From: an uncultured virus (IMG/VR IMGVR_UViG_3300044724_006669)
Taxonomy: Duplodnaviria; Heunggongvirae; Uroviricota; Caudoviricetes
Virus record (IMG/VR): IMGVR_UViG_3300044724_006669
Location: 1-64,000 of that record
Direction: 5' to 3' (one strand)
Length of the DNA stretch: 64,000 nt
Shown here: one piece after another, positions 1 through 64,000 of the stretch
Position numbering within the stretch: the stretch's first letter is position 1
Layout: the number at the start of each line of letters is the position of its first letter
Made by a program: the position numbers and the translations under genes
The notes under the pieces: model-generated
What the model was told of the DNA's origin: nothing
What the model saw: only the letters and a program-made list of their open reading frames with translations
Databases searched by the model: none

Positions 1-1269
1 TTTAGTGAGGCAACAACAAGTCGTTATGCATTAGGTTTATATTCAACAAACTCTAATGTTGATGCTGGTATTAGCAATGGTTGGACAACAGAAGCAGACG
101 GTTACACAGGATCACCTTACACAGATAGTGATGGTAATAGTGTAAATTATGGCAATGGTGATCATACTATTGGTTTAACTTGGCATTGGACAGGCGTAAG
201 TGCAGGTGATATTTTAACTGCCGAATATGCTTACATTTTTGGTCCTAGTGCTTTTGGTGCCGCTGATACTGCTATCGAAGGCGGTGCAGGTGGTGGAACT
301 GCAGGCGAAACACCTAGTGACTGGGGTGATGTCAATGATGAAGGATCAGCAACAGATGCTGCAAGTGGCCCAACTAAAATAGGAACTGCAACATCAAGTG
401 TTACAAGTCACACTGCATCAGAAACTGCTAAGATACAAACTATTGCTAGAGAAAAAACTACCAGTACATTTGATGTTTATGATGATGGTACAAACACACT
501 AACAGGTACAACAGTAGAAACTCTTACTCCTTTTACAGGACGTATAGATCAGGTTGCATCAGCACAAGATGTTACAAGTACTGCAATACGCAACCTAACT
601 TTTGATGGTCCAAAAGCAATTGCTATGGATAGTAAAATGAGTGGTGGACTAACTGGTACTACAAAAGGTGCAGTATTGGGTGCTAGTAAAATAAACAATG
701 ACACAGGTTATGCTATAGCATTAGGTGCTGCAAAATTTAGCACTAGTCTAAAAGGCAATGATGATACTGTTACTGCTAAAACAAATGTACTGGGTGTAAA
801 TGTAGGCAAAAAAGTCACACAGGGTGATGTTACAATAGGCCTGAAACACGCAATGACAGACTATGATGTGTCACGTATTATTGGTGATTTCTCAAACACT
901 GCGGATACTAATGGAACAGATACTTCAATCAGTGTAAGTTTTAGCCCAACAAATGAAAAGTTTCGTCCTATTGTTGGATTAACAAAAGGTAAGAAAAAAG
1001 TAAGTGGATACACAGAAACAGGTTCAGTACAAAGTCTTAGAACAGTAGCAAATGATACTGATAACTATGGCTATGCAACTGTAGGTCTAAAAGGAGATCT
1101 AGGTCCAGTTGATTTCACAGTATTGCATCACACAGATGGTGTAAATGATATTGCAGTCGGACTTGAGAAAGTTAATGAAAATATAACTTTTAGAGTCGAA
1201 GCAAACAGATCAATGACAGACTTAGGTAATACTAATGTCATTTCTGCAGGTGTCCAGATTACCTGGTGA
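1..1269 (+). CDS. Autotransporter-like / outer-membrane beta-barrel protein (5' partial)
   Basis: Frame 1 is open from position 1, upstream of the ATG at 625. G/T/S-rich N-part, then alternating-hydrophobic beta strands ending ...VISAGVQITW (C-terminal aromatic typical of BAM substrates). Confidence 0.55.
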   Translation, partial: FSEATTSRYALGLYSTNSNVDAGISNGWTTEADGYTGSPYTDSDGNSVNYGNGDHTIGLTWHWTGVSAGDILTAEYAYIFGPSAFGAADTAIEGGAGGGTAGETPSDWGDVNDEGSATDAASGPTKIGTATSSVTSHTASETAKIQTIAREKTTSTFDVYDDGTNTLTGTTVETLTPFTGRIDQVASAQDVTSTAIRNLTFDGPKAIAMDSKMSGGLTGTTKGAVLGASKINNDTGYAIALGAAKFSTSLKGNDDTVTAKTNVLGVNVGKKVTQGDVTIGLKHAMTDYDVSRIIGDFSNTADTNGTDTSISVSFSPTNEKFRPIVGLTKGKKKVSGYTETGSVQSLRTVANDTDNYGYATVGLKGDLGPVDFTVLHHTDGVNDIAVGLEKVNENITFRVEANRSMTDLGNTNVISAGVQITW

Positions 1270-1282
1270 TAAGTAAATTTGT

Positions 1283-1432
1283 AAAGACATAGTATATTCA
1301 ATTATTGCGTTACCCTCGCTGTGAACCGACTATGTCTTTCGCCTTGACAAGTCTCAGGAGAGGTATACTGAGAGTCGGGGTGTAACGTTCTGTGTTGCAC
1401 AAGGTAGTTGGCGAGGTTAGGTGGCGGCTACC
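1283..1432 (+). ncRNA. Candidate structured RNA 1 (four hairpins, possible loop-loop pseudoknot)
   Basis: GC-rich intergenic stretch. Stems: 1283-1293/1329-1339 (11 bp perfect); 1342-1348/1374-1380 with 1352-1357/1368-1373; 1380-1386/1394-1400; 1403-1410/1425-1432. G-U pairs favour the + strand. Confidence 0.6.
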
Positions 1433-1446
1433 ATTTTATAAAAAAA

Positions 1447-1476
1447 GGTTGACATACTGTAAATAGATGCTATTAT
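1447..1476 (+). promoter_or_regulatory. sigma70-type early promoter
   Basis: GG-TTGACA 1449-1454, 16-nt spacer, TGc-TATTAT 1471-1476; AAGGAG RBS before ATG 1507. Confidence 0.75.
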
Positions 1477-1506
1477 AAGTATATTAATTGATAAGGAGTT
1501 ATTTAC

Positions 1507-1944
1507 ATGAAACTATTAAACATTGCCATTGCAAGTACTGCTTTAGCACTAGTCGCATTACCAGTACAAGCATTTGATTCTAATACAAATGGTGTAATTA
1601 GAGACCATTACAAAAGCATAATCAAACAACAACCATATCAGGTTGAAGTATGTCAAGATGTTTCAATTGGTGGTGATAGAACACACGACACACTAAGAGG
1701 TGCAATCATTGGTGGTATCATTGGTAACAATGTAACCAAAAACATGCCTGATGGTGGCACTGCTGGTGCTATACTAGGTGGGTTATTGGGCAACATGAAC
1801 AGTGATGCTAGAGGTGGTGTACAAAGACAGTGTAGTTATCAAACCAGATACAACGAAGTTCAGCAGAATGATATTTATTCACACAGTACAATTACTTTTA
1901 CTGATGGAAATGGAAAGCAACACACATTAAAATTTCGCAAATAA
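1507..1944 (+). CDS. Glycine-zipper 2TM exported protein (YcfJ/17-kDa antigen-like)
   Basis: N-terminal signal peptide, GAIIGGIIG...GAILGGLLG zipper, flanking Cys pair. Confidence 0.75.
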   Translation: MKLLNIAIASTALALVALPVQAFDSNTNGVIRDHYKSIIKQQPYQVEVCQDVSIGGDRTHDTLRGAIIGGIIGNNVTKNMPDGGTAGAILGGLLGNMNSDARGGVQRQCSYQTRYNEVQQNDIYSHSTITFTDGNGKQHTLKFRK

Positions 1945-1956
1945 TATGCAAATAGT

Positions 1957-1987
1957 GGTTGACAGACACAATATATAGTGTTAATAT
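1957..1987 (+). promoter_or_regulatory. sigma70-type early promoter
   Basis: GG-TTGACA 1959-1964, 17-nt spacer, TGt-TAATAT 1982-1987; downstream AGTTAGAAA 1997-2005 shared with two other promoters. Confidence 0.7.
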
Positions 1988-2023
1988 ACATTATAAAGTT
2001 AGAAAACAGAAAAGGAACTTAAA

Positions 2024-2248
2024 ATGGAAAAAACAAAATATATTGTGTCAAGACTAGCCATAATTGCAATTGCAACTGCTGTAGTTTTAGCCGCCGTACG
2101 TGGTTTAATATACATAGCGAATACATATGGGTTTGAAGCACAACAGGTTGTAACAGGTTTTGGCATTGCGGCATGTTTTGGAATGTTGGTTTGGTGGCTC
2201 AGTGAAAGTTACGAACTAAACAAGTTAAAAAACATTAGAAAAGACTAA
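2024..2248 (+). CDS. Small membrane protein (2 TM)
   Basis: Two hydrophobic segments, AAGGA RBS, own promoter. Confidence 0.7.
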   Translation: MEKTKYIVSRLAIIAIATAVVLAAVRGLIYIANTYGFEAQQVVTGFGIAACFGMLVWWLSESYELNKLKNIRKD

Positions 2249-2252
2249 GGTT

Positions 2253-2442
2253 TACAGTGCAGGGTTTGGAAAGAGGTGGGCAAGAAGGTAAAACTTATGT
2301 CCCCAGCCCCCTAGTTGCAAAGAGGTACGGGAGCCTAGATCTCTTGTTAGAATATCAGGCGGACCTGGTCGGAGGTGACACACAGCACCTCCCGTTTAGA
2401 TCATGAGAGGGTCCTTAAACATGTGCAACACTCTGCATTGTA
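2253..2442 (+). ncRNA. Candidate structured RNA 2 (~190 nt multibranch)
   Basis: 13-bp closing stem 2253-2265/2430-2442 with two G-U pairs. Internal hairpins 2278-2282/2298-2302, 2320-2326/2339-2345, 2354-2359/2364-2369, 2371-2377/2386-2392, ~2394-2420. Confidence 0.65.
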
Positions 2443-2453
2443 TTGGAGGTAAT

Positions 2454-2660
2454 ATGTATTTAGAAAATCGAGATACAAAGTTTAAAAAAGTCGGCAACAA
2501 GCACTATGTCGAGTTTTATGAAGACAACAGATTACTAGGTTTAATTGATTACAGTGACCATAGTATGCATTATGTTGAAGACGCAGTGGAAAACTTCCGC
2601 AGTGGAATTATGACAACTGAAACAATAAAAAGGTACAATATCAATGGCAAGAATCAGTAA
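2454..2660 (+). CDS. Hypothetical protein (68 aa)
   Basis: GGAGGT RBS 2445-2450 before ATG 2454; the track's longer start (2403) lies inside the structured element. Confidence 0.7.
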   Translation: MYLENRDTKFKKVGNKHYVEFYEDNRLLGLIDYSDHSMHYVEDAVENFRSGIMTTETIKRYNINGKNQ

Positions 2661-2901
2661 TACCAAAGGCACAAAAAACGTAGGCGGAAGTAGATATGAT
2701 TTAATTATGGCTGCATCCACAAGAGCAAGAAGTTACAGTGCTGACAATCAGCCATTGACTCCGCATTTTAACAAAAGAGGAATGACTGCTCTTAGGGAAA
2801 TTGAAGCAGGGCTGATATCAATTGAAGAAAATAGAGAGTTGATGGTAAACAAATATCGACAGCATTTTCCTAAAGAAACAGACCCCATCCTTGATAACTA
2901 A
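2644..2901 (+). CDS. rpoZ: RNA polymerase omega subunit homologue
   Basis: MARIS...SRYDLIMAASTRAR...PL...K...TALREIEAGLI matches the omega pattern MAR.T...NRF.LV..AA.RAR...PL...K....ALREI..G. Confidence 0.8.
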   Translation: MARISNTKGTKNVGGSRYDLIMAASTRARSYSADNQPLTPHFNKRGMTALREIEAGLISIEENRELMVNKYRQHFPKETDPILDN

Positions 2902-3399
2902 ATGTATAGAGTCACAGGCTATTGGCGTGAAACAAAAATTGTGCAATATTTTAATTCAAGATATGATGCAATTGATTTCAAAGATGTTGTCGATGCAAAT
3001 TATCCAATAAAAGTGACATTTGAAAAAGGAGTTTATCCGATGAAAGAATGGATTGTTAGTTGTTGGAATAGTATAATGGATGATCGACGAAATCCTCTTA
3101 GTGCTATTCCAGACACAAATGTAAGACACATGGTCATGCAGGTATTAGCATGGATGTGGTGTATTATTTTTAGCATGGGCTTGGGCAGTTTAACAGTATT
3201 TGCCTATACCGCAGTAGCACACACATTGTTAATTGCAGGTATTGTTGCAACAGTTGTGATATTTGAGACTGCAAAACGTAAGCCCAGTTTCTTTTTAAAC
3301 AATGGATATCACACACCAAGCAGAAGTAGAGGCTATATGTGGGTGAACGGTGAAAAAATCAAGTTAGATAAAAATGATCCCGGGGGAGAACATGAATGA
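2902..3399 (+). CDS. Hypothetical membrane protein, possible internal start at 3040
   Basis: Two TM segments in the C-half; AAAGGAG precedes in-frame ATG 3040. Confidence 0.6.
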   Translation: MYRVTGYWRETKIVQYFNSRYDAIDFKDVVDANYPIKVTFEKGVYPMKEWIVSCWNSIMDDRRNPLSAIPDTNVRHMVMQVLAWMWCIIFSMGLGSLTVFAYTAVAHTLLIAGIVATVVIFETAKRKPSFFLNNGYHTPSRSRGYMWVNGEKIKLDKNDPGGEHE

Positions 3400-3995
3400 A
3401 AATACATAAATTTAACATTAGAATATTCTTAGTTACACTGCTTGCACTTCTTTGGAGTGCTTCTGCATTTGCAGATAAAGGTATTACCATATGTCATGGA
3501 CAATTTGCATTGTGTGCCGCTAGTGCATGCAAACCAACAGGTGGAACAATTACCAATCAATCTGGAGAATCATTTCCAGAAGTGAAATGTACTTGTCCTA
3601 TATTATTTGGTGATAACATAGCTGATCTAAGTGCAGGAAACATGACAAGTTGTGAACCAACAGGCGAAAATTCAGTATGGAGTACGTTTTGGCCAAGAGC
3701 TGATTATCCAAGACAACAAAATGATTTTTCTCATAACACAGAAAAAATGAGAGGAAACATTGTTGAATGTCCAGCCAGCCTCAAACAAGGACATCGAGCA
3801 AGTAATTGCTTCAGTTGGAACTGCAAAATAGACAAAAACGGATTGGCTGTATGTAGTTGCCCAATGGGGCAAGAACCACCAGAGACTGCATTCTTGATTG
3901 AAAGCACCATTGAAGGTACACAACGTTGTAGTGAACATCCAGTAAGTTTGCCATTGGTTAGTCAAATGTTTGAACGGTCACAACAGAAGAAATAA
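3396..3995 (+). CDS. Cys-rich exported protein
   Basis: Signal peptide ending ASAFA; many Cys including CAASAC, CTCP, CSCP motifs. Confidence 0.7.
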   Translation: MKIHKFNIRIFLVTLLALLWSASAFADKGITICHGQFALCAASACKPTGGTITNQSGESFPEVKCTCPILFGDNIADLSAGNMTSCEPTGENSVWSTFWPRADYPRQQNDFSHNTEKMRGNIVECPASLKQGHRASNCFSWNCKIDKNGLAVCSCPMGQEPPETAFLIESTIEGTQRCSEHPVSLPLVSQMFERSQQKK

Positions 3996-4003
3996 ATATC
4001 ACA

Positions 4004-4111
4004 ATGAAAAGAGATGAACTTCGTGAATTACTAGGACAACTGCTTTTCACGTTTGTGTTTCTAATGCTACAAATCATTGGAGTGTTTGTTATTTTTAAGG
4101 ATCAACTATGA
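4004..4111 (+). CDS. Small membrane peptide (35 aa, not in ORF track)
   Basis: MKRDELRELLGQLLFTFVFLMLQIIGVFVIFKDQL; fills the gap; ATGA overlap with the next gene; TAAATA at 3993-3998. Confidence 0.55.
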   Translation: MKRDELRELLGQLLFTFVFLMLQIIGVFVIFKDQL

Positions 4112-4320
4112 ATGAAATTGAACTAGATCCTGATCTTCGATTGTGGGAATATGATGATGACGGCTTGCAGATATATCAGCTGAAATGTGGATTTGGTACT
4201 AAAACACCATGGGACGGTGGCCATGCACACTACATGAAAAAGTTAATTGAACACGATAAAAATCGCACACCTTGGGCAGATAGACTTAAATATTGGGAGA
4301 ATTTATATGCCAAACGGTAA
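4108..4320 (+). CDS. Hypothetical protein
   Basis: AAGGA RBS, tiled with neighbours. Confidence 0.6.
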   Translation: MNEIELDPDLRLWEYDDDGLQIYQLKCGFGTKTPWDGGHAHYMKKLIEHDKNRTPWADRLKYWENLYAKR

Positions 4321-4498
4321 TCGGTTTCAAAATGAATTAATGTTTGCAGTAAAAGGACAATTAATTCCAGATTCATGGAATGTGTCAGACATTGAACGTA
4401 TGGAACGAGCATACATCAAAAGGCTATGGGGCAACTGCGAAAGACTGCCTTGTACACTAGATAGATTTGAAAAAGAATGGGAAAAAGCAAATGGGTAA
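4307..4498 (+). CDS. Hypothetical protein
   Basis: GGAG RBS before ATG 4307 (MPNGNRFQ...). Confidence 0.55.
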   Translation: MPNGNRFQNELMFAVKGQLIPDSWNVSDIERMERAYIKRLWGNCERLPCTLDRFEKEWEKANG

Positions 4499-4748
4499 AA
4501 AGAAATCAAGAACCAGTCAAACCTCAAAAGGCATGGTAGGCAATTCATACAAGCATGCATCAAAAGCACTGAGAAAAGAATATATGCAGAGTGTTGAAAG
4601 ATTAAACAATCAACTTGCGGCATTTAAAAGAGGTAGACGTGTTATGATTACTATCCCTAACCCAAACACCAACGAAACCAACAAACGTTACATACGTGTA
4701 AATGCACGTGATGTTTGGACAGGTGGCGGAAAAGAAAAAAGAAAATAA
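4491..4748 (+). CDS. Small basic hypothetical protein
   Basis: MGKKKSRTSQ... K/R-rich; overlaps the previous stop. Confidence 0.65.
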   Translation: MGKKKSRTSQTSKGMVGNSYKHASKALRKEYMQSVERLNNQLAAFKRGRRVMITIPNPNTNETNKRYIRVNARDVWTGGGKEKRK

Positions 4749-4763
4749 ACTAAAAAGGTCTTT

Positions 4764-5849
4764 ATGTTTTTCTATATTTCTCGTACTGAATCAGAGTACA
4801 AAAAACCCCTAAGCACGACATACAAAGTAAAAGACTATTATATACAACTAGACAAAGGCTGGCAAAGATTCAATAATATCTTTTATAAAGGCTATACCAT
4901 TGGTGAAAATTTAGAAAGCAAAGTACAATCTTATAACTTTAGTACTACCAGAGGCAACTATGTAATTTTGGATTTTTCTCACACACCTGCTATCTACTAC
5001 GACGATTCTCGAGGCTTTCCATTATTTTTAAACAAAGATATATTAACAAATATCAATGATAACCTATTAGAAACAATTTATTTCAATGGCACTGCAATCA
5101 ACGTGAATGATGAATGGAGATGGAAACAGGCTGATGAAAAATATTCAATTAGTTTTGATTCTGATCACAAAATTTACAATAAGACTGAACTAGTTGATGT
5201 AGTGTGCAATTATTTGATTACAGTAACACAACAACTTGAAACTACCATTCCGCTAATAGCGGCAGATAGCCCAGGTGTTGATGTTGCTATGGTTAAAAGT
5301 GCATTTGATTATTGTAACATAGAATATTCTACTGGTAACCAATCTTCGACCAAACAAGACTTATCTAATTTAGGTTGGGGTTACGATCAAATGCACGTTA
5401 TCGACACTCCACATATGCAACTTACAGGGTTTTCTGGCGATGAATTACTTTTAAGAAATCCCATGTTTGTTCAATGGCTTCTAGATTGTCACGGAATTGA
5501 TTTATGCCAAGAATTTGACAACATTGATAGCTGTTATATGAAGGGATTCTTCAATGAAAAGTATCGAAATAAGATATTAAAACGTAATGAAATATTTTAC
5601 GACCAAGATGAAGGATTTAATCATACTGCCAATGTTGCCTTAAACGATTTTCAAATGTGGCATCTTGATAATGCTATTACTTTTACACCTTTGAGAAATC
5701 TTGATATTGCAATTGAATGTTTGTATGCCGAACCAGATGTTGTCCTTGATCAAGTAATGCATGGTGGATTAAGCAAGGCTGTAATTAAAAAGCTCAATCC
5801 AAAAAATTTAGAAAGTATTTCTGTATATAAAAATAACTATCTTCCGTAA
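4764..5849 (+). CDS. Divergent asparagine-synthetase-like (N-type ATP PPase-like) protein
   Basis: GNYVIL...DDSRGFPLF (GATase-like), SPGVD (altered SGGxDS), TGFSGDELL. Confidence 0.5.
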   Translation: MFFYISRTESEYKKPLSTTYKVKDYYIQLDKGWQRFNNIFYKGYTIGENLESKVQSYNFSTTRGNYVILDFSHTPAIYYDDSRGFPLFLNKDILTNINDNLLETIYFNGTAINVNDEWRWKQADEKYSISFDSDHKIYNKTELVDVVCNYLITVTQQLETTIPLIAADSPGVDVAMVKSAFDYCNIEYSTGNQSSTKQDLSNLGWGYDQMHVIDTPHMQLTGFSGDELLLRNPMFVQWLLDCHGIDLCQEFDNIDSCYMKGFFNEKYRNKILKRNEIFYDQDEGFNHTANVALNDFQMWHLDNAITFTPLRNLDIAIECLYAEPDVVLDQVMHGGLSKAVIKKLNPKNLESISVYKNNYLP

Positions 5850-5855
5850 AAAACT

Positions 5856-5885
5856 GGTTGACATAATATAATCCTGTGTTACTAT
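5856..5885 (+). promoter_or_regulatory. sigma70-type early promoter
   Basis: GG-TTGACA 5858-5863, 16-nt spacer, TGt-TACTAT 5880-5885. Confidence 0.75.
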
Positions 5886-5916
5886 GTATATACAGTTAGA
5901 AACAAGGAGATAGCTT

Positions 5917-7011
5917 ATGTCAAGTTCAAGTCAAATTGAATACAGAACAGTTACTACTGCTGGTGCAAAAAGTGCAATTAAAGTAGCATTCAAAAAACAA
6001 AGACCAATATTTTTATGGGGACCTCCAGGTGTTGGTAAGTCAGATATAGTTCAGCAGATTACCAATGATGCTGGAGGTTATATGTTTGATTTACGTTTAG
6101 GTCAAATGGATCCAACAGACCTTAGAGGTATGCCCTACTTCAACAAAGAACTAGGCGTAATGGATTGGGCTCCGCCTATTGATCTTCCATCACCAGAATT
6201 TGCCAAAGACTATCCAATGATCACAGTATTCTTGGATGAAATGAATAGTGCACCTGCTAGTGTACAAGCCGCCGCTTACCAGTTGGTGCTTAACAGAAGA
6301 TTAGGCAAGTATGTATTGCCGGACAATGTGGTTATTATTGCCGCTGGTAACAGAGAGTCAGACAAAGGTGTTACCTTTAGAATGCCTACTCCACTTGCAA
6401 ATAGATTTGTACACGTAGAGATACGTGCAGACTATGAAGCATGGTTTGATTGGGCCGTTGAAAATGGTATACATCCTGATGTAGTAGGTTACTTGAGTTT
6501 TGCTAAACAGGACTTGTATGATTTTGATGCAAAGAGTGCAAGTAGAGCTTTTGCTACTCCAAGATCATGGAGTTTTGTAAGCGAACTTATTGAAGAGGAC
6601 ATGACGGAAACCACTGCAACTGATCTGATTGCTGGTACCATTGGTGAAGGTCTTGCAGTTAAGTTTCAAGCACACAGAAAGATTGCTGGTAAACTTCCTA
6701 ATCCAACAGATGTGCTTGCTGGTAAGGTTAGCAAACTGGATGTGCAAGAAGTTAGTGCAATGTATTCACTTACTATTAGTATGTGTTATGAGCTTAAAGA
6801 AGCATTAGCAACTGTTAAAGATGCTGAGTTTCACAAGATGAGTGATAACTTCTTTAGGTTTATGATGGATAACTTTGAAACTGAGTTGGTTGTTATGGGT
6901 GCAAGGATTGCATTGACAACATATGCTATTCCGTTTCAACCTACTAAACTTAAAAACTTTGATGAGTTTCATCAACGTTATGGCAAGTACATACTTGCTA
7001 GTCAAGGATAA
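5917..7011 (+). CDS. MoxR/dynein-related AAA+ ATPase
   Basis: Walker A GPPGVGKS, Walker B VFLDEMN, AAGNR, LANRF, TPRSW. Confidence 0.9.
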   Translation: MSSSSQIEYRTVTTAGAKSAIKVAFKKQRPIFLWGPPGVGKSDIVQQITNDAGGYMFDLRLGQMDPTDLRGMPYFNKELGVMDWAPPIDLPSPEFAKDYPMITVFLDEMNSAPASVQAAAYQLVLNRRLGKYVLPDNVVIIAAGNRESDKGVTFRMPTPLANRFVHVEIRADYEAWFDWAVENGIHPDVVGYLSFAKQDLYDFDAKSASRAFATPRSWSFVSELIEEDMTETTATDLIAGTIGEGLAVKFQAHRKIAGKLPNPTDVLAGKVSKLDVQEVSAMYSLTISMCYELKEALATVKDAEFHKMSDNFFRFMMDNFETELVVMGARIALTTYAIPFQPTKLKNFDEFHQRYGKYILASQG

Positions 7012-7060
7012 CAGAATTGGTTGAGGGCCATTTTCTAACTGTAACACCTAAGGCATAACT

Positions 7061-7372
7061 ATGCAGGCCCTCAACCAAATTACAGGTGCTATGGATGACA
7101 TAGACACTATACTTCAGAGGCACTTGAAAGATTATGTTCAAGTGCCTCGTCGTTATACACCTTATGATCCTCGAGAATGGACCAACCTACTTAAACAGGT
7201 ACATCAAGATTTTGGACGTCCTAGTGAACGTTGGGCTTGGATGCTAGATCATGAATGGCAACGTAAAATGATGGAAGATCCAGAATGGCGTGGTGTGGCA
7301 GTGAACGAATGGCATGTGATATTCTACTTTAAAAAAGAATCAGACGCAGTGATGTTTGGACTTAAATACTAG
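7061..7372 (+). CDS. Hypothetical protein
   Basis: C-terminal FYFKKESDAVMFGLKY motif resembles the next ORF. Confidence 0.65.
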   Translation: MQALNQITGAMDDIDTILQRHLKDYVQVPRRYTPYDPREWTNLLKQVHQDFGRPSERWAWMLDHEWQRKMMEDPEWRGVAVNEWHVIFYFKKESDAVMFGLKY

Positions 7373-7373
7373 C

Positions 7374-7718
7374 ATGAAATACACTGTTAAAAAACTTGAC
7401 GGACGTTATGCATATAATAATTACTTTGAATATTGTATAGAGTTTCAACGCAGCACATTTGGACCATTTGATTTTCATACTTGTATGGGCTGGATGATAG
7501 AAACCTATGGGTATAGTGCTGAAGTACGTGACTTCATGTACATTAGAGGAATGTTGCTAAAACGCCAACAGTTTAATGTTCCTAACAGTGATGCACCACA
7601 TTTTGTTAATCAGCAGTGGAGTTGGACAAACGGAAGTGAAAATTTACGTTTATACATGAAAAGCGAAAAAGAAGTTAGCTTCTTTAAACTTAAATGGGCG
7701 AAAGATGAAAACAATTGA
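7374..7718 (+). CDS. Hypothetical protein
   Basis: ATG 7374 directly after the previous stop; C-terminal LYMKSEKEVSFFKLKW. Confidence 0.65.
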   Translation: MKYTVKKLDGRYAYNNYFEYCIEFQRSTFGPFDFHTCMGWMIETYGYSAEVRDFMYIRGMLLKRQQFNVPNSDAPHFVNQQWSWTNGSENLRLYMKSEKEVSFFKLKWAKDENN

Positions 7719-7929
7719 TCTACATGGTAGAACCGTACATGATGCATGGAAGTTATTCATAGCATTTGCATATGAAAAATGGCTAGACAAAGAAAAAGAA
7801 ATACGAGTTATCACCGGTCACGGCGCCATACAAAAAGAATTCCCCAGCTGGTGCGAGGCCTCTAACCATGTCCGTAAATGGGAAACTGAACCATATAATC
7901 GTGGCAGTTGGAAAGTGAGACTTAGATGA
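7705..7929 (+). CDS. Stand-alone Smr (small MutS-related) domain protein
   Basis: IDLHGRTV.DA ... VITGHG ... N.GS..V Smr signature. Confidence 0.8.
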   Translation: MKTIDLHGRTVHDAWKLFIAFAYEKWLDKEKEIRVITGHGAIQKEFPSWCEASNHVRKWETEPYNRGSWKVRLR

Positions 7930-8114
7930 ATACTGGAACTAGTATGTATGTTGTTGAAAAACAGAAAAGACATTCAGACTATAGACAGTTAGTTGGTGTG
8001 TATGAAAACAAAGAACTTGCAGATGCCGGCGGTGAAGAAAGTCTTGAATTTAGTGATCCTGATAATTGGAATATATTAATAACAATCGTGCCTCTAAATG
8101 GCAAATTAGGTTGA
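7926..8114 (+). CDS. Hypothetical protein
   Basis: ATGA-coupled small ORF. Confidence 0.55.
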   Translation: MNTGTSMYVVEKQKRHSDYRQLVGVYENKELADAGGEESLEFSDPDNWNILITIVPLNGKLG

Positions 8115-8138
8115 CACTTTCACAATATGTGTTACAAT
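8109..8138 (+). promoter_or_regulatory. sigma70-type early promoter
   Basis: GG-TTGACA 8111-8116, 16-nt spacer, TGt-TACAAT 8133-8138. Confidence 0.75.
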
Positions 8139-8168
8139 GTATATACAGTTAGAAATTAGGAGTAGCAC

Positions 8169-9431
8169 ATGTCGCAAGATACAACAGTAAACAAAGACTT
8201 AGCAGACAAATTTAAAGATATACTAGGTCCAATGGATCCTGCACGTGATAGAGAAGTACGTGAAATATTAATTACTGCCCGTGTTGGTATGTTGTTACGT
8301 GCTAGTTTTTTTGGTAACCTTGCTACTAGATTGAAACTAGTCAATGCTGATGAATGGTGTGCAACTGCCGCAACTGATGGTAGAAACTTCTACTACAATT
8401 CAAAGTTTATTAAAATGCTACGTCCTAAAGAAGTTGAATTTCTTTTTGGACATGAAGTATTGCATTGTGTATATGATCATTTTGGTAGACGTGGTGACAG
8501 AGATCCTCAGTTGCACAACATAGCTGCTGACTATTGTGTAAATGCTGATCTACAAAAACACAGAGTAGGCGAGTTTATTAAGACTGTTCCATGTTTGTAT
8601 GATGTTAAGTATGAAGGTTGGAGTTCAGAAGAAGTATATGACGACCTTTATGAGAATGCTGATAAGATCGATATGGATGAGCTTGTAAAACAGTTGATTG
8701 ATCAGCACTTGGATGGTAAAGAAGGTGATGGCGACAATGACGAAGAAGGTAAAGGACCTACAAAATATTCAAAAGAAGAACGTGAAAAGATTAAAGAAGA
8801 AATAAAAGAAGCCATGCTGAGTGCCGCACAGGCATCAGATCCTGGCAACGTACCAGCAGGGGTAAAACGTATTGTTGCACAACTCACCGAGCCTAAATTA
8901 AACTGGAGAGAACTGTTACGTATGCAGATGCAGTCAACTATCAAGTCTGACTACACATTTAAACGTATGCATCGTAAGGGCTGGCACATGGATGCTATAC
9001 TTCCAGGTATGGACAACGACGAATATGTTGATATCTTTTGTGCATTAGACATGAGTGGTTCAATTGGCGCAGAGCAAGGTAGAGACTTTATGAGTGAAGT
9101 CAAAGGAATTATGGAAGAGTATGGGCAGTTCCGTGTTACTATATGTTGTTTTGATACTAGTGTTTATAATGTACAAACATTTACTGACGATAACATAGAT
9201 GCTATCGACGAGTACGAGATCAAAGGTGGTGGTGGTACTGACTTTGATTGTGTGTTTGACTACCTTAAAGAAGAAGGTATTGATCCTAAAAGATTGGTTA
9301 TGTTTACAGATGGTTATCCATTTGATTCATGGGGCGATCCTAACTACTGTGATACAGTTTTTATTATACATGGCGATAAGAATCCTAATCCGCCCTTTGG
9401 TACATGGGCACTATACGAAGATGATTCATGA
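8169..9431 (+). CDS. DUF2201-type metallopeptidase + vWA domain protein (MoxR partner)
   Basis: TAATDG, HEVLH zinc motif, NIAAD, MIDAS DMSGS, GGGGTDF, MFTDG. Confidence 0.85.
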   Translation: MSQDTTVNKDLADKFKDILGPMDPARDREVREILITARVGMLLRASFFGNLATRLKLVNADEWCATAATDGRNFYYNSKFIKMLRPKEVEFLFGHEVLHCVYDHFGRRGDRDPQLHNIAADYCVNADLQKHRVGEFIKTVPCLYDVKYEGWSSEEVYDDLYENADKIDMDELVKQLIDQHLDGKEGDGDNDEEGKGPTKYSKEEREKIKEEIKEAMLSAAQASDPGNVPAGVKRIVAQLTEPKLNWRELLRMQMQSTIKSDYTFKRMHRKGWHMDAILPGMDNDEYVDIFCALDMSGSIGAEQGRDFMSEVKGIMEEYGQFRVTICCFDTSVYNVQTFTDDNIDAIDEYEIKGGGGTDFDCVFDYLKEEGIDPKRLVMFTDGYPFDSWGDPNYCDTVFIIHGDKNPNPPFGTWALYEDDS

Positions 9432-9594
9432 TCCTGACCATTTAGATCTCGAAGAAATCACTTGTTTAGAAGAAGTAACCAATCATGACTATAGTGATGC
9501 ACCAGAATGGGCATGTCCAAGAGATTGGTTTATACGTAGCAAGTATGAATTAGAATGGAATGATCCAGAAACTGCCTGCTTTATGGAAAAATAA
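9421..9594 (+). CDS. Small acidic hypothetical protein
   Basis: In-frame ATG 9421 of the 9199..9594 ORF overlaps the vWA gene end; fills the gap. Confidence 0.45.
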   Translation: MIHDPDHLDLEEITCLEEVTNHDYSDAPEWACPRDWFIRSKYELEWNDPETACFMEK

Positions 9595-9617
9595 TACCTG
9601 GATGTATTAAACTATTA

Positions 9618-9633
9618 AATAAACTACGTAGTT
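9618..9633. promoter_or_regulatory. Palindromic site AACTACGTAGTT, copy 1
   Basis: 12-bp palindrome 9622-9633 adjacent to TAAATA 9616-9621; the same 16-mer occurs at 58384-58399. Confidence 0.5.
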
Positions 9634-9658
9634 AACGATAAAGGAGATAACTAATATA

Positions 9659-9916
9659 ATGTCAGAAGAAAACAAAGAAATTAAATTGGAATCAGGTTCA
9701 AGTGAGGAACCAGTACAATTAACACTGACAGATATCAAGTTCTGTAAAACCATTATTGAAACTGCTACAGACAGAAATGCTTGGAAAGCAGATGAGCTAG
9801 CCACAGTTGGTTTTGTCTATAATAAGATTACCGTATGGTTACAACAACAGGAACCTAAGGTAGAAACAGCATCTGAGGAGACGTCCGAAGAGCAAGGAGA
9901 AACAAAAAATGATTAA
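9659..9916 (+). CDS. Hypothetical protein
   Basis: AAGGAG RBS; acidic termini. Confidence 0.7.
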   Translation: MSEENKEIKLESGSSEEPVQLTLTDIKFCKTIIETATDRNAWKADELATVGFVYNKITVWLQQQEPKVETASEETSEEQGETKND

Positions 9917-10652
9917 ACATGTTGGTAAACACGGCGATCGAAAGGTTGCTATAATATTTAGAGAAGTTCCCGGTGAAGAGCATATGTGCTTGGTAGTATA
10001 CCCAGAAACAATGCAACAGAGCATGCATGACAGTCTAATGCAGGCTATCGAAAGCACAGAAGGACAAGCCGCCACTGACTTAGGTAATGCTCTTATGAGC
10101 AAAAGATTCAATGATGGTACCTCGATACTAGAAAGAATACATGTCGAAGGCATGATGAAAAAAGTTCAAACTGAACAAATAATTGTTACACCTACTCCAA
10201 CTTCAAGTGTTTACCTCAATGAGATGAACCGTATTGTTAATGAGATGGCAAAAGGTGAAGAAGCAGTACAACGTTTAGCAGAACTTGATGCTGACGCGGG
10301 TTATACTGGTAAAGCCAGACGCAGAGATGACTACGGACGTGATGTTGGTGGTCCAGGTGTGAATGTTCCTGCTCCAGGAAGTCTAATGGAACAGAGTAAC
10401 AAGGCTGCATTGGCTGCGGCAAATACACAAAGAGCTCAGTCTGCCGCACCAATACAGGCACCTACTACAGGAGCACTCAGTGATGAAGCAATAGCATCTA
10501 ATATGAAAACTCAAGCAGAAAGAATGGCTGCTGAAGCACAGAGTTTGTTAGCAGAATCACAACGTATGCAAGCAGAAGCCAATGCCATGATGGGTGTACA
10601 AGAAGCACCTGCTAAAAAGAAACGTGGAAGACCTGCTAAAGCAAAAGTATAA
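9909..10652 (+). CDS. Hypothetical protein with C-terminal coiled coil and AT-hook-like tail
   Basis: AAGGAG RBS; ends KKKRGRPAKAKV. Confidence 0.75.
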   Translation: MIKHVGKHGDRKVAIIFREVPGEEHMCLVVYPETMQQSMHDSLMQAIESTEGQAATDLGNALMSKRFNDGTSILERIHVEGMMKKVQTEQIIVTPTPTSSVYLNEMNRIVNEMAKGEEAVQRLAELDADAGYTGKARRRDDYGRDVGGPGVNVPAPGSLMEQSNKAALAAANTQRAQSAAPIQAPTTGALSDEAIASNMKTQAERMAAEAQSLLAESQRMQAEANAMMGVQEAPAKKKRGRPAKAKV

Positions 10653-10653
10653 A

Positions 10654-10956
10654 ATGCAAATAGCAGTAGATGATGTTGAAAAATTTCGATTGGTTCTAAA
10701 TGAAATTGATCAAGAAATGGTTCCGGTGGATCATATTAAAAAGGTCGTTTTCAAATTACAAGATGGCAAACAAAAAACCATCAATTTAGAAAAGTTAAAA
10801 AAACAAGGATTGCACATTGAAGATATCGAAGTAGTTGTAAATCGTCATCTTACATCATTTTCTAACCAGGTAAATCGTTTGCATTTTGTACTAGATGTTG
10901 AAAGCATTGCAAAAAAAATTAAACCACTCACTGAAAGGTATTTAGAGAAACTATGA
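10654..10956 (+). CDS. Hypothetical protein
   Basis: ATG 10654 just after the previous stop; ATGA-coupled to thyX. Confidence 0.65.
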   Translation: MQIAVDDVEKFRLVLNEIDQEMVPVDHIKKVVFKLQDGKQKTINLEKLKKQGLHIEDIEVVVNRHLTSFSNQVNRLHFVLDVESIAKKIKPLTERYLEKL

Positions 10957-11636
10957 ACGTAAGATTAGTATCATATAGTAAAGCAAGTGAATTCGAAACC
11001 TACGAAGAAGGCGGGTTATTAGATATACAGGATTTAATTGCCTATTGTGCAAAAGTTTCAAATCCAAATCATCAAATCAACACAGAAACACACGAACGTC
11101 TACTAAACTATTTGGTAAAACACAAACATTGGTCACCATTTGAAATGGCCAGTGCCTGCTTAGAAGTAGATACAACACGTGATATTGCACATCAAATAGT
11201 ACGTCATCGTAGTTTTAGTTTTCAAGAATTTTCACAACGTTATGCGAATCCACAAGAAATGGGAGACATGTTTGAGTATGCTGAATGCAGATTGCAGGAT
11301 ACAAAAAACAGACAGAACAGTATTCAAACTGAAAATGTTATGTTGCACCAAGAGTGGACTGAAATGCAGGACAAAGTAATAGAAGCATGCAAAGAAGCAT
11401 ACGAATGGGCAATTGAAAACAACATAGCAAAAGAACAAGCTAGAAAGATTCTTCCTGAAGGATTAACAAAAACAAGACTTTACATGAATGGTACAATACG
11501 TAGTTGGATACACTATATTGATCTGCGTGGTGCTAACGGCACACAACTAGAGCATATGCAAATTGCTCATGCCTGTGCTGATGCAATAGCAAAAATATTT
11601 CCTAACATAAAGGCGTATGCTCATGGCAAAGAATAG
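10953..11636 (+). CDS. thyX: Flavin-dependent thymidylate synthase
   Basis: HWSPFE, RHRSFSFQEFSQRY signature, EQAR.ILP. Confidence 0.95.
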   Translation: MNVRLVSYSKASEFETYEEGGLLDIQDLIAYCAKVSNPNHQINTETHERLLNYLVKHKHWSPFEMASACLEVDTTRDIAHQIVRHRSFSFQEFSQRYANPQEMGDMFEYAECRLQDTKNRQNSIQTENVMLHQEWTEMQDKVIEACKEAYEWAIENNIAKEQARKILPEGLTKTRLYMNGTIRSWIHYIDLRGANGTQLEHMQIAHACADAIAKIFPNIKAYAHGKE

Positions 11637-12660
11637 AAAAAAGAAAAAATCAATCACAAGACAACCTAAACAAACCGCAGTAAAGGTTGAACAAAAAAGA
11701 ATACTTGTGACAGGAGGTCTTGGCTTCATTGGGCACAAGGTTGTTGAACAGTTGCAAAAACAAAATCATCGAGTCGAAGTAATTGATGCACTAACCACTT
11801 ACGGACTATTAGACAAAAGTGAATTAGAATATCTATACAATGAAAGACTGGCAAAATTTGATGATGACACAATGATTCACAAAATTGATGTTGCTGAAAT
11901 TGAATTGGTAAATGATATTTTCTTAAAATTGAAACCAGACTATGTTGTACATCTTGCTAGTTTTCCAAATGAAAAGTTGGCAAGTGAAAACCCAGTAGAA
12001 GCTGCACATACAATGTGTCAGGGACTTGCTAACATATTGGAAAACAGTGCAAGACACAACATCAAAAGGTTATTGTATGTAAGTTCAAGCATGGTACTTG
12101 GCGACTTTTCGTTTCCTGCTGATGAAACACACACTCCAGATCCAAAAGGCAGTTATGCTATATGGAAACATGCTGGTGAAAAATTGGTAGAAAACTTTAA
12201 TAAACAACACAACCTTGATTATGTAACAGTTCGACCAAGTGCAGTTTATGGCCCATTGGATAACTGTGATAGAGTTATAGGAAAATTTATTCTAAATGCT
12301 AAAGCAGATAGAACACTATCAGTAAATGGTGAAGATGAGAGATTGGATTTTACCTATGTTGATGATCTAGCCGAAGGAATGATTTTAGCATTGCTGAAGG
12401 GTAAAACTGGCATCTATCATCTAACTAAAGGTGATGCTAAAACAATAAAAGAAGCCGCAGACGCAGTTGTTAAAATTGTAGGCAAAGGCACAGTTGAGAT
12501 CAATGATCGAGATGCAAATATGCCTAGTAGAGGCACATTAAACATTGATAAAGCAAAAACGGATTTGAACTTTGATCCAAAAATCAACTTAGAAGAAGGC
12601 ATCAAACTATACCATGAGTGGCTTAGAAATTCCGTTTACTGGACTAAAAAAACAGTATAA
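11617..12660 (+). CDS. NAD-dependent nucleotide-sugar epimerase/dehydratase
   Basis: TGGLGFIG, SSS, YAIWK (YxxxK), VYGP, DFTYVDD. Start may be 11623. Confidence 0.9.
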   Translation: MLMAKNRKKKKSITRQPKQTAVKVEQKRILVTGGLGFIGHKVVEQLQKQNHRVEVIDALTTYGLLDKSELEYLYNERLAKFDDDTMIHKIDVAEIELVNDIFLKLKPDYVVHLASFPNEKLASENPVEAAHTMCQGLANILENSARHNIKRLLYVSSSMVLGDFSFPADETHTPDPKGSYAIWKHAGEKLVENFNKQHNLDYVTVRPSAVYGPLDNCDRVIGKFILNAKADRTLSVNGEDERLDFTYVDDLAEGMILALLKGKTGIYHLTKGDAKTIKEAADAVVKIVGKGTVEINDRDANMPSRGTLNIDKAKTDLNFDPKINLEEGIKLYHEWLRNSVYWTKKTV

Positions 12661-13708
12661 TAACCTTAGATCAGAAGTTCTCGATACCATTGATATAGTA
12701 TTGCGTAGTGGCCAACTGATGAATGGCAACTACACACAAGAATTTGAATCATGGTTAGCAAAACGAAACAACGTTGATCATGCCATTACAATTGGTTCAG
12801 GTACAGTTGCACTTGAAGCAATAGCACGTTATCATTACAAACAACTTAATCTCAATAAGCCACAGGTTATCGTTCCGAACTTAACCTATCGTGCAACTGC
12901 AAACTCATGGATTTCAGCAGGATGGGAAGTTGTGGTAGCTGATACTGACTCATATGGCATGCTGGATATTGACAGTATACAACCACATCACTACAACACA
13001 ATGGCAGTGTGTTTGGTAGGATTGTATGGCAACAGTCTAAAGAATTATCAAACACAACGTTTTAGAGATTTGGTTGCAGAACACGATTGGATCTTGGTAG
13101 AAGATGCGGCTCAGCATTGGCTCAGTTGGGATTGTAAAAGAATCTCCACCAGTGCAATAAGTTTTGATCCTACAAAGAATCTTGCAAACTATGCCAACGG
13201 CGGAGCCGTGCTTACCAACACTGTAAGTATAGATAGATTTGTAAGATGGTACAGAGCCAATGGGTCGGCCCATGTTACTGGTGGAACAAACAGTCGTATG
13301 AGTGAAATAGACTGTGCAACAATGCTTGTTAAAACCAAATACATAGACGAATGGCAAGAACGCAGACAAACAATTGGTCTTTATTGGATAGAAAGATTAA
13401 ACGAAAAGTCAGATATTAGATGCTTAATTGATAGTTCTAATTTACAGGAACATTGTTTTCATAAATTTGTCATTGATTGCAATACAGATAGAAATAAAAT
13501 AAAAGAGTATTTACAACAAGCAGGTATAGATTCCAAAGTACACTATGAATATGGTATTAACGAAATAGGATCATTTCATGGTGTAAAACCATTGCTTGCC
13601 AGCAGTACAAGCCTTTCACGACGTGTGCTTAGTTTACCTATATACCCTGAATTGACTGATCTTGAAGTTGAGTACATAATTGATCAGGTGTTAGATTGTG
13701 TTGCTTGA
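12614..13708 (+). CDS. DegT/DnrJ/EryC1/StrS PLP sugar aminotransferase
   Basis: SGT.AL, EDAAQ, SFDPTKNL (PLP lysine), LSLPIYPEL. Confidence 0.9.
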   Translation: MSGLEIPFTGLKKQYNNLRSEVLDTIDIVLRSGQLMNGNYTQEFESWLAKRNNVDHAITIGSGTVALEAIARYHYKQLNLNKPQVIVPNLTYRATANSWISAGWEVVVADTDSYGMLDIDSIQPHHYNTMAVCLVGLYGNSLKNYQTQRFRDLVAEHDWILVEDAAQHWLSWDCKRISTSAISFDPTKNLANYANGGAVLTNTVSIDRFVRWYRANGSAHVTGGTNSRMSEIDCATMLVKTKYIDEWQERRQTIGLYWIERLNEKSDIRCLIDSSNLQEHCFHKFVIDCNTDRNKIKEYLQQAGIDSKVHYEYGINEIGSFHGVKPLLASSTSLSRRVLSLPIYPELTDLEVEYIIDQVLDCVA

Positions 13709-15626
13709 ATAGGTATTCTGCCAGCCAATCCCATTCGTATGTTAGACGCAGTTTTGCAAAATTGCCTTCAACTGCGTCATAGTAATCAACTGCATCTTGT
13801 GCACCAATTGCACTCCAACCAGCTACAGCAGACGTTGTATCTGCTTTTAACCACTGTTTAAGACGGTAGTTGGATTCTATGTTGGGCAAACTATTTTTGA
13901 GCTTTAAACATTCACGAAACGCACTACGCCAGGCAATCCATGGGTCATCAGCATAACGAGCAATACCACTGAGAAGTGGCACAACTTCATGTTCTTGATC
14001 AAGTGTAAAGTCTAACCCTTGAGATTGGTTCACTGCAACAAGTTTTTTATTATATGCAATCATTGCCATGTGTCCATATACCAATCCATTTACAGGATTT
14101 TTAGCATGAAATATATAGTGCTTTGCTTGTTGTAACCTATCTGGTTGCCACGTCCAATCAAAATCTGCGTTCACTTCAAGTTTAGCGAACACACAAAATG
14201 CCCAGTCGGTGTTACTTGCTTCTAAACTAGCACGATATGCTTCTGCTCTGCCTTTTACTCCATCTACTCTGACAATACGATTTTGACCTTTATGTACTTT
14301 AATTAGATGTTCCCAATTTTTTTCGGCATTGCTTTCATCATTGCTAATAAAAACAATATCAAGTGGTCTAGCTTGTTTAGGTTTGTGTTTTTTATCTATC
14401 CATTTATAATCATATACTTGTGTATTAATATAATTTTTTGCATCTTTAGGTACTAACACACACTCACTTCCTTTTGCTAAAGGAACAACTGTTCTGAGTC
14501 TTTCTTGCCATAAACTAATGGTAACTTGTTTCTCTGGTTTATACCTGTAAAATTGTACCACTGGCTCTTGAAAATTATGACTCCAGACTGCATCAACTAC
14601 ACTGTCTGAATCATACTTTATCTGAGGACAATCCTTACGTTTTACTGTATAAGGAACAAAATTTAAAGGATTGTACCATTCCAACAATTTGATGTTTTTT
14701 GCATTTTCCAAAAAACTTTCTACATTAATAAAAAACGTATCACCAAACTCTTGTTCGTTACTAGGAAATACATGTAACATGCTGTGTTGCCATAGTTCAG
14801 GATGCCAACTAAAGTCAAAGTTTTCATAATCGCATAGGTCGCTTATTATCCAAACATACTCATGACCATTTAGCTTTTTCAAAACACGTATTAGTGTGTC
14901 AAGATAGTTTGATATAAATCTAGTAGTACTTAAAATAGGAATTGTACCTTGATAAACAAAGTCTTTGTTAAGATGTTTAATAAGCACTACGCCTGAAGCA
15001 ACAGCTTTTACTTTTGTGGTAATATCTCCTACATACTTGACTTCGATTGCTCCTGGTACCTCATATCGTGGCCCACCTGTTTTTTGATGTTGTGTGCCAA
15101 ATTGATAAATGAAAGGTTTCTCAGTGTTGTCAGGATGCCATGTATAATCAAAGTTTTCGATATTTGCTTCAGGTACAACCCAATGTAAATCAACTGATGT
15201 TTTATTAATGCGAGGACTATCTACATATTTTATGTTTGTAGCACCAGGAATCACGTACCTTGGGCCGCCTGTTTTTTGCCATTGTGTGCCAAATTGATAG
15301 ATAAAATCTGGCTCTGTTGGATCAGGGTGCCATGAATAGTCAAATTCAAATTCTGTGCTATCCCAATTATCCTGTGTAGGTAATCGTGTCACTGTTTGTT
15401 CTTGATTGTATTTTGTTTCGGTATACCCATGTTTTGGAACAAGATATGTACCAGAATCCTTTTGCCACTGTGATCCAAAAGCATGTCTAAAATCTTTTTC
15501 CCAGGGAGCCGGCTCCCAGGCAAAGTCAAAATTAGAATAATCACAGTGCTTATTTAGTACCCATAAGTACCTAGTCTTGCACTGTGCAAGAGAATCTTTA
15601 TTGTATGAGTAACATTTATCAAACAT
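13638..15626 (-). CDS. Glycosyltransferase-like protein with N-terminal WHP repeats
   Basis: C-domain DIVFISNDE..RVDGVKG..NPVNGLVYG..AFRECLK is paralogous to 34908-35837; internal repeats. Confidence 0.6.
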   Translation of the reverse strand: MFDKCYSYNKDSLAQCKTRYLWVLNKHCDYSNFDFAWEPAPWEKDFRHAFGSQWQKDSGTYLVPKHGYTETKYNQEQTVTRLPTQDNWDSTEFEFDYSWHPDPTEPDFIYQFGTQWQKTGGPRYVIPGATNIKYVDSPRINKTSVDLHWVVPEANIENFDYTWHPDNTEKPFIYQFGTQHQKTGGPRYEVPGAIEVKYVGDITTKVKAVASGVVLIKHLNKDFVYQGTIPILSTTRFISNYLDTLIRVLKKLNGHEYVWIISDLCDYENFDFSWHPELWQHSMLHVFPSNEQEFGDTFFINVESFLENAKNIKLLEWYNPLNFVPYTVKRKDCPQIKYDSDSVVDAVWSHNFQEPVVQFYRYKPEKQVTISLWQERLRTVVPLAKGSECVLVPKDAKNYINTQVYDYKWIDKKHKPKQARPLDIVFISNDESNAEKNWEHLIKVHKGQNRIVRVDGVKGRAEAYRASLEASNTDWAFCVFAKLEVNADFDWTWQPDRLQQAKHYIFHAKNPVNGLVYGHMAMIAYNKKLVAVNQSQGLDFTLDQEHEVVPLLSGIARYADDPWIAWRSAFRECLKLKNSLPNIESNYRLKQWLKADTTSAVAGWSAIGAQDAVDYYDAVEGNFAKLRLTYEWDWLAEYLFKQHNLTPDQLCTQLQDQSIQGI
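15030..15344 (-). repeat. Tandem intragenic repeat (41-aa core, 192-nt period)
   Basis: FDYSWHPDPTEPDFIYQFGTQWQKTGGPRY (15222-15344) versus FDYTWHPDNTEKPFIYQFGTQHQKTGGPRY (15030-15152). Confidence 0.85.
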
Positions 15627-16683
15627 GATTAGAATTGATGAAATTTACGATGGTGTTTTTGTACCAGTTGTTAAAAACATACCCAGTACAGGACTCCATT
15701 GGTTTGACCCATTTGGTAGTACAGATTTTAAGGATATTTGTAACAAGCCGGCAGTACATGGCGTTCCTAATAATAGAATTATAATGTGGGATCAAGAACC
15801 AATTTATCGTAATAGATTTATACCATTTATTGACCAGTTCAAACCACTTTATTTGCATACAAACAAATGTAGACTTGTTACGAGCGAATACAACAGCGAA
15901 GATGCTTCTTGGGCCAAAGATACTTATGGTCTTGAAATGGACTACTATTTCTTTCATGGCTGGGCTGCACTTGATTGGTATCGAGGTTATAATAGAACTA
16001 GTATAGCACAAAAATTTTCAGAACGCAAGCCTTATAATACTTTTCTTTGTCCTAACAACATAATTGGTGGAGAACGTAAACATCGTATTGAAATGCTTCA
16101 ACAGTTTGTTGGGCGAGATTTACTTGATAAAAATTTAATATCATTTCCAGACGTATGTCCATACGAAGGACAAAGTTTACAATTATTATGTGTAAAGTAT
16201 GATTTAGATTGTCCTCAGGTTCGACTACCCTTAATGATAGATAACGGGTCAGGTTATGCGGCAAAGAGCCATCAAATTGATTTATGGGAACAAGCAAACA
16301 ATAGTCTGATACACATAGTTACTGAAACAGTATATCGAGGACGTAAAAATCATCTAACAGAAAAATCTTTCAAACCAATTGTAATGCAACAACCTTTTAT
16401 AATACAGAGTTGCAAAGGTAGCTTAGAGTATTTGCGTAGATATGGTTTTAAAACATTTAGTGAATTTTGGGACGAATCATACGATGAAGCAGATGATTCA
16501 GTTCGCACATATGAGATAGGCAAACTGTTACAAGACATTAATAATATGAGTCAAAAAGAAAAGACCACCTTGCAAACCGCAGTAAATAGCATTGTAGAGC
16601 ACAACTACAATTGGTTTTACAGTGCAGATTTTGAAAAACTCTTATGGAATGAACTACAAGGAATGATGGCAAAATGGATTTGA
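15625..16683 (+). CDS. 'TEK' family putative glycosyltransferase (GT10-like motif), paralog 1
   Basis: IVTET..LTEKSFKPI...PFI...LRRYGFKTF.EFWDESYD. Confidence 0.55.
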   Translation: MIRIDEIYDGVFVPVVKNIPSTGLHWFDPFGSTDFKDICNKPAVHGVPNNRIIMWDQEPIYRNRFIPFIDQFKPLYLHTNKCRLVTSEYNSEDASWAKDTYGLEMDYYFFHGWAALDWYRGYNRTSIAQKFSERKPYNTFLCPNNIIGGERKHRIEMLQQFVGRDLLDKNLISFPDVCPYEGQSLQLLCVKYDLDCPQVRLPLMIDNGSGYAAKSHQIDLWEQANNSLIHIVTETVYRGRKNHLTEKSFKPIVMQQPFIIQSCKGSLEYLRRYGFKTFSEFWDESYDEADDSVRTYEIGKLLQDINNMSQKEKTTLQTAVNSIVEHNYNWFYSADFEKLLWNELQGMMAKWI

Positions 16684-17561
16684 TAACAGATCTAGCTGAA
16701 ACTATTATGTTTAAAAACATTACAAATCTTTATTTTTTATTACCAGAAAATTTATTAGTAAAAAATGTTAGTGCTGATGCTGTACGAGCAGGTTTTAAGG
16801 CAGAAAATTTACATTTTATCGAAAAATCCACTAAAAGTCGTGATCTCGCAGGTATTACCTATACGTGTAGCGATGAACTGCTTTACCGCCATCGTAATAG
16901 AAGTATGCCTACTGTATTTCATACTCAAGAACGGAGCAAGAATTTTACTGCACTTGTCCGCACACACAGACAATGGCGTGCATACACAATGGCAAGATTA
17001 TGGAGTAAAGGTTTACACAAGAAAGGATACTTTGGATATAACAATCGAATCACTGTGGAAGATGATATAAACCCAATTGATACTAGCAACTTAGGAAGTC
17101 TAAAACATCATACAGAATTTTTTTTAAAAATGGCTCCTTTTCATTGTGACTTATTGACACCAGACGAACATGCAGACATGAAATACACAGTAGGACTGCA
17201 TCACAGTGATGCTTACTTTAATTTTGTTATAGAAAGTGATCTCAACGGTCCTGTCAGATTAACTGAAAAAGTTTTTAGAGCAATTAAAAACTGTCAACCA
17301 TTTGTCTTAGCAGGGGCAATGGGGTCAGTAACTCAATTACGTGAAATGGGATATAAAACATTTGATCATGTAGTTGATCATTCATATGATGAGATTGAAG
17401 ATGCAACTGAACGTTGGAAGGCAGTATGTACAGAAATGTGTAGAATTGCAAAATCAAAAAAGACGCACAGTATGTATGTGGATTGCAAAGATGATCTCAT
17501 ACATAATCAACAATTGTTCTTAAACAAAGAAAGCAATGATATATTAATATGTCCAAAGTAA
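16674..17561 (+). CDS. 'TEK' family putative glycosyltransferase, paralog 2
   Basis: VIES..LTEKVFRAI...PFV...LREMGYKTF...DHSYD. Confidence 0.55.
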   Translation: MDLITDLAETIMFKNITNLYFLLPENLLVKNVSADAVRAGFKAENLHFIEKSTKSRDLAGITYTCSDELLYRHRNRSMPTVFHTQERSKNFTALVRTHRQWRAYTMARLWSKGLHKKGYFGYNNRITVEDDINPIDTSNLGSLKHHTEFFLKMAPFHCDLLTPDEHADMKYTVGLHHSDAYFNFVIESDLNGPVRLTEKVFRAIKNCQPFVLAGAMGSVTQLREMGYKTFDHVVDHSYDEIEDATERWKAVCTEMCRIAKSKKTHSMYVDCKDDLIHNQQLFLNKESNDILICPK

Positions 17562-18580
17562 ATAGTTACACCAGTTGGCAACCTCTAGAAGAAGTTATAG
17601 TAGGTAGAGCATACACTCCAGATTATTTTGATTTTATTAACAACTCTACAGTACGAGATCAATTAGGGCAGATATTAGATGAAACAAATGAAGACTTAGA
17701 TAATTTACAAAAGACCTGCGAGCAATATGGTGCACTTGTTAAACGTCCTGGTCTGATTAGCAAAGAAGATTTTCAATATTTCAATATAAAAGACAATGGT
17801 GCACCGTTGCCGCCTTTAACGCCAAGAGATTGGCAAATCACCTTAGGTGACAAACTGTTACGTGTTCTCAGAGTACTTGAATTAGATGATATTTGTGCTG
17901 AATATGGTGATGCAGTGATTAATCCTCATGGCGAGTTTTTAGCACATGATCCAGATTGTGTTGTAGCCGGTGCAAGTGCAAGTTGTATAGTACGTTGTGG
18001 GACCGATATATTCTTTGATAATAGTGATTATCTTAAACCAGATCAAAGTCGTTGGATACAAGAAAATTGTTTAGACAGTCGATATCGTTTTCATGAAGCA
18101 ATCACAGATGGACATGGCGATGCAGTATTTGCAATTCTAAAGCCTGGTGTGATATTGAGTAGTAAATGGGACGACCAATTGGACCTAGACTCAGACTTTC
18201 CAGGTTGGGAAGTTAGTAAACTTGAATCTAGCACAATATGGCATGCAATGGCAGTAGGTAAATTCAAAGAAGAAAACTTCAATGGTGCTTGGTATGTACA
18301 AGGACAAACTCCTACACCTGAGTTTACAAAATTTGTTGATACCTATCTCAAAGAATGGGTTGGGTATGTAAGCGATACTGTATTTGATGTAAACTGCTTA
18401 GTACTAGACGAAGAGAATGTTATATTCAGTGCCTACAATAAACAGGTATTTGATTTCTGTGAAAAGCATCGTATAAACCCAATTATTTCAGAACTTAGAC
18501 ACAGCTACTTTTGGGACGGTGGCGTTAGTTGTTGTACACAAGACATTAGACGTAAAGGTGAATTGGAAACCTATCTTTGA
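17549..18580 (+). CDS. Amidinotransferase (glycine/inosamine-phosphate type)
   Basis: VNSYTSWQPLEEVIVG, PRD, HGD, GGVSCCTQDIRR (catalytic Cys region). Confidence 0.85.
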   Translation: MSKVNSYTSWQPLEEVIVGRAYTPDYFDFINNSTVRDQLGQILDETNEDLDNLQKTCEQYGALVKRPGLISKEDFQYFNIKDNGAPLPPLTPRDWQITLGDKLLRVLRVLELDDICAEYGDAVINPHGEFLAHDPDCVVAGASASCIVRCGTDIFFDNSDYLKPDQSRWIQENCLDSRYRFHEAITDGHGDAVFAILKPGVILSSKWDDQLDLDSDFPGWEVSKLESSTIWHAMAVGKFKEENFNGAWYVQGQTPTPEFTKFVDTYLKEWVGYVSDTVFDVNCLVLDEENVIFSAYNKQVFDFCEKHRINPIISELRHSYFWDGGVSCCTQDIRRKGELETYL

Positions 18581-19266
18581 CACACTATCTACTAAACTTT
18601 GGCGACAGTTGGGCCACTGGTCAGGCAATTGGAGGACTATATCCGCCAGAAAAAATATATGCAGGTATACTAGCAAGAAGACTCAATTGCGAATTAATTG
18701 ATCTTAGTCAAGGTTCAAGCAGTGTACATCATATGCTATTTCAATTAAGAAAATTCCTTGAGAATGACTATCAAAAAGACCATACCTATAGTGCAATATT
18801 TTTTATCACTGCTTTAGAAAGACAAATAGCACTTGATGAAAGTGGTAAGGCAATCGAAATGCATCCACAAAACGATAGAGATAAACTCTATTATAGATTG
18901 GTATACACAAATAAACTAGGTGAATGGCACCTTAACAACACCTTGTATATTTTACAAAATCTTTGCACCAAATACCATATTCGAGACACCTATCTGCTTG
19001 GTTGGCAGCATCCGACACTGGTGCCAGAAATTGACAAATCGCGTTTTTACAAAAATGCTAAAGAAAATGCAATGGAGCTACTTGCTGCCAATGGAAAATC
19101 AGGAGAATTAGTCCCCGGTACCATTGGAAACCTTACACAAATAAGCTATACAAATGACAACTTTATTTCAGGTGATGGTCATCCAAGTGAACTTGGTCAT
19201 GAAAAGATAGCGGAAGAATTATACAATTGGATAGATAATCCCGTAAACATAGCACCAAAGTTCTAA
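18577..19266 (+). CDS. SGNH/GDSL hydrolase-like protein
   Basis: FGDSW block I; DGHPSELGH block V; TTG start. Confidence 0.7.
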   Translation: MTHYLLNFGDSWATGQAIGGLYPPEKIYAGILARRLNCELIDLSQGSSSVHHMLFQLRKFLENDYQKDHTYSAIFFITALERQIALDESGKAIEMHPQNDRDKLYYRLVYTNKLGEWHLNNTLYILQNLCTKYHIRDTYLLGWQHPTLVPEIDKSRFYKNAKENAMELLAANGKSGELVPGTIGNLTQISYTNDNFISGDGHPSELGHEKIAEELYNWIDNPVNIAPKF

Positions 19267-19335
19267 ACCAACATAGTAACCAATGTATGATAATAACGGC
19301 AATGCAAGTAAGGCAAAAATCATTCTTGTATCCAT
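19219..19335 (-). CDS. Small membrane peptide (38 aa, not in ORF track)
   Basis: MDTRMIFALLALPLLSYIGYYVGLELWCYVYGIIYPIV; TAATG coupling to the sufT-like stop. Confidence 0.45.
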   Translation of the reverse strand: MDTRMIFALLALPLLSYIGYYVGLELWCYVYGIIYPIV

Positions 19336-19649
19336 TAGTACCAGCCCATTATTAGTTTGGTTTCTTCAGGAACCATTTCTATTGTAAAAATAGGTTCAAA
19401 TACCAATTGTCTATCAATAGCACGCACGCCAGGTGTACTAATAACTGCATGTTCTATATCGGCACAAATTTGATCTGCAAAAGGACATGCCATACTAGTT
19501 AGTGTATGTTCTATGCCAACCCAGTCACCTTTGATCTCTATCTTATAGATTAAACCTAAATCGTAAACACTTATACTGGGCATCTCAGGATCAAATACTG
19601 TTTGAAGTGATTCTATTACACGTTGTCTTAAATCGTTTTCTTTGGTCAT
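19335..19649 (-). CDS. sufT: DUF59/SufT-PaaD Fe-S cluster maturation protein
   Basis: VFDPEMPSISVYDLGLIY ... TLTSMACP; likely start MTKEN at 19649. Confidence 0.85.
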   Translation of the reverse strand: MTKENDLRQRVIESLQTVFDPEMPSISVYDLGLIYKIEIKGDWVGIEHTLTSMACPFADQICADIEHAVISTPGVRAIDRQLVFEPIFTIEMVPEETKLIMGWY

Positions 19650-20488
19650 TCTATTGCTCTTGTAAGTCCTGTATCGTAATCCCAATCCATCTTTAACCAA
19701 TGATCGTCGGCATCAATTACTTCTTGCAATTCTATAGTATTTAATCCAACCACATCCTTGTGTATTGCGAGTATACTACAGATAACACTTCTACCCCAGG
19801 TATTATTGTCATTTTTATTATAATTATTTTTATTAAAATTAGGACATGCAAACCACCACATGCGATATTCAAGATCTTTAAGAAATGTTATATGTTCTGC
19901 ATAACTCACTTTATCAGCAGTTTCAAAATACAATATTGGTTTTACTGTTTTTAGCATTACAAGTGCACCTTGCAGTACTTCAAGTTCATGACCTTCTACA
20001 TCAATTTTTATCAAACTAGGAAGAGGATAATTCATCATATAACTGTCGATGCTTCTTGCTGAAATTTCTACTCCACCTTTTTCTACAATTGATAATTCAC
20101 CTTTGTTACTAGACTTAGACTGATCAAAGTCTTGTATTTGTATTGTGTCTTTTTTACCATTGCTAATAGCAACATTGTGTACTTTTACATTTGGAGCAAG
20201 TTTTCCTTGTGTATTCATTTGTAGTAGTTTGAAGTTTTGTGGATTTGCTTCCCAACTGCAAACAAAAGTACTATGTTTAGAAAATGCCATAGTATGAACT
20301 CCTATGTTGGCACCAATGTCCCAAACCACTTTTTGTTTGCTATTTACACTGTTTAATAAACCAACTAATAGATCAATTTCTTTTTGCTGATATTCGCCAT
20401 ACTCTCTAAGATTTTTTCCAATAACTTCGTCATTTTTCCAATAGGCAAAGTTTCGATGATATCTTGTTCGTGTGTGTTCTAACTGCAT
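19646..20488 (-). CDS. FkbM-family SAM methyltransferase
   Basis: WDIGANIG, EANP, IKIDVEGHELEVLQG. Confidence 0.9.
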   Translation of the reverse strand: MQLEHTRTRYHRNFAYWKNDEVIGKNLREYGEYQQKEIDLLVGLLNSVNSKQKVVWDIGANIGVHTMAFSKHSTFVCSWEANPQNFKLLQMNTQGKLAPNVKVHNVAISNGKKDTIQIQDFDQSKSSNKGELSIVEKGGVEISARSIDSYMMNYPLPSLIKIDVEGHELEVLQGALVMLKTVKPILYFETADKVSYAEHITFLKDLEYRMWWFACPNFNKNNYNKNDNNTWGRSVICSILAIHKDVVGLNTIELQEVIDADDHWLKMDWDYDTGLTRAIE

Positions 20489-21984
20489 ACAGTTACTCCA
20501 TACTCTTTTTGAAAGCGATTAGCATCAAATCTATCATCAACCATTGGCTCGCCTCTTATGTTTAAACTGGTATTCAACAACATAGGACAACCGGTTTTTT
20601 TATACCACGCACTCAACAACCGTCTTATACCACTATCATTGTCAGGAACTGTTTGTACTCTTGATGTGCCATCTACGTGTATAATAGCAGGAAACTTATC
20701 TGGCTTTGTGCAACGTGCTACTACCTGCATGTAGCGACTTGTGGGTTGATAAAGAGGCATTACAAAATAGTCATGCACATGTTCTTCAAGTATCACAGGA
20801 GCAAACGGTCTAAACTTTTGTCTACGTTTTATCTCATTCACTCGATCCTTGATATTTCGTCCACGCGGATCGGCTAGTAAACTTCTGTTACCTAACGCTC
20901 TTGGACCAAATTCTGCACGTCCATTTGCGACTCCAACAATTTGATTTGTTTCTAATTCTTTTAACAGTTCATCCACTGGATATTCACCTGCTATATTTGA
21001 GCCCAAGTATGGTGTTGTAAAGTTTATGTCTCTACCATATGTGTAGGCCGCGGCTCCCAAACTGCTTCCTGCATCTCCTGGGTTGGGCATTATCCATATT
21101 TTGTTAAACAGTTCACCCAATCGACGATTGATCACACAGTTAAGTGCAACTCCTCCCATGTACACTAGATTTTTACTAGTGCCAATGGCCTTTGCCCTAC
21201 GCATTACAGCCATAACCATTTCTTCGCATAACTGTTGTCCTGCGGCAGCTATGTCTTCAGCAGTAACATCAGGTGCAAACTCAACATCATCAATACCTAT
21301 GTGTAGGTTTTCTTTAAACAGTGGAATATCTGCGAATTGTACAGTTGCACGTTTTAATGTTTTGTATGCCTTGTCGGCATCCCCATATGCGGCCATGCCC
21401 ATTGTGATGTACTCTTCGTCCATTGGCTTCAGTCCACAACGTTGTGTAACTGCACTGTAGAACATACCAATACTGTGTGGATAGGTTTGTTTGTATAATA
21501 GTTTGTAATTTGCCTTAGCATGTTCACCTGCTAAACATGCACCATTGTAGTAGGCGTGGTATATGCTTATAGTATCCGACTCACCTATTGCATCAATAAC
21601 AACTACTGTTGCATCATCGAATGGTGATGTTTGAAAGCCTGCGGCCGCATGCGATAGATGATGTCCAACACTGCTTATTTCTGCTTTGGTGTTTTCCATT
21701 ATATAAGGAATTGTACGTACGAGTTCGGTACGTGTACGCCAAGCACCTCCCCAATTTTCGCCACTTTTAATTTTACGCAGTTGTCTTAGATATGGCTTTT
21801 CATAGTAGACTATCATGTCAAAAGGTCCATATTTAAGAACGTGTTCTTGAAGACTTTGAGGAATAGTAGGATCGTTTTTCTTTTTGCTATATCGTTCAGC
21901 ATGACCTGCAAACAGTATTCTGTGATTGTGTACCACAGTAAGAGCGGCATCGTGGAATCCTGCACTAACTCCTAGTATTCTCAT
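20479..21984 (-). CDS. O-carbamoyltransferase (NodU/CmcH family)
   Basis: HDAA, ERYS, HHLSHAA, DAIGE, GGVALNC, EFGPRALGNRS, FRPFAP, LNTSLN. Confidence 0.93.
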   Translation of the reverse strand: MRILGVSAGFHDAALTVVHNHRILFAGHAERYSKKKNDPTIPQSLQEHVLKYGPFDMIVYYEKPYLRQLRKIKSGENWGGAWRTRTELVRTIPYIMENTKAEISSVGHHLSHAAAGFQTSPFDDATVVVIDAIGESDTISIYHAYYNGACLAGEHAKANYKLLYKQTYPHSIGMFYSAVTQRCGLKPMDEEYITMGMAAYGDADKAYKTLKRATVQFADIPLFKENLHIGIDDVEFAPDVTAEDIAAAGQQLCEEMVMAVMRRAKAIGTSKNLVYMGGVALNCVINRRLGELFNKIWIMPNPGDAGSSLGAAAYTYGRDINFTTPYLGSNIAGEYPVDELLKELETNQIVGVANGRAEFGPRALGNRSLLADPRGRNIKDRVNEIKRRQKFRPFAPVILEEHVHDYFVMPLYQPTSRYMQVVARCTKPDKFPAIIHVDGTSRVQTVPDNDSGIRRLLSAWYKKTGCPMLLNTSLNIRGEPMVDDRFDANRFQKEYGVTVCS

Positions 21985-22095
21985 TTAGAAAAATCCTAAT
22001 AATGACATGCCAACAAAAAATACAAGTAATATAATTATAATATTTGCTGCCCATTTAACCCAAAAATTTGGATCATAATCATTAAGTGGAAACAT
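21985..22095 (-). CDS. Small membrane peptide (36 aa, not in ORF track)
   Basis: MFPLNDYDPNFWVKWAANIIIILLVFFVGMSLLGFF; exactly fills the metK-carbamoyltransferase gap. Confidence 0.6.
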   Translation of the reverse strand: MFPLNDYDPNFWVKWAANIIIILLVFFVGMSLLGFF

Positions 22096-23195
22096 TACCA
22101 GCCTACCTTTTCCCAAGGAACATCTTTGTTGCCAAAGTGTCCGTATGTGCAATTTGCACTGTATTCATAAAATTTAAAAAGATCAAATCTATCAATTATA
22201 CCTTTTGGCGTAAGATCAATATTGTCTCTGATAAACTTTTGTATACTTCTGTTGTGTCCATTTGAATCTACATAGATGCTGGTAGGTTCTTTTACGCCAA
22301 TAGCATAACTTAATTGTATTTGACACCAGTCAGCCATATCGTCTGCAACTACATTCTTTGCCAACCAACGAGCCATATAGGCCGCACTACGGTCTACCTT
22401 AGTAGGATCTTTTCCACTAAATGCCCCACCACCGTGAGGAGCAAAACCACCATAGGTATCAACAATAATTTTACGACCAGTAAGTCCAGTGTCACCATCG
22501 GGTCCACCAATAACAAATTTGCCAGTAGGATTAAAATGAAATACTGTATTGTCATCTATTAAATTGCCTAGTACTTTTTCTACTGCGGTTTTGAAAGGTG
22601 CTATAACACTATGTTGAAAACCTTCTTTGTGTTGATGACTTATAACAACTTGATCAATACGTTTTACTTTTCCGCCTTCATATTCAACACTAACTTGACT
22701 CTTTGCATCTGGTAGCAAAAAATGATAACCATCTGCTCGCATGTCATTTAGTTCTTTTAGTAGTTCGTGTGAATAATAGATAGGTGCTGGCATCATTGCT
22801 TCATTGTCATTGCAAGCATATCCAAACATAATACCTTGATCACCTGCACCAAAATCATCTGTACCTAGAGCAATGTCTGAACTTTGAGAGTGCAACTGGT
22901 TGTTGATTGTTTTGTTATCAACTTTAAGTTTATCCCAATGAAAGCCTTCTTGCTCATAGCCGATCTCTTTAACTTTGTCTCTAATAATCTGCTCAACTTG
23001 TTCATCAGTGACGTTGAAGTTTTTTACTTCTCCTGCTAGTACAACATAATTTGTTGTTACCATTGTTTCAACTGCAACACGTGTTGTTTCGTCACCGGCT
23101 TGCAAACCAGCATCGACTAATGCATCTGATATTTGGTCTGCTATTTTGTCAGGATGGCCTTTGCTCACTGACTCTGATGTGAAAATATAACTCAT
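22095..23195 (-). CDS. metK: S-adenosylmethionine synthetase
   Basis: FTSESVS.GHPDK, GAGDQG, DAKSQV, GLTGRKIIVDTYGG, GGGAFSGKD. Confidence 0.97.
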   Translation of the reverse strand: MSYIFTSESVSKGHPDKIADQISDALVDAGLQAGDETTRVAVETMVTTNYVVLAGEVKNFNVTDEQVEQIIRDKVKEIGYEQEGFHWDKLKVDNKTINNQLHSQSSDIALGTDDFGAGDQGIMFGYACNDNEAMMPAPIYYSHELLKELNDMRADGYHFLLPDAKSQVSVEYEGGKVKRIDQVVISHQHKEGFQHSVIAPFKTAVEKVLGNLIDDNTVFHFNPTGKFVIGGPDGDTGLTGRKIIVDTYGGFAPHGGGAFSGKDPTKVDRSAAYMARWLAKNVVADDMADWCQIQLSYAIGVKEPTSIYVDSNGHNRSIQKFIRDNIDLTPKGIIDRFDLFKFYEYSANCTYGHFGNKDVPWEKVGW

Positions 23196-23296
23196 TTGTA
23201 TATAAAAGGATCCCTTTTCCTCAGTTCTTTTAATTTTTTACGATATCTTATTTCTAGTTTTATTTTGCTGATAAGATTCTTGAACCATTTTATCAT
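23192..23296 (-). CDS. Small basic peptide (34 aa, not in ORF track)
   Basis: MIKWFKNLISKIKLEIRYRKKLKELRKRDPFIYK; AAGGAG RBS at 23303-23308; ATGA-coupled to metK. Confidence 0.7.
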   Translation of the reverse strand: MIKWFKNLISKIKLEIRYRKKLKELRKRDPFIYK

Positions 23297-23319
23297 TATA
23301 CACTCCTTTAGTGTAGTTG

Positions 23320-24378
23320 TCAATCAATTAAAGGTATTTGTAGTTCTTTACTTTGATGCCATGTGTAATCGTATTCGCAATAACTTTTACTGGTTTTGAT
23401 ACTGTATACATCAAGATATTGTGATAATTTTGCTAACACTTGCAAAAAATCCTCTGTGCCAAAACTGTGTTTTAAATCAACCTGTCCAATTTTTGGATGA
23501 CCTATTGTCAAACTAGGGTCATCTGGATCAAAATTGTTTGCCTTGAGCCATGTTCTAAAATCATTTAGTTTTGTTTGCATAAAACTTTGGTCAGAAGTTG
23601 CTTTACCCCATTCTATGTCAAAATCACCTGCAGCTTCTGTTTGTGGTTTAAGTGTGGTGGTTGTAAGCTCGTCAATTCTACTGTCTCTGCCTTCGTCGCT
23701 AAAAACCTCATAATGATGTTTTCCTACTGCTTTGTTAACACCAACGTATACACCACCGTGATCTCTTGCTATTGTGTCAACTCCAAATTGATTATAATCT
23801 TCAGCATCTAGTACAAATCTTGGAGCATGCAACCAACACATAACATTACTAGGACGTATCCATTCCGGAGCCGCATCTTTTCTTCCTAAACTTATTATAA
23901 GACATTCTGCTTCATGACATAATAAATTAAGTTGCCTGATATACCAACGTGTTTCTGCATCAGCATTAGTATAATGTTCGCTCATTGCACCACTCACACC
24001 TTGTGTTTCCTCAAAGTATAAATGCAACTGGTTGAATTTTGTATGATTTATATCAATTTTCACTGCTTGGTTAAGTTCACTCCAATTTTTTTCAACCATA
24101 TTTTCAGCAGAAAAATAATCTTTTATAACATAGTCAATGTTGCTGCCATTTATCCCTGCAATAGTTCTATTGATTTCACTGGCTAAAAAGTCTAAGTTAC
24201 GTTCATTGTCAGGAAATCCAAAAAAGCAATAGTTTTTTTCAAGATGTAATTTATTATCCAGTAAATTATTAAATGCAGTTAACCATTTACGACTTAAACT
24301 ATTATCATACACATCAAAGAATACAGGCAACAAACCATTTGGCCCACGCAATTGCATTTCAACCCGATCAAGCATCAA
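23320..24378 (-). CDS. Hypothetical protein
   Basis: 352-aa ORF in operon; no family recognised. Confidence 0.8.
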   Translation of the reverse strand: MMLDRVEMQLRGPNGLLPVFFDVYDNSLSRKWLTAFNNLLDNKLHLEKNYCFFGFPDNERNLDFLASEINRTIAGINGSNIDYVIKDYFSAENMVEKNWSELNQAVKIDINHTKFNQLHLYFEETQGVSGAMSEHYTNADAETRWYIRQLNLLCHEAECLIISLGRKDAAPEWIRPSNVMCWLHAPRFVLDAEDYNQFGVDTIARDHGGVYVGVNKAVGKHHYEVFSDEGRDSRIDELTTTTLKPQTEAAGDFDIEWGKATSDQSFMQTKLNDFRTWLKANNFDPDDPSLTIGHPKIGQVDLKHSFGTEDFLQVLAKLSQYLDVYSIKTSKSYCEYDYTWHQSKELQIPLID

Positions 24379-25678
24379 TGCTATTCCACCAATCTAACAC
24401 TTCTTGATCTTTGCTGAGTATATCTTTCATAGTAAACTTATCATTTCTAATCTCTTCTAATTTGAGTACACGCCTTTTTCCTTCTTGCATACCTTGTATG
24501 TAATCAGGAAACTGTTCTTCCATCGTTGGTCTATTTTTAAGTTGGACAAGCACGTCTTGCAATGCAGTTCCTAATACATTATTGTTAATTAGTTGGTTGA
24601 CCATGCGATCTAATAATTTACGAGGCAATGCAAGTGGTGACATAATAATATCTGGCGTAAATGTAAAAATAACTTTAGCAAGGATGTCAACACCTAATCT
24701 ATCGGCTAATTGTTGCATGTGTACAACTTCAAACAATCCAGGTAGTGTAAGAGTAAAGTCTAAACGCATTTGCCGTCTGTGCGTTGCGATATCACAACCT
24801 TGTTTAAAATTATCTACAAATTGATCATAGTTTAGTCCAGTTCTTATATATTCACCAATAGCACCTGTGCCATCAATACTGGCACATATCTGCCAATCAC
24901 GTATATTAGCAAGTATATCTTTATAGAGATTTTGACCTTTATAATTCACTCTACTAAGATTGCTATTATAACGTGCATACAATCCAGGCCCATCGCCAAG
25001 TTCGACTATGCGTTTCATGTATCGCCAGTGTTGTTCATACATCAGTGGTTCGCCACCTACCCAATAGATTTCTTCAATTCTATGTTCTTCAACTGCATCT
25101 GAAAACTCTTTTTCAATTTGTGTATCCTGAAATTTGCTTATTTCTTTACGAACCTCTGGCCGCATCCAGTTGTTTTTTGGGTTGTCTAAATTAACCATGT
25201 TGTGTTTACGTTGTTCTGTTTCCCAACTTGAACTAAGCATATCACCACAGGTACGACATTTAAAGTTACACAAGTTTGAAAATCTATAGTCCCAACTGAT
25301 TGGCTTCATTGAGGTCCAACCAGTGTCGTCGGTACTGGTCCATAGCTCATCATAACGGTGTTGAAACAAGTGCCAAAAGTAAGTTCTATACACATCAGTA
25401 TTAAGAAGTTTATCTGTACAAACTTCGCACTCGCTTAGTTTTTCACCAGCCATCATACGCCTTCTTACACTACGCATATGATCGCCGTTCCAATGTTCTT
25501 CTAGTGTTTGCGGATTGTATGTTCCTGTGCCCGATCCAGTATCAATATACTGTTTAAAGCTCTGTGCTGATTCACGACTAGCACAACACATTCTGCGTTC
25601 GGTCTGCGGAGATAGATAGGTGTGTGTCCACGGAGCCATGCATAAGGTTTCAGGCTTTTGTTCAGGCCTGTCTACCAT
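24368..25678 (-). CDS. Radical SAM protein with N-terminal twitch/SPASM-like Cys domain
   Basis: CMAPW..MCC..CEVC; CNFKCRTC; GGEPL; ASIDG. Confidence 0.9.
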   Translation of the reverse strand: MVDRPEQKPETLCMAPWTHTYLSPQTERRMCCASRESAQSFKQYIDTGSGTGTYNPQTLEEHWNGDHMRSVRRRMMAGEKLSECEVCTDKLLNTDVYRTYFWHLFQHRYDELWTSTDDTGWTSMKPISWDYRFSNLCNFKCRTCGDMLSSSWETEQRKHNMVNLDNPKNNWMRPEVRKEISKFQDTQIEKEFSDAVEEHRIEEIYWVGGEPLMYEQHWRYMKRIVELGDGPGLYARYNSNLSRVNYKGQNLYKDILANIRDWQICASIDGTGAIGEYIRTGLNYDQFVDNFKQGCDIATHRRQMRLDFTLTLPGLFEVVHMQQLADRLGVDILAKVIFTFTPDIIMSPLALPRKLLDRMVNQLINNNVLGTALQDVLVQLKNRPTMEEQFPDYIQGMQEGKRRVLKLEEIRNDKFTMKDILSKDQEVLDWWNSIDA

Positions 25679-26238
25679 TCAAATGCTATCTGTTCTTGTT
25701 CAGTGAGTATTGTTCTTCTAAACAGTTCTGCACCCTTGTGAACATTTGCTTCCCATTCACGGCCTTGATCTTCACCGTCTGCGTCACTGTCTGAAATGTA
25801 CTTGTAACAGTCAAAAGGAATATTGAATTTATGACAAACTTTTGCGAGTGCGTATGCTTCCATTTCGCATATTTGATAGTTAATGTGCGGCACGCTAAAA
25901 CTGTCTCCTGTTCCGCACACAAACAGACTGTCGTGTTTGGTCTGACACACTATCATTTGTTCTTCATCGCCAGGTGAAACATACAATGGCAAGCCAAGAG
26001 GAGTGCAATCCATATCACGTTCAATAACTGCACTTACTCCTACAAGTTCGCCTTTAATTTCTTTACTGCCGCCTGCTGAACCGTAGTTTATAATTTTTGT
26101 ATAATGATTGTTATGGCATAACTCAGCAGTAAGTGCGATACTTGCATTTACTTTCCCTACGCCTGTGATTAATTTTTTATATCCGCTTGGTAACGATCCT
26201 GGTAATTCTTCTTCTAGTGCTATGACAACTAATATCAT
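25672..26238 (-). CDS. mtnN: MTA/SAH nucleosidase
   Basis: ALEEE, TGVGKVNA, INYGSAG, TGDSF, EMEAYALA, KYISD. Confidence 0.85.
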   Translation of the reverse strand: MILVVIALEEELPGSLPSGYKKLITGVGKVNASIALTAELCHNNHYTKIINYGSAGGSKEIKGELVGVSAVIERDMDCTPLGLPLYVSPGDEEQMIVCQTKHDSLFVCGTGDSFSVPHINYQICEMEAYALAKVCHKFNIPFDCYKYISDSDADGEDQGREWEANVHKGAELFRRTILTEQEQIAFEW

Positions 26239-27440
26239 GTGTTTGGTCCTTCGTAATCTATTGCATCTGCGAGTTCTGGATGGTGTATACGCAAATCCTG
26301 TGATCTTCGACGGTCTACCTGTTGCACACTTCTACGTAGTTCTGTGCCATCTAAACTGATACCTGCTTCTATAAAATCTACTATCTTGACAAACTCTTTC
26401 ATATGAAAATTAGATACCTTAGCAGACATTAATTTATTAGATACAAGCTCTTTTGCACGGTCAGGCAGAGTACCAACACTGTGATGCCGTGCTTCGTGTA
26501 GCATGTTCCAGTATATAAAATCAAAATTACGTTGGTCAATCCAATTTGCCAAGCCTTCCAAGTACATAACGTTAAAAATATTCACAGTTGAACACACTTG
26601 CAATTGTATGTTTGTGTTGCGATCACGCAGAGCCTCAAATCTATCCATGTTTGCATTTACTTCATCCCATACGGCATTTGCACGTTGATATTCAAAACGT
26701 GGACCAACATCGTCTATGCTAAAAGCAATCTCAACCAATTTAAAATTTTTCCAAATTGATTCTGCATGGTCTGGAAAGTGTGTTCCGTTTGTATTGTAAT
26801 GTATTTCTACATTTGATGCAATGCCTTGATCAACCATTCTTTGTAGTAAATCAAAATGTTCTTGTATCATAAATGGTTCGCCACCAGTAAACTCCAAGTA
26901 TTGTACTTGCTCCATTAGTTTATCAATCTCTGTCCAAAACTTTTGATTGCGTCTTGGCCATGCTCCATCTTTAAGCATTTGATAATGAAAGCTGTCTTTA
27001 CCCTCAAATTTAACTTCTTCAGCAGCAAACGTACTCGAGCTCCACGATCCACATATTCTACATTTTAAATTACATATGTTGCCAAGTTTAAAATCTATAA
27101 ACACCAAGGGTTTTGCATCAACAGTCCATTCGGTGTCTGTAACAATATGTTCTAATCTGTTAAGTGTGTGCATCCGTTTTGAGGTACGACCTGAGCGTTC
27201 TTCGTTCCAACATTTACGACAAGTTTCAGGTTGAATGCCATCTAAAAACTCTTTACGCAATGTTTGCATATAATCACTATTGTGTATTTTATTTAGGTCG
27301 GTATTAAGCAAACTATATTTTTTGCCGTTATTGTCTGTTATTTCATCTTCTGCTAGACAACAAGGTCGGACTGTTCCAATTGGTGATGTTTCTAAACTTA
27401 CCCATGGCAACACACAAAACTTTTCATGTGGTAACTTCAC
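26235..27440 (-). CDS. Radical SAM protein with N-terminal twitch/SPASM-like Cys domain
   Basis: CVLPW..PCC..CRKC; CNLKCRIC; GGEPF; YNTNGT. Confidence 0.9.
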   Translation of the reverse strand: MKLPHEKFCVLPWVSLETSPIGTVRPCCLAEDEITDNNGKKYSLLNTDLNKIHNSDYMQTLRKEFLDGIQPETCRKCWNEERSGRTSKRMHTLNRLEHIVTDTEWTVDAKPLVFIDFKLGNICNLKCRICGSWSSSTFAAEEVKFEGKDSFHYQMLKDGAWPRRNQKFWTEIDKLMEQVQYLEFTGGEPFMIQEHFDLLQRMVDQGIASNVEIHYNTNGTHFPDHAESIWKNFKLVEIAFSIDDVGPRFEYQRANAVWDEVNANMDRFEALRDRNTNIQLQVCSTVNIFNVMYLEGLANWIDQRNFDFIYWNMLHEARHHSVGTLPDRAKELVSNKLMSAKVSNFHMKEFVKIVDFIEAGISLDGTELRRSVQQVDRRRSQDLRIHHPELADAIDYEGPNT

Positions 27441-28720
27441 TTTAATGCATCCAATTCTGGTATAATGTCAAGAATATTTTCATTGCGAATGCCATCAAGT
27501 TGTTGAGTCTTTTGCCAAAATTTTTCCAACAAGTGCGTGTTGTCTGTTTTTAAATACTGTAATGCACTTTCAAAACCAACAGTTGCTCTGTTTAGTTTAT
27601 CTTGTGGGCGTAACCAAACAAGATGTTTCTCATACGCATCAACGATTTGATCTTTGTACGCTTGTGGTGCAATGTCAATTCTATAGTAATTAGGATCTTG
27701 TAATATATTGATGTTTAGATCCTGTGCTTGAAGCAATCCTTTGTTTACCCAGTCTCTGTGAAAGTCTGGTATGTGCAAGGCATTCATGATACTAAGTGTT
27801 GGTGAAATATAAAAGTCAACCTTTGGACATATTTCCATCATTTTATGTCTGTTTTGTTCAACTATGTCCCATTTGGCGCCTTTACGTATGTACTCAGCAC
27901 GAGGACCCATTGCATCCAAACTTGCACCAACTGCTACACTGTCAAACTTTTTCCAATAATCAAAAACCAATCTTTCTTTAAGTTGAACATGCGTAAAATT
28001 TGTATTGTAAATGAGTCGCACATCAAAACGGCCTCTACGTTCAAGCTCTTCAAGTATCACATAGTGTTCATCCATCATCAGTGGTTCACCACCAGCAAAG
28101 TATATTTGTTCTACATAGTCAAGATGCTCCATTAACTGTTCCATCATATCAGTTTTAAACCGTCCTGCATAGTTTAACACCTTGTTATTTTTTGCCCATT
28201 CGGGGCCAGCAAGAGCAGTCTGGTCTTTATGCCAACTACTAGAAAATATATGTCCACAACTCCGACAACTTAGATTACACAAGTTTGAAAAACGTATATC
28301 CCAATAGGTCATTTCAAAATCTTTATACTCACCCTCGACAGTTGTGTCTTGTGTTCTGTGTATGTGGTGTCCATGATGCTTGTTTGCACTTTGTCTACCT
28401 GAAAAGAATCCTGATGCTTCTTGTTCATAGCATCTTCCGCATGCGTCATTTTTGGTTTCAGTTAACATATCTTGACGTAGTTTCTTTTGTTCAGGGCTAT
28501 TCCAAATTTCTAACATTGTATTTGTTTTGCAGTTGCCTACCTGTCCTACACCCATTTCAGCATGACAACAAGGATATGCTTCACCAGTTGGATATGCATG
28601 TAAGTGTATCCATGGATACATGCAAAAAGTCTTGCTTTCACTTAATAAGAAACGTTCACGTTCTTCTAAGTCACTTAGTTTTATTTTTATTGGATCGCTA
28701 CTGTTATAGTTGTAACTCAT
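27437..28720 (-). CDS. Radical SAM protein with N-terminal twitch/SPASM-like Cys domain
   Basis: CMYPW..PCC..CGRC; CNLSCRSC; GGEPL. Confidence 0.9.
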   Translation of the reverse strand: MSYNYNSSDPIKIKLSDLEERERFLLSESKTFCMYPWIHLHAYPTGEAYPCCHAEMGVGQVGNCKTNTMLEIWNSPEQKKLRQDMLTETKNDACGRCYEQEASGFFSGRQSANKHHGHHIHRTQDTTVEGEYKDFEMTYWDIRFSNLCNLSCRSCGHIFSSSWHKDQTALAGPEWAKNNKVLNYAGRFKTDMMEQLMEHLDYVEQIYFAGGEPLMMDEHYVILEELERRGRFDVRLIYNTNFTHVQLKERLVFDYWKKFDSVAVGASLDAMGPRAEYIRKGAKWDIVEQNRHKMMEICPKVDFYISPTLSIMNALHIPDFHRDWVNKGLLQAQDLNINILQDPNYYRIDIAPQAYKDQIVDAYEKHLVWLRPQDKLNRATVGFESALQYLKTDNTHLLEKFWQKTQQLDGIRNENILDIIPELDALK

Positions 28721-30062
28721 TAAACCATTCTTTCATACTTGGAAATACTTTATTAAAATTTTTATTACGTCTGATATCATACTGTGTATAAAATTTTACA
28801 AAGTCGTTGTGTAGTTTTGGTGTCTCAAATGCTTCACTGTGCGGAGTTTTAACTACATCTAAGTAATCTAATAAACGTTGTGTTTGATTAAGTTCATGTT
28901 CATGAAATAGTTTGTTGTCTACATTGAGATCAAACCAATGTTGTAATCGATCTTTGTATGCCGAGCGTATTTGGTCAGGTAATGCTAATGCACTTTGAAA
29001 ACTAGGAAATCGAAGTATATTAAGTGTAAAACTAGGAAAGTCTCTGCCATATTTTGCTTTTATATTCAGTAAATAATCTAAAAATTCTGGCAATGACTCC
29101 AAACACAATGCATTAATTGTACACATGTTGTGCAAACCACGTAACTTATTGCTTGAGGCCAACATTTCAAAGTTTGTCTGCCATGTGTTCCAGTCAAGTC
29201 CATCACGTATGTATTCTGCTTGATCTACTATGCTTTCGTTACTTGTATAAATGTCCAGCGGAGCACTATCAGCCCGATCAAGTAGTTTTTCTATATCATC
29301 TGTGCTACACTGTAGATTACTGTTGATAGCAATGCGTGTTTTACTTGCGCCTTTGTTTTCTTTGAACCAGTCTAATAGTTTCCACAGGTGTCCGCTCATC
29401 ATTGGTTCTCCACCTGTTATGCGTAATTCTTGTAAAGTTCTGTGCAGATCTGATTCCCACCATTTAAAGAACGCTTCGATGTAAGGATTAGTTTCGTTGA
29501 ACCTATACAACTGCGAGCTATCATGTGGATGTGTAAAATGATTGCGGCCATCGCTTACGAGGCCTTGATATGCACCGTTCTTCTTTATATCTTTTACCCA
29601 TGTGGTGCTAAAAGCAGGATTACAATAACTGCATGCTAGGTTACAAGTACGATCAAATGCTATTTCTAGTGTTTTTAAGTCTATGTCCTCATTGTGGTCG
29701 GTTTCATGGGCATGTTTGAGTGCTTCATCATCGTAGATTACACTCTTGTAAACCCTATCACTGATGTTGTCTCTGCCTATGTCTTCTACTTTCCAACAAT
29801 ACTCGCAACCCTTTGGACGCTCGCCATATTGCATCTGCAAACGCTCATGTTTTTTATGTGGCGTGTTGTGTAGTGCCTTAGGATTAGCAATAACATTCTC
29901 TACACTTACATGATGTGGAAGTGGATGATGGCAACTAGTTGTCATGCCTGAGCCTAACCATATAGTTGCATTATACCATTTGGCTCCACACATGCTATCA
30001 CTAAGTGGATTAAGTACACGTTCTTTATATGCTAGATCAGTCTCGTTTGGTTGCTTAGGCAA
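28704..30062 (-). CDS. Radical SAM protein (second subfamily)
   Basis: CGAKW..SCHHP..CEYCW; CNLACSYC; GGEPM; probable TTG start at 30062 with GGAG RBS. Confidence 0.88.
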   Translation of the reverse strand: MPKQPNETDLAYKERVLNPLSDSMCGAKWYNATIWLGSGMTTSCHHPLPHHVSVENVIANPKALHNTPHKKHERLQMQYGERPKGCEYCWKVEDIGRDNISDRVYKSVIYDDEALKHAHETDHNEDIDLKTLEIAFDRTCNLACSYCNPAFSTTWVKDIKKNGAYQGLVSDGRNHFTHPHDSSQLYRFNETNPYIEAFFKWWESDLHRTLQELRITGGEPMMSGHLWKLLDWFKENKGASKTRIAINSNLQCSTDDIEKLLDRADSAPLDIYTSNESIVDQAEYIRDGLDWNTWQTNFEMLASSNKLRGLHNMCTINALCLESLPEFLDYLLNIKAKYGRDFPSFTLNILRFPSFQSALALPDQIRSAYKDRLQHWFDLNVDNKLFHEHELNQTQRLLDYLDVVKTPHSEAFETPKLHNDFVKFYTQYDIRRNKNFNKVFPSMKEWFNELQL

Positions 30063-31113
30063 ACAAGTTCTCCATTTTATATTTTTGTTCTTTACTAAAT
30101 TCTTTAAGGCGAGCTTTATTATAACGCAAATCTGGTAACATGTCAAGGTACATTTGTTCTATTTCTAATCTTGGCATATCCACTAGATAATTTATTACAT
30201 CCATTAGTGCATTATGTTGACCGTATTCTTCTGTAATTGTCTCAACCGGCAAATGTTTCCAATAATGATTAAATGTTCGAAATCCTCTGTCTCTTAACCA
30301 TTGATAAGATCTTGGATTACCATGCACATGAAACGGACGTAGTCCTATCATTGGCTTCCAAATTTTTTCTGTCATAAACACAGGTTTCCATTCGTCAAAT
30401 TCTGTTTCGCTTACCACATTTAAAAAATGGTTTTGCCACAAATCAAGGCGTCCAATTGTTACAAGATCATTTGGAACTCCAGCATGATCGTCATCATCTC
30501 CGTCTGTCTGCTTGTATGCCGACGGTAGATCATCTATTGTCATTGGAATAACTTCAAGACCTTGGTGCCAATCTGTTCCATCTTTTGCTACTCCACCTAA
30601 TGTAACAATACCACGTTCTAACAGATGCGGTTGTTCTCTTAAAATATTGGTAATTTCAACTCGATGCAGTCTTGGTTTTCTTTGATATAGCATATACGCA
30701 AAGTCTGCACTTTGCATTAATACCTCTTCTTCCTTATATTCAGGCATGCGGTCGTTGGCAATAAGTGCATGAAAGTTCCATTCCATTGCTTCACCTTCGA
30801 ACATTCCGATTCGATATATGTTTTTAATATTGTACTTGTTTATTATTTTTTCTAGATCTTCTTCAAAAAGATATATTGGATCAATAATACATAATAAAAA
30901 TAGATTAGTAAATTTACCTTCTAAATTCATCGCTTCTGTCCAGCAGTCGTTATTATCACCAAATTGACTGCCAAACCATGTGGTATTAATTAACAAGTTA
31001 CGCTGATTTGGAAACTTTTTATCAATTTGACTGTGCGTTTTATCAAAGATATATAATTCATCTTTTCCATAAGCCCAATCTAAAGGAAAGTGTGTGCCTA
31101 TTCTTGTGACCAT
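30055..31113 (-). CDS. 'TEK' family putative glycosyltransferase, paralog 3
   Basis: VVSET..MTEKIWKPM...PF...LRDRGFRTF. Confidence 0.55.
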   Translation of the reverse strand: MVTRIGTHFPLDWAYGKDELYIFDKTHSQIDKKFPNQRNLLINTTWFGSQFGDNNDCWTEAMNLEGKFTNLFLLCIIDPIYLFEEDLEKIINKYNIKNIYRIGMFEGEAMEWNFHALIANDRMPEYKEEEVLMQSADFAYMLYQRKPRLHRVEITNILREQPHLLERGIVTLGGVAKDGTDWHQGLEVIPMTIDDLPSAYKQTDGDDDDHAGVPNDLVTIGRLDLWQNHFLNVVSETEFDEWKPVFMTEKIWKPMIGLRPFHVHGNPRSYQWLRDRGFRTFNHYWKHLPVETITEEYGQHNALMDVINYLVDMPRLEIEQMYLDMLPDLRYNKARLKEFSKEQKYKMENLFA

Positions 31114-31931
31114 TCGATCATCTTTCTAATTCCGTATTCAATTGGTATATCACATCTCAGCCCAAGACTGCTCATACGCTCAGTGCTACCAACCCTATGT
31201 CCAGCACCTTCGGGTTGGTCTGTTTGTGTCTTCACAGGAATTTTTACACCATGCATTAACTTATATACTGTTTCTGCTATTTCTTTGAATGTTATTGCTT
31301 TGCCTGTTGCAATATTTACTGTAGTAGATTCTTGTTTGTGTAGTAGGTATTCAAATATTTTCAGTGCATCATCTATGTAAACCCAGTCTCTTGTTTGTGT
31401 ACCACTTCCCCACACACTACACTCACCTTTCTTTGCTCTTTGTATTATTGCAGGTATCGGATAATCCAAGTCTTGTCCAGGGCCGTATATGCTAAAAGGT
31501 CGCATGACGTGTACAGGAATGTGTAATGTTTTAAGCATACTTTCTGCAACAACTTTAGCAAGCCCGTATATGTCAAAAGTTTTACTACTTCCAAACTGTT
31601 CTTCTTGCATCGGTGTGTCAGGCATTTCTTGTAGGTGCAGAGGATAGGCCGCACAACTGCTAGGATAGATTATTTTCTTACACCATTCTTCAGCCCATCT
31701 AAATGTAATTCTATCAATTTCTATATTTTCAGTAATAAGCCATTTATTATTATCAATACCTTTACGTCCACCAACATAGGCAGCAAAATGACACAAACAA
31801 TCAAAGTTTTCGTAAGGCAGGTTACGACGTACATCTTGTGTAAATGCAGTGACTTCGTGACCTTTATTGCGGAAATATTTTACTGTGTGGCTTCCTAAGA
31901 AACCACCGGATCCTGTAACTATAACTTTCAT
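31098..31931 (-). CDS. NAD-dependent nucleotide-sugar epimerase/reductase
   Basis: TGSGGFLG, AAYVGG, SSCAAYP, YGLAK, WGSGTQTRDW. Confidence 0.9.
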   Translation of the reverse strand: MKVIVTGSGGFLGSHTVKYFRNKGHEVTAFTQDVRRNLPYENFDCLCHFAAYVGGRKGIDNNKWLITENIEIDRITFRWAEEWCKKIIYPSSCAAYPLHLQEMPDTPMQEEQFGSSKTFDIYGLAKVVAESMLKTLHIPVHVMRPFSIYGPGQDLDYPIPAIIQRAKKGECSVWGSGTQTRDWVYIDDALKIFEYLLHKQESTTVNIATGKAITFKEIAETVYKLMHGVKIPVKTQTDQPEGAGHRVGSTERMSSLGLRCDIPIEYGIRKMIEWSQE

Positions 31932-31946
31932 AAATGTAGTTATCGC

Positions 31947-33401
31947 TTATTGTTTACTAGCCAAATATTTGCACTCTTCCCACCAAGATGACATTTCAGG
32001 AAAAGTTTTTAAAAAGTCTGTGCCTCTACGTCTATCGTGTTCGTTAAAAAACCTGTAGAAGTCTGCTTTGTTTTTGTTAATATAGACAGGATCGAGATGT
32101 TGTCCGTTACGCATCCAAGCAATGTCTCTGTCTAGCCTGTTAACTTCGTAATCTTTAAATCCTTTAAAACGTGTTTCAGGTTTTTCTAATTGATCATTCA
32201 TCCACGTCTTGCAAAGCTCAAGTTCATATACATAACTTTCTGGCAATAACTGCAAACTCTGCCAGGTAGGTGTACGTAGTACAGGTGTATCAAACCATAC
32301 ACGTTGATAGGTGTTACTGTATATTTGCCTAAGTCCAAGTATACCAGCAAACAGATTCTTCAGTGTGGTTACACTAAGATTATTCATAGTAATTATAAAA
32401 GTGATACTACTGCGTTCTGGTATGTCGTTCAAAAATTGATTTACTCGATCCCAGAGCAAATTAAAATCTAAACCATGACGCATGTATTCTGCTGGCTTAA
32501 ACATACCGTCCAGACTCACATATTGCATAAAATGTTCAACTGTACCTGGACTTTCGCAAAGCATAGTGACATATGCTTTGTAACGTTGCCAAAGTTTTTC
32601 TTCTACACTGAAATTTGAAGTTGTACTTAAATGTAACTTTTGCGAAGGATTTTGTAGCACGTAATCAAAAACACGATATGTGTTTTTATCCATCATTGGT
32701 TCGCCACCGGTCATTCTAAAATGTTCAAGTTCTGGATAAAGTGTAGGCCACCACTCCCAAAATGCTTCTACATATGGATTGTGTTCTCTTGCAGGTATGG
32801 GCCTGCGTTCTCCTACAAAGTGACTAGGATCATTGTGTGGTGTTGATGTTGGCCATGCACCTTCACGTTGTGTTTCTTTCATCCATGTTGAACTATACTG
32901 GGGAGAACAATAACTGCAACTGAGATTACATGCACTATTAAAATCTACTTCAACATAACTAGGAGTAATATCTTGATCCCATGAAGAATTTTTTATAGTT
33001 TCAAAGTCTTTAATTGCCCAAGGCTCACCTGAACGATAGTGTCTGTCACTGAGTTTACCATTGTCTTCCATAGCCCAGCAGTAACTACACTCAGTGGGTC
33101 GCGTACCTTCCAACATCAATTTACGTTGTTGTTTTTTGTGTTCTGTGTTATGCAATGCACTAGGATTGTCTCTGATTGCGTTTGCATCTGCCCTATGCAA
33201 TGGAGGATGATAACAACTATTATTCATACCAGTTGTTAAATGCAAACTAAGTTGCTTCCATTTAGCTAAACAAAAACTTGGTGATACAGTATTTAACTTT
33301 TGTTCAGCACGTTCTGCATCTGATAAGAAATCACTTTTGAAGTTCTCATCAACACCATCACCTTTATTTTGTTTGATATTTGTCATTTTTAAATATGTCA
33401 A
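31947..33401 (-). CDS. Radical SAM protein (second subfamily)
   Basis: CLAKW..SCYHP..CSYCW; CNLSCSYC; GGEPM. Confidence 0.9.
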   Translation of the reverse strand: MTYLKMTNIKQNKGDGVDENFKSDFLSDAERAEQKLNTVSPSFCLAKWKQLSLHLTTGMNNSCYHPPLHRADANAIRDNPSALHNTEHKKQQRKLMLEGTRPTECSYCWAMEDNGKLSDRHYRSGEPWAIKDFETIKNSSWDQDITPSYVEVDFNSACNLSCSYCSPQYSSTWMKETQREGAWPTSTPHNDPSHFVGERRPIPAREHNPYVEAFWEWWPTLYPELEHFRMTGGEPMMDKNTYRVFDYVLQNPSQKLHLSTTSNFSVEEKLWQRYKAYVTMLCESPGTVEHFMQYVSLDGMFKPAEYMRHGLDFNLLWDRVNQFLNDIPERSSITFIITMNNLSVTTLKNLFAGILGLRQIYSNTYQRVWFDTPVLRTPTWQSLQLLPESYVYELELCKTWMNDQLEKPETRFKGFKDYEVNRLDRDIAWMRNGQHLDPVYINKNKADFYRFFNEHDRRRGTDFLKTFPEMSSWWEECKYLASKQ

Positions 33402-34374
33402 AATCGTTGCTCGTAAGTTCTAAAAACCTTTTTTTATTATGTTCAAGTACTGGCTGCATTTCTCTATACATTTCTTGTAAGTTAGTAATCCCTAGTTCAC
33501 TAATAGAACTTATAACTTTTTTAATTTCTGTAGGTTGCCAAGAAGCAGGATCTTCGCTGTAACCTTCGTCCCACCAATCACTGAATGTTTTAAAACCCAT
33601 ATCTTTTAATCTGTGCAAGTACCATTGTGGTCCTTGTATAATAAAAGGAGTTTTAAGTAATATTGGTCGCCAAGTTTTTTCTGTTGGGAAAAACGTATTA
33701 CCAGTATAACAGGTTTCGCAAACAATTTCAACAAAAAAGTTATGATAATTTTGTAAGAAATTTTTATTATCGTTTTGTAATAACTGTTGACAATGACATA
33801 AATCTATGTTTGTTTGTGGCTCAACTATAGCACTTGCAATTGGACATTTGTTTAAAAAAAGTGCCGGAATATCTAAATCTGTGTGGTTAAAGTCAATTAA
33901 CAATTCTTCAATACCTATATTTTCTCTATGATATTGGCTTTGCACATTATAATGGTATGTAAGATAACTTTGATCACGAAATCCAGCATAATATAAGTAA
34001 CTTGCTAAGTCAAGTCTTGGTGCATTACTTCTTCCTATAAACATACCAAAATGTTTAATAATATCTTTGTCATAAGTGTGTTCGTATTCTTTTGCAATTT
34101 CTTTTATATAAATTGGCGAGTGTATATCAATTTTAAAAACGTCATGTTTCTGTACTTGATTTGAAGTTTGTACCGATATCCTTGATGGATTATAATTGTG
34201 TAAATTTGCACAGTGCATAATATAATTTTCGAGCTCAGTATTCGAAATATCAGGACCTTCGTAGTTTAAGTCGAGAGTAATATCTTGATTATGAAGCATA
34301 GCAGTATCAATATTAGAATATATTTCATTAAGATTCCAGATATGGTTATTACTGCTTTTTACAATAATATTCAT
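33364..34374 (-). CDS. 'TEK' family putative glycosyltransferase, paralog 4
   Basis: IVCET..PTEKTWRPI...PFII...LKDMGFKTFSDWWDEGY. Confidence 0.55.
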   Translation of the reverse strand: MNIIVKSSNNHIWNLNEIYSNIDTAMLHNQDITLDLNYEGPDISNTELENYIMHCANLHNYNPSRISVQTSNQVQKHDVFKIDIHSPIYIKEIAKEYEHTYDKDIIKHFGMFIGRSNAPRLDLASYLYYAGFRDQSYLTYHYNVQSQYHRENIGIEELLIDFNHTDLDIPALFLNKCPIASAIVEPQTNIDLCHCQQLLQNDNKNFLQNYHNFFVEIVCETCYTGNTFFPTEKTWRPILLKTPFIIQGPQWYLHRLKDMGFKTFSDWWDEGYSEDPASWQPTEIKKVISSISELGITNLQEMYREMQPVLEHNKKRFLELTSNDFDIFKNDKYQTK

Positions 34375-34907
34375 CTGATATAAAAACCGCTTACCTGTAG
34401 TGTATATTTGTCTCTCATTCCGGCATTAGCACTTAGATGTAAATGGTCGCTATCCCAAATCCAACCTTCGCCTGCTTTCCAATGTGTTGAATTATGCCAT
34501 TCGTTATCTTTTTCGTATTGCAGAAACTCACCAATGGACCAGTCTTGCAAGTATATATTTGCTCTTATTTTTAATCTAGTATCATCAGGATGTGCTTTTT
34601 TAATTTGAAAGAATGTATCTCGGTGTACTGGTATAATGTTGCCTGGGGGTTGTAAAATACTGCTTATCGTTACAACCTCTATTCCCAATTGCTTTCCTAT
34701 TTCTTCAAAGTCTACTTGTTCTCTAGTCCACCATAGTTGTCTAATAAGAGTATTACCCATATCATAACTATCTGGAAAGCCTCCAAATTTTTCGTGTATA
34801 TCTTTCAATTCATGTACCTGATGACTAATACAGCTACCACTATGTACTTGATAATCTGCACGTGTGAATATGTCTATATCATAATTTAATTTAACTGCTT
34901 CTAGCAT
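34371..34907 (-). CDS. 2OG-Fe(II)/AspH-like oxygenase
   Basis: PG.IIPVHRD (HxD) ... HLSANAG..KYTLQVSG. Confidence 0.65.
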   Translation of the reverse strand: MLEAVKLNYDIDIFTRADYQVHSGSCISHQVHELKDIHEKFGGFPDSYDMGNTLIRQLWWTREQVDFEEIGKQLGIEVVTISSILQPPGNIIPVHRDTFFQIKKAHPDDTRLKIRANIYLQDWSIGEFLQYEKDNEWHNSTHWKAGEGWIWDSDHLHLSANAGMRDKYTLQVSGFYIR

Positions 34908-35837
34908 TTACCAACCCTCTTGTTGTTTAATTATGTCTATTTCGCGAGTCATAATTGTTTTGTTGTGCCAATTACTTCTATAATGGTGTTTAAAAAACTT
35001 ACTTTGTATCGGAGTATATATGTTCATAGGAAGTGCTAATTGTCTTGCTAGATCTTCTGCCTTTATAGTAACAAGTTCTCCAGGAGGTATATGTTTAACA
35101 TCATTCCACATATCTTCAAGTAAAGCAAAGTCTTGCACCTGTTTGTAATCCCAATCACTGAGCATGGTTTTCCATGTGCCTAACCTTGATCCTGCAATTG
35201 CCCACAATCCATGTTCAGTATCTGCGCCTACATTGTGCCAGATGGTTAAATGGTCCAAGTTCCTGTTGTGTACACGTTCTTTGAATTCACTTGCACTAGG
35301 CTTTGTACCTCTATCAAGGCACATTTTTACGCCTTCTCTAAAGCCCGCACGAAAAGCATGCTTTGCACTTTCTCCGGGGTATGTAGTTGAGTAACAGTTG
35401 TACATTGGCCAATATAGATCATCAAAGCAAAACTCAACGTCAGTGTCATCTGCACCTTCTGAGGCTTCGTGTGTACGCATGTTACGTACAAATGTTTTTG
35501 TCCACGAGCTTATACCACCATTGCCGTACATCAATCCATTGATATCGTTACGGGCACGCCATCTATATACGGCATGTTCATATTGTTCAGTTTTGTATTC
35601 TAAGGTTTCGTTGAAAAAATTTTCTTCAGGTAGATTGTCACCATCAATCAATATAAAACGTTCTGTATCACTGGCTTCAGCGGCAGCTTTGTGTGCGGCG
35701 TCTGAACCTTTTACTCCATCAACACGTTTTGCCCATGGCACTATGTTGCGGATTTTTACCCAAAATTCTTCTTTCTTGGGTTCATCGTAGCTTAAATATA
35801 CACAATCTATATCAGCCACGTCAACAGTTTTGTTCAT
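34908..35837 (-). CDS. GT-A-like glycosyltransferase
   Basis: YLSYDEP, RVDGVKG, LIDGDN (DxD), NGLMYGNGG, GFREGVKM. Confidence 0.65.
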   Translation of the reverse strand: MNKTVDVADIDCVYLSYDEPKKEEFWVKIRNIVPWAKRVDGVKGSDAAHKAAAEASDTERFILIDGDNLPEENFFNETLEYKTEQYEHAVYRWRARNDINGLMYGNGGISSWTKTFVRNMRTHEASEGADDTDVEFCFDDLYWPMYNCYSTTYPGESAKHAFRAGFREGVKMCLDRGTKPSASEFKERVHNRNLDHLTIWHNVGADTEHGLWAIAGSRLGTWKTMLSDWDYKQVQDFALLEDMWNDVKHIPPGELVTIKAEDLARQLALPMNIYTPIQSKFFKHHYRSNWHNKTIMTREIDIIKQQEGW

Positions 35838-35864
35838 TGTTTTTACTTTTCCCCTGCACCTTAA

Positions 35865-36224
35865 TTATTGATAGTAGCTTTTAATTTTCCATTTAAATGA
35901 ACCATTTTGATCTATAATCATCACGTTGTCTGCTCTAGTAGTTGTTCCTTCATTGCTTGGTACAAGTTTGGTCCAAACTTCGGCATCCACTAATTTTTCA
36001 ATAATGCCGTTACGTATCCTGACATCATAACGTCCTTCGGTATATTGTTCTTTCGAGACTACAATATAATCACCTTGAGATTTATCATCCATGGTATAAA
36101 AAAGAGGCTCACATGTTTCTTTATTATAGTATAATCTGTACTCATAGTCAACCTTATTTTTTTCTATATCGGCTATCAAACGATTAAAAATTGCAAATAC
36201 ATCTTCATCCATAATAGTCTCCAA
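35865..36224 (-). CDS. Hypothetical protein
   Basis: ORF in operon. Confidence 0.7.
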   Translation of the reverse strand: METIMDEDVFAIFNRLIADIEKNKVDYEYRLYYNKETCEPLFYTMDDKSQGDYIVVSKEQYTEGRYDVRIRNGIIEKLVDAEVWTKLVPSNEGTTTRADNVMIIDQNGSFKWKIKSYYQ

Positions 36225-36984
36225 AATTTTTGGCTAGGTGTTTTTGATTATAGTGTACGATTCCAGTTTGATTATGTCCGTTGATACGTAACACTCCATC
36301 AATCACTTCCCAAACTAGTTCTTTACTCCAATCTTCTGCACTGGTTCCAATTATGTGCGACTTCATATGAACAATCTGCGGACCTACACCAGGTGTAACA
36401 AATTCATCTGCACCCAAAGCATAAACTAGATCTGTGCTGGCTATTTCGTCTTGAGCACCCTGTATCATAGTTTTTACTGAATCCCATTGTTCAAAGATTT
36501 GCCTTGTCTGATAAAAAAAGTTTTGTGCTTCTCTGCTCACTCTCCAATATGTTATGGCATTATAAACATCTGGAAGGTTATTCTGATCAAAGATTTTGCG
36601 ATAGTGTCGATTTTTTGCAGTTTGACCATGAAAGTCTCTGCAGCCTGAGGAAATCCAGACAGGTTTGTTCCTGAACAGTGTCCACCAGTGATCAATTGGA
36701 CCACTTACCAGCATATCTGCCTCTAGTTTGACAGTTTCATGGAAAGGGCTTGCATCAAACACTTGCCAATCTGTGGTCCAGCCGCCAGTATTTCCATAAG
36801 GAAAATTTACCACATAGTCAAATACACTGTTTTGATAGTTTTCAACATCTGTAAGTAAACATACCTTTGCATCTTTGTGCCAGTATTTTATACTTCGTGC
36901 CAGAGTGATAGCACATGTCAAATAGTCTACTTGCTCGTCGAGACCAGCAACTATCATGTATCCTTTTTCAGCTTGGTATTGCAT
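36205..36984 (-). CDS. GT8-like glycosyltransferase
   Basis: A..LARSIK, SPF.ETVKLEADM, HMK. Confidence 0.6.
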   Translation of the reverse strand: MQYQAEKGYMIVAGLDEQVDYLTCAITLARSIKYWHKDAKVCLLTDVENYQNSVFDYVVNFPYGNTGGWTTDWQVFDASPFHETVKLEADMLVSGPIDHWWTLFRNKPVWISSGCRDFHGQTAKNRHYRKIFDQNNLPDVYNAITYWRVSREAQNFFYQTRQIFEQWDSVKTMIQGAQDEIASTDLVYALGADEFVTPGVGPQIVHMKSHIIGTSAEDWSKELVWEVIDGVLRINGHNQTGIVHYNQKHLAKNFGDYYG

Positions 36985-37762
36985 ATAATTCTTCTAGATA
37001 AGTTTTACACATCACGTGTAAATCATTGTTTTTCACACATATTTTTTTATTGTTATTTTTTTCTTGGTACTCGATCCACCAGGTGTTGTCCATATAACTT
37101 ACTTTTACATCAGTATCAACATTTAACAAAGGCCACGGAATTTCACACTGTGTTGGATGTAGATTTCCGTTGCACAATAAAAGAGCAATGCTTAGTGCAT
37201 AGTCATTTCTAAACTGTTTTGTACTAAAACCAAAAAGTTCAGCATAGTGTTTATAATTTTCTTGGACCATTTTCCAAACTGTAAACACATCTTCTGTGAA
37301 ACTATTGCTTTTTTCAAATATAACCACAGTGGCCCACCACATGTTTGTGTTTTTGGTACCAAACTTTTCTATTCTTGATTTAGCATGATGTATACTCTGT
37401 ACTGATCTATGACACAAAAAAGGTTGTGAGCTTGTAAAAAATGGTAGCAGTGCATCATTGTTGATCATATAGTCACTGTCAATGAGCAGTGTTCTGGTGT
37501 ATGGCGACAATTCTAAAGCACGATATCTTCCAAAATTATACCAAGTTGTAGATGATTGTCTATCAACAAAAAATCGACGATTGGTATCAGCACCTCTGTC
37601 AACAATGATTTGTTTTTCAAACACGTCTGTGTCAATGTGTTTGTCCGTTACAAGCGTGACAGGAATATCAAGATATTTGATTACACGACTTGCACATTCC
37701 ATTGCCAATCTAGTGTAAGATATCTCGCTATCAAAAGCAAAAATCAAAGCACCAACTGTCAT
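36968..37762 (-). CDS. GT8-like glycosyltransferase
   Basis: SPYTRTLLIDSDY (DxD), FRNDYALS, HVM.K; likely start MTVGA at 37762. Confidence 0.6.
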   Translation of the reverse strand: MTVGALIFAFDSEISYTRLAMECASRVIKYLDIPVTLVTDKHIDTDVFEKQIIVDRGADTNRRFFVDRQSSTTWYNFGRYRALELSPYTRTLLIDSDYMINNDALLPFFTSSQPFLCHRSVQSIHHAKSRIEKFGTKNTNMWWATVVIFEKSNSFTEDVFTVWKMVQENYKHYAELFGFSTKQFRNDYALSIALLLCNGNLHPTQCEIPWPLLNVDTDVKVSYMDNTWWIEYQEKNNNKKICVKNNDLHVMCKTYLEELYAIPS

Positions 37763-38061
37763 CGATTTTTTGAGATTTCTTTGTATTCTGCTTGCCAAGC
37801 ATTCATTTGTTCTTGCCAGCGTTGTTTTGCTAAGTCACATAATTCATTGCTATCGACACTAACTGGAGTATTGTATATGTCTTCTAGCACAACAGTGCCT
37901 TCGCACGAATTGCACAACACAATCAGTTCAGGTGATGCACGCCACATGCCGCCATTGTGTGCAAAAACCATCTTGGCCTGATAGGTTTCACGCAAAATAG
38001 TCCTTGCTTGTTGATGGTTAAATCTTGTTTTAATATTTTGGGAAAGTTGATCTGTTTGCAT
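37759..38061 (-). CDS. Hypothetical protein
   Basis: First gene of the GT operon, directly after the structural genes. Confidence 0.7.
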   Translation of the reverse strand: MQTDQLSQNIKTRFNHQQARTILRETYQAKMVFAHNGGMWRASPELIVLCNSCEGTVVLEDIYNTPVSVDSNELCDLAKQRWQEQMNAWQAEYKEISKNR

Positions 38062-38107
38062 ACTGTTAATTAGTATGCAAACTATTGTATGGTTTAATTT
38101 TTAAATT

Positions 38108-39019
38108 TTATGTTAATGACCACGTTGCACTGTTCTGACTTACTGTTCCCCAACTGTCACTTAGATTGGCTGTTGATGGTGGACGTACAACTGTTGTCAT
38201 TGTTAGTGTACCGTCTACCTGATCAGTTCCAATTGTGCTATCGTTATCATCTAAGGTAACTGCAAATGTGATGACAGATCCTGATACACTTGCCTTTATT
38301 TCAATAAAGTTACTGGTGTATAGATAGGTAGTTGTAAATTTTTTCAAAATTGTTGTTGCTGTTCCGGTATAGTTTGTTACTGCACCGTAAGCAGTATTTA
38401 GAGTGTCCTCTGTGCCTGATCCGCCAATTTTTGTAGTGCCTGTGTAGATTACTCCAGCAACATTTCTACTAGCAGCTGATCCTGTTGCAACAATAGTACC
38501 TGTTGCAGTAAGTAGGTTTGTCCAACTGGTGTTTTGTGTGTTACTAGAACCACCTGAGCGTGAAAAACTCATTCTTATCATACCACCAGCGTTGAAAAAA
38601 TAACGCAGTTGGTTTGCACTGGCAAATGTTATGGTTTTTGATGTAGTTGCAGAAGCACTCCATGCACTGGTTGTTGTAGTAGTTGCACTGGCGTCTGTGC
38701 CACTAGCGTTGGCATCCAAACGACCATTTGTAATAGCCGTAATATTACTTGCTAGTGTTGTGTAAGCCTGTATTGTATCTCCCGCACTTGGATTTCCTAT
38801 GGGTGATAAACTTGTGTTTTGATGTGCACCAGCACTTGTCATTGGTGTTAACAAACTGCCCCATTGTGTTGCAGTTATAGTTGATCCTGCACTTACTGCT
38901 GATACTGCACTTTGACCATATCCAGAATCGCCTGATCCGGTGCTCCAGATTGTGTTTATATCATCTTTGAATCCATTATAGTCATCATCTAAGATGGTAT
39001 TTCCTGAGCTATATGTCAT
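38108..39019 (-). CDS. Virion structural / tail-associated protein
   Basis: S/T/G-rich, GYGQ and RYFFNAGG motifs, structural module context. Confidence 0.6.
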   Translation of the reverse strand: MTYSSGNTILDDDYNGFKDDINTIWSTGSGDSGYGQSAVSAVSAGSTITATQWGSLLTPMTSAGAHQNTSLSPIGNPSAGDTIQAYTTLASNITAITNGRLDANASGTDASATTTTTSAWSASATTSKTITFASANQLRYFFNAGGMIRMSFSRSGGSSNTQNTSWTNLLTATGTIVATGSAASRNVAGVIYTGTTKIGGSGTEDTLNTAYGAVTNYTGTATTILKKFTTTYLYTSNFIEIKASVSGSVITFAVTLDDNDSTIGTDQVDGTLTMTTVVRPPSTANLSDSWGTVSQNSATWSLT

Positions 39020-39168
39020 TTTGTTTTTTCCTTTGTATTAGTATTTTATTATACGCTATTGCTTATGGCGTCCTGCGTTATATATCTTTGCAGTTTTATT
39101 AGTTTAGATTTTCATCCACGTCATAAATTTTTTTTTGCTATAGCTGGATATCAATATATTTATTATTT

Positions 39169-40725
39169 TTACACTATCTTTACAATAGCCTCTACAGTGC
39201 CAATTTCTCCTTTTGTTTTGTTCTCTAATGCACGTCCAATTACATTGAAACTTGAAAGCTCGTCCAAGTTTCCAGCTCTGGCTAATCCGTTACCTGCACT
39301 GACTAATCTGTCACCTTTTGTGACAAAACCTATAACATTGACTGGTACTCGTCCACTCATTGCAATTGGTGGATGTGTAGCATTTGTTCCTGCACCACCA
39401 TTCATTAAATATGCTGGTTGTTCAGATACTACTCCAAATACTTTATCGCTTAATTCTGTGTCACATATTGTAACTTCATTTACCCCACCTATTTCAACCA
39501 CTGTGCCTGGTGAATACTCTGCGTCTGCATGGAAACGTTCTGCCATATCAGCATATTGTGCTGATGTTGCAAGAGCATGGACTGTGTTAAATGCAACACT
39601 TGCACTTCCAATGTTTCCGACTCCTGATGCATTGTTGTTTGTAATACTACCAACTGCTACATCACCAGTAGCCACTGTCATATTCGACGCAGTTACATTT
39701 CCAGTTGTAGTTAAGGCGCCACCAGTTACATTACCACTCGCGGTCACTGTGGCTCCAAACACGTCTCCTGTTGCGGTTATATTACCAGCTGATACAAGGC
39801 CAACAGTGTCAAAATTATTGGCAGTGATATTCCCAGTTGCTACTGCACTTGTGTTAATGTTTACAACTGATGTTGCACCATCAATGGTCATTGCAGTGGT
39901 TACCACACCACCATCATTGACACGGAAAATTAAATCACCGTCTTGTGTGTCGTTGTCAAATCTTACATCTGTTCCGCTTACACTTATATGACCGTCACTG
40001 TCTGCACCAATGTACAAACCAGTATCTGACAGAACACTTATGCTTGTGTCGTTGCTCGTGGCAGCATCTGATCTCATAAACGAAGTTGAGTTTAATGTAT
40101 CAAGTGTATCAGCGTTTGTTGCGGTTCCGTTGAACACTGCGTTAGATACTGTGGTACTCATGTTTAGACCTGGGCCTATAGTTGCAAATCCTGAAATAGC
40201 CACTGCTGGAGTAAAAGTAGCGTCTTTTGAGAATATTGAAACGATAACATTGTTTACATACATTTGTACAATTACATGATCTGCTGCAAGATTGTCGGTA
40301 ATTGTTGCTACTATTGCACCTGATGTTCCTTGTCCACTTGTGCTTGCAGGACCAATAGTGATAAAACTTGATCCATTATAAACTTTTAACTGGTCGTTTG
40401 TTGAATCAAACCACAAGTCACCTTCTACATTTGAACTTGGCTGACTTGTAGATGCTATGGCACCTGATAATGACTTAAATATTGTACCATTGTAAACTTT
40501 TATTATGTTGTTAGTTTTATCATACCAAAGCTGACCTGTTAATGGTGCTCCTGGTGCACTAGTGTTGGCTGCATTTTCAAGTAGTTTAATAAAGTTCTCA
40601 TCTAAGAACTCTCCATATCCAGCATAGTTTTTTCCAACTAGTGTTTGGCTTGAATCTGTATTGATAGTACCATCTGCAACTACTGCAAATATTGTACCAT
40701 CTGTCAGGTTAATGGTATATGCCAT
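39169..40725 (-). CDS. Tail fibre/baseplate protein with C-terminal Peptidase_G2-like autocleaving chaperone
   Basis: GNITA/GNVTG beta repeats; YADMAERF...GTVV..GG...GVVS..PAYLMN...GRVPV. Confidence 0.7.
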   Translation of the reverse strand: MAYTINLTDGTIFAVVADGTINTDSSQTLVGKNYAGYGEFLDENFIKLLENAANTSAPGAPLTGQLWYDKTNNIIKVYNGTIFKSLSGAIASTSQPSSNVEGDLWFDSTNDQLKVYNGSSFITIGPASTSGQGTSGAIVATITDNLAADHVIVQMYVNNVIVSIFSKDATFTPAVAISGFATIGPGLNMSTTVSNAVFNGTATNADTLDTLNSTSFMRSDAATSNDTSISVLSDTGLYIGADSDGHISVSGTDVRFDNDTQDGDLIFRVNDGGVVTTAMTIDGATSVVNINTSAVATGNITANNFDTVGLVSAGNITATGDVFGATVTASGNVTGGALTTTGNVTASNMTVATGDVAVGSITNNNASGVGNIGSASVAFNTVHALATSAQYADMAERFHADAEYSPGTVVEIGGVNEVTICDTELSDKVFGVVSEQPAYLMNGGAGTNATHPPIAMSGRVPVNVIGFVTKGDRLVSAGNGLARAGNLDELSSFNVIGRALENKTKGEIGTVEAIVKIV

Positions 40726-40781
40726 TTTGTTTTACTCCGTTTACTACAAGTGTACTTATTATTTTTATAATATACCTGTAT

Positions 40782-41444
40782 TTATGTTGAACTAAGATTG
40801 GTTAATGTCTGTATACGCACAGTATAATCAATCTGTATCTGTCTGTTTAAACTTTTTTGCACTGGATGAAAAATCACATGTGTTATTAATCTTAAGTCGG
40901 TTGCACTGCCATTCCAAGTTTTTAAACCTAACTCATCAAAAACATAATCACCATTGAAATCTGTTGAATTATCAAAAGCCTGTTGACCTGAAGGCTCGCC
41001 ATAATCTAATAAACAACTTACTAGTATATCTGTGTATACTTTTCCAGTTGTATGTGTAACTGTTAGTTTATTTCTTGTAGTATCAGTATTACTTGCACTA
41101 TTATCATCTACAACTTTTGAATATGTTGGGTTGTAGAGGTTGGCATTTTGTCCAGTTGTATTTGGTGGCAAATATGTGATAACACCAGTGGTATCAACAC
41201 TACTACCTCCATTTCCAAATGCCATACTGTAAATTTGTCCAACTGCTTTATTTGCAAGACTATTTGCTAATGCTTCACTAATATTTTCATAATGTATGGC
41301 ATTGCGTTTATCAACAATGACTTCACCGCTATTAGGATCAAATATTTTTATGTGTCCACTAATAGCAATTTGACCATTTTCATTTGGACGAACTTCGTCA
41401 ACTGATTCTGTCACTGATTCCTCATTTGCATTTTCTTGTTCCAT
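40782..41444 (-). CDS. Virion structural protein
   Basis: Lies within the baseplate module; late-type promoter directly upstream. Confidence 0.6.
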   Translation of the reverse strand: MEQENANEESVTESVDEVRPNENGQIAISGHIKIFDPNSGEVIVDKRNAIHYENISEALANSLANKAVGQIYSMAFGNGGSSVDTTGVITYLPPNTTGQNANLYNPTYSKVVDDNSASNTDTTRNKLTVTHTTGKVYTDILVSCLLDYGEPSGQQAFDNSTDFNGDYVFDELGLKTWNGSATDLRLITHVIFHPVQKSLNRQIQIDYTVRIQTLTNLSST

Positions 41445-41448
41445 GCTG

Positions 41449-41454
41449 TATTTA
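41449..41454 (-). promoter_or_regulatory. Late-type promoter TAAATA
   Basis: AGGTAAATACAGC-ATG; resembles the T4 late TATAAATA. The motif also occurs at 39157, 40779, 58371 and 58788. Confidence 0.55.
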
Positions 41455-41468
41455 CCTTAATAAATTAC

Positions 41469-44400
41469 CTAGTCTTTCAAAAACAGAGCAGCTGGTGTGG
41501 TTTGATCTTGTAGTGCAACTCCGTTACTTGCAGTACTTGCACCCTGAGCATACATTACATTTGCAGTAACTTGGCTAAAGTACACTTCCACTCCATCAGC
41601 TGGTGCAGTTACCAATGTTACTTCAGTTGTTGTTACATTTACTTCAGTAACAGAATAATCTGTTTCAGGTACCAATACTGTTCCTCCAACTATTACGCTA
41701 ATTGCATCTGTGATTTCTGTACTGTCGATAAGTGTTGGAATCACAATAGATGTTTCAAAAACTCTAGTTGATCCGTCACCTACATTTGTTTTGTCAGTGG
41801 TGGTTTTTTCTTGATAACGGGCAGGCAGTTGTTGTCCTGCACCAACATCACTAACAGTTTCACCAACTTCATGTTGATATATTCCAGTACCAGCAGTTCC
41901 CCTTCTCAAGCCACTAACACTATTGTTTCCTGTATTTCTTGATCTATAAGTAATTCTTTCGCCACCTACAATCAGTTGTCCAAAAATACCTTGTGTAAGA
42001 TTAGGTTCACCTAGCTTGCTAACATCATTAACAAAAATAGTATCATCTGAGATTGCCACTGTCTGTGCTAGTTCAGTAGTGTTTGTTTTATTAAATCTAA
42101 GCAGTTTTTGATTACCAATCATGTCTTGGAAGATACGGAAGTTAAGACTGTTTGGTACAACACTATTCGTAAAAATTGTTACTGCTAAAACGTCTGAAGC
42201 ATTCAGAAGACTTAGATCTAGTACCAAGGTACTAAGTTGGGTACCATCTGTTGATATTGTAAAATCGACGGTTGGTTGTAAATATTGTCCATTTAAAGTA
42301 ACAATAACTCTTTGTGTATCTGTTACCAGTCTTCCTAGTGCAAAGTTGTTTGTTTCAATTGCACCTTCGGTTGTAGGTCCAACAAACACCTTGGTTAAGA
42401 TTTTTTGTTGAGATGTATCGTTATATGTAGTAACATCAAATAGTGTATCAAAAGCAGCACTGACTCTTAGATTGATATCACTGGTATTAACAATTGTATA
42501 GTCAGCTTCAGTGGTAGTATAAATTTCTATTCTTGATCCAGCTGCTGGCAAAGACTGCGTATTAAATTCAATATATCTATCACTACTGCCATCCCATGGA
42601 CTTAGAGTCCAGTTTACAGAAACATTCTGTCTCACATTATCGACATACACCAGTAAATCAGCAGAACTAATTAATGCTTGGTTTGTTTTTGCAGTGGTAC
42701 TTAGATAATAAGGCCCAAGACTTGATCCATCACCAGTATATTCTATTCCTTCTGGTGGACGCAATCTTAAACCATCTTTATCAACAATCATGTTTGCAAC
42801 GTTTGTTCCTTGTAGACTTGCACTTAATGGATATTGTGTGCTAGATCCATCATAGTTAAAGTAATCTTTTACCTCTGTGCTCCAACTATATTGTATTGGT
42901 GTAGTTTCTCCAAGAGCAATAATTGTAAGCCATTGTGTGCTGGTAGGCTGACTGCCAAAAGTGATTTCTGTCGCAAAACTACCGCTGGCTGCAAAAGTAT
43001 AATCAGTTGTTTCACTGCCATCTAAGAAAATAAGCATTTCATTGATTTCTGAAAATGCCACAGGTATTATTTGTGTACGGTTTGTTATAGAACTTCCAAC
43101 AAAACTTTCTTTATAAAGTTGCGAACCTCCACCTACTCCATATACTTCAACTCTAATCACATCATCAACACTTGCATTTGCACTAGCACTCACAACCACA
43201 GTTTTTGTTACCCAATTGATTGCAATTACAGATGGTGGTAGAACCTGCCCAGTTGATATGTTTATAACATTTACATTAACAGGATGTTGAACAAGGTTTA
43301 GAAAACTAATTGTTACTCCAGTTGCTTCAAAGAAACTATTAGTGCTTTTAATTTCAAACCCGTGTCCATTATTACTCCAGTCACTGCCGGGTCTAGTAAA
43401 AACTTTTATATCTAGTGTGTCAAATTCGCTTCCAGGCACAAGTTCTTCAGGAGCATGTGAACTATATGTGTCGATAAATCCGCCGCCCTCTACGTTAATA
43501 TCTGTTGCTCTTGTTCCTAAATAGGTATCAGTAAAACTGCTTTCATATATCACATCTAGTATAGAATCGTCGTATGTGGGTAACCCTTCTGGGCCAAAAC
43601 TGATATTATCAAATGGATTTATATCATAATTTCCAATATCAAAACCAGTATTTTGATTAAAGTCCGGAGCATCGACCTGCACACCAGGATAGTCAATACC
43701 AGTCATTACCTGTGCTAACTCGCGTCCAGGTTCGTTTGGACCTGGATTATACAATCCAATGGTTCTGTCAGCGGCATCTAGTGTGTCAGGATCAACAACA
43801 GTATAATTATCTGGATTAAACTCAGAAGTCGACGTAAAATTCGAAGTTACATTGTAAATTTTAGGTTCAGCAACATTAACTACACCTACAATTGGCACTG
43901 GATAACGCACTAATTGTCCAGCAGTGTATGCAGTATTTGCAGTCCAATCTATTACTGTGCTTGAGTATGTAATTCTGTTATAAGCAATAGTAGTTGTAAA
44001 ATCACGTACTTGTTGTGTGCCTAGCACTGCTATTGCAGTTGCTCCACTACCGTTACCACCTGAAATAGTAATAATCGGTGTGGTGGTATATCCACTACCA
44101 GGAGTAATAACATTGATAGCAGTTACTACTCCAGCGGTGTTTACAGTTGCTGTCATAGTTGCCTGTGTTGTAGCATCACCTGTAACAATAACTTGTGGTG
44201 CCACTGTATACCCAGACCCACCATTAACTACTGTAGCAGTTGAAACCACCAATAGATAGTTTTGATACCATTGACTCCATGGAAACGTCGTCCATAATGA
44301 TGATGTACTTGGCACGGCACTTTTTGATTCTGGATTTGTACTATCATCTAATATTGGCGATACAAACTGTTGTAAAGTATTATCGTAATATGCTGGTAAA

Positions 44401-47400
44401 TCAAAATCAGTTACACTTCCGTTGTAAGTATCTTCACCTTCGTATCTTAAATTGAATTCTCTAATTTGAACATGATATGGTTTAACTTCTTTGATATAAT
44501 CCTCAACAAAGTCTTGATTATCTCTTCTGAATATTGGATATTCAATTAAGTCACGTATTTTATGATTTATATCAATTAAACTAGTTTTAAACAACCAGTT
44601 TGGCGCGGCCAATGTACTCATTATAAATTCAAACATCAATATTAATAATTCATTACGTCTTACTAATAAATCTCCTACAAATATTTCAGTGTTTAGAGCT
44701 TGTAATATTTGTCTTGTTTCTGTAATTGGTTCTTCGCCAGCTATGGGATTTTCAATCGTATAATCCCAGATAGTTGCGTCTATTTCAATTGTACCATCTT
44801 CTAAATAAACTCTTGTCCATTCACCTGATGTTGTGCTATATTGGTAAACTTCTGTTTTTCCATTACTGTTTGCAGTAACAGTTGCCCATTCGCCGTTTTG
44901 TACATTGTTGAGAGCTAAAAGATTACTGTAAACTGCAACCTCATAAGAAGAAGTATTATCACTATTGTAAAACGACCCATCAGCATTAATTCCAAACCAA
45001 TCAACATAACTCCAATAAAGATTTGTTTTATAGCTTTGTACACGAGTTAATAAAAGTGTTTGATCTGATTGTACAGTATAGATTGACCATAGCCCTTCGT
45101 TGTTAACATCGCTTGCCACTAGATATTGATATCCAATTGCTACCTGTGCTAAGTCTTGATAGGTAAGCTCAGCATAGGTTAAAACTCGCTTGTTCCATAA
45201 TCCACTTGCTAGAGTTGGTTCAGGTTCTTCGCTGTTTAATAATGTAAAACTCTTGCTTTCTGAAATAGTATACAACTTCATAATAGCATTTGCTCTGGTC
45301 ATGTAGTTCTTAAGTGCAAGAAATCTATCAACAAACATACTTTGTCTTGGTCGAAAACTAACACCATATCTATTCGCAAGACTAAGTGTTGTATCTGGAA
45401 CTGCATTTCCTGATGTATCAGCTCCGCAAAAACTGTCAAGATATTTTCTATACAATTGTGTTCCTAAGAAACTGTTCTTATCTGCGTCGGTTATGATATC
45501 ATATTCACTATGAACATTGTCATCATTGGCAATTTTATCAAATTCAACATGCAATATTGAGTCATCAGCACTTATAAGGTTTCTTGAGTTAAAAAGTGTA
45601 ATTTCATTTTTTGCAATTGCGGCTGCATAACTAATACCACTGGCACGTGGATTGGAAATGTACTGTTCTATACCGCTCGAACTTAGTGTTTTGTTTGGGC
45701 TGATAGCAGTCAATCCTTTGATCCAATAAAAATACTTTGTTACAAAGGTGCCAGCACTGTCAAGATACGTTATAGTTGTATAACTATCAGTTGTATACAC
45801 TGTTCCAGGTCCACTATAATTTGCAGGCGGTACTCTGTTCTCAGTCCATTGATAGATATCTACACTAGAACCATCAAATAACTGACCCCACCGTCTTGCT
45901 CTAAACTGTATGTCATCTTGATTATAATCTATAAATCTAACCGTTGATAAGTCCCACCAGATTTCTCCAAGGTGTTCTTCTCTCCACATGCTTCCAAAGT
46001 TGTTCACTGTACCTGTGTTATACAACGCAGGGTCAATTCCGCCTGTGTAGTCAATGTTGGCGTTTGCGGCTCCTAGTATTCTACCTTGCAGTGGATCTAT
46101 GAAATCTAAGTATCTTGTAATACTATTAGAAACTTTATTGTATATAAACACACTATTTAACAATGCTGAATCTACAACTGGGGCTTCCGTATATCTTGCT
46201 TTCCAACTTGGTTCATTATCAGCATTTGTGAACTGTGTTACACGACCAAAGTTACCAGAGCTATCGCCAAGATCATCATTTGGTGCACCAACAAGTAAGA
46301 TTCCGTCTACATAACTTACACTACTTCCAAATTTGTCAAGGCTGGTAATACTCATATCGTAAATTTGTTGTCCGTATACAAACTTGCCAGAGTTTGTTGC
46401 ACTTGGAGATGCAGAATTTAAAAAATCGTATGTATATGCAACGCCTGATTCAGGCATTGGATCTACCACGTTTGTTGATCCAGAATCAAAATCTGTTGTT
46501 GAATTATCAAAAGTAGTAGATAAGAATGCAGTTGCATCTGGAGCTCCAACACTTAATGTAAGTGCATCATCACTAATGTTAATACTTGTGCCAAAATGTC
46601 CATATGCTTGTGCAACAGGTGGAACAATTGTTTGAGCATATACCCAAGGTTTCAATCCTAAATCACTAAATGCAGTTCCTGTACCCGGTGCTACTTCTAG
46701 TTTGATAAACTGTTCTCCAGCTTCTATATCAACCAATGTAATTTGTAATGCGCCATTTACTGTAGCACCAACTATATTTGGAATATTTGCATTTGTAATA
46801 TCAGTAACCAAACTCTCAACTGTTGTTCCTGTGAGTGTTACATAGTAGTTGTTGATACGGATACTGTCTGCGGCACTAAGCACAGGATTAGACACAGTAC
46901 CGGTAATAGTTCCAAAAAGTCGGCTTTGATTTATCCAACGCTCTACACTACCTTGTTCAACTGCCACTGCACTATCGTGTGGCATACTGATATATGCACT
47001 ACAATTAGTTGAACACATGTCAACGGCTCTACCAAAATAATAGTTTTCACCGTTTAAGGCACTGTTAAAATTTTGTAGTGTAGTAAAACTATTAGTTTCA
47101 ATTTCGATTATATCACCAACTGAAAGAGTTACTGGATTAAGTGTTGTTCCGATAGTTATTACACTTCCAGCAACACTAAATTGTGCATTGTTTGCATTTC
47201 CAGTTGGAATTAAGAATGTTCCGTTAAGTTTGACTGTAACTGGAACAGTAGGAACAATGCTGGTTGTATAAGAAACTGTAGCGGCATTGGTAACTTGAAA
47301 TCTTTCTACACTTCTATCAACAATATAACTTTCACCAGCAAAAGTATTTGTTTCAATGGTTGCATCTGGAGTGCCAATTAAAATTTGTCTGCCATCTGTG

Positions 47401-50400
47401 GTTGTTGATACACTGTAACCAAATTGATCGCTGGCTCCAAGACCACTTGCAGTAAAACTATTAACAAAATCCCAATGCGTTTTTGCATTTATTGTTAAAG
47501 TTCCCGAACTTATTCCTGAAGTCAATACAATGTCAGATCCAACAACTGTGTAGTCAAAAAATGGACGCAATAAAACTGAGTCCTGCACAACAGTCATTGA
47601 ATAAATGTCACTGGCCGTAAACAAAGTTGTAAAACTAAAGTTTGTTGTTAACACAGTTGGATTAAAACTTTGGCTCTCACGTCTACTAATAACAATTACA
47701 TCATCAAGATTTGGTGCAGTGGTAAAAATCACTGATTGTATATCATTTGAGGTAAGGACTGTATAATCAACACCAGCAGTTTGTTCAAGTGTATTTCTTG
47801 TGACTTTGATTTGTGTTTGAGCGGTTCCGTCACTGGCATCAACTTGAATTGTTGGTTCTATTACAAAACTTAATGTTGTTCCGTCTCCAGTGAATGTTAA
47901 ACTCTGTGTTTGCACATTTACTTTGTTATATGCATAAATTTTGTTATCAGCTGGAGCACTGATATACATCCAGCGTTCATCATCGCTAATGGCTACGCTA
48001 TAACCAAATTTATCAGCGTCATTTGTTCCTGTGTTAAAGTGCTGATAGAAACTATAAGTTGCGTTTGAGGAATTTCTAACAATGGCACTTGCATAACCTT
48101 TATTAGAATCTGAATCAGGTGCACCAACTATAGCCCATTCAGTGTCACCTACATCAGTGCTAAATCCAAAACCTGTGAACAGGAGTGATGCATCAGGAGA
48201 AAGAATTGTTTGCTGAGCATAGGTTGAACCATTAATTGTTGAACCATCCTCTAACTTGTTATACGCATAAACACCACCAATGCCACTTGCGTATCCTGTT
48301 GCTCCAATAATCAATCCGTCATTGTTTAATCCTTGTGCCAACGAGGTTCCGAGTAGATCATTTATAACTGGTGTTTCGGCTTGTATTTCGCCTGTGGTTG
48401 AGAATGGATTTTGTTTTTGTAACACTGTCCAATTGTCATTACCGTTATTATCGACCCATACTTGATTTGTAGCAACTAAACTTGTACTAAAACTAAGTCC
48501 AGCAATATCACTTGGTTGAGCAACTCTTACACTCTCTAGTGTAAAGGCTCTACCATTTCCATTTGTAATTGTTGTTACGTCATCTGGCAGACTGAGATTT
48601 ACTGTTAATGTTTTTAGTCCAGGTACAGTTTGAATAATATAAGCACCGTCAACTGCACTATTGAAAAATTTTATAATTAATCTTTGTCCAACACTTAAAC
48701 CATGGTTACTAGTAAAAGTGAATGTGCAAGTTCCGTTTAGGTTGTCAATCACTGTTGAAAGTGTAGAATTTACAAGATTAACTCTGTAAATATTCCAATC
48801 GAAAGTGTTTGCTTTTGCGACCCAAATATTTGTTCCAACGACAATAGTAGTAAGGTTGTTTATCACAGTTGTTAGGTCATCAAAATCAAAAACTTTAATG
48901 TCAACATCATCATAATTTACGTAACCAGCACTTGGCAATCCAACATTATCTGGAATACCATTGATTGTTGGTAAAATATCAGTGGTGCTAATTTTATAAC
49001 TTGATTTGTAAATATCATCAATTAAAACTGTTTGTTCAGCAGTTGAAATAGTATCAGGCGCCACTACTGCTATTGTGCTTGGGTTACTAAGCAGTTTGCT
49101 TTCTTCTAGTTGTAATTCAAAATAACTTCGGTTAGCATTTGCTCCATATATAGCTCTTTGGATTGCCCAATTTTCTCTGATTTCGTATTCTGCTTCTTCT
49201 TTGCCAAGGTTTGCACTTTTAAATTGTTCAGCGGCACGAATAGTGCCTTTTGTGCCCAAGAACTGTGAGTACAAACCAGCCTGTGAAATGTCGTCGAGGT
49301 TAAGATTTTGCATGTACTGTCTTGGTCTAAATCCAATTAGTCCTAGTCCTAGTAATGTTGAATCGCTTTCAAGATTAGCAGTGTGAATGTTATAATTATC
49401 TTGCAATTCATCTGCTTTAGTTGCAAGGTTAGGAAGTAAACCAGTTTGTATTCTAGCGTAATCACTTTTTATCCAGTCTGCAAAAACAAAAGTTTGGCTT
49501 GGTGATAAAATTGTAGTGGCACTCCAATAAGAGTTTTTATATTCTACAATCTGCCCTTTGGTGTAGCCTACATTCGGCTCCCATGATTTTATATTATCTT
49601 GGTTGAGTATAAAGCCTTGTGCATCTAATGTACCATTCCAGTCATACACTGTATACCCATTAACTAATAATCGATTTTGTCTTGCGCCAGTTACTGGTTG
49701 ATAGATCAGATCATTGAAAATACTAATATTATCAAAGACTATGATGTGTTCATAAGATGTAAATCTTCCTTGTAGAAAACTAAAAGTATTATTATTCAAT
49801 CCTATAAGTTTCAGTTCGTTGTCTAATCTTTCTACTGCATAGTCGTCTGACAACAAAGGTCTAAAATTTTGATTCAATATTACGTCATTGAGATTTTCGC
49901 TTGCTAGGCTCTCAACAACACTAAAGTCTTTTTCTAGCTTTAGAATGTTGGCCGCTGGATTTAAATTTATAACACTTCCTACAGTCCAACTTTGTCCAAC
50001 CCAGTAGATAAACTCTTGAGCCATTTGTGTCCAGTTTACAATAACCTCATTCTCGGTTGAGTCAAAGGACATGCCCTGTTGCTTTAATAATTCACCATAA
50101 CTCACTAAAAAATCTACTACTGAACTAGAGCTTGAAAATTCATAACCGTAAGGCACTTGTGTCACTTGATTCGTAAATGTTTGAGGTACTCTAAAAGTGT
50201 TGCCATTTACAGTGAAGGTACTGAATGTTCCTGCGGCAGTGCTCTTTAAAATATTGAAATACGGTTTAGTAGTAGAATAACCAGCAACTGTCCAACCTGT
50301 GTTTGTTCTTTGAACTATAACACTGGAAAACTGGACTTCAGAAAAACTTGGATTTTTATATAAAAATAGTTGATAGCTTTCGTCGGGCAACAACAAACTG

Positions 50401-53400
50401 CTATTTAGACTGTTCGGAGATGATTTTTCAGAAAATATTTTTAAATAGCTCTTATCACTGAAACCTGCCATTCGATAGCATAAACGTACGTCAAGATTTT
50501 CTAGTTTTGTTTTTACTAAAGCGGTACTATCAACTCCTGTTAATCTATTGTAATCAACTACAAAATTTATGAAACTGTGTTTTGCAGTTCCATTACCATA
50601 AACTTCAACGGTTGAAGCATCAACACGATATCTATCATTGTAAAGGTATTGATTGAAATCTGTGTTGTATTTGTACAAGTCTACATCAGAAAACAAACCA
50701 AAATACTTTGCAGGCATAGTAAGAGCAAGCAATCTCTGAATAGCAAACGGATAATAGCTACTTCTTCTCCAAGCAGTTTGTGTAGGAGCATAATCTCCAG
50801 CCACCCAAGATTTTTTAAAACTGTTTATATCGTAACTTCCAACAATCGAAACCATTGGATCAACTAGATTGCCCTGTGAATCTGTTGGTAAACAATCTAG
50901 TAATTCTGGGCGAACAAATCTTGGTTTAATAACATCACCAGTTGGATAGGTAATTTTACCATCTGCCATGTCTTGCCATAGTACAGTGTTTCCACTGGTG
51001 TAAGGAGCAGGACCATAACGTGTTTCCCACCAGGTTGGTTTTTCACTTAAACCAACCATTTCCCATGGACGAGTATCAGGACTATCTGTGTCGTAGAGAT
51101 TAAAATATATACCACGCCAGAAGCCAAGTAAAGGTTTTCCATCTAGTCTATTTGCACTCTGACTGTAATTCCAAGTAAAACCGTTATCAGCATCGTAGGT
51201 TTGAATTTTGTACGGAACTCTTTGTGCACCAACCCAAGCAAGAAAACTTACATTAAGAATATCGTTTATCTCAGTGAGTGTATAGTCAGTTGTTCTAAAC
51301 TGTCCTGGAATAACATCAACGGCTTGAAGTATAGGATTGTATTTTTCATCAGCTGTAAGTTTGATATTATTATAACATCTTTTTTCAAACTCTAATAGCA
51401 CACTATTTCTGTAATCACCATCTGGAAATGATACTGTGATGCTGCCATCATGTCCTTGTATTACATTTGTTGGTTCCACATAGGTATTGTCAAGGAACTC
51501 CCTTGGCATGTATACTTGGTATAAGCCTAACATGCTCGGAGTTGCAGGCACATAACTTCCATATGTTGTTTTGTATTCTCGTATAATAATCTTATCGCCA
51601 ATTGAAAGTGTAATATCAGAAGAATTAATTGTAATTCTTGGACCATCAGTAGCAACTGTATATTCATGCCCGTCGCCGACTAGTTGTGTCTCTACTCCAG
51701 TTGAAACTGGAATATAATAAACCAATAAACCTTGATAGTTTGCTGATGTAAAGTTATAATTGTAGAGTGTATCAAAAACATATGTTGTGATTGGAGTCAC
51801 AGTGTATGTTGTTTGTTCGTAAACTGTTCCAGTTGGAATCGCATCAGTCCAGTAAAATGATGAAGATGAAGTTTTTCCAGCGTTTATTGCAAGCAGAGTT
51901 TGGTCAAGAATCTCAGCCGCAGTTTTGTTTTCCCAATCGTTGTTTGCAACATAATCAAGTATTTTGTTCTTGGTTTTATTATACTCAGAAGCATTAAATT
52001 CCAATGATCTAAAGTAATCAGTGCTTCTTTCATTTATAAAAGGAGTTGTAAGTGTTAATGGTGCACTTTGTTGTAGAATTAAATCACCGTATGGAATAAT
52101 ATTACCAAGGTCACGTATGTTGTTTGCTCCGTGTATCTTACCTGAGAAGTGTTCAAGGTTTTGACAGATACTTTCATAGTGTGTCCTAAGTGTTCCTAGA
52201 GTAAAAGTAGAACTATTTTCGTTTAGAGCATTTGATTCTAGATTGTCTGGAATAGTATAGAACGCAACACTACTAGGACTATTGCTTATGACCTGCACTT
52301 CTATTACCGATCCTATTGGAGGAACAGTTGCTGGTTGTCCAACCACATTTGCATTGAATGTAATTTCAGTGACCCCTGCACTGTTTGTTGCATAGGTATA
52401 GGTATCAGACAGTATAAATTGTCCTTCAACAAAAACTTTCACTGGTACAATACTTGTATCATTTGACACTTCAACATCAAGAATCAATGAGTTCCCATCA
52501 AATTCAAAACTAAAACTTTGTCGTTGAACATAATTTGTAAAACTTGTTTGCCATCCAAGAAGTTTTATAAAAGTATCAATTGTGTTGTACTGTCTTACTG
52601 TACCAAGAGAAATGTTTGCTGTAGTACCATTATTAGATGAGCCGTAAGTAAACGTATCTGAATAAAAATTATTATCAAATACAATGTCACCAACATTATT
52701 GATGGTTAAATATTTCAAAGGTTGTTCAATAATGGAATCTGTAGTTCCAGTGCCAACGGCATAGCTAAAAATTTTAGTTCCTGCAAAAGTAGTAGAAGGG
52801 TAAACTAAAGTATCGCTTAAACTATAACCACTTGAATCGTAGATATCAAATAATGGTGCCTGGTTTGTATCTGTTTTTTGTTGAGCTTCTGTCCAAGTGA
52901 TGCCATTAAACCAGTAGGATTTTCCTTGTTCAGTTACTCCAGATCTTACAACAACAGTTATATTAGTTGCAATGTCAGGTTCGGTCAAACTTGCAGGTTG
53001 TAAGTCAATTATATCACCTGCTCCAAGATTAATAAATTGTACTGTATAAATTTTATTTACAACTTCGGGATCAACGTCTGCATTGAATATAATTCTTGAA
53101 CCTTCAATTAGGCTATATCCATCTACTGAATATCCAGAGGTTCCATTTATATTACTAAACGCATCAGTTTCGTCAAAATCAATAATATCAACTGGTTGTG
53201 TAGCAAGAGTACCAAAGTTATACAATTTTAGATTTTTAACAAATTCAATAATTGGTCGTTTTGCTCTTGCATCATTATCTAAGGTTAATACTGTATTATT
53301 GTAGTTTGCAGTTGCAGTAAGCACATCAATATGAAACCATCTATTACCTCTACTCCAAGCATTTAGATTAATGCTTGCTCTGTTAATTAAGAGATAATCT

Positions 53401-54941
53401 TGTACAATAGGAGCGTCAGCAGTTGCATCGAATCCACCTTCGTCGAAACTAGTACTATCAAAAGGCACTGTTTCTGACTTTGTATAGGTTTCAGGGGTTA
53501 TTAAGTCGGTAACTTTTACAAATTCAATCGCAGTACCAACACCTTCTACATAGTATTCTACGTTTGCATAACTTGCAGGAACCACATTTCCAATAAATTT
53601 GACTTTCAAGCCATTGGTGAAAACCACACCATTTGGTGATGTATAATTAGGTTCACCGAGGATATCTTCTATGTTTAAGTCTGAGGAATTTATTTGGTCT
53701 ACTACTCTTATTACACCAAAATTTAGTTCATCGCTACCGTCTTGATAGTACAAGATATCAAGATTAGCAGTTATCAGTGGCTGACGTGCAAATACACCTT
53801 CAGCAGTTTTGTACATAGTGCTACCAGAGTATTCTGTGCCATATTCTATCTTTGTTTTGCTTAGATTTGCAATGCTTTGTACTTTTGTAAGTTCCATAAA
53901 CGGACGAAGTGGATCGTCGTAGTTGTAATTTATACGCCATTGGACATACCGATCGGCGTCTGTTGGAATTGCACCTGAATCACTAAATGCAGTTGTATCA
54001 AACCCTTCACTAGAAAATGGTTCTTCATCTTCCCAACCTTGGTCTGTGGTTGTATTGAAAATAAGTGTCCGGTTTTGTAAATCAGTTATGCCATCAATAC
54101 CGCCATGTTCTTCTAAGAAAACATCAACATATCGATTGTTTATTTGATTAAACTGAAGTGTATCTTCGACCAAGTCAGTAGAACCTATGTCAGCAAGATT
54201 AAAGAAAAAATTCTGTGCAGTTTTTGCAGGAACATTAAAAGAAACTGTTCCAACATCATCACCATTGTTGGTTACTCCAAGTACTTCACGAGAACTTTGG
54301 TTGGCTTGTTGTGGTAATACACCACTGGTTCCAGGAACACTTTGTATCCAAAAATTACGTCCACTTGCGTTTACATCAAATGTATAGTTTCCTTCTCTTA
54401 CAAGTGTGATTGTGGGCAGTGTGCCACTATAACCACTAAACTTGTACCCGACTTCGCTGTAGGTTACATCAAAGTTGTCTGCAGTTGGAATAGTATTTGC
54501 AAATACATCAACACTATTTGGACCTGCTGGTATCCAATAATACTGTCCAAAGTTCACAAATTTGTCATAATCAATCATTGGATCGTAGCTATAATGCTCG
54601 CTATTGAATAACCTATCGTGTCTTGTTGTATTTGCTCCTTGCATTTTCAAACTATCAATTATACCTGGATAGGTAATTGCATTATCAACTGTGCTTGTAT
54701 CAGGTTGAAGTTGAACTACCCCTGGTTCCAATTGATAATCTGTTCTGGTTGCAGATGGTTCAAGAATATAGTTGTCACTGGCAGTTACCCCTGGACCAAT
54801 TTTACGTCCTATGTAACCTTCTGTTGGTTTAAGTTTAGGATTTTGTGTAAGCTGATCAAGAGTACTTCTTAGAAGTTGCTTATTAGCTGGTGTTTGAAAG
54901 ATTTCAGGTAAGAAATCCTCTGAGCGAATACGCTTAGCCAT
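41469..54941 (-). CDS. Giant (4490 aa) baseplate wedge/virion protein with FG-GAP propeller repeats
   Basis: Follows gp25-gp6. Repeats such as FGYSVAIS, FGSSVS..LLVGAP, GSGYT..P.I.I.G and FD-x-x-x-FD. Confidence 0.75.
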   Translation of the reverse strand: MAKRIRSEDFLPEIFQTPANKQLLRSTLDQLTQNPKLKPTEGYIGRKIGPGVTASDNYILEPSATRTDYQLEPGVVQLQPDTSTVDNAITYPGIIDSLKMQGANTTRHDRLFNSEHYSYDPMIDYDKFVNFGQYYWIPAGPNSVDVFANTIPTADNFDVTYSEVGYKFSGYSGTLPTITLVREGNYTFDVNASGRNFWIQSVPGTSGVLPQQANQSSREVLGVTNNGDDVGTVSFNVPAKTAQNFFFNLADIGSTDLVEDTLQFNQINNRYVDVFLEEHGGIDGITDLQNRTLIFNTTTDQGWEDEEPFSSEGFDTTAFSDSGAIPTDADRYVQWRINYNYDDPLRPFMELTKVQSIANLSKTKIEYGTEYSGSTMYKTAEGVFARQPLITANLDILYYQDGSDELNFGVIRVVDQINSSDLNIEDILGEPNYTSPNGVVFTNGLKVKFIGNVVPASYANVEYYVEGVGTAIEFVKVTDLITPETYTKSETVPFDSTSFDEGGFDATADAPIVQDYLLINRASINLNAWSRGNRWFHIDVLTATANYNNTVLTLDNDARAKRPIIEFVKNLKLYNFGTLATQPVDIIDFDETDAFSNINGTSGYSVDGYSLIEGSRIIFNADVDPEVVNKIYTVQFINLGAGDIIDLQPASLTEPDIATNITVVVRSGVTEQGKSYWFNGITWTEAQQKTDTNQAPLFDIYDSSGYSLSDTLVYPSTTFAGTKIFSYAVGTGTTDSIIEQPLKYLTINNVGDIVFDNNFYSDTFTYGSSNNGTTANISLGTVRQYNTIDTFIKLLGWQTSFTNYVQRQSFSFEFDGNSLILDVEVSNDTSIVPVKVFVEGQFILSDTYTYATNSAGVTEITFNANVVGQPATVPPIGSVIEVQVISNSPSSVAFYTIPDNLESNALNENSSTFTLGTLRTHYESICQNLEHFSGKIHGANNIRDLGNIIPYGDLILQQSAPLTLTTPFINERSTDYFRSLEFNASEYNKTKNKILDYVANNDWENKTAAEILDQTLLAINAGKTSSSSFYWTDAIPTGTVYEQTTYTVTPITTYVFDTLYNYNFTSANYQGLLVYYIPVSTGVETQLVGDGHEYTVATDGPRITINSSDITLSIGDKIIIREYKTTYGSYVPATPSMLGLYQVYMPREFLDNTYVEPTNVIQGHDGSITVSFPDGDYRNSVLLEFEKRCYNNIKLTADEKYNPILQAVDVIPGQFRTTDYTLTEINDILNVSFLAWVGAQRVPYKIQTYDADNGFTWNYSQSANRLDGKPLLGFWRGIYFNLYDTDSPDTRPWEMVGLSEKPTWWETRYGPAPYTSGNTVLWQDMADGKITYPTGDVIKPRFVRPELLDCLPTDSQGNLVDPMVSIVGSYDINSFKKSWVAGDYAPTQTAWRRSSYYPFAIQRLLALTMPAKYFGLFSDVDLYKYNTDFNQYLYNDRYRVDASTVEVYGNGTAKHSFINFVVDYNRLTGVDSTALVKTKLENLDVRLCYRMAGFSDKSYLKIFSEKSSPNSLNSSLLLPDESYQLFLYKNPSFSEVQFSSVIVQRTNTGWTVAGYSTTKPYFNILKSTAAGTFSTFTVNGNTFRVPQTFTNQVTQVPYGYEFSSSSSVVDFLVSYGELLKQQGMSFDSTENEVIVNWTQMAQEFIYWVGQSWTVGSVINLNPAANILKLEKDFSVVESLASENLNDVILNQNFRPLLSDDYAVERLDNELKLIGLNNNTFSFLQGRFTSYEHIIVFDNISIFNDLIYQPVTGARQNRLLVNGYTVYDWNGTLDAQGFILNQDNIKSWEPNVGYTKGQIVEYKNSYWSATTILSPSQTFVFADWIKSDYARIQTGLLPNLATKADELQDNYNIHTANLESDSTLLGLGLIGFRPRQYMQNLNLDDISQAGLYSQFLGTKGTIRAAEQFKSANLGKEEAEYEIRENWAIQRAIYGANANRSYFELQLEESKLLSNPSTIAVVAPDTISTAEQTVLIDDIYKSSYKISTTDILPTINGIPDNVGLPSAGYVNYDDVDIKVFDFDDLTTVINNLTTIVVGTNIWVAKANTFDWNIYRVNLVNSTLSTVIDNLNGTCTFTFTSNHGLSVGQRLIIKFFNSAVDGAYIIQTVPGLKTLTVNLSLPDDVTTITNGNGRAFTLESVRVAQPSDIAGLSFSTSLVATNQVWVDNNGNDNWTVLQKQNPFSTTGEIQAETPVINDLLGTSLAQGLNNDGLIIGATGYASGIGGVYAYNKLEDGSTINGSTYAQQTILSPDASLLFTGFGFSTDVGDTEWAIVGAPDSDSNKGYASAIVRNSSNATYSFYQHFNTGTNDADKFGYSVAISDDERWMYISAPADNKIYAYNKVNVQTQSLTFTGDGTTLSFVIEPTIQVDASDGTAQTQIKVTRNTLEQTAGVDYTVLTSNDIQSVIFTTAPNLDDVIVISRRESQSFNPTVLTTNFSFTTLFTASDIYSMTVVQDSVLLRPFFDYTVVGSDIVLTSGISSGTLTINAKTHWDFVNSFTASGLGASDQFGYSVSTTTDGRQILIGTPDATIETNTFAGESYIVDRSVERFQVTNAATVSYTTSIVPTVPVTVKLNGTFLIPTGNANNAQFSVAGSVITIGTTLNPVTLSVGDIIEIETNSFTTLQNFNSALNGENYYFGRAVDMCSTNCSAYISMPHDSAVAVEQGSVERWINQSRLFGTITGTVSNPVLSAADSIRINNYYVTLTGTTVESLVTDITNANIPNIVGATVNGALQITLVDIEAGEQFIKLEVAPGTGTAFSDLGLKPWVYAQTIVPPVAQAYGHFGTSINISDDALTLSVGAPDATAFLSTTFDNSTTDFDSGSTNVVDPMPESGVAYTYDFLNSASPSATNSGKFVYGQQIYDMSITSLDKFGSSVSYVDGILLVGAPNDDLGDSSGNFGRVTQFTNADNEPSWKARYTEAPVVDSALLNSVFIYNKVSNSITRYLDFIDPLQGRILGAANANIDYTGGIDPALYNTGTVNNFGSMWREEHLGEIWWDLSTVRFIDYNQDDIQFRARRWGQLFDGSSVDIYQWTENRVPPANYSGPGTVYTTDSYTTITYLDSAGTFVTKYFYWIKGLTAISPNKTLSSSGIEQYISNPRASGISYAAAIAKNEITLFNSRNLISADDSILHVEFDKIANDDNVHSEYDIITDADKNSFLGTQLYRKYLDSFCGADTSGNAVPDTTLSLANRYGVSFRPRQSMFVDRFLALKNYMTRANAIMKLYTISESKSFTLLNSEEPEPTLASGLWNKRVLTYAELTYQDLAQVAIGYQYLVASDVNNEGLWSIYTVQSDQTLLLTRVQSYKTNLYWSYVDWFGINADGSFYNSDNTSSYEVAVYSNLLALNNVQNGEWATVTANSNGKTEVYQYSTTSGEWTRVYLEDGTIEIDATIWDYTIENPIAGEEPITETRQILQALNTEIFVGDLLVRRNELLILMFEFIMSTLAAPNWLFKTSLIDINHKIRDLIEYPIFRRDNQDFVEDYIKEVKPYHVQIREFNLRYEGEDTYNGSVTDFDLPAYYDNTLQQFVSPILDDSTNPESKSAVPSTSSLWTTFPWSQWYQNYLLVVSTATVVNGGSGYTVAPQVIVTGDATTQATMTATVNTAGVVTAINVITPGSGYTTTPIITISGGNGSGATAIAVLGTQQVRDFTTTIAYNRITYSSTVIDWTANTAYTAGQLVRYPVPIVGVVNVAEPKIYNVTSNFTSTSEFNPDNYTVVDPDTLDAADRTIGLYNPGPNEPGRELAQVMTGIDYPGVQVDAPDFNQNTGFDIGNYDINPFDNISFGPEGLPTYDDSILDVIYESSFTDTYLGTRATDINVEGGGFIDTYSSHAPEELVPGSEFDTLDIKVFTRPGSDWSNNGHGFEIKSTNSFFEATGVTISFLNLVQHPVNVNVINISTGQVLPPSVIAINWVTKTVVVSASANASVDDVIRVEVYGVGGGSQLYKESFVGSSITNRTQIIPVAFSEINEMLIFLDGSETTDYTFAASGSFATEITFGSQPTSTQWLTIIALGETTPIQYSWSTEVKDYFNYDGSSTQYPLSASLQGTNVANMIVDKDGLRLRPPEGIEYTGDGSSLGPYYLSTTAKTNQALISSADLLVYVDNVRQNVSVNWTLSPWDGSSDRYIEFNTQSLPAAGSRIEIYTTTEADYTIVNTSDINLRVSAAFDTLFDVTTYNDTSQQKILTKVFVGPTTEGAIETNNFALGRLVTDTQRVIVTLNGQYLQPTVDFTISTDGTQLSTLVLDLSLLNASDVLAVTIFTNSVVPNSLNFRIFQDMIGNQKLLRFNKTNTTELAQTVAISDDTIFVNDVSKLGEPNLTQGIFGQLIVGGERITYRSRNTGNNSVSGLRRGTAGTGIYQHEVGETVSDVGAGQQLPARYQEKTTTDKTNVGDGSTRVFETSIVIPTLIDSTEITDAISVIVGGTVLVPETDYSVTEVNVTTTEVTLVTAPADGVEVYFSQVTANVMYAQGASTASNGVALQDQTTPAALFLKD

Positions 54942-54944
54942 ATT

Positions 54945-57900
54945 TTAAACTACTCCACTATTTGGTGCAGTTCTAAGTTGACTGCTAGTCAATGCATCAA
55001 TAATTTCAACGTCATTCACTGTTGCGGCATTCACAAAAATTTCATTTGCTTGAGATCTTATTTCGTATAAATCTCCAAAAGATTTCAAAGGATTTGTCGG
55101 AACAAGTACAACCGTGCTTATTATTGAACCAAGTTGATCGTGTAAATATGAACTTAGCTCTGAAAAGAAAAAGGTATCGCCAAAGTCCCAATTTTCAATT
55201 GTAAAATATTGATTGATAGCATTTACAACCTGACTTTTAATTTCACTTATGCTCACTGTGCTTGTAGCGTTTTTCACACACTTAATAGTTGCTCTAAGTT
55301 CTTCTGGAGCTTTGGTTCCGAACAATGGTTTGAATGTTACACTGTTTAAGATAATATTATCTGAAATCATTTTATATTGATCAAGTGTATTATAGGACGT
55401 AGTTAGTTCGTCGATAGTCGGTTTTGCTGGTTCCTTAACAGAACCAGTAGTGTCTCGAAGATAATTTTGATACGCATTATAATATGCCTGTGTTAAAAGA
55501 TAGATATCAATAATATTAGTTGTACCTGGATCAATACGTCGACTAAGTGGAGCATTGTGTCGATACTGAAAATAAAGATCTTGTCTACCAACATAGGTTT
55601 GATAACCACTAACTTCACTAATAGTTCTAACTCCGTCATAGGCTACAGTAAGTTTATAGAATTTTTCATCTGTGTACGCATAAAAAACCTGCCCATCAGC
55701 ATATTCGCTTTTATCTAGTTCAATTGCATCTTTTGTTGCATAAGTGCCGTTGACTACACCACTTGCAAGTGGTGTATATCTTTCAAGATTATCAAAATCA
55801 ATTGTTTGCTGAAGGTATACCCTTTTGGTAACAGGATTTGTATCTGGTGCAACCAATGTTTCAAAATAATCTGGATTATCTGGAATGCCATCATTGTCTG
55901 AATCTCTATAGCTGACTCTTACTCTAAAGTCATCAATAAAGCCATCTGCTTCAACTGGTTGTCCGATTATGTCCAGTATCTCATCACTATTAAGTGTTGA
56001 ACTTGAGTCAGGTAGGTTGTTTGTTTTTAGTACATTGATAAAATCATTAACAACTTTGCCTGTTTTGGGGTCATAAACTTTTTGTGTACCATCATAGAAA
56101 AAGCGTGTTTCTAAGATACTTGCCCAAAAACGATCCAAGCTTCTAGAGCTTACTGTATAAGTTACACCATCAGTTTGAAAATCAACAAGCCAGCTATTAT
56201 CTAAACCCGTGCCTGACGTATCTTGAGCATATGCTAAACTAAAAGTAATACTGCTATCGATGTTTGTTGATGTAATAATATACCATGTCTGCGTAAGATT
56301 ATCGTAACCCAGCCCAAAATCTCGATAGAGTTCAATATTTTCCCTCATTGTAGTTTCAATAGAGGTAGGCAAATCAGTAATAAAATTTATAATTACCTGT
56401 GTGGGTACTGCACCTGTTGGAATAAAAGTATTTAAAGTTACAGGGCCAGTTCCGTCTGCATTATTTCCAACTCCAAAGTTTGTCCCATCAAGCTCTAAAG
56501 CAGTTACAGTTGCCCATAAAACCATCTTATCGCCGGGTAGTGTTGGTGAACCAACTGCCAGTCTATTTGTTGCAGTAAAATACTGTCCAGCTGGTGGAGT
56601 AAATTTTACCAGTCCACCTTGTGCGATATATTTTTTATTGTCGCTTGCTTGAGGACCTACTGGTGCAGGTGCTCCGTTTGATACAAATTTAAAAAATCCA
56701 GTTGTCTCGCTATTACTAGTGGTGCTTTGATTCCATTCAAGATTTAACGTTGTTAAACTTGGTCGATTGAAGTTCTCGTAATAGAATTCTTGCATTCCTC
56801 TACTTGCTAATAGAGGTTCAACTTGGTTTACAATTACATTGGTAATGTCGTTTGCATCGGCAAAAGTGAATGTAAAGCTGGGTACTTGTGTATTTTCGTA
56901 GATCATGCCATCTGAGGCAAAAACATTTGTGCTTGAATATTTTCCAGTGATATCTACTAAGTCCAGATACCTACTAGTACCAATTGAGCTTCTGTTAACA
57001 GCCTTGGACTTGATTATAGTTGAATAAAGTGTATATGGAAAATTGTTGTAGTCTTCTCCGTTGACCATTCTATCTTGGGTATAATATCTTGCTGGGGCTC
57101 TTTGTTTGATATCGTTTATATTTTCTCTACTGCTTGCATTGCTCACCGGTACAGTTAACGCACAAGTGAAGGTTAGTGTTTCGTTTCGTCCTGTTTTGCT
57201 TACGTAACCTATATTAAAAGTTACATTTTGCATTTCATCTGGATTGATAATATAGTTTAGGCCATTTGAACTTCTAACATAGGTTCTAAATGTTCCTACT
57301 GGTATACTACTAAACACACCATCTCCAAAATTCAAGTCAATTTGATCATTTGTTCTTGATGTAATACTAAAATACCTGCGTTGTTCAGGTGTAAGTTCTT
57401 CAACTGCACCAGTGTAGATATTTTCAACTTTTTCCCATTCTGCAATTATTGAGTTCTGTGCATTAAGTTGGTATAACCAAACATCTTCGTTGTTTATACC
57501 TTCTATGTTGACGTTAACAATTCTGTTGCTGATTCTTTCTCCAAGATTAAATTGTTGATCTTGTAGAGAGCCTTGTTTAAAATAAAAAAAGTAACCAGTG
57601 TTTGCACTAGCATATCCTTGTTTGTCATTTCTATACAGTATGTTTAACGGCCCGCTTGGTGCAGGTGCCGGCTCATACAGGTATGTTTCATTTAATGACG
57701 TTGCATTTACTGCTTCAAATGTCATGTTAGTGCCATTTACAGTCTGACTGAACGGTACAACAGGTAAAAATCCTGCTATTAGATTGAGTGTATATTCTTC
57801 TGTGTCAACTCCCAAAAGTGTTTGACTATTTCCTGGTTTTCCAAAACGCTGACTTCCGCTAAGAGCAGCATTTACAACAACTGTAAATTGTTCTAGCCAA

Positions 57901-58352
57901 TTCGGGTTAGTAGTATCGTTCCAATTTATTGTGATATTGGACAAGTTAACACCAGTAAAGTCAATTACACCTTCAGTGGTGCTTATGCTTTGTACTTTTA
58001 AAAAACCTTGTGCGGCAGTATTACGCTTTGGTGTATAACTAACTAGTTCTGCAAGTCTAGTAACACTGTCTCTTCTTTCAGCAGTATCAATAAAGTTTTC
58101 ACGTGTATTAAGATCATTTCGAAAACTGCCTGCTTGACCCATAAAAGCCATAACATCAAGTATAGCAATAAATTCGCTAGACTCTATGTAATCATTGAAA
58201 CTTTCGGGGTAATACAGTCTTATATAATCAATGAAAGTTTTCCGGAGTGTTTCAAAATCATAACTTTGAAAGTCCGCTTCACGATAGGTTTGATAGATTC
58301 TCTTCCAATCTTCTACACCAAATATACTTGTTTGTCTTGTAGTTTTAGCCAT
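54945..58352 (-). CDS. Baseplate wedge subunit (T4 gp6-like)
   Basis: DFETLR..FI, FNDYIESSE, ENFIDTAERRDSV..LA...Y.P, FGDG.F, E.I.DIK.RAP..Y..Q.R.V..EDY. Confidence 0.88.
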   Translation of the reverse strand: MAKTTRQTSIFGVEDWKRIYQTYREADFQSYDFETLRKTFIDYIRLYYPESFNDYIESSEFIAILDVMAFMGQAGSFRNDLNTRENFIDTAERRDSVTRLAELVSYTPKRNTAAQGFLKVQSISTTEGVIDFTGVNLSNITINWNDTTNPNWLEQFTVVVNAALSGSQRFGKPGNSQTLLGVDTEEYTLNLIAGFLPVVPFSQTVNGTNMTFEAVNATSLNETYLYEPAPAPSGPLNILYRNDKQGYASANTGYFFYFKQGSLQDQQFNLGERISNRIVNVNIEGINNEDVWLYQLNAQNSIIAEWEKVENIYTGAVEELTPEQRRYFSITSRTNDQIDLNFGDGVFSSIPVGTFRTYVRSSNGLNYIINPDEMQNVTFNIGYVSKTGRNETLTFTCALTVPVSNASSRENINDIKQRAPARYYTQDRMVNGEDYNNFPYTLYSTIIKSKAVNRSSIGTSRYLDLVDITGKYSSTNVFASDGMIYENTQVPSFTFTFADANDITNVIVNQVEPLLASRGMQEFYYENFNRPSLTTLNLEWNQSTTSNSETTGFFKFVSNGAPAPVGPQASDNKKYIAQGGLVKFTPPAGQYFTATNRLAVGSPTLPGDKMVLWATVTALELDGTNFGVGNNADGTGPVTLNTFIPTGAVPTQVIINFITDLPTSIETTMRENIELYRDFGLGYDNLTQTWYIITSTNIDSSITFSLAYAQDTSGTGLDNSWLVDFQTDGVTYTVSSRSLDRFWASILETRFFYDGTQKVYDPKTGKVVNDFINVLKTNNLPDSSSTLNSDEILDIIGQPVEADGFIDDFRVRVSYRDSDNDGIPDNPDYFETLVAPDTNPVTKRVYLQQTIDFDNLERYTPLASGVVNGTYATKDAIELDKSEYADGQVFYAYTDEKFYKLTVAYDGVRTISEVSGYQTYVGRQDLYFQYRHNAPLSRRIDPGTTNIIDIYLLTQAYYNAYQNYLRDTTGSVKEPAKPTIDELTTSYNTLDQYKMISDNIILNSVTFKPLFGTKAPEELRATIKCVKNATSTVSISEIKSQVVNAINQYFTIENWDFGDTFFFSELSSYLHDQLGSIISTVVLVPTNPLKSFGDLYEIRSQANEIFVNAATVNDVEIIDALTSSQLRTAPNSGVV

Positions 58353-58384
58353 GTGTGTTTCCTTACATGGTATTTATGAAAATA

Positions 58385-58402
58385 ATAAACTACGTAGTTT
58401 AT
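58385..58402. promoter_or_regulatory. Perfect 18-bp palindrome ATAAACTACGTAGTTTAT, copy 2
   Basis: In the gp25-gp6 intergenic gap, just upstream (on the - strand) of TAAATA 58371-58376. Confidence 0.55.
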
Positions 58403-58783
58403 CTACACGTCTGCGTAAGCGGCTCTCATAGTCTCACTGTTGAAAAATATATTAAGTAGTTCACCTTGTTGGCCACTCACAGTATCAACCTCAAGTTCAA
58501 TAAGTATTCCATTCTCTTGTGGGTAAACATTGATATCTGAGATACTGATTCTTGGATCTTGTGCAACTATGCGTTGTAGTTCTTTGTTAATTGCTTTTGA
58601 AGTTGGAGCTCCTTGAGGTTCGAACAACAAACTCCATATAGTTGTACCAACATTAGGTCTGCCAGGCATTTCTCCTTGTCTGATTGTAAGAGCATTTAAT
58701 AAATCACGCTTGATTAATTCAAAATCTGTGACTGTATAGTTCTTGTACCTTCCAATGGTACTATATCCGATAAATGTTGGCAT
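58403..58783 (-). CDS. Baseplate wedge subunit (T4 gp25-like)
   Basis: LIKRDLLN.L..RQGE...P..GT.IW.LLFEP...DPR. Confidence 0.9.
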   Translation of the reverse strand: MPTFIGYSTIGRYKNYTVTDFELIKRDLLNALTIRQGEMPGRPNVGTTIWSLLFEPQGAPTSKAINKELQRIVAQDPRISISDINVYPQENGILIELEVDTVSGQQGELLNIFFNSETMRAAYADV

Positions 58784-58787
58784 GATG

Positions 58788-58793
58788 TATTTA
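58788..58793 (-). promoter_or_regulatory. Late-type promoter TAAATA
   Basis: AGGTAAATACATC-ATG, same geometry as at 41449. Confidence 0.55.
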
Positions 58794-58794
58794 C

Positions 58795-61083
58795 CTACGT
58801 ATTTGTGGTATTATTTTGTGCATCAAATTCAGCTTCAAATGCCGCAGTTTCGTCATCCACTCCATTGACTTTCTTACTTGTAACTACACTTGCTACCGCA
58901 GTGTCAATTGAACTTCTTACTGTTGTACTCACTACGCCTCCACTGCTAGTTGAAAATCCTTGTACTTCGTTACTCAATTTTTGTTGTGCTAATTGTATTG
59001 AATACTGACCGCCTCTTACAACTTTATTCATTTCAGAACTGGTAATTTTTGTACTGTTACTTCCACTAAATGTTTCTCCTAGTGTTGCGGCACCATCTTG
59101 CCATTTTTTAACTGCGTCTGCTCCAAATTTACTTGCACCACTAACCAAACCGCCTAGTGCAGATTCATCTTCTAGGCCGGTTACTATTCCTGCATTCTGC
59201 AACTCGCCTAATCCTTTGTTGAATAAATCTGTTTTGGTTACATCTTGTAATGTTTCGTTGTTTAAAAAATCACTAAGTCCATTAACACCTTGTGAACCAG
59301 TCCACACACTTGCACTACTTAAAACAGTGTTTAGGTCAGCAGTAGCATCCTTGAGAAAGAACTCTGCAGTTCCTGGTTTCAACAATCCTCCTTTTTCTAA
59401 TTCAGTTGCACTAAAACCAAATTTTCCAACACCGTTAGCATTGGATATTTCATTGAAATCCTGAGGAACCAGTTTGCTAGATTGTGCTACCATACTGGTT
59501 ACTTTTTCAGGTGGTATTTTACCAACGTTTGTTTTTACCTGCGATTGTTTTTCATAATCTGCTTCTGTAACACTATCAATTTCTGTTGATTCTGCTTTGG
59601 TTACTGCGTCCTGAGTTTTTGGATCCAAAGGAACTTGCTCAGCAGGTGATTCTAAACTGGTACTAGTATTGACACCAGTGCCTCTTTCTGCGTAAGGCTC
59701 ATGTGTAGGAGCTCTAGTAACAATTGTTTCAATTGCATTTGGTTCTGGTATCCAACCTTGTTGAGGAGAAAATTTTGTATCTGCTAATCTTAACTTAGGT
59801 ATCTCAACAGTTTTACTCACTGGTGGAGCTGATCCACTATTCAGTTTTATACATCCTGCTTCAAGTGTGAGTCCAGTGCCTGCACCCCATCCACCTGTTC
59901 GACTGTTTAGATTTAAACTGCCATCACTTTTGATTCCCACTGAGCTTTTACTATAAGCCAAAATACTATTTGTGCCAGTAAGGCTTAGACTGCCTGTTTC
60001 AAGACTCATTGCTCTTTTTGCAAAAATGTTAACACTTCCAAGTTCACTGGCTATGTTTATATTTCTATCAGCATGCATGTTTAGTTCGCCAGCACTTCTA
60101 ATATTTAGACTGTTTGATGCATATAGATCAATGGTGCCTTCTTTTCCTAGTTCTATCCAGGTTTGTCCGTTTGCATGCATAATGTGAATTGTTTGATTGT
60201 CAGCAGTATCGTTCATCATTATTTGATGACCTGCACTGGTGCGTATTCTTGTTAGGTTATCTTCGCCGGCAAGATCTCCGTCATCCATTACCAAACTGTG
60301 TCCACCTTTACGTGCAATTATGGTGGTTTCATTTGCTTGAAGTGTACTGCTTGCCACCTTGGCCGCTATTTGAGCATCCGTTAGTCCACCTTGATACACT
60401 GGTCTGCCAGCAGTGCTTATTCCAAATACTGTGCTTGGTGATTCACGTTGACTATTTGAACCAATAGGCCCGATCAAGGGATCTGCTATAACTCCTTGAG
60501 AGAGCATTTGCCCAGCTAAAACACTGTGTACTGGTTTGGTCTCATTAAAAAATCTTGGATTTTCTGCTATTGCCTCATTGGAATTGTTAATCTCCACCAC
60601 TGGTAGTTTTGCTTTATTAGCAAACAATGGTGAATTGCTATCATCGACATATTTCTTGCTTGACCCTATGGCCGGAACCATGTGATTAAGTCCAGGAGAT
60701 ATTGGCATACCTACATAGTAGCCTTTGTTTGGATCACCGTCAGCAAAGAAGCAAAGTACTTTTGTTCCAAGATCTGGTGGTGTTCCAAAAAAACCATATG
60801 CATGATTATTACCGGTAAAACTACCTGGACCAGTTGGTTGTTGAGCACTCTGTTGAGTATAACCATAGTATGGTGAAATATAACTTACAGTACGCCATAG
60901 ATCTTTATTATTTTTATCGTCTCCAGAAATATATTCGATGTAAACCTGTAATCTTCCTGCTCTAGTAGGATCAATGTTGTTTACCACTTCACCAAGAAAT
61001 GGTCCTGATTCAGCCGGAGTACCGCCTTTGGATATCTTGTATGCTCCAGGGACGCCTCTGCTTCTTTGATAATTCTCTGCCAT
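58795..61083 (-). CDS. Baseplate hub/spike (gp5/VgrG OB-fold and beta-helix)
   Basis: DPTRAGRLQV, YGF...PPD.GT.V, GHSLVMDD, RIRTSAGHQI, beta-helix repeats, PTHEPY. Confidence 0.8.
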   Translation of the reverse strand: MAENYQRSRGVPGAYKISKGGTPAESGPFLGEVVNNIDPTRAGRLQVYIEYISGDDKNNKDLWRTVSYISPYYGYTQQSAQQPTGPGSFTGNNHAYGFFGTPPDLGTKVLCFFADGDPNKGYYVGMPISPGLNHMVPAIGSSKKYVDDSNSPLFANKAKLPVVEINNSNEAIAENPRFFNETKPVHSVLAGQMLSQGVIADPLIGPIGSNSQRESPSTVFGISTAGRPVYQGGLTDAQIAAKVASSTLQANETTIIARKGGHSLVMDDGDLAGEDNLTRIRTSAGHQIMMNDTADNQTIHIMHANGQTWIELGKEGTIDLYASNSLNIRSAGELNMHADRNINIASELGSVNIFAKRAMSLETGSLSLTGTNSILAYSKSSVGIKSDGSLNLNSRTGGWGAGTGLTLEAGCIKLNSGSAPPVSKTVEIPKLRLADTKFSPQQGWIPEPNAIETIVTRAPTHEPYAERGTGVNTSTSLESPAEQVPLDPKTQDAVTKAESTEIDSVTEADYEKQSQVKTNVGKIPPEKVTSMVAQSSKLVPQDFNEISNANGVGKFGFSATELEKGGLLKPGTAEFFLKDATADLNTVLSSASVWTGSQGVNGLSDFLNNETLQDVTKTDLFNKGLGELQNAGIVTGLEDESALGGLVSGASKFGADAVKKWQDGAATLGETFSGSNSTKITSSEMNKVVRGGQYSIQLAQQKLSNEVQGFSTSSGGVVSTTVRSSIDTAVASVVTSKKVNGVDDETAAFEAEFDAQNNTTNT

Positions 61084-61093
61084 CTATTTCCTT

Positions 61094-64000
61094 TTACTTA
61101 AAAAGTGAACTCTTGTTTACACCGCCTCCTGAGCTGCCTACAACTTTTGCACCTCTTGCTTTGGCATTTTCTGCTCTCTGTCTTGCTTGTCTGCGTTTCT
61201 TAGCAAATAAACTTTCTTGTAACGGACTAGTTTTAGTTCCAGCATCGTCACTTACAGTGTTACTTCCTGGTTTGGGTTGAACAGGAGGCTGAACAACTGT
61301 ACCAGAACGTGGTTGCCAATCTGATTCTCCTGGTGTAACGTCTGCATCATCTGAATAATTTACAGTTGAATCAGGCAACTTAGCAATCTTATTAGTGACA
61401 TCATTATTTACTGTTGCACTCGAGTAGGGTTGCGTATTTGTCTTACTACCATTGACAGTAGCAGTTTTAAAATTTCCAGCCCTTGGGTCTTGACCAGCAG
61501 TTGGTTGAACTTGTCTACCACTACGTGCTCCAGGAGGGATAACATTTTTGCTAGGTCTTACTGAATCTCCTGCTCCGCCGAATGCATCCAATCCTGGTTC
61601 TTCTACAACATTTTTCTCAATCTGTTTTTGTTTTGGACTGTTTACTGCATTGTCAAACATTCTTGCTACACCTTGAATTGATTGTGTAAACTTACCATCA
61701 GCCAGTTTATTTGTAACATTAGTGGCAGCATACACTAAACTTTCAGCGGCTAGGTTTTTTTCTCCTGTGATTTTACTGTCAGAGTTTTCAGAGTTTACAG
61801 GTGTCTCTCCAGTGGCCATGTTGTAGTCCACTGGTCGATTGAAACGTATTTCAAAAAGTACTTCGCCAGCGTTGCCATTTACACTTCCATCAGGTTCAAA
61901 TGCCTCTAGGTTACCGGCACTATAAAACAATTCACTTTGCATGATAAAATCTGGATCACCTACTATAGTAAGATCAGCTTTGGAAACATCAGCTGGTGAA
62001 TACAACCTTGATGCCAATTGAGCAGCCGGTCGGCCAGCATCGCCTGAAGCACCTTGTGTACTAGAATCTGGTGCACTTTGAAAAAATCTTTTTTCAGCAA
62101 ATCGTGCATCGTTTCCAACTGCTACATCTTCATCTGTGATTAGTCCATCTTTGCCCATTATAGTAACAAAGTTTGATTTAACTTCTATGTCAAAATCTAA
62201 AACTTCTGTGTTCAACCCAGTAAACCAATAATTGTATATCTTGTGAGCACCTCGATACATTGCGGGTGGAAAATAAGGTGATCGTGGTGTGTTAATTTGA
62301 TATCTTGAGATTCTATAGGTTATTTGATAAGCATAATCGTTGCGTATCTTGCAATATTCTTTTGGAGCAGCTAACTGGGTAATTCTGTACCATTGTACAG
62401 TTCTCACAGGTGGATTACGTATTTCTTTGTTGGTTATTTCGTCAAATGCAATGGTTTGTTGAGCAGTTACATATGTAGAATTTTTTAACACTTGATCAAT
62501 TAATTGTATAATCTGTGTCCCAGCACTAATACTATACTCTTTGGTTTGCTTGTCAAGAGATACTTTTTCCATGTTTTTTTGTTGATTTGCATCGCTTGAT
62601 TTTTGCATTGTAGTTTTTGTAAGATTTGTTCTACCTTGCTTGTTCATTTTAGCATCAATCAATCCAGGTACATCTTCAATTTCGATTATATATTCGTCGG
62701 GTATCATACCATTCTTTTTGGCCAGTTCACGTTGATGCTGATTCAGTGCATCACACAATCCTGATGTTACAGTTCTGTCTTGAAGCCCAAGTTTACCTGC
62801 ACGTTGTTGTTCGACTGTAGTTACTTCTTCAGTGGTTGTTGAAGTTACTCTGTTTCGATTTGGAGGTCCACCAGTAAGACCACTGCTGGTTGTAGTGGTA
62901 ACTATAGGAACCAATGGTACTAGTTCGCTGTTGCCGTTAAGCAACTTCTTGACGGTTGATGCACTAAGTTGAAAGTTAAAAGGTATGCTACCTCGTGCAG
63001 TTGAATAGCCAACAATATTCTGTGGAGTTGCACAATTACAACTGTAGACCACTGCTTTATTGTTAATCTTATAATTGATATCGTTAAACTGAAACGGAAT
63101 AAACTTTTCAACCAATGCCTCTGGATCACTGGTGCTTTCTAGCTCAGATATTTCATTGCCAGTTGCTGATGGAAGTTCATTTTTGGTTACCAAATTTCCA
63201 AATTCGTCATAGCCATAGAAACGTATAACCATCAAGTATGTTTGTGCATTGATATTAACTCCAGGCTCCTGCACATGATCAGTTACTGCTTTTTTTAATC
63301 TTTCAAGGAACGTAATACCTTGTGGTTCAAGAATATCAAAATTCAATTTTGTAACATTATGAGGTGCTCCTGACCCTTGACTGCCTAGCACTGTTTCAAA
63401 CTCTATATTTTCAATATAGAAATCAACATCAAAATATTTGTTACGTTCTTCTGCTTTGGCACCACCGCTTTGCAATATCAGTTGTCTAGTTGGCAATGTT
63501 TTTTTATCTGTTCCTAAAAATTGTACATACTCTGATCTATTCATCATGTAGATGGATACACTATAGGTTTGACTAGCAAGTCCTAGTAGAGGGTTTGGTG
63601 ATGCTTTTATTGGTTTTAAAAATTCTTCTGCAACGCTGGTACGTCCTTCAACTCCGTCTGCATTGATAGCATTTCCAACATTGTTTCTCTTGACACTGAA
63701 TGCATCATCTCCAGGAGCTACTTCTACTTTTCCGCCAGCACCGCCACCACCAGGACCTGTTCCTGTGTTAAGATCATTACCACTTAGCGGAGTTACAGAA
63801 CCTCCAGTTGCAGAAGCAACTGCTGATGTCTGAGTTTGTCCAATTTTTTTAATTGTTGCTCCGCCGCCAACTGTTGATGTGGCTCCGCTGCCTTTTAGGT
63901 CGCCAAGTTGATCAAGTTCATCATTATCAAGAATCGATCTACGTGCATTGGTTGGTTTATTTTTGCTTTCAAGATTAGGAATTATTTGGTCTATATCAGT
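61094..64000 (-). CDS. Baseplate hub protein (gp27-like), 5' partial
   Basis: The frame stays open from 63547 to the window end. NPL..ASQTY, F.I.EPQG..FL, LTIVGDPDFI, GKFTQ.I; lies just upstream of the gp5-like gene. Confidence 0.6.
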   Translation of the reverse strand, partial: TDIDQIIPNLESKNKPTNARRSILDNDELDQLGDLKGSGATSTVGGGATIKKIGQTQTSAVASATGGSVTPLSGNDLNTGTGPGGGGAGGKVEVAPGDDAFSVKRNNVGNAINADGVEGRTSVAEEFLKPIKASPNPLLGLASQTYSVSIYMMNRSEYVQFLGTDKKTLPTRQLILQSGGAKAEERNKYFDVDFYIENIEFETVLGSQGSGAPHNVTKLNFDILEPQGITFLERLKKAVTDHVQEPGVNINAQTYLMVIRFYGYDEFGNLVTKNELPSATGNEISELESTSDPEALVEKFIPFQFNDINYKINNKAVVYSCNCATPQNIVGYSTARGSIPFNFQLSASTVKKLLNGNSELVPLVPIVTTTTSSGLTGGPPNRNRVTSTTTEEVTTVEQQRAGKLGLQDRTVTSGLCDALNQHQRELAKKNGMIPDEYIIEIEDVPGLIDAKMNKQGRTNLTKTTMQKSSDANQQKNMEKVSLDKQTKEYSISAGTQIIQLIDQVLKNSTYVTAQQTIAFDEITNKEIRNPPVRTVQWYRITQLAAPKEYCKIRNDYAYQITYRISRYQINTPRSPYFPPAMYRGAHKIYNYWFTGLNTEVLDFDIEVKSNFVTIMGKDGLITDEDVAVGNDARFAEKRFFQSAPDSSTQGASGDAGRPAAQLASRLYSPADVSKADLTIVGDPDFIMQSELFYSAGNLEAFEPDGSVNGNAGEVLFEIRFNRPVDYNMATGETPVNSENSDSKITGEKNLAAESLVYAATNVTNKLADGKFTQSIQGVARMFDNAVNSPKQKQIEKNVVEEPGLDAFGGAGDSVRPSKNVIPPGARSGRQVQPTAGQDPRAGNFKTATVNGSKTNTQPYSSATVNNDVTNKIAKLPDSTVNYSDDADVTPGESDWQPRSGTVVQPPVQPKPGSNTVSDDAGTKTSPLQESLFAKKRRQARQRAENAKARGAKVVGSSGGGVNKSSLFK

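Follow-up and report, generated by a model that had tools for sequence, protein, structure and literature searches.

A pseudoknotted RNA family encoded upstream of the polymerase omega gene in uncultured giant marine and estuarine phages

Uncultured giant phages of marine and estuarine waters that encode an omega subunit of RNA polymerase carry a real and so far uncatalogued family of pseudoknotted RNAs. The copy described here occupies positions 2253-2442 (+ strand) of the window, a term that we use for the whole 64-kb stretch of DNA analysed, which is the first part of a 71.5-kb virus record with an estimated completeness of 21%. Comparison of homologues establishes the fold of this RNA, its non-coding status and its strand, as well as its independence from the identity of the next gene. 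The reading that we favour, with a probability of roughly 50%, is that of a stable structural RNA acting in trans, the product of a single-copy phage gene and not a switch on the gene that follows. The parts of the RNA in the window are the following:

2253-2442, + strand: the RNA, a short-subtype copy of 190 nt (matches of model R1; count of G-U against A-C)
2253-2265, + strand: 5' arm of P1a, paired to 2430-2442 by 13 bp (the long subtype reaches ~16-17)
2267-2268, + strand: 5' arm of P1b, weakly supported, pairing with 2420-2421 (most other copies have 4 bp, this one 2)
2275-2304, + strand: P2, a variable hairpin by folding (segment of 22-48 nt among homologues)
2309-2325, + strand: P3 hairpin, 2309-2312/2321-2325 with a bulge at 2323 and an 8-nt loop at 2313-2320
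2314-2319, + strand: 5' strand of the pseudoknot, in the P3 loop, pairing with 2424-2429
2333-2360, + strand: P4 arm, longer in the long subtype, with a conserved internal loop C-N-C / U at 2341-2343 / 2353
2361-2414, + strand: P5 arm, made of P5a (2361-2365/2410-2414), P5b (2367-2370/2399-2402) and a conserved bulge (2403-2408)
2371-2392, + strand: P6, a peripheral, dispensable stem that keeps its own pairs and can be deleted (the "SD/anti-SD" hairpin of the initial annotation)
2415-2418, + strand: UUAA linker, invariant in an alignment of 24 sequences
2424-2429, + strand: 3' strand of the pseudoknot, abutting the 3' arm of P1a
2430-2442, + strand: 3' arm of P1a (folding and alignment)
2445-2450, + strand: RBS belonging to the next gene; it lies outside the RNA and should be open (94-100% unpaired by prediction)

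The initial annotation had proposed a novel structured non-coding RNA, branched rather than 6S-like in fold, and this description is supported. Its coordinates for the closing stem (2253-2265/2430-2442), for one hairpin (2371-2377/2386-2392) and for the RBS (2445-2450) are correct, as is the overlap of the next ORF with the omega gene; the 13-bp closing stem includes two G-U pairs. The GC-rich island that it reported is also there, with a GC content of 50% vs a window mean of 37%, a value equalled by 0.14% of the 190-nt windows. Its "about five hairpins" hold approximately, since by comparison the RNA has five arms that bear four hairpin loops, and the 6-bp pseudoknot (2314-2319/2424-2429) was absent from its description. 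Folding gives a z-score of -3.48 for positions 2251-2444 (60 shuffles) and of -1.73 when the flanks are included (2240-2460). Two of the checks that it had proposed, a covariation test on collected homologues and an Rfam scan, found covarying homologues and no matching family, respectively.

Homologous loci were collected with three genes that lie near the RNA as queries (the 68-aa ORF, omega and the glycine-zipper gene), two of the lists of relatives being the best 80 of 139 and the best 80 of 94. The model R1, built on six short copies, was then applied to 81 sources picked from the omega loci, with exact duplicates and loci with almost no upstream DNA excluded, and it matched 62 of them. 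After five truncated matches were dropped, the 57 remaining ones represented 49 distinct full-length sequences, which fall into a short subtype (38 sequences, 163-219 nt) and a long one (11 sequences, 231-240 nt). R1 gives the long copies 18-31 bits, and the copy in the window is recovered at 19.9 bits by the long-type model (R2); the subtypes were searched with these separate models, and very distant copies may be missed. Among the 19 unmatched sources, one has the 3' end of the RNA at the contig edge, and in 15 the sequence upstream of omega is no longer than 1,073 nt; the other three have 5 kb upstream of omega, yet no RNA. Two natural variants were each seen on a single contig and could be assembly errors: a 31-nt deletion that removes P6 (L113:98-260) and a duplication in the P3-P4 linker (L183:37-255).

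In the predicted fold, P1a closes a junction that carries P2, P3, P4 and P5/P6, and the loop of P3 pairs just inside the 3' arm of P1a. P1a shows changes on both sides in 7 of its 13 pairs, with 97.4% of the cells paired among 24 sequences. A structure descriptor parsed 48 of the 49 sequences, and the pseudoknot is formed in all 48, with covariation in four of its six pairs. As this descriptor confines the pseudoknot strands to purine and pyrimidine classes, an independent check was taken from a MAFFT alignment of 24 sequences, where the five pseudoknot pairs counted are 100% paired and three of them change on both sides. The stem of P3 covaries too, so loop pairing and stem are predicted to coexist, the eight loop bases being an unpaired A, the six that pair and a further one; the top pair of P3 is U-A in 48/48 sequences, the second is C-G in 40, U-A in 7 and U-G in 1, and the bulged base is variable. 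P5a is paired in 48/48 with three of five pairs covarying, whereas the pairs of P1b, formed in 48/48 and 47/48, show one-sided changes only; if P1b is real, the pseudoknot contact would be a loop-to-bulge kiss. In P4, the pairs that flank the internal loop are formed with covariation in 23/23 parsed sequences, and the C-N-C loop is kept in 48/48. A second pseudoknot (2328-2330/2392-2394) is possible, with nearly invariant bases and no covariation signal.

Taken as a whole, the structure shows changes on both sides in 21 of 41 pairs, a score reached by 0/500 shuffles (a shuffle that ignores relatedness), and controls with slid partners are 33-50% paired vs 93% for the real partners. The corresponding figure in an alignment of ten long-type sequences is 9 of 47 pairs. 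Parsimony on an omega-gene tree, built from 234 nt and carrying no support values, requires the pair to change 6 times at position 5 of the pseudoknot, 8 times at its position 6 and 8 times at one position of P5a. Predicted base pairs took seven of the first eight places when the column pairs of 36 short copies (an effective number of ~11) were ranked by mutual information. The closing stem across 48 sequences holds 58 G-U against 0 A-C combinations, which places the RNA on the + strand; an RNA on the minus strand was rejected on the same count.

With this evidence in hand, two of the rival readings can be weighed together. One is that of a chance fold of a GC-rich spacer, or of a small protein gene (the 49-codon ORF at 2257-2406), for which the modest z-score obtained with flanks and the presence of that ORF in 7/49 sequences could be invoked. 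Chance folding, however, is already refuted by the covariation found in these sequence comparisons; the lengths of the copies fall in all three frames with no frame kept, 16/49 stop after four codons, and among 47 matches of a loose pattern in IMG/VR the pseudoknot and the closing stem occur together only in the two copies already known, so that we give this reading practically no credit. The other is a riboswitch, whose conserved core could bind a ligand, or the translational switch in the form that the initial annotation had proposed: the ACCTCC at 2387-2392 would leave its hairpin to pair with the RBS at 2445-2450, to which it is complementary as a string. The CACCUCC behind it occurs in only 15 of 37 short copies and is missing from the other 22. 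In the window, the alternative pairing has a probability of 3e-11 in an equilibrium model without pseudoknots, and a fold made to contain it has an energy of -55.3 kcal/mol in place of -71.7, a cost of ~16 kcal/mol. P6 retains its 7/7 pairs in 37/37 short-type homologues through seven sequence versions, its arms covary with each other and not with the RBS, and it is deleted in L113 and present in another form in the 10 parsed long-type copies (deleted or replaced in 11/48 altogether). No conserved alternative helix with the RBS of comparable energy was found among the homologues, and a closing stem of 13 bp is long for a switching helix. Co-transcriptional traps are invisible to an equilibrium model, but they would not explain the homologues. 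On energy and homologue evidence the proposed switch is not real, the switch reading in general is largely refuted, and we regard what is left of it as highly improbable.

The RNA lies in a neighbourhood of small genes on the same strand, of which the closest are:

1959-1987, + strand: nearest upstream sigma-70-like promoter (10/12), before the 74-aa ORF, by consensus match only
2024-2248, + strand: 74-aa ORF, with its stop codon 4 nt before P1a and present at most 1.5 kb upstream in 27/31 loci
2454-2660, + strand: 68-aa ORF of no known family, the commonest downstream neighbour and not a constant one
2644-2901, + strand: phage RNA polymerase omega subunit (Pfam PF01192, E 7e-8)

The 68-aa ORF and the omega gene share 17 nt, and the omega profile matches the E. 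coli RpoZ chains (E 3e-13). The block that travels together is made of the glycine-zipper gene, the 74-aa ORF, the RNA, the 68-aa ORF, omega and a cysteine-rich protein. The RNA is always upstream of omega and on the same strand, at 34-1257 nt, with up to four genes in between. The label "omega operon" used before is thus loose: the RNA does precede omega, but the gene directly downstream is of eight kinds, one of them a PsiE-family protein. Protein genes flank the RNA on both sides, and the nearest tRNA is ~0.9-4.3 kb away. A complete 328-kb relative with terminal repeats, identical to the window record across the 5.7 kb compared, has one copy of the RNA. The AAA ATPase of the window phage has its nearest cultured relatives in PA5oct-like Pseudomonas phages (51%), followed by Phosso and Atu_ph07, and a tblastn search with the omega protein gave 0 matches in the cultured-phage collection; our literature search found no description of a phage clade encoding its own polymerase omega.

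Some features of this neighbourhood stand as observations in their own right. The omega protein (2644-2901, +) retains an N-terminal MAR and has 158 relatives at E 0.001. The cysteine-rich protein (199 aa, 3396-3995, +) has a likely signal peptide and no Pfam or PHROG match; its cysteines are invariant in seven aligned copies, and it follows omega also in phages that lack the RNA. A sister group without the RNA has a promoter-like site and a short hairpin directly upstream of omega (L121:4900-5000 = L023:2900-3000). Farther away, a 4,490-aa ORF (41469-54941, -) with FG-GAP and carbohydrate-binding matches is probably a tail or adhesin protein.

Farther upstream of the RNA there is a second conserved small RNA candidate (1351-1440, +; z -3.14), with three hairpins of which the last is terminator-like with a U run. 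Its copies in 11 distinct contexts have 85-100% identity and mostly precede the main RNA by ~810-850 nt. It matched nothing in Rfam or in cultured phages and was missing from four of the five records searched, and its pairing with the main RNA is no better than that of shuffles. An 11-bp inverted repeat (1283-1340, +) lies just upstream of this candidate, where most relatives have other sequence.

Upstream signals differ among the copies. In 8 of 39 distinct upstream contexts a consensus sigma-70 promoter (-35 with 6/6 and -10 with at least 5/6) places the +1, as inferred from spacing, at or within ~1 base of the 5' end of P1, and among the promoter-bearing contexts are two (L207 and L209) where insertions separate the RNA from its usual upstream genes. 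Four more of the 39 have a -10 box only, and 27, including the window, have no -10 box before the RNA. Downstream of P1a none of the 39 contexts shows a terminator-like U run, and an RBS comes within ~2-25 nt, an arrangement that fits an operon leader equally well. Contigs from RNA libraries (four runs examined, depths 3-10) include an exact 156-nt contig wholly inside the RNA (X17, 2270-2425), an exact 171-nt piece that extends 29 nt past its end (X13, 2301-2471), a 612-nt contig spanning both neighbours (X1, 2132 to 2741) and pieces that cross into both neighbours (X6); as such contigs reveal neither ends, strand nor level, they are a hint of transcription only. The set of 17 RNA runs that includes these four has a word share of 13-31%, which may reflect conservation of the RNA sequence and not expression.

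These data bear on whether the RNA is a gene or a part of a message. It could be a cis element of the omega transcript, a folded leader or intergenic insert never released as an RNA of its own, that would for instance protect the message, set a processing site or bind a regulator, with feedback by polymerase or omega. Its constant strand and place upstream of omega, the RBS right behind P1a without a terminator and the library contigs running into the neighbours all suit such an element, which would be the very 5' end of the transcript wherever the RNA has its own promoter. Against it stand the up to four genes that may precede omega, the first of them of eight kinds, the lack of a conserved alternative pairing with the RBS, and a fold far more elaborate than a protective hairpin requires; this explanation seems to us unlikely but deserving to be kept in view. 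A ribozyme of a new class that cuts or processes the polycistronic transcript, or else some other RNA, and whose catalytic core would be the pseudoknot and the invariant linkers, strikes us as improbable. The many invariant unpaired bases around the pseudoknot and the tight placement of the RNA, between a stop codon 4 nt upstream and an RBS 2 nt downstream, speak for it, and self-cleaving RNAs between genes in phage operons are reported in the available part of PMC3088659. However, no Rfam ribozyme family matched at E up to 10, and a promoter at the start of P1 leaves nothing upstream to remove.

In the reading that we favour, a stable RNA acting in trans, P1a, the pseudoknot helix and P3 would stack into one rod. 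The RNA would be transcribed together with its neighbours, starting at P1a where it has its own promoter and being cut out at P1a otherwise, and its invariant unpaired bases would bind a protein or complex in the infected cell. Our single best guess for this partner, a speculative one taken from the gene neighbourhood, is the host RNA polymerase carrying the phage omega, and we find it likewise doubtful, if attractive, that RNA and phage omega form a two-part module remodelling host transcription, with a fold unrelated to that of 6S RNA. The linkage is partly by construction, as the loci were collected through omega; the glycine-zipper gene is equally close to the RNA (30/31 loci); omega occurs without detectable RNA in four related records, the best of them 86% complete; and the long and short subtypes need five changes on the omega tree (234 nt, no support values). 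Being scattered on that tree, the subtypes suggest that RNA and omega alleles reassort.

Beyond the omega loci, the family has a narrow distribution. Whole-record searches of the sister group were negative (records 10-86% complete). In cultured phages, blastn found no match for the short type and one 29-nt chance match for the long type. R1 and R2 gave short weak matches only in 49 records that include PA5oct, Atu_ph07, Phosso and SCTP-2 (45 of the 49 are from IMG/VR, most of them fragments), and no copy turned up in 61 loci, apart from one weak 39-nt match. Two exact patterns, each spanning a 30-nt length range, found 0 copies in GTDB genomes, where diverged copies are possible, and pattern scans of IMG/VR gave true copies in 7/9, 0/3 and 2/47 matches, all on contigs already known. 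One stretch of PA5oct (NC_071039, ~7187-7418; L146:3188-3419) reaches 15.5 bits with R2 and has a closing stem. We rejected it as an unsupported homologue: a loose descriptor of the topology finds a match every 3 kb or so, and in three relatives the putative knot or stem is disrupted by uncompensated substitutions. This stretch (L146:3188-3419), mostly intergenic and folding well (z -3.01), may represent a separate RNA.

Only a few RNA classes are large and pseudoknotted and have an invariant core, and their known functions are mostly those of ribozymes or of parts of central machines. The RNA reported here is the mark of a clade of phages with a polymerase omega subunit of their own. Its core is ready for building and probing in vitro, as nature has already supplied 49 variants of the RNA, two subtypes, one deletion and one duplication. 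If it is true that the RNA acts on the polymerase, it would represent a new way for a phage to take over transcription.

As for known RNAs, Rfam 15 gave 0 matches at gathering score in the window, and at E up to 10 nothing over the RNA, either in positions 1900-2800 or in 10 homologous loci of both subtypes; the Rfam scans were also negative for group I and group II introns, twister, hatchet, cobalamin and TPP riboswitches and retrons. ARAGORN found 0 tRNAs or tmRNAs in the window and 0 in the 71.5-kb record. The 6S RNA was rejected (RF00013 model, 0/3 phage records at E up to 10): it resembles the phage RNA in size, in its long closing stem and in a possible polymerase link, which here consists of the omega neighbourhood only, but 6S is a rod with a central bubble whereas the phage RNA is a branched multi-arm junction with a pseudoknot. 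RNase P RNA shares with the phage RNA a topology in which the 3' strand of a long-range helix lies directly against the 3' arm of the closing stem; unlike in RNase P, the 5' strand of this helix is here a hairpin loop, the conserved P4 sequence motifs are not seen, and the RF00010 model matched 0/3 records while 8/14 controls passed.

Other phages encode comparable RNAs. RNA C and RNA D of T4 (139 and 119 nt, NC_000866) are likewise stable structured RNAs inside polycistronic regions, with "yet unknown functions" according to the available part of PMC9697503, but they lie inside a tRNA cluster and not between protein genes; as candidates they were rejected, since they score at best 8.3 and 4.1 bits with R1 and R2 and their folds differ. 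The cultured jumbo phage PA5oct, whose AAA ATPase is 51% identical to that of the window phage, has the non-coding RNAs ncRNA001, 002 and 004, two of them highly transcribed (PMC7318152, accessible part), and R1 and R2 gave no match at their coordinates. Our literature search, which covered few subscription papers, found no description of the phage RNA, nor do the accessible parts of PMC7318152, PMC7162821, PMC8545117, PMC9697503 and PMC10690425 describe it. The last of these (Fremin 2023) lists 10,006 viral candidate RNAs; the searched files of its supplement contain neither a motif of the RNA nor its contig id, and the RNA or a piece of it may be among the unnamed candidates.

The nearest known RNA in plan is the raiA motif, a bacterial RNA of Bacillota and Actinomycetota whose function is not known according to the available parts of PMC10861870 and PMC12968392. 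The RF03072 model matched 0/3 records, and raiA was rejected as an identity for the phage RNA (0/14 control genomes passed the cut-off, so this comparison has no positive control). As far as these sources describe it, raiA is also ~200-250 nt long, with a long P1, an optional P2, a 6-bp pseudoknot onto the P3 loop, variable peripheral stems and short and long subtypes. Its knot, however, is wired differently: raiA has both a PK1, between the P3b loop and the P5-P6 linker, and a PK2, whereas the phage RNA, in which no second pseudoknot is supported by covariation, finds the partner of its P3 loop just inside the 3' arm of P1.
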